Positions 1-20,000 of a DNA stretch of 20,000 nucleotides are shown here, piece after piece. Below the pieces are notes generated by a model. That model did not search any database. It worked only from the letters and a program-made list of their open reading frames with translations, and was not told where the DNA came from. Within the stretch, counting starts at the first letter, position 1; every line of letters begins with the position of its first letter. Source of the stretch: an uncultured virus (IMG/VR IMGVR_UViG_2700989659_000001). Taxonomy: Duplodnaviria; Heunggongvirae; Uroviricota; Caudoviricetes. The stretch lies in IMG/VR virus record IMGVR_UViG_2700989659_000001. One strand, given 5' to 3'. The position numbers and the translations under genes are program-made.

Positions 1-256
1 CTACATTAATAGATTTAACATCATGTGGAATTATAATTTCTTTCTTTTCCTCTTCCTGATATTTAACTTCTATCTTATTTTCCTCTTTTGGTTTACAATT
101 CTTACTTCTTGTAAATTCTCCTTTCCATTGATAGTAATAAATATCTGCTGATTTTTCAGTTCCTAAAAATTTTTCACGAATATCTTTTAATAGCTCTTGC
201 TTTTCTTTCCCCATATTTTCAGTTAGGTATTTCTTTATTTGATCTAATTTACTCAT
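1..256 (-). CDS. Hypothetical phage protein, partial (runs off left edge)
   Basis: Hand-translated: ATG at 256 (TAATG overlap with upstream stop, GGAGG SD), MSKLDQIKKYLTENMGKEKQELL..., open to position 1. Confidence 0.75.
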   Translation of the reverse strand, partial: MSKLDQIKKYLTENMGKEKQELLKDIREKFLGTEKSADIYYYQWKGEFTRSKNCKPKEENKIEVKYQEEEKKEIIIPHDVKSINV

Positions 257-570
257 TAATATTTACCTCCTGTAATATCATCTTTAGCCTTACCCCAAAC
301 CATTCTAGCCGTAAGATAAGCATTATCTATCATCTTTAATATTTGTGCTACTCTATCCTTTAACGCTGGATTTTTAGCTATACCTCTACTTTCACCAGTT
401 CTTATATTAAATAAAATTGTGCTCCATCTGTCATATTGTCTAAGAGCTTTTTTATGAAGCGTATAAGCTTTTGAATAATCATTGTCTTTCAATATGTCTA
501 TTTCATCCATAAGGTTATTAAAATTATTAAGGTCCTCAGTTTCTATAAATTTACTGTTTAATTCATTCAT
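256..570 (-). CDS. Hypothetical phage protein (about 104 aa)
   Basis: ORF 256..591; ATG at 570 follows GGAGGG and overlaps the recU stop, so it is the preferred start. Confidence 0.75.
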   Translation of the reverse strand: MNELNSKFIETEDLNNFNNLMDEIDILKDNDYSKAYTLHKKALRQYDRWSTILFNIRTGESRGIAKNPALKDRVAQILKMIDNAYLTARMVWGKAKDDITGGKY

Positions 571-1060
571 AAGATCCCTCCACTTCTTCAAAGAATCTTT
601 TTAAATCATATCTCCACCTAGTCCTGTTTTTAGCTCCTGATACCTCAATCCCATTCTCTTCGCACCATGTAAAAGGAAATGACTTTCTATCTGACATCTC
701 CATATATTCTTTAATTTTCTTTGCTTCAATAGCAAATGTCTTTTGCATATCTCTAAAGTTAAACAAAAAATAAGTTTTGATTTTAGGGTGATTTATTCCA
801 GACATTTGTTTTATTTGGTTTTCCCTTATACAATCAAATGAAATACGTACACCTGCATGAGATTTTAATTCTAATAGTATAAGGTTTTCTATAGTCATTA
901 TCATGAAGTCACATATATTTTTAGCTTGAAATCTTACATTTTCGTTCTTAGATCCACTAAAATTTGCAGTACCATCTTTGAATCTATATATAAAACAATC
1001 TTCTGGAACTGATCTTTTAATATCTTCTTCAAATAATTTACCAGGATTCTTCTTTACCAT
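563..1060 (-). CDS. recU: RecU-family Holliday junction resolvase
   Basis: GKLFEEDI...ICDF...LLELKS...IRENQIKQM pattern of RecU-type PD-(D/E)xK nucleases; GGAGG SD; usual position after the replication genes. Confidence 0.8.
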   Translation of the reverse strand: MVKKNPGKLFEEDIKRSVPEDCFIYRFKDGTANFSGSKNENVRFQAKNICDFMIMTIENLILLELKSHAGVRISFDCIRENQIKQMSGINHPKIKTYFLFNFRDMQKTFAIEAKKIKEYMEMSDRKSFPFTWCEENGIEVSGAKNRTRWRYDLKRFFEEVEGSYE

Positions 1061-1146
1061 ATTGTCCTCCTTTTATTTGTAATTGATAGTCATATGAGAA
1101 TGAAATCTTAGTGACGTGACATGATAACATCCTCATATTTAGTTTT

Positions 1147-1884
1147 TTATTTTTCTATCCTTTCAAATTCTATTACCCATACCCATGGATTAAGGCTCCA
1201 TTTATAATCCTTTGTTGTACTATCCCATAACTCTCGGAAAGCATCTTCTGCTAATGGAGGAAATTCTTCTCTTATTCCTTCTTTTTTTATCTGTTCTTCT
1301 GTAATATCTTGAATTCTTTCAACTCTTACATCAGTAACTTTTAGAAATATCCTGGCTGCTTCTTTTGGCATAAATAATGATGGTTGCCATCCATTTTTAT
1401 AAGCATATTTAATTAAATCTTCATACCGATCACTAGATAAGATAACTTCTTTTAATCTTTCATTTGGCTCTGCTTTAAATAAAAACTTAGCTTTTTTATC
1501 AGAATTACTCATGCTCTGCATCATCCAAGTTTCTCTTACATAAAGAATATCTCCTGGTAAATATGGAGCCTTTATTCTTTCCTTTATCTCAACGCTTTTT
1601 ATATCATTTATATTTCCATTTCCAAATGAAACATAATTAAAATTAACTCCGTCATTTGAACAGCTTCCTATAATATTTAACTCTTGTACATTACCTTTAA
1701 CTATTCTTCTTGTAGTTAGCTTTCTACCTTCTAAAATAGCTTTAACCATTTCTGTATTGAATAGAATCGGTTTTTCCAAATTTCTCACCCTTTCCTTATT
1801 AATCTCAATTTGTAATTGCTCTACCCGTATTTCCCCTTTACAGAGTTTTCTCCAGTTTCTATTGTTAGTTTTAAGATATCTCAT
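1147..1884 (-). CDS. ASCH/PUA-like conserved phage protein
   Basis: KPILFNTEMVKAILEGRKxTTRR, LYVRETW, WxPSLFMPKEAARIFLKVTDVRVERIQDI and NPWVWVIEF motifs; alternative TTG start at 1779 with AGGGTGA SD. Confidence 0.75.
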   Translation of the reverse strand: MRYLKTNNRNWRKLCKGEIRVEQLQIEINKERVRNLEKPILFNTEMVKAILEGRKLTTRRIVKGNVQELNIIGSCSNDGVNFNYVSFGNGNINDIKSVEIKERIKAPYLPGDILYVRETWMMQSMSNSDKKAKFLFKAEPNERLKEVILSSDRYEDLIKYAYKNGWQPSLFMPKEAARIFLKVTDVRVERIQDITEEQIKKEGIREEFPPLAEDAFRELWDSTTKDYKWSLNPWVWVIEFERIEK

Positions 1885-1910
1885 AAAATTACCTTCTTTA
1901 AAAACTCTAG

Positions 1911-2947
1911 TTACTTTTCTATATAGTTAATAACATTCTTAATTACCATGTTTATAGTTCCATCACCATTTGGCACTATTTCAAATTTACTAGAATCATG
2001 ATAAACATCTTCGTTGATGTACAAGTCTATCTGCTTATCTATATTAAGCCTTGTCCTCTTTAGTTTCTTTTCTACCCAAGTCTTGTCCACTAACACCTCA
2101 TCGTTTAATCCTTGTTGTTTTATATAGCTTGTAAAGTCTTCTCGCATTTGTGGATCTTCTACAAACAATATCTCTGAAAATTCATCTATATTTATTGTAT
2201 CTTCTTCTTTTAACTTAGTTTTATAGTGCTTCTAATCTCTTCGGCTTTTACTGCATCATCCGTAATATTTTTTCTGGTCCAGTTCTCAGCTGCCTTTACA
2301 AAAGTTTTAGTCATATCTCTTTCATTAGTTACTATGCTTGCACCTAAAAATGTATTTATAAAGTAATTGGCTCCATATTCATCCTCTTTACTGATTTTTT
2401 GCTTATCTAGAACCATTAAATTGTATCTTTCATCTTCTTTAATTGGTTTAATGAACGCAGCCTTTTGTATTTTTTGACCTCTACCTGGAAGCCCTGCTGC
2501 TTGTGGTACAATTCCAACTCCTACTTTTTTATCTATGAATTGGACTTCATGAGTAAAGTTTTTAACATAATCTAATTTAAGTATCGCAATCATAGGGCCT
2601 TGATCTGTAGTTATTGATGCGACTATTAAATCCGCACTTGGAATATTAACATTGCCTAACATTATCATGAATAATTGCTTAGCTAACTCTTTAGATGCAT
2701 TTATTAAATTACCATCTATTCCTTTTAGGTAATCTTGAGTTAATTCTTTAACTATACTTCTTTCTTGATTGAACTTTGCATATCTAAGCTCTTCGTCTTT
2801 TAAACATTTTTCAATATGCTTGTATAAAAACATATACGTATCTTCATCTAATTCCAAACTATATTCATTTAATATTGCTTCCCCTCCATTGCTATCTAGT
2901 ACATGGATTACAGCTTCATTAATATTAATTTCATTAACATATTCCAT
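1911..2947 (-). pseudogene. Nucleoid-associated protein (YejK/NdpA-like 37-kDa family) split by a 1-nt frameshift at about 2219-2222
   Basis: 245-aa ORF (AVIHVLD...AILKLDY...IQKAAFI...YFINTFLG) ends STIKLS*; adding one A to ATAAAACT gives IKTKLKEEDTINIDEFSEILFVEDPQ..., continuous with ORF 1911..2168. Confidence 0.75.
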
Positions 2948-2959
2948 TGTTTATCCCTC

Positions 2960-3631
2960 CTAAGCTATTTTTCTTACACATTTGTAATAAAAGGCTGCAT
3001 GTTGGCCATTCCAAACTACATTTAAAGTTTCACCGTTGTTATAAATACTTACTATTTTTCCTTTATAAGTTTCTTTGGCATATTCAAATTCAACTGTATC
3101 ACCTATATTCAGGCATTCATCTCTTACTTCTTCATTTACATTTAGTAGTACAACTTCAACCTCTTTGTATACTGGCTTCTGTTCCCATTCTATTACCCAT
3201 CCGCGAGGCGTTATAACTGTAGTTTTATCACCAGGTATTATTATGTTTGCATCGCCCTTACGCTTTATATATCTATCCGGCTTCATCTCTTCTAACTTTC
3301 TAAGTTGTATTTCATTTACTGTTTTATCATTATTAGCAATAAGTATTTCATCTGCTGGCAATAGACCTACATCTATACCTAAATCAAATTCATGCACGCC
3401 TTGTCCATTAAAATACTTTGTCTTGTCTTCTAATTCAACAAGCAATGCCCCCGAAACAGTTTTTATGATTCTATTACAGCTTTCTTTATAGAGATTTATT
3501 ATCTTCTGGAAGTGATCTTCTTTTATCTCTTGTTTTTCAATGATAACTTTTTCTTTAGGCTTGATAATAGCTTCATTAACTGGCATGTTAAATAAATCAA
3601 TTTGCCCATCTAAGACAATTGTTTTCTTCAA
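2960..3631 (-). CDS. Hypothetical phage protein with N-terminal QIDLF motif and C-terminal SH3/KOW-like segment
   Basis: 223-aa ORF, AAGGTGA SD; GQIDLF near the N-terminus; LNIGDTVEFEY...GKIVSI at the C-terminus. Confidence 0.7.
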   Translation of the reverse strand: MKKTIVLDGQIDLFNMPVNEAIIKPKEKVIIEKQEIKEDHFQKIINLYKESCNRIIKTVSGALLVELEDKTKYFNGQGVHEFDLGIDVGLLPADEILIANNDKTVNEIQLRKLEEMKPDRYIKRKGDANIIIPGDKTTVITPRGWVIEWEQKPVYKEVEVVLLNVNEEVRDECLNIGDTVEFEYAKETYKGKIVSIYNNGETLNVVWNGQHAAFYYKCVRKIA

Positions 3632-3707
3632 TGATTATTTCACCTTCTTTTTCAATTGAATTTCATATGATAATATAGTTTTATAAAAGCGGTAGTTCTA
3701 ACTGTAT

Positions 3708-3736
3708 TCATATTATCATTCTATTAATCATAGTAT
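3708..3736 (+). promoter_or_regulatory. Putative sigmaE-type (mother-cell) promoter
   Basis: TCATATT(3708-3714)-N14-CATAGTAT(3729-3736) matches the sigmaE consensus and lies 35 nt before ORF 3772. Confidence 0.55.
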
Positions 3737-3771
3737 CTATTAATTAATATTATTGTTAGGATGATGTAATA

Positions 3772-4005
3772 ATGGCATCTATGGATAATATAGATCCAGA
3801 AGATTTATTAGTTTTGATTACTTCACTCTCTACTTCACTTTCAAAAAATAAAACTACTGCTGAAATTAATTTGCTCGGAAAATTTTTTTCATCAGTAGGA
3901 CGCTCAATGTTGGCTATTGCTTCTGAGGAAAATAATTTACATTCCACAGAAAATGTATCAACTTCATCCGAATCTATACCGGAAAATAATACTAGTTCTA
4001 GCTGA
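3772..4005 (+). CDS. Small clostridial protein, DUF6774-like (moron)
   Basis: IDPEDLLVLITSLSTSLSKNKTTAEINLLGKFFSSVGRSMLAIA resembles DUF6774 proteins; AGGATGA SD, own promoter and terminator, antisense to the early operon. Confidence 0.65.
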   Translation: MASMDNIDPEDLLVLITSLSTSLSKNKTTAEINLLGKFFSSVGRSMLAIASEENNLHSTENVSTSSESIPENNTSSS

Positions 4006-4012
4006 TTAGTAT

Positions 4013-4042
4013 TAAGCTCTTCTAAGTAAGAGCTTATTTTTT
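4013..4042 (+). terminator. Intrinsic terminator
   Basis: TAAGCTCTT-ctaagt-AAGAGCTTA followed by T6. Confidence 0.75.
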
Positions 4043-4249
4043 GTTATATATTTCTTTTAGCATTTGATTTAATTTTATAATTGTCTCTTTATTTTCAGCT
4101 AAAATACTTTCTTGCTTTTTCTGTTCTTCTTTACATACATTATCAAGATTAGCTCCTTTTGATTTAAAGAATTTAATATTATCCTCTAATCTAAGATTCT
4201 CGTTTTTTAGAATAAACTTAAAATGTTTAATTTCTTTTTCATTTAGCAT
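4034..4249 (-). CDS. Hypothetical coiled-coil phage protein (71 aa)
   Basis: ORF with AAAGGA SD, co-oriented with the early operon. Confidence 0.65.
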   Translation of the reverse strand: MLNEKEIKHFKFILKNENLRLEDNIKFFKSKGANLDNVCKEEQKKQESILAENKETIIKLNQMLKEIYNKK

Positions 4250-4339
4250 AAATATTTTCCTTTCTAAAATGAATATTTTTTTCTATACTCCATATATTAA
4301 TTTTGACTAATTATTTGGATATTATTTGACTTATGAAGG

Positions 4340-4669
4340 GTGGCCAATCCAGTGAAAAAATCTATTATTGTATTTTCTATTTTTTTCTTTCTATTATTCA
4401 CTATTAACATTGTAAATATATATGCCCAAACAAAAACATACTCACAAGGTTTTTATACGCTGAAAGACCTTGCTCTATACGAAAATAATGTTTACACAAT
4501 TCAAAATATCCAACCCTATGCAGATGGACTTTTAATTATTACTGACTCTAATCAAACTATACAACAAGTTATACGAATACCGCCCAACTCTATCAAATAT
4601 TCTTTAATACCTCTTAAAAGTGATTACAAATTAATAATATCTGGTAACATTCTTTTAACATTTATTTAA
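4340..4669 (+). CDS. Small exported protein (signal peptide), paralog 1
   Basis: KK-hydrophobic stretch-IYA|Q signal peptide; mature part aligns by eye with 4718..5056 (QTKTYSQGFYTLKDL / QTETFSEGIYTINDL). Confidence 0.8.
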   Translation: MANPVKKSIIVFSIFFFLLFTINIVNIYAQTKTYSQGFYTLKDLALYENNVYTIQNIQPYADGLLIITDSNQTIQQVIRIPPNSIKYSLIPLKSDYKLIISGNILLTFI

Positions 4670-4717
4670 TAAGTTCACATAATAAATTCGACTCTTTATT
4701 TGTGAGATAATTTTATT

Positions 4718-5056
4718 ATGAAAGGTTGTTTATTAATGAAAAAATTTGCTCTTATATTTTCTATTTTTTTACTCATATCTCTAAACTTTAATACAATATC
4801 AGCAGTAGCTCAAACCGAAACTTTTTCTGAAGGAATATATACCATAAATGATTTAAAATTGCTTGCAAATGTTCCGTATAAAGTTCGAAATGTTTCAGGT
4901 GGTAAAGCTTTTATTAGTATACTTAATGACGATTTAGTATTAGAACAATCTATACGTTTTGAAGAAAACTCATTACAATACGTCTTAAATCCTATGCAAT
5001 ATGACTATAAGATTGTAATACTAGGTACTGGTCAATTATCATTTTCTGGAATTTAA
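4718..5056 (+). CDS. Small exported protein (signal peptide), paralog 2; likely start 4736
   Basis: MKKFALIFSIFLLISLNFNTISAVA|Q signal peptide; shares YxLxP..xDYKxxIxG...LxF C-terminus with paralog 1. Confidence 0.8.
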   Translation: MKGCLLMKKFALIFSIFLLISLNFNTISAVAQTETFSEGIYTINDLKLLANVPYKVRNVSGGKAFISILNDDLVLEQSIRFEENSLQYVLNPMQYDYKIVILGTGQLSFSGI

Positions 5057-5195
5057 TATCATTGTAGATTATTAATATTTTCTATAATTTAGTATATGAT
5101 ACTAGTAGTATGAATTAAACTATTTGAATACTTATTTAAAAATTACACATAATATAATTAGTTATTGATTATATTATTATTTAAAAAATCCATTG

Positions 5196-5221
5196 TATGC
5201 CCTTTAATCGGGGCATATTTT
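5196..5221 (+). terminator. Intrinsic terminator after the exported-protein pair
   Basis: TATGCCC...GGGCATA stem followed by TTTT. Confidence 0.6.
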
Positions 5222-5263
5222 GCGTTTAATCTACAGAACTGCTTGGCACTTTAGTATGATATA

Positions 5264-5398
5264 TTAATATTCCCCTTCTGATTCTGCCATCCAACAGATT
5301 CCATAACGTCCATCATCACTTATTCTTGTACACTGTCCTTTGCAATTATCAATACAATTAGTGTCTTTGCAATCTGATCTTTCTTTTTCAATTTCCAT
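5264..5398 (-). CDS. Small 4-Cys phage protein (44 aa, possible Zn binding)
   Basis: ATG at 5398 after AAGGTGA: MEIEKERSDCKDTNCIDNCKGQCTRI...; the longer track start at 5464 falls inside a terminator. Confidence 0.6.
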   Translation of the reverse strand: MEIEKERSDCKDTNCIDNCKGQCTRISDDGRYGICWMAESEGEY

Positions 5399-5445
5399 GT
5401 TCTCACCTTCAATTAACAGTTTATCTAATTTTAGAATTGTGCAAT

Positions 5446-5480
5446 AAAAAAACCGCAAATTCATCTCTGAATAATGCGGT
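5446..5480 (-). terminator. Intrinsic terminator with GNRA loop downstream of the Cys-rich peptide gene
   Basis: RNA: ACCGCA-UU-AUUCA-GAGA-UGAAU-U-UGCGGU-UUUUUU. Confidence 0.85.
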
Positions 5481-5528
5481 ATTAAATATATTATTGATTT
5501 ATTTCCGGAATAATTATTCTATAATAAG

Positions 5529-5615
5529 TTAACAACACCAGTTGCTCCATCTACAGCAGCATTTCCTACAACGGCAACATCTACAGCAACATTTACAGCA
5601 TCTGCAACATGACAT
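5529..5615 (-). CDS. 28-aa Cys-rich peptide MSCCRCCKCCCRCCRCRKCCCRWSNWCC (absent from ORF track)
   Basis: Hand-translated; AAAGGGGAGA SD 5 nt before ATG; 15 Cys using mixed codons (9 TGT, 6 TGC); own promoter candidate and terminator. Confidence 0.8.
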   Translation of the reverse strand: MSCCRCCKCCCRCCRCRKCCCRWSNWCC

Positions 5616-5644
5616 ATTAATCTCCCCTTTTCTTTTGTATGTTA

Positions 5645-5672
5645 TAGTATATTCACAATACTTTATAAGCGT
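5645..5672 (-). promoter_or_regulatory. Putative sigmaK-type promoter for the Cys-rich peptide
   Basis: AC-N17-AATATACTA versus the sigmaK consensus AC-N17-CATAnnnTA (one mismatch); TATACT could alternatively be a sigmaA -10. Confidence 0.45.
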
Positions 5673-5781
5673 TACATTTCATAAGGTTTTATTTGAAAAC
5701 TTATGAAAGTGTTTTTTTATACCGCATTATTCAATTTTCAAAGATCAATTTAATTTATAAAATATTAGTATTACAAACTTA

Positions 5782-5952
5782 TTAAATTCTCTTAAAAACC
5801 ACTTCCTCAGAATTTTTTACAGAATTTAATAAGTCATATAACTTTATTGATTCACCTGTTTCTTCTTCTACAAGCCATATTGTGACTTCTTCTTCTAAAG
5901 CTTTCTTTAATACACTATCAATTATTTCTCCTATTCCATTGTAATTTGACAC
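5782..5952 (-). CDS. Small acidic hypothetical protein (56 aa; absent from ORF track)
   Basis: AAGGAGG-N7-GTG; MSNYNGIGEIIDSVLKKALEEEVTIWLVEEETGESIKLYDLLNSVKNSEEVVFKRI*. Confidence 0.7.
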   Translation of the reverse strand: MSNYNGIGEIIDSVLKKALEEEVTIWLVEEETGESIKLYDLLNSVKNSEEVVFKRI

Positions 5953-6016
5953 CACAAAACCTCCTTATTTTTGATACACAATATCTACAAAATACTTACC
6001 ATATTAGAATTCTGAC

Positions 6017-6205
6017 TTATATTTGGCTTTGCATAGTAATTTCTAACTCCTCTTTATTTGCTGCAATATCAATGATGTAATATTCTCCATAGTCTTTCAA
6101 ATCAGAATAATTAGGATAAAATTCTTCACCACTATCATGATGGTTTATCCTTAAAATTTGACATGTTTTTATCTGTGCTAAAATATCCTTTAATTTTAAA
6201 TCCAC
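6017..6205 (-). CDS. Hypothetical protein (62 aa)
   Basis: ORF with GAAGGT SD, co-oriented with the early operon. Confidence 0.6.
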   Translation of the reverse strand: MDLKLKDILAQIKTCQILRINHHDSGEEFYPNYSDLKDYGEYYIIDIAANKEELEITMQSQI

Positions 6206-6339
6206 TCTTTATACCTTCTTTCTTCTCAAAATTACTAGTATTACTAATGATTAATTACTCCTTCAATCTCTATTCGACTATTTATGTTGTAAATTGGTAA
6301 ATTAGGTTTTAAAATTTATTTATAAGAGGAGGTGTTAAA

Positions 6340-6600
6340 ATGAAAATAAGTGAGTGGAGTCTCTTTCTTACTGATGAACAAGTGAATACTTCTATTGAGA
6401 AATTCTTTGAACGACCAATAATTATATCTAATCCTATAAATTCACATGAAATGCTTGAATTATATACCAAAATCATTAATAACAACGATATAAATAACCG
6501 ATCAAAGCTTTTTTATTTAGATCAATTTGAAGATTTAATCATTGATAGTAGAATTACAACTACTGAAGATTTAATTAAATATACAGATTCACTATTCTAA
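6340..6600 (+). CDS. Hypothetical moron protein (86 aa)
   Basis: Strong AGGAGGTG SD, antisense to the early operon, own terminator. Confidence 0.75.
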   Translation: MKISEWSLFLTDEQVNTSIEKFFERPIIISNPINSHEMLELYTKIINNNDINNRSKLFYLDQFEDLIIDSRITTTEDLIKYTDSLF

Positions 6601-6614
6601 ATATATTACCTATC

Positions 6615-6645
6615 GGGCATTCTTTTTAAAATTAATGCCCTTTTT
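6615..6645 (+). terminator. Intrinsic terminator
   Basis: GGGCATT...AATGCCC followed by T5. Confidence 0.65.
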
Positions 6646-6739
6646 ATTAAACTTATATTAATTTAAACGCTTCCCCCTGTGGTTCGTAATGTATATATTT
6701 TCTTAATGATATTTTTATCATCTTTCACTCCTGTAATTA

Positions 6740-7714
6740 TTAGACTATAAGCTTATTAAGTTCCTTAAGCTCTGCTACTAAATTATTTATATTTTCTTTT
6801 TCTATGGTTATAGTTCCGGTTTTAAGCTTTAAATCTATATGGTTTTCTTTTATTTCATATTCCCCTATGGATCCTTTATAAAGTTTCACCAATTGTAATA
6901 TTGGCTTTTCTTCTATTACGCTGCTTTCTTCAATGCTTTCCTTAATTTGTTTATGCCCTTGATAATTCTTCGCATACTTTCTTATATCCCATACATCTAG
7001 ATAACTTTTTATGGTACTTAAGTTTATTCCGTATTTTTGTGCTATTTCATTTAGGGCCACCTTATTAGTGCCATATCTTTTTATGTGCGCAAGTAGCTCT
7101 TCCTTACTTAGTTTCTGAACTGGCATACTATCATCACCTTCCATTATATTTTTAATTTTATTCAGAGAATCTTTATATTTTCTTGATACACTTGTAGAAC
7201 TTATATTTAGAGTTTTTGAAACTTCGACTTGAGTTTTGTTCTGAAATGCTACTAACTCCACTATTGTTTTATTTATCGGTTCTAATTTGTCTATTGCTGC
7301 TTTAAGATTTTCGCATTCAATGTTTGTAAGAGCTATATCCTCATAATCATTATCATCATGTATTCCTTCAATAAATTCCGTTTCATTATCTTGATTATTA
7401 TTTATAACTTTATTTAGACTGGTAATTACAATGTGCTGGCTTTTATCAGATTTATAATTTCTATTTAATTCATTATTTATAATCATGGTGGCAAATGTTG
7501 TAAATAACACTTTCTTATTTATGTCATAGGCGTTGTAGGCTTTTATAAGTCCAATAAAACCTATCTGTTTTAAATCCTCAATCTCATATCTTATTGTCCA
7601 TCTTTTGCATAAGTTATAAACTAATCCCGAGAATTTCTCGCATACTTCTTTTGATGTTAAATTTTCAGTCCTATTTTTAAACTTTATAAGTCTCTTTACA
7701 ACATTAGATCCCAC
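6740..7714 (-). CDS. Sigma-70 family (sporulation/SigF-G-E-like) sigma factor fused to a C-terminal HTH-containing domain
   Basis: Region 2 EDLKQIGFIGLIKAYNAYD...FTTFA; region 4 LEPINKTIVEL...TQVEVSKTLNISSTSVSR; about 128 extra residues with NEIAQKYGINLSTIKSY. Confidence 0.85.
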   Translation of the reverse strand: MGSNVVKRLIKFKNRTENLTSKEVCEKFSGLVYNLCKRWTIRYEIEDLKQIGFIGLIKAYNAYDINKKVLFTTFATMIINNELNRNYKSDKSQHIVITSLNKVINNNQDNETEFIEGIHDDNDYEDIALTNIECENLKAAIDKLEPINKTIVELVAFQNKTQVEVSKTLNISSTSVSRKYKDSLNKIKNIMEGDDSMPVQKLSKEELLAHIKRYGTNKVALNEIAQKYGINLSTIKSYLDVWDIRKYAKNYQGHKQIKESIEESSVIEEKPILQLVKLYKGSIGEYEIKENHIDLKLKTGTITIEKENINNLVAELKELNKLIV

Positions 7715-7738
7715 ATGTAATCACCTCGATTCTAATAA

Positions 7739-8755
7739 TTATTTTCTTATTATTGGTAATACTAAATCTTTCTTATTTTCATAATCAGTTATGGTGATTG
7801 GGCTTGCTACATTACTCATGCACAATGTTGCATCTCCCTTATAGTTTCTTAAGGTCTCGAGCATGTATTTAGCATTTACTGCTATATCTAAATCACTTCC
7901 ATCTATACGGCACTTGAAATATTTCTTATATCTAATTCCCTGTACTCTTGTCACTAGATATGATCCATTGCTGTTAAAATTAAAATTTACTATTTGTGAA
8001 TACGAATTTAGTTTAGTTATTTGCTTACAGATATCCGCTAATTCTAAAGCATTCAATGTTACTCTTGTAGTATCTTGATTAGGAAACAAACTTTCATAAT
8101 TTATGAATTTCAATTTATCACCTTTTTTATCTCTTGGCCTTTTGCACATTATTGATACCCAACTGAAACAAATTTTTATATAATTATCATCATGGTATAT
8201 TGTGGCTATATCATTTTTGGAAAAATTTCTAAGTAACTTTACAATCTGATAAGGTATTAATATTGGTTCGCATGTTATATTCTCTTTATTACTTCTAACA
8301 CTCATTCTGTAGCCATCTAACGCAACTATATTATTCTTATCAATATATAAACACTGAAGTGCTGGCCTAGCTTCATCTTTAGCTATTGCATACTTACATT
8401 CAACCAACTTATTAAAATTAGGTATATTGATACATTCTTCATTGTGTATATCAATGGGAATTATACTCATAGTTCCAGGATCAAGTTTTATTTCCTGATC
8501 TTCTGTTTTGATAACATTGTTCTCTATAACTAAACTTGTTTTCTTTGGTAATAATGCAAATACTTCTTGTGGTATTGCTAACTCTCCATCTTCTTTTTCA
8601 CTATTGTAAGGCTCTATTATTTCAACCTGGTATTCATTTAATTCTGATTCTGCTAATAGCTTGATTGAACCACCCTTTACAATCACTTGATATTTACCAT
8701 CTTTAACAAGCTTAGATAATAGCAATAATGATTCACTATTTACTATTGCTTTCAT
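7739..8755 (-). CDS. Phage-encoded DNA polymerase III beta sliding clamp (DnaN-like)
   Basis: ARPALQCLYI...VALDGYRMS, FINYESLFP, IAVNAKYMLETLR and terminal LVLPI motifs; ATG 8755 after GGAGG/GGAG. Confidence 0.85.
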   Translation of the reverse strand: MKAIVNSESLLLLSKLVKDGKYQVIVKGGSIKLLAESELNEYQVEIIEPYNSEKEDGELAIPQEVFALLPKKTSLVIENNVIKTEDQEIKLDPGTMSIIPIDIHNEECINIPNFNKLVECKYAIAKDEARPALQCLYIDKNNIVALDGYRMSVRSNKENITCEPILIPYQIVKLLRNFSKNDIATIYHDDNYIKICFSWVSIMCKRPRDKKGDKLKFINYESLFPNQDTTRVTLNALELADICKQITKLNSYSQIVNFNFNSNGSYLVTRVQGIRYKKYFKCRIDGSDLDIAVNAKYMLETLRNYKGDATLCMSNVASPITITDYENKKDLVLPIIRK

Positions 8756-8777
8756 TCTCCAACCTCCGAAATTCAAT

Positions 8778-9179
8778 TTATATATCTAGCTCTAAAATTT
8801 CATCCTCTGTGACCTTCTTATCCGCCATACATTTGATAATCACATCTTCTCTAGCATATTTACCGTTATGCATTATCAAACTGCTCAATAGCCTATCTAG
8901 TGGCTTGTTCTTAATCTCTAGAATCTCTTTTATTTCTTCTCTTGTTAGATATTCTTTTAAAAAATGTGTTTCTAAGTAGTTCTGGAATTGAAGTTTGTAC
9001 TTAAGATACAATCTCCTGTTAAAATGAACTCCTGTTTTATGATCTCTATGGTGTGCATAACAAAGATATACAAAGTTATGCTTACAATCCTCTAAAGGTT
9101 TAAGCTGCTTTCGTGAAATTATATGGTGTAATTCTACTCCATAGCTTGTACCACATTCATTACAATACTTTTCACTCAT
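8778..9179 (-). CDS. HNH-like (beta-beta-alpha-Me) nuclease-family protein
   Basis: CNECG...ELHHII...NFVYLCYAHHR...GVH. Confidence 0.7.
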   Translation of the reverse strand: MSEKYCNECGTSYGVELHHIISRKQLKPLEDCKHNFVYLCYAHHRDHKTGVHFNRRLYLKYKLQFQNYLETHFLKEYLTREEIKEILEIKNKPLDRLLSSLIMHNGKYAREDVIIKCMADKKVTEDEILELDI

Positions 9180-9730
9180 ACTCTCACCTTCTCACAGTCC
9201 ATAAAGACTAATCGTATCTTTTTAGAGATTTCTCTTTTTATTCTTGATACTTGATTTTGAGATGTATTTATCATTTTAGCTATCTCTTTTTGAGTACAAT
9301 CATTTACGAAATACAAATTAAATACTTGTTTTTCTCTTGTATTAAGTTTTTCTATAGCTTCCCTTAGATTTGCCCCTGTAATGAAATCATCCTCAAAGCT
9401 GTTTATTCCAATCCGGCCCTCTAAATTTCCACAATCATATTCAGCTTCATAGGATAAGAACTTATATTTATGAGGAACACCTCTATTTTCATTAAACTGT
9501 TTATCACGAGATATAAAATTCAGTAATGCACCTCTTACTGATGGAATAGCATACGAAGAAAATTTAATGTCCTTAGTTTCATCAAAGCTCTTTCCTGCTT
9601 TTACTAATGCTAAATATGCAACTTGAACTACGTCTTGAAATTCATATTTCCAATTTATTTTAGGATATATTCTCTTAGCTTCTGTGTAAGCTAACCCCAT
9701 GTGCTCTGTTATATCAATCATCTTCATCAC
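9176..9730 (-). CDS. Sigma-70 family (SigF/SigG-like) sigma factor
   Basis: QDVVQVAYLALVKAGKSFD...KFSSYAIPSVRGAL; LNTREKQVFNLYFVNDCTQKEIAKMINTSQNQVSRI. Confidence 0.9.
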   Translation of the reverse strand: MMKMIDITEHMGLAYTEAKRIYPKINWKYEFQDVVQVAYLALVKAGKSFDETKDIKFSSYAIPSVRGALLNFISRDKQFNENRGVPHKYKFLSYEAEYDCGNLEGRIGINSFEDDFITGANLREAIEKLNTREKQVFNLYFVNDCTQKEIAKMINTSQNQVSRIKREISKKIRLVFMDCEKVRV

Positions 9731-9881
9731 CTCTTACATTCTTAATAATTTGGTTAGGTCCATCTAATCTATTACTTTGAGCTTGTCTTAATGCTGCTTC
9801 TATAGTTAATACTCCAGTTGGATCATTAAGCTTAATTTCTGCTGTCTCTTTTGCTATTTCAAGCTTTTTCTTATCTAACAT
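9714..9881 (-). CDS. Small hypothetical protein (55 aa; absent from ORF track)
   Basis: AAGGAG SD; MLDKKKLEIAKETAEIKLNDPTGVLTIEAALRQAQ...; overlaps both neighbours, filling the operon gap. Confidence 0.65.
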   Translation of the reverse strand: MLDKKKLEIAKETAEIKLNDPTGVLTIEAALRQAQSNRLDGPNQIIKNVRGDEDD

Positions 9882-10624
9882 GTATCGTTATCTCCTTCTT
9901 CAATAGTCTCAACAATCGCATTTTTTCCAGTTAAAATTGAGATAACTTTTAAATATCCGCCATTTTCAATAGCAGTTCTTTTTACAGGTTCCTTTACCTT
10001 AAGAGTTAGTAATTGCTCATTTTCTTCTATCACAGAATCTTCAAACCACATTTGATACGTTATTTTTCCAAACTGATTAAATATAGCCTCATGAATCGGA
10101 GTAGGGAAAGAGAATTCATAAGTTGTTTTTTCTAATTCTCTATCATTGTTTTCATTATTTATATTCTTATCATTCTTGTTAGTTGTTACCTCTTTGTTAC
10201 CTGTTTGTTGGCTGTTTGTTACCTCTTTGTTAGTGCTTTGTTGGTCGTTTGTTAGTTCTTTGTTAGGTTGTTTGTTACCTTCGTCTTTCGAACCTTGGTA
10301 ACTCCCCCAATTTACTATAGTTATAAGCCTTCCTGTCTTTGTTACCTCTTGTGTTAAAAATTCGTATTTTTCGAATTTTGTTAATGCACTTCTAACGTTT
10401 TGTATAGAAATTCCTTTGCCAGACTTCTCACAAATGCTCTCAAGTGAAGTTACTAACATACCTGGTTCAGCTCTAAATTGTTTCCCCTTCCACTCCCATT
10501 CTCTTCCAGAGTGATTGGCTATTCCTAGAAGGGTGATAAGAATAACTTTTTGCTCTGGAGTTGAATTTAGCCAGATAGCTTTCTTAAATAATTGTCTATG
10601 AAGTTTGAACCACCCTTCTTCCAT
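9875..10624 (-). CDS. Phage replication initiator with C-terminal DnaA-domain-I-like region
   Basis: MEEGWFKLHR...GRLITIVNWGSYQ winged-helix N-terminus, repeat-rich linker, FGKITYQMWFEDSVI...LTLKV C-terminus. Confidence 0.8.
   Translation of the reverse strand: MEEGWFKLHRQLFKKAIWLNSTPEQKVILITLLGIANHSGREWEWKGKQFRAEPGMLVTSLESICEKSGKGISIQNVRSALTKFEKYEFLTQEVTKTGRLITIVNWGSYQGSKDEGNKQPNKELTNDQQSTNKEVTNSQQTGNKEVTTNKNDKNINNENNDRELEKTTYEFSFPTPIHEAIFNQFGKITYQMWFEDSVIEENEQLLTLKVKEPVKRTAIENGGYLKVISILTGKNAIVETIEEGDNDTC
10182..10279. repeat. Iteron array, probable phage replication origin
   Basis: TTTGTT at 10193, 10204, 10215, 10226, 10237, 10248, 10259 (exact 11-bp period) and 10271, degenerate copy at 10182; AT-rich tract at 10141-10176; inside the initiator gene. 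Confidence 0.8.
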
Positions 10625-10635
10625 TTAATCAACTC

Positions 10636-11538
10636 CTAATTCTGTACTTTGCCTTGGTCATTAACTGTATAAGTAAAGCCACCATTTTTTAGTAATCCAG
10701 TTAGCTTTCTCATGTTTTCAAAATTGGCCACTACCTTTAAGTCATAAAAGTATAGTTGTTCATTTTTAACCTCTTTTGACTCTGCAGATTTAATCTCACT
10801 TACTGTAGCTACCGGATTATTTATTGGTTCCTGTTTTATTTCTTGAGATACTTCAATATTTTTAGGTTTCTCTGCCTCTCTTATCATTGCAGCTCTTTTA
10901 TTAATTTCTTGAATTATCTTTACTGCTGGATAATTCATATCAATTAAATTTTGAAAATCTTTAAGATTTAAAGGTGTATTTATAGTTTCGTTTGCAGTCT
11001 TTATGGTTCCTTGAAGAACTTGCAACATGCTAAGCTCTCTATCCTGCTCTTGATCTAGCATTAAAGCTCTTTGTTCTATATCCTCCTTAATGCTCTTAAG
11101 GCTTCCAGTAAGGGTTAAATATTTATCTAATACATTTAACTTCTTAGCATACTTCTCACTTAAATTATGAGTCTGTACACTTTCTGCAATGTACTCTAAT
11201 GCTTTGACTCTCTTTTCTTCCCTACGCTTATTGTCAAATATTGAAATTCCTTCTTTGATTGGATTTTCCACCTCAATAATTAACTTTTTAAGTTCCTTGC
11301 AATTACATTCAAACGTAGTAACTGGAACTAAAATTTCTTTTTTAATTGTCTTCCTGTAGATATCTATTTTATTTCTAAGACCTGCCAATTCTTTCTGAGT
11401 AGCTTTACAATCCTTTAGGCTTTCTTCTATTACTACAATTCCCTTATACTTTTCCATTGAAACTATTAAAGATTGTTTTACTTCCTCAAAGTTAGTTTTT
11501 ATTATTGGCAACTCTTTATTAACTTCTAAATCTTTCAT
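10636..11538 (-). CDS. DUF1351-like coiled-coil phage protein
   Basis: NFEEVKQ...YKGIVV.EESLKDCK...AGLRNK...RKTIKKE...P...FE pattern; adjacent to the ERF gene as usual. Confidence 0.75.
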   Translation of the reverse strand: MKDLEVNKELPIIKTNFEEVKQSLIVSMEKYKGIVVIEESLKDCKATQKELAGLRNKIDIYRKTIKKEILVPVTTFECNCKELKKLIIEVENPIKEGISIFDNKRREEKRVKALEYIAESVQTHNLSEKYAKKLNVLDKYLTLTGSLKSIKEDIEQRALMLDQEQDRELSMLQVLQGTIKTANETINTPLNLKDFQNLIDMNYPAVKIIQEINKRAAMIREAEKPKNIEVSQEIKQEPINNPVATVSEIKSAESKEVKNEQLYFYDLKVVANFENMRKLTGLLKNGGFTYTVNDQGKVQN

Positions 11539-11550
11539 ATCACTACACTC

Positions 11551-12207
11551 CTATAAACTTAATTCTTCTGGAATACCATTTTGTTTCTTTTCTGCTTTTT
11601 CTTTTTCAATCTGCTTTTGCTTATCTCTCAATTTTTTCATACAAATAGCTAAGTTTTTATTTTTTATATCTTCAACTTTACTTGCATTCAGTTCTTCCAA
11701 AAATTCGGCTTCATTTATCCCAGTTTCTTTAATAAGTTTTTTAATAACTGTTATGGCTGCCTTATCTATTTTTATATCTCCTTCATTAAGTGGAGCTTTA
11801 TCAAGTCCTAAACCTTCAATTGTATCTGCGTCACTTATTTCGAATGCATCAAAATATAAATATCTTTTTACTTGTGTCCTAGTTCCTCCTAAATTCTGCA
11901 TTTCATTAAGTTCAGGAACTGAAGATATTTCAACCGGAAAATCAAAAGGTATTTTACTTTTAGGATCATCATTGTCTATAATATCTAAAAACGCTTTGTC
12001 TCTAGTAAATCTAAATTTAGTAGTTATTCCTTTTTGATGGCATAGAATTGTAACATGTGGTAAAAAATCTTCTAATTGAAAATATTCATATTTTAAGGAT
12101 CCGTTAGAATTAAACACTTTTCCACTTTTAGTAAGCTTTTTTTTAGTTAATTCCTGTCTAACTTCATCTAATTTTTTGTATATATTTAAACTAACTTTTT
12201 CACTCAT
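11551..12207 (-). CDS. ERF-family single-strand annealing recombinase
   Basis: NIYKKL...KSG...YEYFQLEDFLP and QNLGGTRTQVKRYLY...FEISD (variant of the ERF GS.xTY.+RY motif). Confidence 0.8.
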   Translation of the reverse strand: MSEKVSLNIYKKLDEVRQELTKKKLTKSGKVFNSNGSLKYEYFQLEDFLPHVTILCHQKGITTKFRFTRDKAFLDIIDNDDPKSKIPFDFPVEISSVPELNEMQNLGGTRTQVKRYLYFDAFEISDADTIEGLGLDKAPLNEGDIKIDKAAITVIKKLIKETGINEAEFLEELNASKVEDIKNKNLAICMKKLRDKQKQIEKEKAEKKQNGIPEELSL

Positions 12208-12219
12208 TTAATACCCTCC

Positions 12220-12423
12220 CTATTTCTCTATATATGATGCACTATAGTCATGAACTTCAATAGAAGTTAAAATCATACTATGAAGCTCATCATAATTATT
12301 TCTTAATTCCTCAGCAAGCTCACTATCTGGTAAAGCATTCACTATATCATTTATAAGTGAACTTACTGTAGCTGCTTTCTGTTCAAATTGCCTAAGGTTC
12401 ACTTTCAATTTGCATTCCTCCAC
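12220..12423 (-). CDS. Hypothetical protein (67 aa)
   Basis: ORF in early operon, immediately upstream of erf. Confidence 0.6.
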   Translation of the reverse strand: MEECKLKVNLRQFEQKAATVSSLINDIVNALPDSELAEELRNNYDELHSMILTSIEVHDYSASYIEK

Positions 12424-12437
12424 TTCTGTGTTATAAT
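12410..12437 (+). promoter_or_regulatory. sigmaA-type promoter, antisense to the early operon
   Basis: TTGCAT(12410-12415)-N16-TATAAT(12432-12437) with extended -10 TGn. Confidence 0.65.
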
Positions 12438-12443
12438 TTAGTT

Positions 12444-12500
12444 GATTTATTTACTATGCTGCTTTGGACCACTTTGGTCGGTGTCCTCAGTAGCTTTTTT
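12444..12500 (+). ncRNA. Predicted ~57-nt antisense small RNA
   Basis: Promoter directly followed by hairpin GCTGCT..GGAC-(CACTTTGGTCGGT)-GTCC..AGTAGC and T6. Confidence 0.5.
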
Positions 12501-12599
12501 ATTTATCCCCCTACACCATGGACATTTATATCCATCCTTAGGTACTTGAGCTTTTATGCTTATATTCCAGACCAATCCACATTTACACCTAGCAACCAT
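12447..12599 (-). CDS. Small zinc-ribbon protein (50 aa; absent from ORF track)
   Basis: MVARCKCGLVWNISIKAQVPKDGYKCPWCRG...; CxC...CPxC; AAAGGATGA SD; overlaps upstream stop. Confidence 0.65.
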   Translation of the reverse strand: MVARCKCGLVWNISIKAQVPKDGYKCPWCRGINKKATEDTDQSGPKQHSK

Positions 12600-12792
12600 A
12601 AATCATCATCCTTTGCTTATGGGCTATTAACGGGTCTAGCTTTTGACTTAATTTAACTGTTTCATCTGCTGTAAGATTGGGATTATTATCAATGCTTGTC
12701 TCCATTTCTGCCTTAGCTTTTTCTATTGCCCGGTCAAGCTCTTCCATAGTTTCTTCTTTCGTTCCATTACAATAGATCATAAAACCTTGCAT
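12589..12792 (-). CDS. Spo0E-like aspartyl-phosphate phosphatase family protein
   Basis: IEKAKAEM...LTADETVKLSQKLDPLI matches the Spo0E two-helix fold and SQELD signature; AGGAGG SD. Confidence 0.7.
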   Translation of the reverse strand: MQGFMIYCNGTKEETMEELDRAIEKAKAEMETSIDNNPNLTADETVKLSQKLDPLIAHKQRMMIYGC

Positions 12793-12947
12793 TTTAAATC
12801 CTCCTGTATTTCTGATTCACTAAATTTGTTTTGCTGATAATTAAGCGAATCTAAATTTCTACAAATATACTTATCTTCGTATTGGTCGTATATTTCAACT
12901 TCCCAATTTTCTCCTTTGTGATTGAATACTGTTCCTGATTCAATCAA
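12777..12947 (-). CDS. Small hypothetical protein (56 aa; absent from ORF track)
   Basis: AGGAGG-N8-TTG; MIESGTVFNHKGENWEVEIYDQYEDKYICRNLDS... Confidence 0.65.
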   Translation of the reverse strand: MIESGTVFNHKGENWEVEIYDQYEDKYICRNLDSLNYQQNKFSESEIQEDLKCKVL

Positions 12948-13013
12948 GTTTAATTCCTCCTTTTACTTTTTCTTTCAACATATGGTAGAATATTGTTGAA
13001 AGGGGGTATTTTT

Positions 13014-13463
13014 ATGTCTAATTTTTTATGGAATTTAAATATTGAAGTTATATCATGTGGTTGGGAATCCGTTTATCAATCTGCATTAAAAGAATGTCCT
13101 AATGGTAAGATTGAAGAAATAATCCTTTCAGATTCTTCCGGAATTCATACTGAAAAATGTATTTATGATCCTATCAAATGTAGAAAGCTAATCATAGAAA
13201 CATTTAATTCTTTAAAATCTAAAGCAATTGAACTATACGTTAATAGATTTAATGAGGATTTTAAAGAGTGTTGTAATAAATTAATCCATATAGATATTAC
13301 ATTGTACAATCTATTAAGAGAATGGACTTATACAAATGATGTTTTCAGTAATGATGATTTCCAACCGGAAAATATTATAAAAATTATTGATAATAATCAG
13401 ACTGATTCATATTTTGAAAATTGTGATTCGAAATTTGATTCGTTGAAATTTATTAATCTTTAA
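13014..13463 (+). CDS. Hypothetical moron protein (about 149 aa)
   Basis: AGGGGGT SD before ATG 13014; TTTACT-N18-TAGAAT extended -10 promoter at 12962-12991; antisense to the early operon. Confidence 0.75.
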   Translation: MSNFLWNLNIEVISCGWESVYQSALKECPNGKIEEIILSDSSGIHTEKCIYDPIKCRKLIIETFNSLKSKAIELYVNRFNEDFKECCNKLIHIDITLYNLLREWTYTNDVFSNDDFQPENIIKIIDNNQTDSYFENCDSKFDSLKFINL

Positions 13464-14040
13464 TCATTATTTTTGGATTTACTATATACCCATTAATAAA
13501 CTTAAATAATTTATCAGTGTTTATATTGGTACTTCCACCTTTTCTTAAATTTTTAACCTCTTGAATTGAAATTCCCAGTTGTTCGGAGATTAAATTAAGT
13601 CCATTGTTCCGAACTGCATTATCTAGAATAATTTTCAAAAAATTATCTGAGCTTTCAAATTTATGATTTTGAAGATTGTTCCAAATTAATTCTTCTGGCT
13701 GCTCTTGAACTGGTACTTCTTGAGCAGTTCTTACTGGAATCCCTATCTCATCTCTAACCAATCTAATTTGACTATCTGTAATAATTACTGCACAATGCGG
13801 GTCCTGATTTTTCTTAAGATAATTAGCTACTGGTGTACAAGCTTCTTCTAGTAATCTCATTTCATATTCCTTCTTAGAAATACTAGGTTCAAATCCACAA
13901 TCTTTATGGTCGGTTAATTCCAATACCTTCTTAATAATCCTTATACTATCATCCACATATGATTCAACCTGGTCGTTTTCAGTTATATCTATACATCTAA
14001 GATTTACGAGAACCTCTTCTAATGCTTTTTTATAGCTCAT
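13453..14040 (-). CDS. Hypothetical phage protein with C-terminal HTH-like segment
   Basis: AGGAGG SD; LNLISEQLGISIQEVKNLRKG near the C-terminus. Confidence 0.65.
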   Translation of the reverse strand: MSYKKALEEVLVNLRCIDITENDQVESYVDDSIRIIKKVLELTDHKDCGFEPSISKKEYEMRLLEEACTPVANYLKKNQDPHCAVIITDSQIRLVRDEIGIPVRTAQEVPVQEQPEELIWNNLQNHKFESSDNFLKIILDNAVRNNGLNLISEQLGISIQEVKNLRKGGSTNINTDKLFKFINGYIVNPKIMIKD

Positions 14041-14076
14041 TTTTGTGTTCCTCCTACAATATTTTTGTTATGTTAA

Positions 14077-14778
14077 TTAGCTTGGACTATTACATCCTTT
14101 AATCATTAACTCCAATTCTCGATTTGGCTTCCAATTAATTATTGTTTGTTTACCTAAGTCAAAATCTTTTATAGCAGTATCCTTATAAGACGCTACATTA
14201 AGTGAAGCCTCATAGTCGTTCCAGCATTGTCTAAAAGCTTTCTTCCCTAGTTCTTTATAGGCCGGAGCTTCTTTACCTCCTAAAATAGCTATGACTTTAC
14301 TATTAACTAAGTCACATAAAACTTTTTGCTTTCCAGTTTCGATTGTCATTCTCTCTTCTATAACTGTTACCCTATTATCTAATTCAACCGTTCTTTCATC
14401 TATCGCAAATATTGCCTGAAGTTCCTTAGATAGTTTAGGCATTTGTACCTTAGGCTTAAAATAGCTTTCTTCTAACGTCTCATATACTTCCCAGGCTTCA
14501 TCCGTATCAAGAATTTTTGCATGCCTTGCTGCTCCTCTATCTGTCCAAAGTATTAATTCACTAGCAAATTTAAGGTTACCTTCTAAATGAAGGTTGGCTT
14601 TAAACTCTTTTAATTCATCACCTGTTAATCTGTAATAATGTTTCCCTTTTGTAAATCTTCCTTCATTTCTTTTGAAATTTTGTTGAATTATTTTATCATC
14701 AGTTCCAAACTCATCAGCTAAAACTTTAGTTAAAATAATTCTTTGATTTTTAAATTCTAATGGCATTAATTTATTCAT
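14077..14778 (-). CDS. ORF6N/ORF6C-domain antirepressor-like protein
   Basis: QRIILTKVLADEFG...NFKRN..RF..GKHYY.L.G.ELKEFK...LWTDRGAARHAKILDTDEAW; C-terminal LNVASYKD...IINWKP. Confidence 0.85.
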   Translation of the reverse strand: MNKLMPLEFKNQRIILTKVLADEFGTDDKIIQQNFKRNEGRFTKGKHYYRLTGDELKEFKANLHLEGNLKFASELILWTDRGAARHAKILDTDEAWEVYETLEESYFKPKVQMPKLSKELQAIFAIDERTVELDNRVTVIEERMTIETGKQKVLCDLVNSKVIAILGGKEAPAYKELGKKAFRQCWNDYEASLNVASYKDTAIKDFDLGKQTIINWKPNRELELMIKGCNSPS

Positions 14779-14844
14779 AGATTGTCCTCCTCTTCTATTT
14801 AATAAAGGTTTTTACATTATTTTGTAGAATATACCACTTGAAAG

Positions 14845-15237
14845 GTGGTGATACCTATGCATCTAAATATTGATTGTGTTCGCGATATACTTCTAACAGT
14901 TGAAAATAATGAATTTGGCAATCATTTTAAACTAACTAAATTGTGTGAAAAAATTCCTAACTATACTCAAGATGAAATTCATTATGCCTGTCTTAAGTTA
15001 TACGAAGGTGAATATCTCGATTTGAATACACTAAATATAATTGATCAAACCATGCCTACTATTAAATCAATTAATGATTTAACGTTCCAAGGTCATGAAT
15101 TTTTAGAAAATATTAAAAGCACTTCAAATTGGGATAAAGTTAAAAATGGTTGCAAAACAGTTGGTTCTTTTTCTCTTCCTGTTATACGAACTATTGCTAC
15201 ACAACTAATAACCGAAGCTATTAAGAAAGTTTTTTAA
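14845..15237 (+). CDS. DUF2513-like winged-helix protein (likely start 14857)
   Basis: LNIDCVRDILL...EIHYACLKL.EGEYL...DLTFQGHEFLENIK...WDKVK. Confidence 0.8.
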   Translation: MVIPMHLNIDCVRDILLTVENNEFGNHFKLTKLCEKIPNYTQDEIHYACLKLYEGEYLDLNTLNIIDQTMPTIKSINDLTFQGHEFLENIKSTSNWDKVKNGCKTVGSFSLPVIRTIATQLITEAIKKVF

Positions 15238-15436
15238 ATTTCAATTTTAACTTAAAGCTATTAAATGAGTTTTCAGCACACCATTTGATAGCTTTCTTAA
15301 TTTCGTCGTCTGTAGGTGCTTTCATATTATTCTCTTCCATATAACGAATCATTCCAGCTAGTCCATAAAAATACGATATCCATTTAACCACTGCCAATAT
15401 AGCTACTGCTAATGTTATTGAAAGTAATATAATCAT
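15221..15436 (-). CDS. Small membrane-anchored hypothetical protein (71 aa)
   Basis: N-terminal hydrophobic helix; AAGGAGG SD. Confidence 0.65.
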   Translation of the reverse strand: MIILLSITLAVAILAVVKWISYFYGLAGMIRYMEENNMKAPTDDEIKKAIKWCAENSFNSFKLKLKFKKLS

Positions 15437-15691
15437 TCATTTTCCTCCTTAAATTTATTTTTCCATTTACTCTTAGCTGAAAATTACTGAATGTAATTGC
15501 TTTGAGTTATAAGATATGTTAAATAAGATTTGTTATGTTCCTCTGCTATTTTTTCTAGTGATAAATAAAATATATCTCCACGATACTAATATTTAATTTG
15601 TCTTATATAATAAATTAGGAGAGTGTTTTCATTTTTCAGATAAAAAGTTTTTTGTAAAAGGCAGCTCTGCCCTATCTTCATAAGTAAGTAA

Positions 15692-15856
15692 TCAAACCTC
15701 GATATACCGTAAAATTTCACTAACTGCATCTAACTTACCAGCCCAATATTGATAATCAGAACCTTCCTTAATGCATTTACTCATATTTGTACAAAATAAA
15801 TTCTGTTGATATAATAGCCAGTCTTTTAGTTCCTTAATGTCGTCTATTTGAATCAC
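15692..15856 (-). CDS. Small hypothetical protein (about 54 aa; absent from ORF track)
   Basis: GTG ATT CAA ATA GAC...: IDDIKELKDWLLYQQNLF...YQYWAGKLDAVSEILRYIEV*; start uncertain. Confidence 0.5.
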   Translation of the reverse strand: MIQIDDIKELKDWLLYQQNLFCTNMSKCIKEGSDYQYWAGKLDAVSEILRYIEV

Positions 15857-15884
15857 CTCTTTCCTAAAATGTTGATAAAAATCT

Positions 15885-16109
15885 TTAATTCAGCGCCCTT
15901 GCTTTAATTCCAATTAATCCATGTACCTGTTCCACATCATCTGCTATAAAGTAATAATCTTTATCCTTATGCGAATACTCTATTCTTCCTTTAGTCCAAG
16001 TATCATCCACTAGAATTTCTATCGATTCTCCTGATGTAAAATAAGTTACTTCTGGAATTTCATATCTTCATTGACTATTATGTTTCAAAAAAACTTATTT
16101 GATTTTCAC
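15885..16109 (-). pseudogene. DUF5348-like gene with in-frame stops
   Basis: LKHNSQ*RYEIPEVTYFTSGESIEILVDDTWTKGRIEYSHKDKDYYF...GLIGIKARALN; TGA at 16068-16070 sits where GGA (GRYEI) is expected; a second stop TAA at 16095-16097. Confidence 0.55.
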
Positions 16110-16114
16110 CCTTA

Positions 16115-16306
16115 TTACCTTCCTAAATCTTTTTTTATCTGTTCCATTGCTAATGCAACTACTCTCTCTCCGAATTGTTTCTCTGAAATTTCAATCATTG
16201 CTTCTCCAAGACTTCTTATATACATTTCTCTATCCTCTATCGGAAGCATAATTACCTTAATTGGTTCTTTTTTTCTTCTTCTTGGTCTATTAGCCATAAT
16301 TACCAC
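16115..16306 (-). CDS. Small basic hypothetical protein downstream of cro
   Basis: ORF with RPRRRKK N-terminus; GGGTGG SD-like sequence. Confidence 0.6.
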   Translation of the reverse strand: MVIMANRPRRRKKEPIKVIMLPIEDREMYIRSLGEAMIEISEKQFGERVVALAMEQIKKDLGR

Positions 16307-16430
16307 CCACTAAGAAATTTATATTATTTTATTCACTTGATTCCAATTTTGTTACTCCATCTCCATTGTTTTACTTAACACAAGCTATTTCTTCTATTTT
16401 AAATTCTATTTATTGTTTATTTTTCTGCCC

Positions 16431-16667
16431 CTACATTTTCGTTTCATCGTCTTCGTATAACTCTTTAAATAGTTCAATCACATCTTTGTCTGGAAAGAAA
16501 GCTCTGTTAATAGTGAATGCCTCATTTAAAAATAAAGGTCTTTTACCAGAAAGTTTTCCTCCCATAGTATCCCTATTAACTCCTACTTTTTCTGCGATTT
16601 GTTTAATTGTAATTCGTTTCCTCGCCATTTCTGCTCTCAAAGTTGAAAATCTAATTGAATCTTTCAT
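16431..16667 (-). CDS. Cro-like XRE HTH regulator (78 aa)
   Basis: LRAEMARKRITIKQIAEKVGVNRDTMGGKLSG; GAGGTGG SD before ATG 16667; divergent from the repressor. Confidence 0.85.
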   Translation of the reverse strand: MKDSIRFSTLRAEMARKRITIKQIAEKVGVNRDTMGGKLSGKRPLFLNEAFTINRAFFPDKDVIELFKELYEDDETKM

Positions 16668-16686
16668 ATTTCTCCACCTCTCTTCC

Positions 16687-16788
16687 ACGCATTGCGTTGT
16701 TTGTGTTTTAATATTATCGCGCATTGCGCTAAAAGTCAATACCTTTTTTTAAAATAAATATTGCAATGCGCGAAAAATAAAGTATAAT
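16687..16788. promoter_or_regulatory. Lysis/lysogeny switch: three operators and divergent promoters
   Basis: ACGCATTGCGT (16687-16697), GCGCATTGCGC (16719-16729), TTGCAATGCGC (16761-16771); minus-strand TTGACT-N17-TAATAT (16739-16711); plus-strand TTGCAA-N16-TATAAT (16761-16788). Confidence 0.85.
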
Positions 16789-16811
16789 AGAATTATATGG
16801 AGGTGCAAAGC

Positions 16812-17354
16812 ATGGAATTTTATAAAATATTACTTGAAATTATGGATGAAAAATCCTTGAAAATACCAGATGTTGCAAGGCTAACTGGATTATCTGATTC
16901 AACGATAAGAAGCATAATTGCTAGAAAAACTAAAAATATCACTTTGGAAGTTGCTTTTAAAATGTCAAAAGGTTTAGGTGTAAGTTTAGAAAGATTAAAC
17001 GGGGAAAATTCTTTTCCTTTAGAAAATGTTTCGCCTGGTTCAGAATCACTATTATTAGAAAACTACAATAAACTAAATGATTTAGGAAAGGATAAACTAA
17101 TTGAATATAGTAATGATTTAACCGAAACACCTAAATACATAGAAATTAATAACAGTAACAATGTTACTGAATTAATTACTGCTACTAAAGAATGTGAAGA
17201 ATTCAAGCCGCTAACATCATTTGATAGTTTCACAACTGTAGCCGCTCACTATGATGAATTAACTGACGAAGAAAAAGCTGAAGCTGATAGAAGAATATTA
17301 GAACACTTGAATAAAATAAAATTAGAAGAATTCAATAGTAAGAAAAAGAGTTAA
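16812..17354 (+). CDS. CI/ImmR-like XRE repressor
   Basis: N-terminal HTH (LKIPDVARLTGLSDSTIRSII...KGLGVSLERL), YNKLNDLGKDKLIEY and TVAAH motifs typical of ImmA-partnered repressors; GGAGGTG SD before 16812. Confidence 0.9.
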   Translation: MEFYKILLEIMDEKSLKIPDVARLTGLSDSTIRSIIARKTKNITLEVAFKMSKGLGVSLERLNGENSFPLENVSPGSESLLLENYNKLNDLGKDKLIEYSNDLTETPKYIEINNSNNVTELITATKECEEFKPLTSFDSFTTVAAHYDELTDEEKAEADRRILEHLNKIKLEEFNSKKKS

Positions 17355-17368
17355 TTGGGGCGATAATT

Positions 17369-17878
17369 ATGACAAGGTATGAGAATTTAGTCGTTTATGC
17401 TAAGAGCATTGGTGCTAATGTTGAAGAAATGGACTTTGGCATCGATAAAAAATGTGGAAGATGTATTGACAATTATATATTTATAAATAGTAGAATGACT
17501 CAATGTGAAAAATATGAGGTTCTTTCCGAAGAGATAGGTCATTATAAAACCACATTCGGGAACATAACAAATCAAAATAATATTATAAATTTAAAATCAG
17601 AAAATTTGGCTCGTAGAGAAAGTTATAAACTAATTGCTAAACCTGGCAAAATAGTTAATGCAATAAAAAATGGTGCTAGAACTTCTTATGAAATTGCTGA
17701 TTGCCTTAATGTGACCATCGAGACTCTTTTTGACGTAATAGATGATTTGAAACATCAATATGGCATACGTATTCTTATTGATGATTATTATTTATACTTA
17801 GAACCACATTTAGATATAGCATTTAATAAAACTAGTTTGAGAGATAGTAACAGTTGTTTAAATTCATTTGTTTTATAA
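17369..17878 (+). CDS. ImmA/IrrE-family metallopeptidase (anti-repressor protease)
   Basis: IFINS...VLSEEIGHY.T..GNI...E..AR (EExxH variant of HExxH); sits between repressor and integrase. Confidence 0.85.
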   Translation: MTRYENLVVYAKSIGANVEEMDFGIDKKCGRCIDNYIFINSRMTQCEKYEVLSEEIGHYKTTFGNITNQNNIINLKSENLARRESYKLIAKPGKIVNAIKNGARTSYEIADCLNVTIETLFDVIDDLKHQYGIRILIDDYYLYLEPHLDIAFNKTSLRDSNSCLNSFVL

Positions 17879-17964
17879 ATCCATAAAATATCATTCGATT
17901 CTTAAATATAATATATAATTTGAAATTAACATATAATATTCTATACTAAAACGAGGTGAAATAA

Positions 17965-19641
17965 ATGAAAGTAGCAATTTATTCCCGTAAGAGCAAGTTT
18001 ACAGAGGAAGGCGAATCTATAGAAAATCAAATTAATATGTGTATTAAATATGCTGAAAACATGTTAAATTTAACAGATTATGAAATATACGAAGATGAAG
18101 GCTTTTCTGGTGGTAATACTAACAGACCTCATTTTCAAAAACTTATGAAAGACATAAAAAATAAAAAGTTCACCCATCTTATCTGCTATAGATTAGATAG
18201 AATATCTAGAAATGTTGCTGACTTTACTAGCACACTGGAAATATTAAATAAACACGGAGTATCTTTTGTTAGTATTAAAGAACAATTCGATACTTCAACT
18301 GCGATGGGTAGAGCTATGATGAATGTAAGTGCAACATTTGCCCAGCTTGAAAGAGAAACTATTGCAGAACGTATAAAAGATAATCTTAGAGAATTAAGCA
18401 AAACTGGTAGATGGCTTGGTGGCCCTGCTCCACTAGGCTATAAATCAGTACAAGTCGAAAATAATGATCTAAAAGGTAAAAGTAGAAAAAAACATGTACT
18501 TCAAATTGAAGATAATGATATTAATATTGTTAAATTAGTTTTTGAGTTATTCAAAAAATATAAGAGCTTTCAAAAAGTAAGCTTAGCATTAGAGAATCAA
18601 GGAGTTTATAGCCGTAAAGGACGTGTTTTTTCAAGGGAACTTGTTAAGCAAATGATTAATAATCCTGTTTATGTTATAGCTGATAAAGTAATTCTCGATT
18701 TCTTTAGAAACTATGATTGTGAAATTTATCGAAAAGATAGCGTAAATGGATCTAATGCTATAATGCCTTATAATCGCAGAAAAGAGAATGGTAGTTTTGC
18801 TAAAATTGAAGCTTGGCTAATATCTGTAGGAGAACATCCTGGTATAATATCTAGCCGAGATTGGATAGACTGTCAAAATATTTGTAAAGAAATAAAATTA
18901 AAAGCATCTAACAGACAATGCACCAGTCAGGAGGCTTTATTAAGTGGATTGGTCATATGTGCTCACTGCGGTTCTAGTATGGCTCCAAGAAAACAATTAA
19001 ACAAATGTGTAAATTCTAATATAAATATTTATAGATATTATACGTGTAATTTGAAAAATAAAGCTGGTAACAGATGTAAAAATACATCTTTAAATGCATA
19101 TGAGGCTGAAGAGTATGTGGTTAATACAATCAAAAATATGACAAAAGATGATATTTTAGATATGTATCTAGATTCTAAACATAAAGCTGCCATCAAAGTT
19201 AACAACAACAATTTAATTAAAAATTTAGCTAAACAAATAGAAACTAACAAACAGATGATTAGCAATCTTTCTAAACGAGTCGGTTCTTCTAATGACGAAG
19301 ATCTTATATCTAGCTACGAAGATGAAATAAAGCAATTAAAACAGGAAAATAGAAAATTAGATGAACAAATGATAAAATTAGAATATGAAAATGATAATAT
19401 TCAAGATATAAAAAATGATATTTCTCAAGTGATTGAGTTATATAATAATTTCAAAAGATTTTACGATGTAACCGAGAAATTTGAAGATAAGAAACGACTT
19501 ATAGCTAGTGTAGTTAAATTTATTGTTTGGGATAGTAGCACAAATTCAATTAAAGTTGTTCCTATAGGCTCAAGCCTTACAAGAAGAGATTTTGGTAATG
19601 TTGCATTTAAGTCAACTGACCAGAAGAAATGGCCCATGTAG
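17965..19641 (+). CDS. Large serine recombinase (prophage integrase)
   Basis: AIYSRKS catalytic motif, YEDEGFSG, RLDRISR, FAQLERETIAER, LLSGLVICAHCG zinc ribbon and coiled coil. Confidence 0.97.
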   Translation: MKVAIYSRKSKFTEEGESIENQINMCIKYAENMLNLTDYEIYEDEGFSGGNTNRPHFQKLMKDIKNKKFTHLICYRLDRISRNVADFTSTLEILNKHGVSFVSIKEQFDTSTAMGRAMMNVSATFAQLERETIAERIKDNLRELSKTGRWLGGPAPLGYKSVQVENNDLKGKSRKKHVLQIEDNDINIVKLVFELFKKYKSFQKVSLALENQGVYSRKGRVFSRELVKQMINNPVYVIADKVILDFFRNYDCEIYRKDSVNGSNAIMPYNRRKENGSFAKIEAWLISVGEHPGIISSRDWIDCQNICKEIKLKASNRQCTSQEALLSGLVICAHCGSSMAPRKQLNKCVNSNINIYRYYTCNLKNKAGNRCKNTSLNAYEAEEYVVNTIKNMTKDDILDMYLDSKHKAAIKVNNNNLIKNLAKQIETNKQMISNLSKRVGSSNDEDLISSYEDEIKQLKQENRKLDEQMIKLEYENDNIQDIKNDISQVIELYNNFKRFYDVTEKFEDKKRLIASVVKFIVWDSSTNSIKVVPIGSSLTRRDFGNVAFKSTDQKKWPM

Positions 19642-19645
19642 AAAT
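19600..19645. other. Prophage-host att junction (crossover near 19621)
   Basis: CotJC-like frame EEMAHVE starts at 19623; upstream the frame reads xP rather than the conserved DIGT, so homology ends at about ...CTGAC|CAGAAGAAATG. Confidence 0.75.
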
Positions 19646-20000
19646 AATTGCTACAATGGTATATCAACTTATGGAAAACGCAACTATAGAAGAGATAAAA
19701 AAAGCAGGACTTGCTGGGCATTATGCTGATCATAGAAAAGCAGTATTTTATACAGATGCAACAGGAAATCCATGGACTGCAACTTATATACAAGCCAAAG
19801 GCGATGTAATTGCTGATTTACATGAAGATTTAGCTGCTGAACAAAAAGCACGAGCAACTTATGAAAATTTAATACACTTAACTGATGAACCACAAATTAA
19901 AGAAATATTAACATTCTTAAGAGAAAGAGAAGTCGTTCACTATCAAAGATTTGGTGAATGCTTAGAACACGTTCAAGATGCAATGTGCTTAAAAAAATAA
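19623..20000 (+). pseudogene. cotJC: 3' part of prophage-interrupted spore coat protein CotJC (manganese catalase family)
   Basis: EEMAHVEIIATMVYQL...GNPWTATYIQAKGDVIADLHEDLAAEQKARATY...FLREREVVHYQRF; the N-terminal third (GGxxGE, LLTDIGT) is missing. Confidence 0.9.

Follow-up and report, generated by a model that had tools for sequence, protein, structure and literature searches.

A hyper-Cys/Arg microprotein gene of a prophage: a captured host transcription unit with a predicted sigma-K-type promoter

Cys-rich morphogenetic proteins of the spore coat and exosporium include CotY and CotZ of B. subtilis, CdeC and CdeM of C. difficile and CsxA of C. sporogenes. Protamines (rich in Arg and Cys) and the high-sulfur keratin-associated proteins (rich in Cys and in Gly or aromatic residues) are small, low-complexity proteins that act through charge and intermolecular disulfides. 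Sporulation genes can also be phage-borne, as is sspC on SPbeta. Prophages that interrupt sporulation genes have been described, SPbeta in spsM and skin in sigK (PMC4191935), and the B. subtilis gene yjcZ is reported as a tiny member of the sigma-K regulon that was overlooked in early annotation (PMC517825).

The peptide family reported here, one member of which is encoded by a prophage, shares with CotY/CotZ, CdeC/CdeM and CsxA a probable late mother-cell expression, a high Cys content suited to disulfide cross-linking of the outer spore layers, and scattered, monocistronic genes. Those proteins, however, are folded, of about 15–45 kDa and with a far lower Cys fraction, whereas the family members are 22–67 amino acids (aa) long, mostly 27–64% Cys and 22% Arg, and have no sequence similarity to them (no Pfam or NCBIfam match). 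With YjcZ-type proteins, as portrayed in the report cited above, the family has in common its tiny size, a (probable) late mother-cell regulon and the fact of having been missed by annotation, and a YjcZ-like Gly/Phe-rich sequence with a hydrophobic tail ends both the homologue L506 and a Clostridium weizhouense ORF in locus L213; but there is no NCBIfam match at E≤0.1, and the phage-encoded peptide has neither a Gly-rich nor a hydrophobic part. The likeness to protamines and keratin-associated proteins is an analogy of mechanism only, with no homology, the family being bacterial and the cellular setting different. The phage copy shares with phage morons a self-contained promoter-gene-terminator unit that lies between phage genes and varies among close relatives; it differs from known morons in that its cargo is a new microprotein and its capture from a host chromosome is directly visible (83% identity). 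Its prophage is like those of the SPbeta/skin type, within what the account cited above says of them, in its large serine recombinase and in its site in a mother-cell-type gene (Mn catalase, CotJC type). We regard the peptides as probably a new family within known kinds (Cys-rich spore-surface proteins on the one hand, phage morons on the other).

The window (the whole stretch of 20,000 nucleotides that was analysed) corresponds, in reverse orientation, to the first 20 kb of a 49,706-base IMG/VR provirus record (G+C 0.25–0.33). Because the window belongs to this record, the peptide gene is phage-borne, in agreement with the original prediction of a phage-supplied product. The provirus genes comprise an XRE/ImmA-type lysogeny module, Erf- and DnaD-like replication genes, genes for a beta clamp, an NA37 nucleoid protein and RecU, and two sigma-70-family genes whose best matches, at sub-threshold scores, are sporulation sigma factors; head and tail genes, read from ORF sizes and translations alone, lie further on in the record. 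Small ORFs occupy the interval from the late sigma gene to the NA37 gene, and the peptide gene lies among them. A large serine recombinase gene (17965–19641) abuts a Mn-catalase (CotJC-type) fragment whose match to the profile begins at position 67 of 284, and by this junction the prophage sits in a truncated Mn-catalase gene, a gene of the mother-cell type. Searches with the surroundings of the peptide gene gave the following: blastn of the locus and tblastn of a neighbouring 62-aa protein against phage records gave no match, an attempt at synteny with the sigma factor, the 62-aa protein and a 112-aa protein found no usable relatives in viral contigs, and the sole phage-record relative of a 223-aa protein, in Clostridium phage HM T, is not syntenic.

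The minus-strand ORF 5615..5529 (ATG start, TAA at 5529–5531) translates to MSCCRCCKCCCRCCRCRKCCCRWSNWCC, 28 aa with 15 Cys, 5 Arg and 2 Lys (53.6% Cys), which is the ORF, and the composition, of the original prediction. Its (C+R+K)/length is 0.79 and its D+E count is 0; the net charge is about +7, Arg makes up 18% and two residues are Trp. The claimed KCCCR duplication was found at residues 8–12 and 18–22, both copies lying inside a 30-nt direct repeat (5548–5577 and 5578–5607, 80% identical), and the claimed mixture of Cys codons was counted as 9 TGT and 6 TGC; the long ORFs of the 49.7-kb record have 79 TGT and 27 TGC. Cys is rare in these long ORFs (106 of 11,641 codons, 0.9%). A filter of ≥4 Cys and ≥15% Cys is passed by 4 of the 897 record ORFs of ≥12 aa, this one included, and the other three have merely 4–5 Cys in 22–25 aa, against 15 in 28. 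No longer ORF overlaps 5615..5529 on either strand, and no hydrophobic segment was found in the 28 residues. Table 1 gives the features of the locus.

Table 1. Features of the microprotein locus, in window coordinates
Feature	Position	Strand	Remarks
CDS of 28-aa Cys/Arg-rich microprotein	5529..5615	-	start, frame and composition kept in family
Ribosome-binding site AAAGGGGAGA	5621..5630	-	5 nt (TTAAT) before ATG; core GGGGAG (5627-5622) ends 6 nt before ATG
Sigma-K-type promoter (predicted)	5646..5672	-	-35 AC at 5672-5671, 17-nt spacer, -10 AATATACT at 5653-5646, ends 30 nt before ATG
Intrinsic terminator	5446..5480	-	ACCGCAttATTCA-GAGA-TGAATtTGCGGT + T7; 6 bp + 5 bp stem, 2x1 internal loop
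Block homologous to L345: promoter, SD, ORF, 3' UTR, terminator	5431..5668	-	82.8% identity over 262 aligned positions
311-nt cassette missing from related phage contig	5437..5747		run X1, depth 114.7; 29 other letters between 5436 and 5748
Upstream arm, 18/19 inverted repeat	5715..5733		within copy of widespread element GTTCTTTGAAAATTGAATAATGCGGTAT ('upA')
Downstream arm, 18/19 inverted repeat	5468..5486		= 5' half of terminator stem

A DNA search with positions 4000–7800 of the window against 381 scored Clostridiaceae genomes returned two kinds of short matches around the ORF. Those at the Shine-Dalgarno (SD) sequence and the 5' end of the ORF led to the ORFs MLCCQCCRCCRCCRCRRCRIRCRRRRRFSSL and MSFCRCNRCEKEEKEERCNRC..., which follow a near-identical leader. 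The strict leader pattern ATACAAAAGArrAG-N-GATTAATATG, to which the window conforms with its start codon at the fixed place, is present in 4 of 401 Clostridiaceae genomes, and a 121-nt promoter-to-start query matched 24 of 113 scored genomes (one sample of the genus Clostridium). As a control, a relaxed SD pattern had 145 matches, 24 of them viral and 121 in metagenomes. Just two of these loci encode Cys-rich ORFs, and they are exactly the ones with the full promoter block; the remaining 143 have ≤10% Cys, and none of the 24 viral-contig matches encodes such a Cys-rich peptide.

The family recovered in this way consists of 23 distinct peptides of 22–67 aa and a further copy that starts with GTG; the sources are Clostridium genomes and two metagenome contigs. 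Taken together, the sequences contain C 28.6%, R 22.3%, F 12.3%, G 9.4%, N 7.5% and D+E 1.4%, so that Cys and Arg make up about half of the residues. Most members have 27–64% Cys, with CC and CxC clusters, and in many of them a core of the type (N)RCC(R)CC is flanked by a Gly/Phe/Asn-rich extension at the N- or C-terminus. Lengths, repeat number and Cys spacing vary freely, and the peptides have no signal peptide and no membrane segment. The 28-aa peptide has the family's length, dominance of Cys and Arg and near-absence of acidic residues, and on these grounds and those of its 5' block the ORF is a member of an unannotated Cys/Arg-rich microprotein family of Clostridium sensu stricto. The nearest relative of the window's peptide is that of L345, a metagenome contig, which reads MSCCRCRKRCCRCRCRCCRCWKCCCRWNNWCC.

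Comparison of family members argues strongly for translation. Between L500 and L501, from two genomes, 9 of 108 nt differ, 8 synonymously and 1 nonsynonymously; by our binomial estimate, which supposes a synonymous share of about one quarter among random changes, at least 8 synonymous changes of 9 would have a probability near 1e-4. Close pairs are separated by indels of 12, 3 and 3 nt. In the alignment as we read it, the window's ORF is set apart from that of L345 by a single in-frame indel of 12 nt, three synonymous changes and four replacements; in two of these replacements a change of one base (TGY to CGY) exchanges Cys and Arg. Start codon, SD and promoter hold fixed positions throughout the family. 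Every member also has an open +1 frame, a trivial by-product of TGY and MGN codons. The original prediction would have been undone by homologues that lose the reading frame, the SD and the Cys codons; the homologues retain all three, and because they do, the 28-aa ORF is, on comparative grounds, a real, selected and translated gene whose peptide sequence is under purifying selection.

Neither the peptide nor four homologues have a match in Pfam, NCBIfam or PHROGs. A word-indexed protein search with the 49-aa stop-to-stop reading gave no candidate, and one with a 53-aa homologue gave 25, none at E≤1. A 22-member profile found 0 of 1.84 billion representatives at E≤0.001, this being a low-complexity profile of 38 positions with little power, and an exact look-up of 15 members in a collection of 15 billion proteins found none, although gene callers may use an in-frame GTG three codons upstream. 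In the ESM Atlas there was nothing usable for L514; L506 is present there, with neighbour clusters from Bacillota. DNA patterns for poly-Cys runs matched at least 120 loci in viral contigs, then 23 with a tighter pattern, with no homologue among the matches listed, and 114 loci in 185,579 species genomes, again with no homologue; almost all of these matches are off-frame readings of Ala/Ser/Thr/Gln repeats that have no start or SD, and they serve as a control for chance frames. The published literature that was searched holds no description of such peptides. Gene callers appear to miss the family, and published proteomes that were searched against such protein sets can be expected to have missed the peptides.

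The regulatory signals of the phage copy recur across the family. The original prediction had named an SD, a sigmaK-like promoter and a dedicated terminator, and all three are present (Table 1). An SD precedes 23 of 25 family copies, 19 of 25 are followed by a hairpin and T-run, and in 24 of the 25 ORF copies the motif AC-N16/17-nATAnnnT ends 26–31 nt before the ATG. The terminator hairpin of the phage copy forms when the short transcript that starts at the cassette promoter is folded as RNA, and the terminators after other members belong to the same hairpin family, with compensatory changes (CCGC/GCGG, CCAT/ATGG, CCGT/ACGG). By itself the bare motif of the type AC-N17-AATATACT has no statistical significance in the window, where it matches twice and 1.19 matches are expected. 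The family -10 element is (C/A)ATATAnT, in the fuller form AAC(A)-17-(C/A)ATATA(A/T/C)T. In the description of Saujet et al. (PMC3789822), the sigma-K -35 element is AC, as opposed to ATA for sigma-E, and CATATAAT is given as a sigma-K -10 element. Compared with the sigma-K pattern (AC; CATA---TA or CATATAAT-like; 16–17 nt spacer), the family motif is present and conserved, yet just one copy has the consensus C as the first base of its -10 element, where the others have A. The family promoter probably fits the published pattern to the extent that this description defines it, and because of the promoter sequence we infer that a mother-cell sporulation sigma factor, of the sigma-K type, would transcribe the gene late in sporulation of the lysogen. 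The -10 region also has embedded TATAAT-like hexamers, and AGAACA agrees with a sigma-A -35 element at 3 of 6 positions; vegetative sigma-A may transcribe from these hexamers. Recognised coat genes were sought behind copies of the promoter alone, where one uninformative 69-aa ORF was found. An Rfam scan of 4000–7800 gave just one sub-threshold sRNA match, elsewhere in that range, and a direct repeat with an SD-like copy (D3, 5256–5277) was rejected as being at the noise level of other AT-rich repeats.

The alignment of the phage locus with L345 runs from the -35 region to just past the terminator and is interrupted within the ORF by the 12-nt indel; the 25 nt that run from ATACAAAAG to the ATG are the same in both. 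In L345 the unit lies downstream of a kinase-like gene in an ordinary chromosomal context. Contigs of run X1 match the phage flanks almost perfectly (4867–5417 with 4 differences), and one contig joins 5436 to 5748 with 29 other letters in place of the cassette, which is thus variable among close phage relatives. The search of sequencing runs for the stretch turned up no RNA run; in four DNA runs the bin 5524–5650 had depths of 0, 0.67, 0 and 0, which are not evidence of absence. Because a related phage contig is without 5437–5747, the cassette is a captured moron, and the alignment demonstrates, at the level of sequence, that the phage took a complete promoter-to-terminator unit from the host chromosome; the locus has the features by which phage morons are recognised, an autonomous promoter-gene-terminator unit between phage genes that varies among related phages. 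By the same comparison the peptide is no phage invention, its gene having been copied from a gene family of Clostridium chromosomes.

What such a peptide might do can be proposed from its composition and its promoter. Each family member is a stand-alone unit with a promoter, a leader of about 22–24 nt (an estimate) with a strong SD, a short ORF and a hairpin terminator; a mother-cell sigma factor of the sigma-K type would transcribe the phage copy late in sporulation of the lysogen. Because of the composition and the lack of a signal peptide or membrane segment, the peptide would be expected to bind the nascent spore coat or exosporium from the mother-cell cytoplasm through the charge of its Arg residues, where multiple disulfides would lock it in place as a small cross-linking matrix peptide; the phage copy would add to or alter the host's own set of such peptides. 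The cross-linker role is suggested by analogy, and no homologous spore protein of known location was found. To the reading as a whole, that of a translated, captured family gene with sigma-K-type late mother-cell expression whose product is a cationic, disulfide cross-linking matrix peptide of the coat or exosporium, we give an even chance of being right.

The original prediction offered, as its other option, a metal or oxidant sink, and a real family member that acts as a thiol-rich, metallothionein-like sink in the mother cell or spore is the first of the alternatives, though an unlikely one. The high Cys content of most members, with its CC and CxC clusters, would suit it, as would the rubrerythrin/ferritin-like or FeoB genes beside some members (L492, L500, L504) and the location of the prophage in a Mn-catalase gene. 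Metallothioneins are likewise short and have Cys clusters; they are poor in aromatic residues and Arg. In this they differ from the 28-aa peptide, with its 18% Arg and two Trp, and from the family (R 22%, F 12%); the peptide has no Pfam match, and neither a regulator that responds to metals nor a conserved neighbourhood of metal genes was seen. Members that vary so freely in length and Cys spacing are also easier to reconcile with a matrix than with a defined metal cluster. The FeoB-associated Cys-rich membrane proteins / virus attachment p12 family, short and with Cys clusters too, are defined by an N-terminal transmembrane helix and a Cys-rich tail. A viral ORF in L064 has such a helix, but the 28-aa peptide has no hydrophobic segment and no Pfam match.

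A polycationic effector, that is a defensin-like antimicrobial freed at mother-cell lysis or a protamine-like condenser of nucleic acid, is also improbable. A charge of about +7 in 28 aa with no acidic residues recalls protamines and the Cys/Arg-rich beta-hairpin antimicrobial peptides, whose Arg and Cys composition is similar, and a peptide with no signal peptide would need lysis for its release, which is how sporulation ends. Against this, no conserved immunity or export gene lies nearby, a mother-cell promoter would put a condenser in the wrong compartment for spore DNA, and the Gly/Phe/Asn-rich extensions of many members resemble structural low-complexity protein.

The neighbours of the family members bear on a third alternative, a RiPP precursor modified at Cys (ranthipeptide/SCIFF or lanthipeptide), which we consider very unlikely and the original prediction had called less likely. 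It would draw on the short, Cys-rich nature of the peptide, shared with SCIFF precursors and their Cys clusters, and on a small (150-aa) kinase-like or mini-kinase gene that lies directly upstream in 8 microprotein loci. SCIFF precursors, however, need a radical-SAM maturase, and none is found near the family loci; more generally, the window has no radical-SAM, cyclodehydratase, LanM/LanKC-type or protease/transporter gene, and there is none in the set of 36 ORFs that neighbour 14 chromosomal loci or in another set of neighbours that was scanned. There is, moreover, no division into leader and core, no NCBIfam or Pfam match, and no kinase neighbour for most members, and these data contradict the RiPP reading. 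The kinase-like gene is found in 57 of 113 genomes and has a microprotein ORF downstream in merely 4 of 30 kinase loci; its own family has at least 273 clusters, named hypothetical or protein-kinase-domain protein by the sources. In 28 of the 33 loci it has a motif of the same type as the microprotein promoter, AC-N16/17-[AC]ATAnnnTA, about 75–90 nt upstream of its start codon. This counts in favour of the predicted sporulation-type regulation, as do the YmaF and DUF2935 (Pfam) genes beside some members, an ORF in L460 that looks CotF-like by eye, and the site of the prophage in a CotJC-type gene. Against it count the other neighbours, most of which are unrelated to sporulation, and the small share of loci with the kinase adjacency.

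The ends of the cassette are elements that recur in many Clostridiaceae genomes, GTTCTTTGAAAATTGAATAATGCGGTAT upstream and the terminator hairpin family downstream (ATACCGCATTATTCA...TGAATnnGCGGTAT, a T-run and a CACAATTC tail, with compensatory changes between copies), and they hold the two arms of the inverted repeat. In the minimum-energy fold of a transcript that starts upstream of 5733 both arms pair and the terminator is disrupted. Judged by folding, phage transcripts that read through might thereby continue, whereas the one from the moron's promoter would stop; alternatively, the repeats may be the points at which recombinational exchange took place. This arrangement is also what speaks for reading the ORF as a regulatory leader peptide, in which stalling at the 15 Cys codons would sense Cys-tRNA and control the terminator before a downstream 44-aa gene: the terminator does separate the 28-aa ORF from the next ORF (5398–5264), and the long-range repeat can sequester the terminator's 5' half. 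Such attenuation is most improbable, being contradicted by a stop codon 43 nt before the repeat arm, which leaves a terminating ribosome short of it, by an upstream arm outside the cassette's own transcript, by the unrelated genes that follow the chromosomal homologues on either strand, and by purifying selection on the peptide itself.

The last alternative, that the ORF is no gene but a frame left open by chance in repeats of low complexity, could cite the common off-frame poly-Cys readings in other contigs, the likewise open +1 frame and the apparent silence of gene callers on these ORFs; it is contradicted by the comparative data (conserved ATG, SD and promoter, an 8:1 synonymous excess with in-frame indels, 23 distinct peptides of equally odd composition in different genomes, and no longer overlapping ORF on either strand) and is scarcely credible.

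Even with function set aside, 23 conserved microprotein sequences, the 15 of them that were looked up being absent from a collection of 15 billion proteins, constitute an annotation gap. Gene callers are defeated by the shortness and unusual composition of the peptides, and trypsin, which cuts at their many Arg residues, would be expected to leave pieces below the size that standard proteomics can use. With the conserved promoter block more unannotated late-sporulation genes could be found, and the family is directly testable, its members being short, synthesisable and deletable. If the matrix-peptide reading is true, the family would be a missing class of component in the biology of the Clostridium spore coat and exosporium, and the cassette a clean case of a phage that captured a complete host sporulation-stage transcription unit. 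A wider picture, which we hold tentatively and think rather doubtful in full, is that Clostridium spores carry hyper-Cys/Arg, 'keratin-associated-protein-like' microproteins, several paralogues to a genome and under a sigma-K-type promoter, which gene callers miss and which glue the outer layers together through charge and disulfides, and that temperate phages residing in sporulation genes trade alleles of them and so remodel the spore surface of the lysogen. If phages do trade such alleles, the result might be a changed resistance or adhesion of the spores, or a changed adsorption of phages to germinating spores.

The 311-nt cassette that carries the Cys/Arg-rich microprotein gene with its own promoter and terminator is bordered by two short elements, and the same pair flanks many unrelated small genes in many Clostridiaceae genomes, in places as arrays. 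The first element is GTTCTTTGAAAATTGAATAATGCGGTAT; the second belongs to a family of terminator hairpins whose tail reads TTTTTayryCACAATTC. A 15-nt core occurs in both, inverted in one relative to the other. The pair may serve as a regulator site or as a handle for recombination, or may itself be a mobile terminator or REP-like repeat. A 57-aa ORF lies just upstream of the cassette, and its 3' end is overlapped by an inverted repeat of 22 nt with 91% complementarity and a loop of 14 nt.

Features in the window and in other contigs and genomes
Feature	Location	Strand	Description
Paralogous ORFs, ~110 aa each	window 4340-4669 and 4718-5056	+	
44-aa ORF	window 5264-5398	-	MEIEKERSDCKDTNCIDNCKGQCTRISDDGRYGICWMAESEGEY; 5 Cys
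Two short elements by the cassette	window 5710-5751 and 5411-5504		further copies in loci L284-L307
Inverted repeat	window 5777-5834		
57-aa ORF	window 5782-5955		
Phage sigma-70-family gene 1	window 6740-7714	-	family search
Phage sigma-70-family gene 2	window 9176-9730	-	family search
Large serine recombinase gene and Mn_catalase-matching ORF	window 17965-20000		domains Resolvase, Recombinase, Zn_ribbon_recom
80-aa ORF	L213 (Clostridium weizhouense contig) 3014-3256	+	MSKKCCDCCKCCCNPCCDPCC...GYGGGAGFGGGF...LLLFGG...
38-aa ORF	L064 (viral contig), start at 1450 of reversed locus	-	MSWLMILLILIVLSGGSCCDCCKCCCCKRNENEDDYYY, with SD
Minimal protein-kinase-like genes, ~150 aa	Clostridium loci L457-L486, L345, L390		

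Immediately downstream of the cassette terminator lies a 44-aa ORF with a good SD (GAAGGTGAGA) and no family match, whose DNA is near-identical in contigs of related phages (two sequencing runs). The two paralogous ORFs lie within the early region on the strand opposite to it and have signal-peptide-like hydrophobic segments at their N-termini; they match no Pfam or NCBIfam family, and DNA related to them (70-81% identity) is found in several Clostridium genomes of ~6 Mb.

Outside the window, the 80-aa ORF joins a head of CC-(D/N)P repeats to a Gly/Phe-rich, hydrophobic tail, a build like that of L506, a member of the microprotein family; it has no match in Pfam or NCBIfam. The 38-aa ORF, which combines a membrane helix with a cluster of Cys residues, is the sole plausible small gene among the ~140 matches to the poly-Cys codon pattern listed in viral contigs.

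The ~45-nt block that holds the sigma-K-like promoter of the microprotein family is also present at L503, L505, L513/L516 and L515 with no Cys-rich ORF downstream, where there are other ORFs (69 aa at L515) or none that is obvious, so the block may drive further unannotated genes. A sigma-K-like promoter is likewise conserved at 28 of 33 loci of the minimal kinase-like gene, which was found in 57 of the 113 genomes sampled; its product has the N-lobe GSGSSRDVF...VVKIA and the motif IIDYGFT, and belongs to no Pfam family. The best NCBIfam matches of both phage sigma-70-family genes are the sporulation sigma factors SigF/SigG, followed by SigK/SigE, all far below the cut-off, and the 324-aa protein has a C-terminal extension of ~130 aa.

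At the prophage end, the serine recombinase gene ends within the Mn_catalase-matching ORF, whose profile match begins only at position 67 of 284, and the 49.7-kb record does not contain the remaining half of the catalase gene. This arrangement suggests that a CotJC-type spore-coat catalase gene is interrupted by the prophage. Such an interruption would parallel those of spsM by SPbeta and of sigK by skin (PMC4191935).
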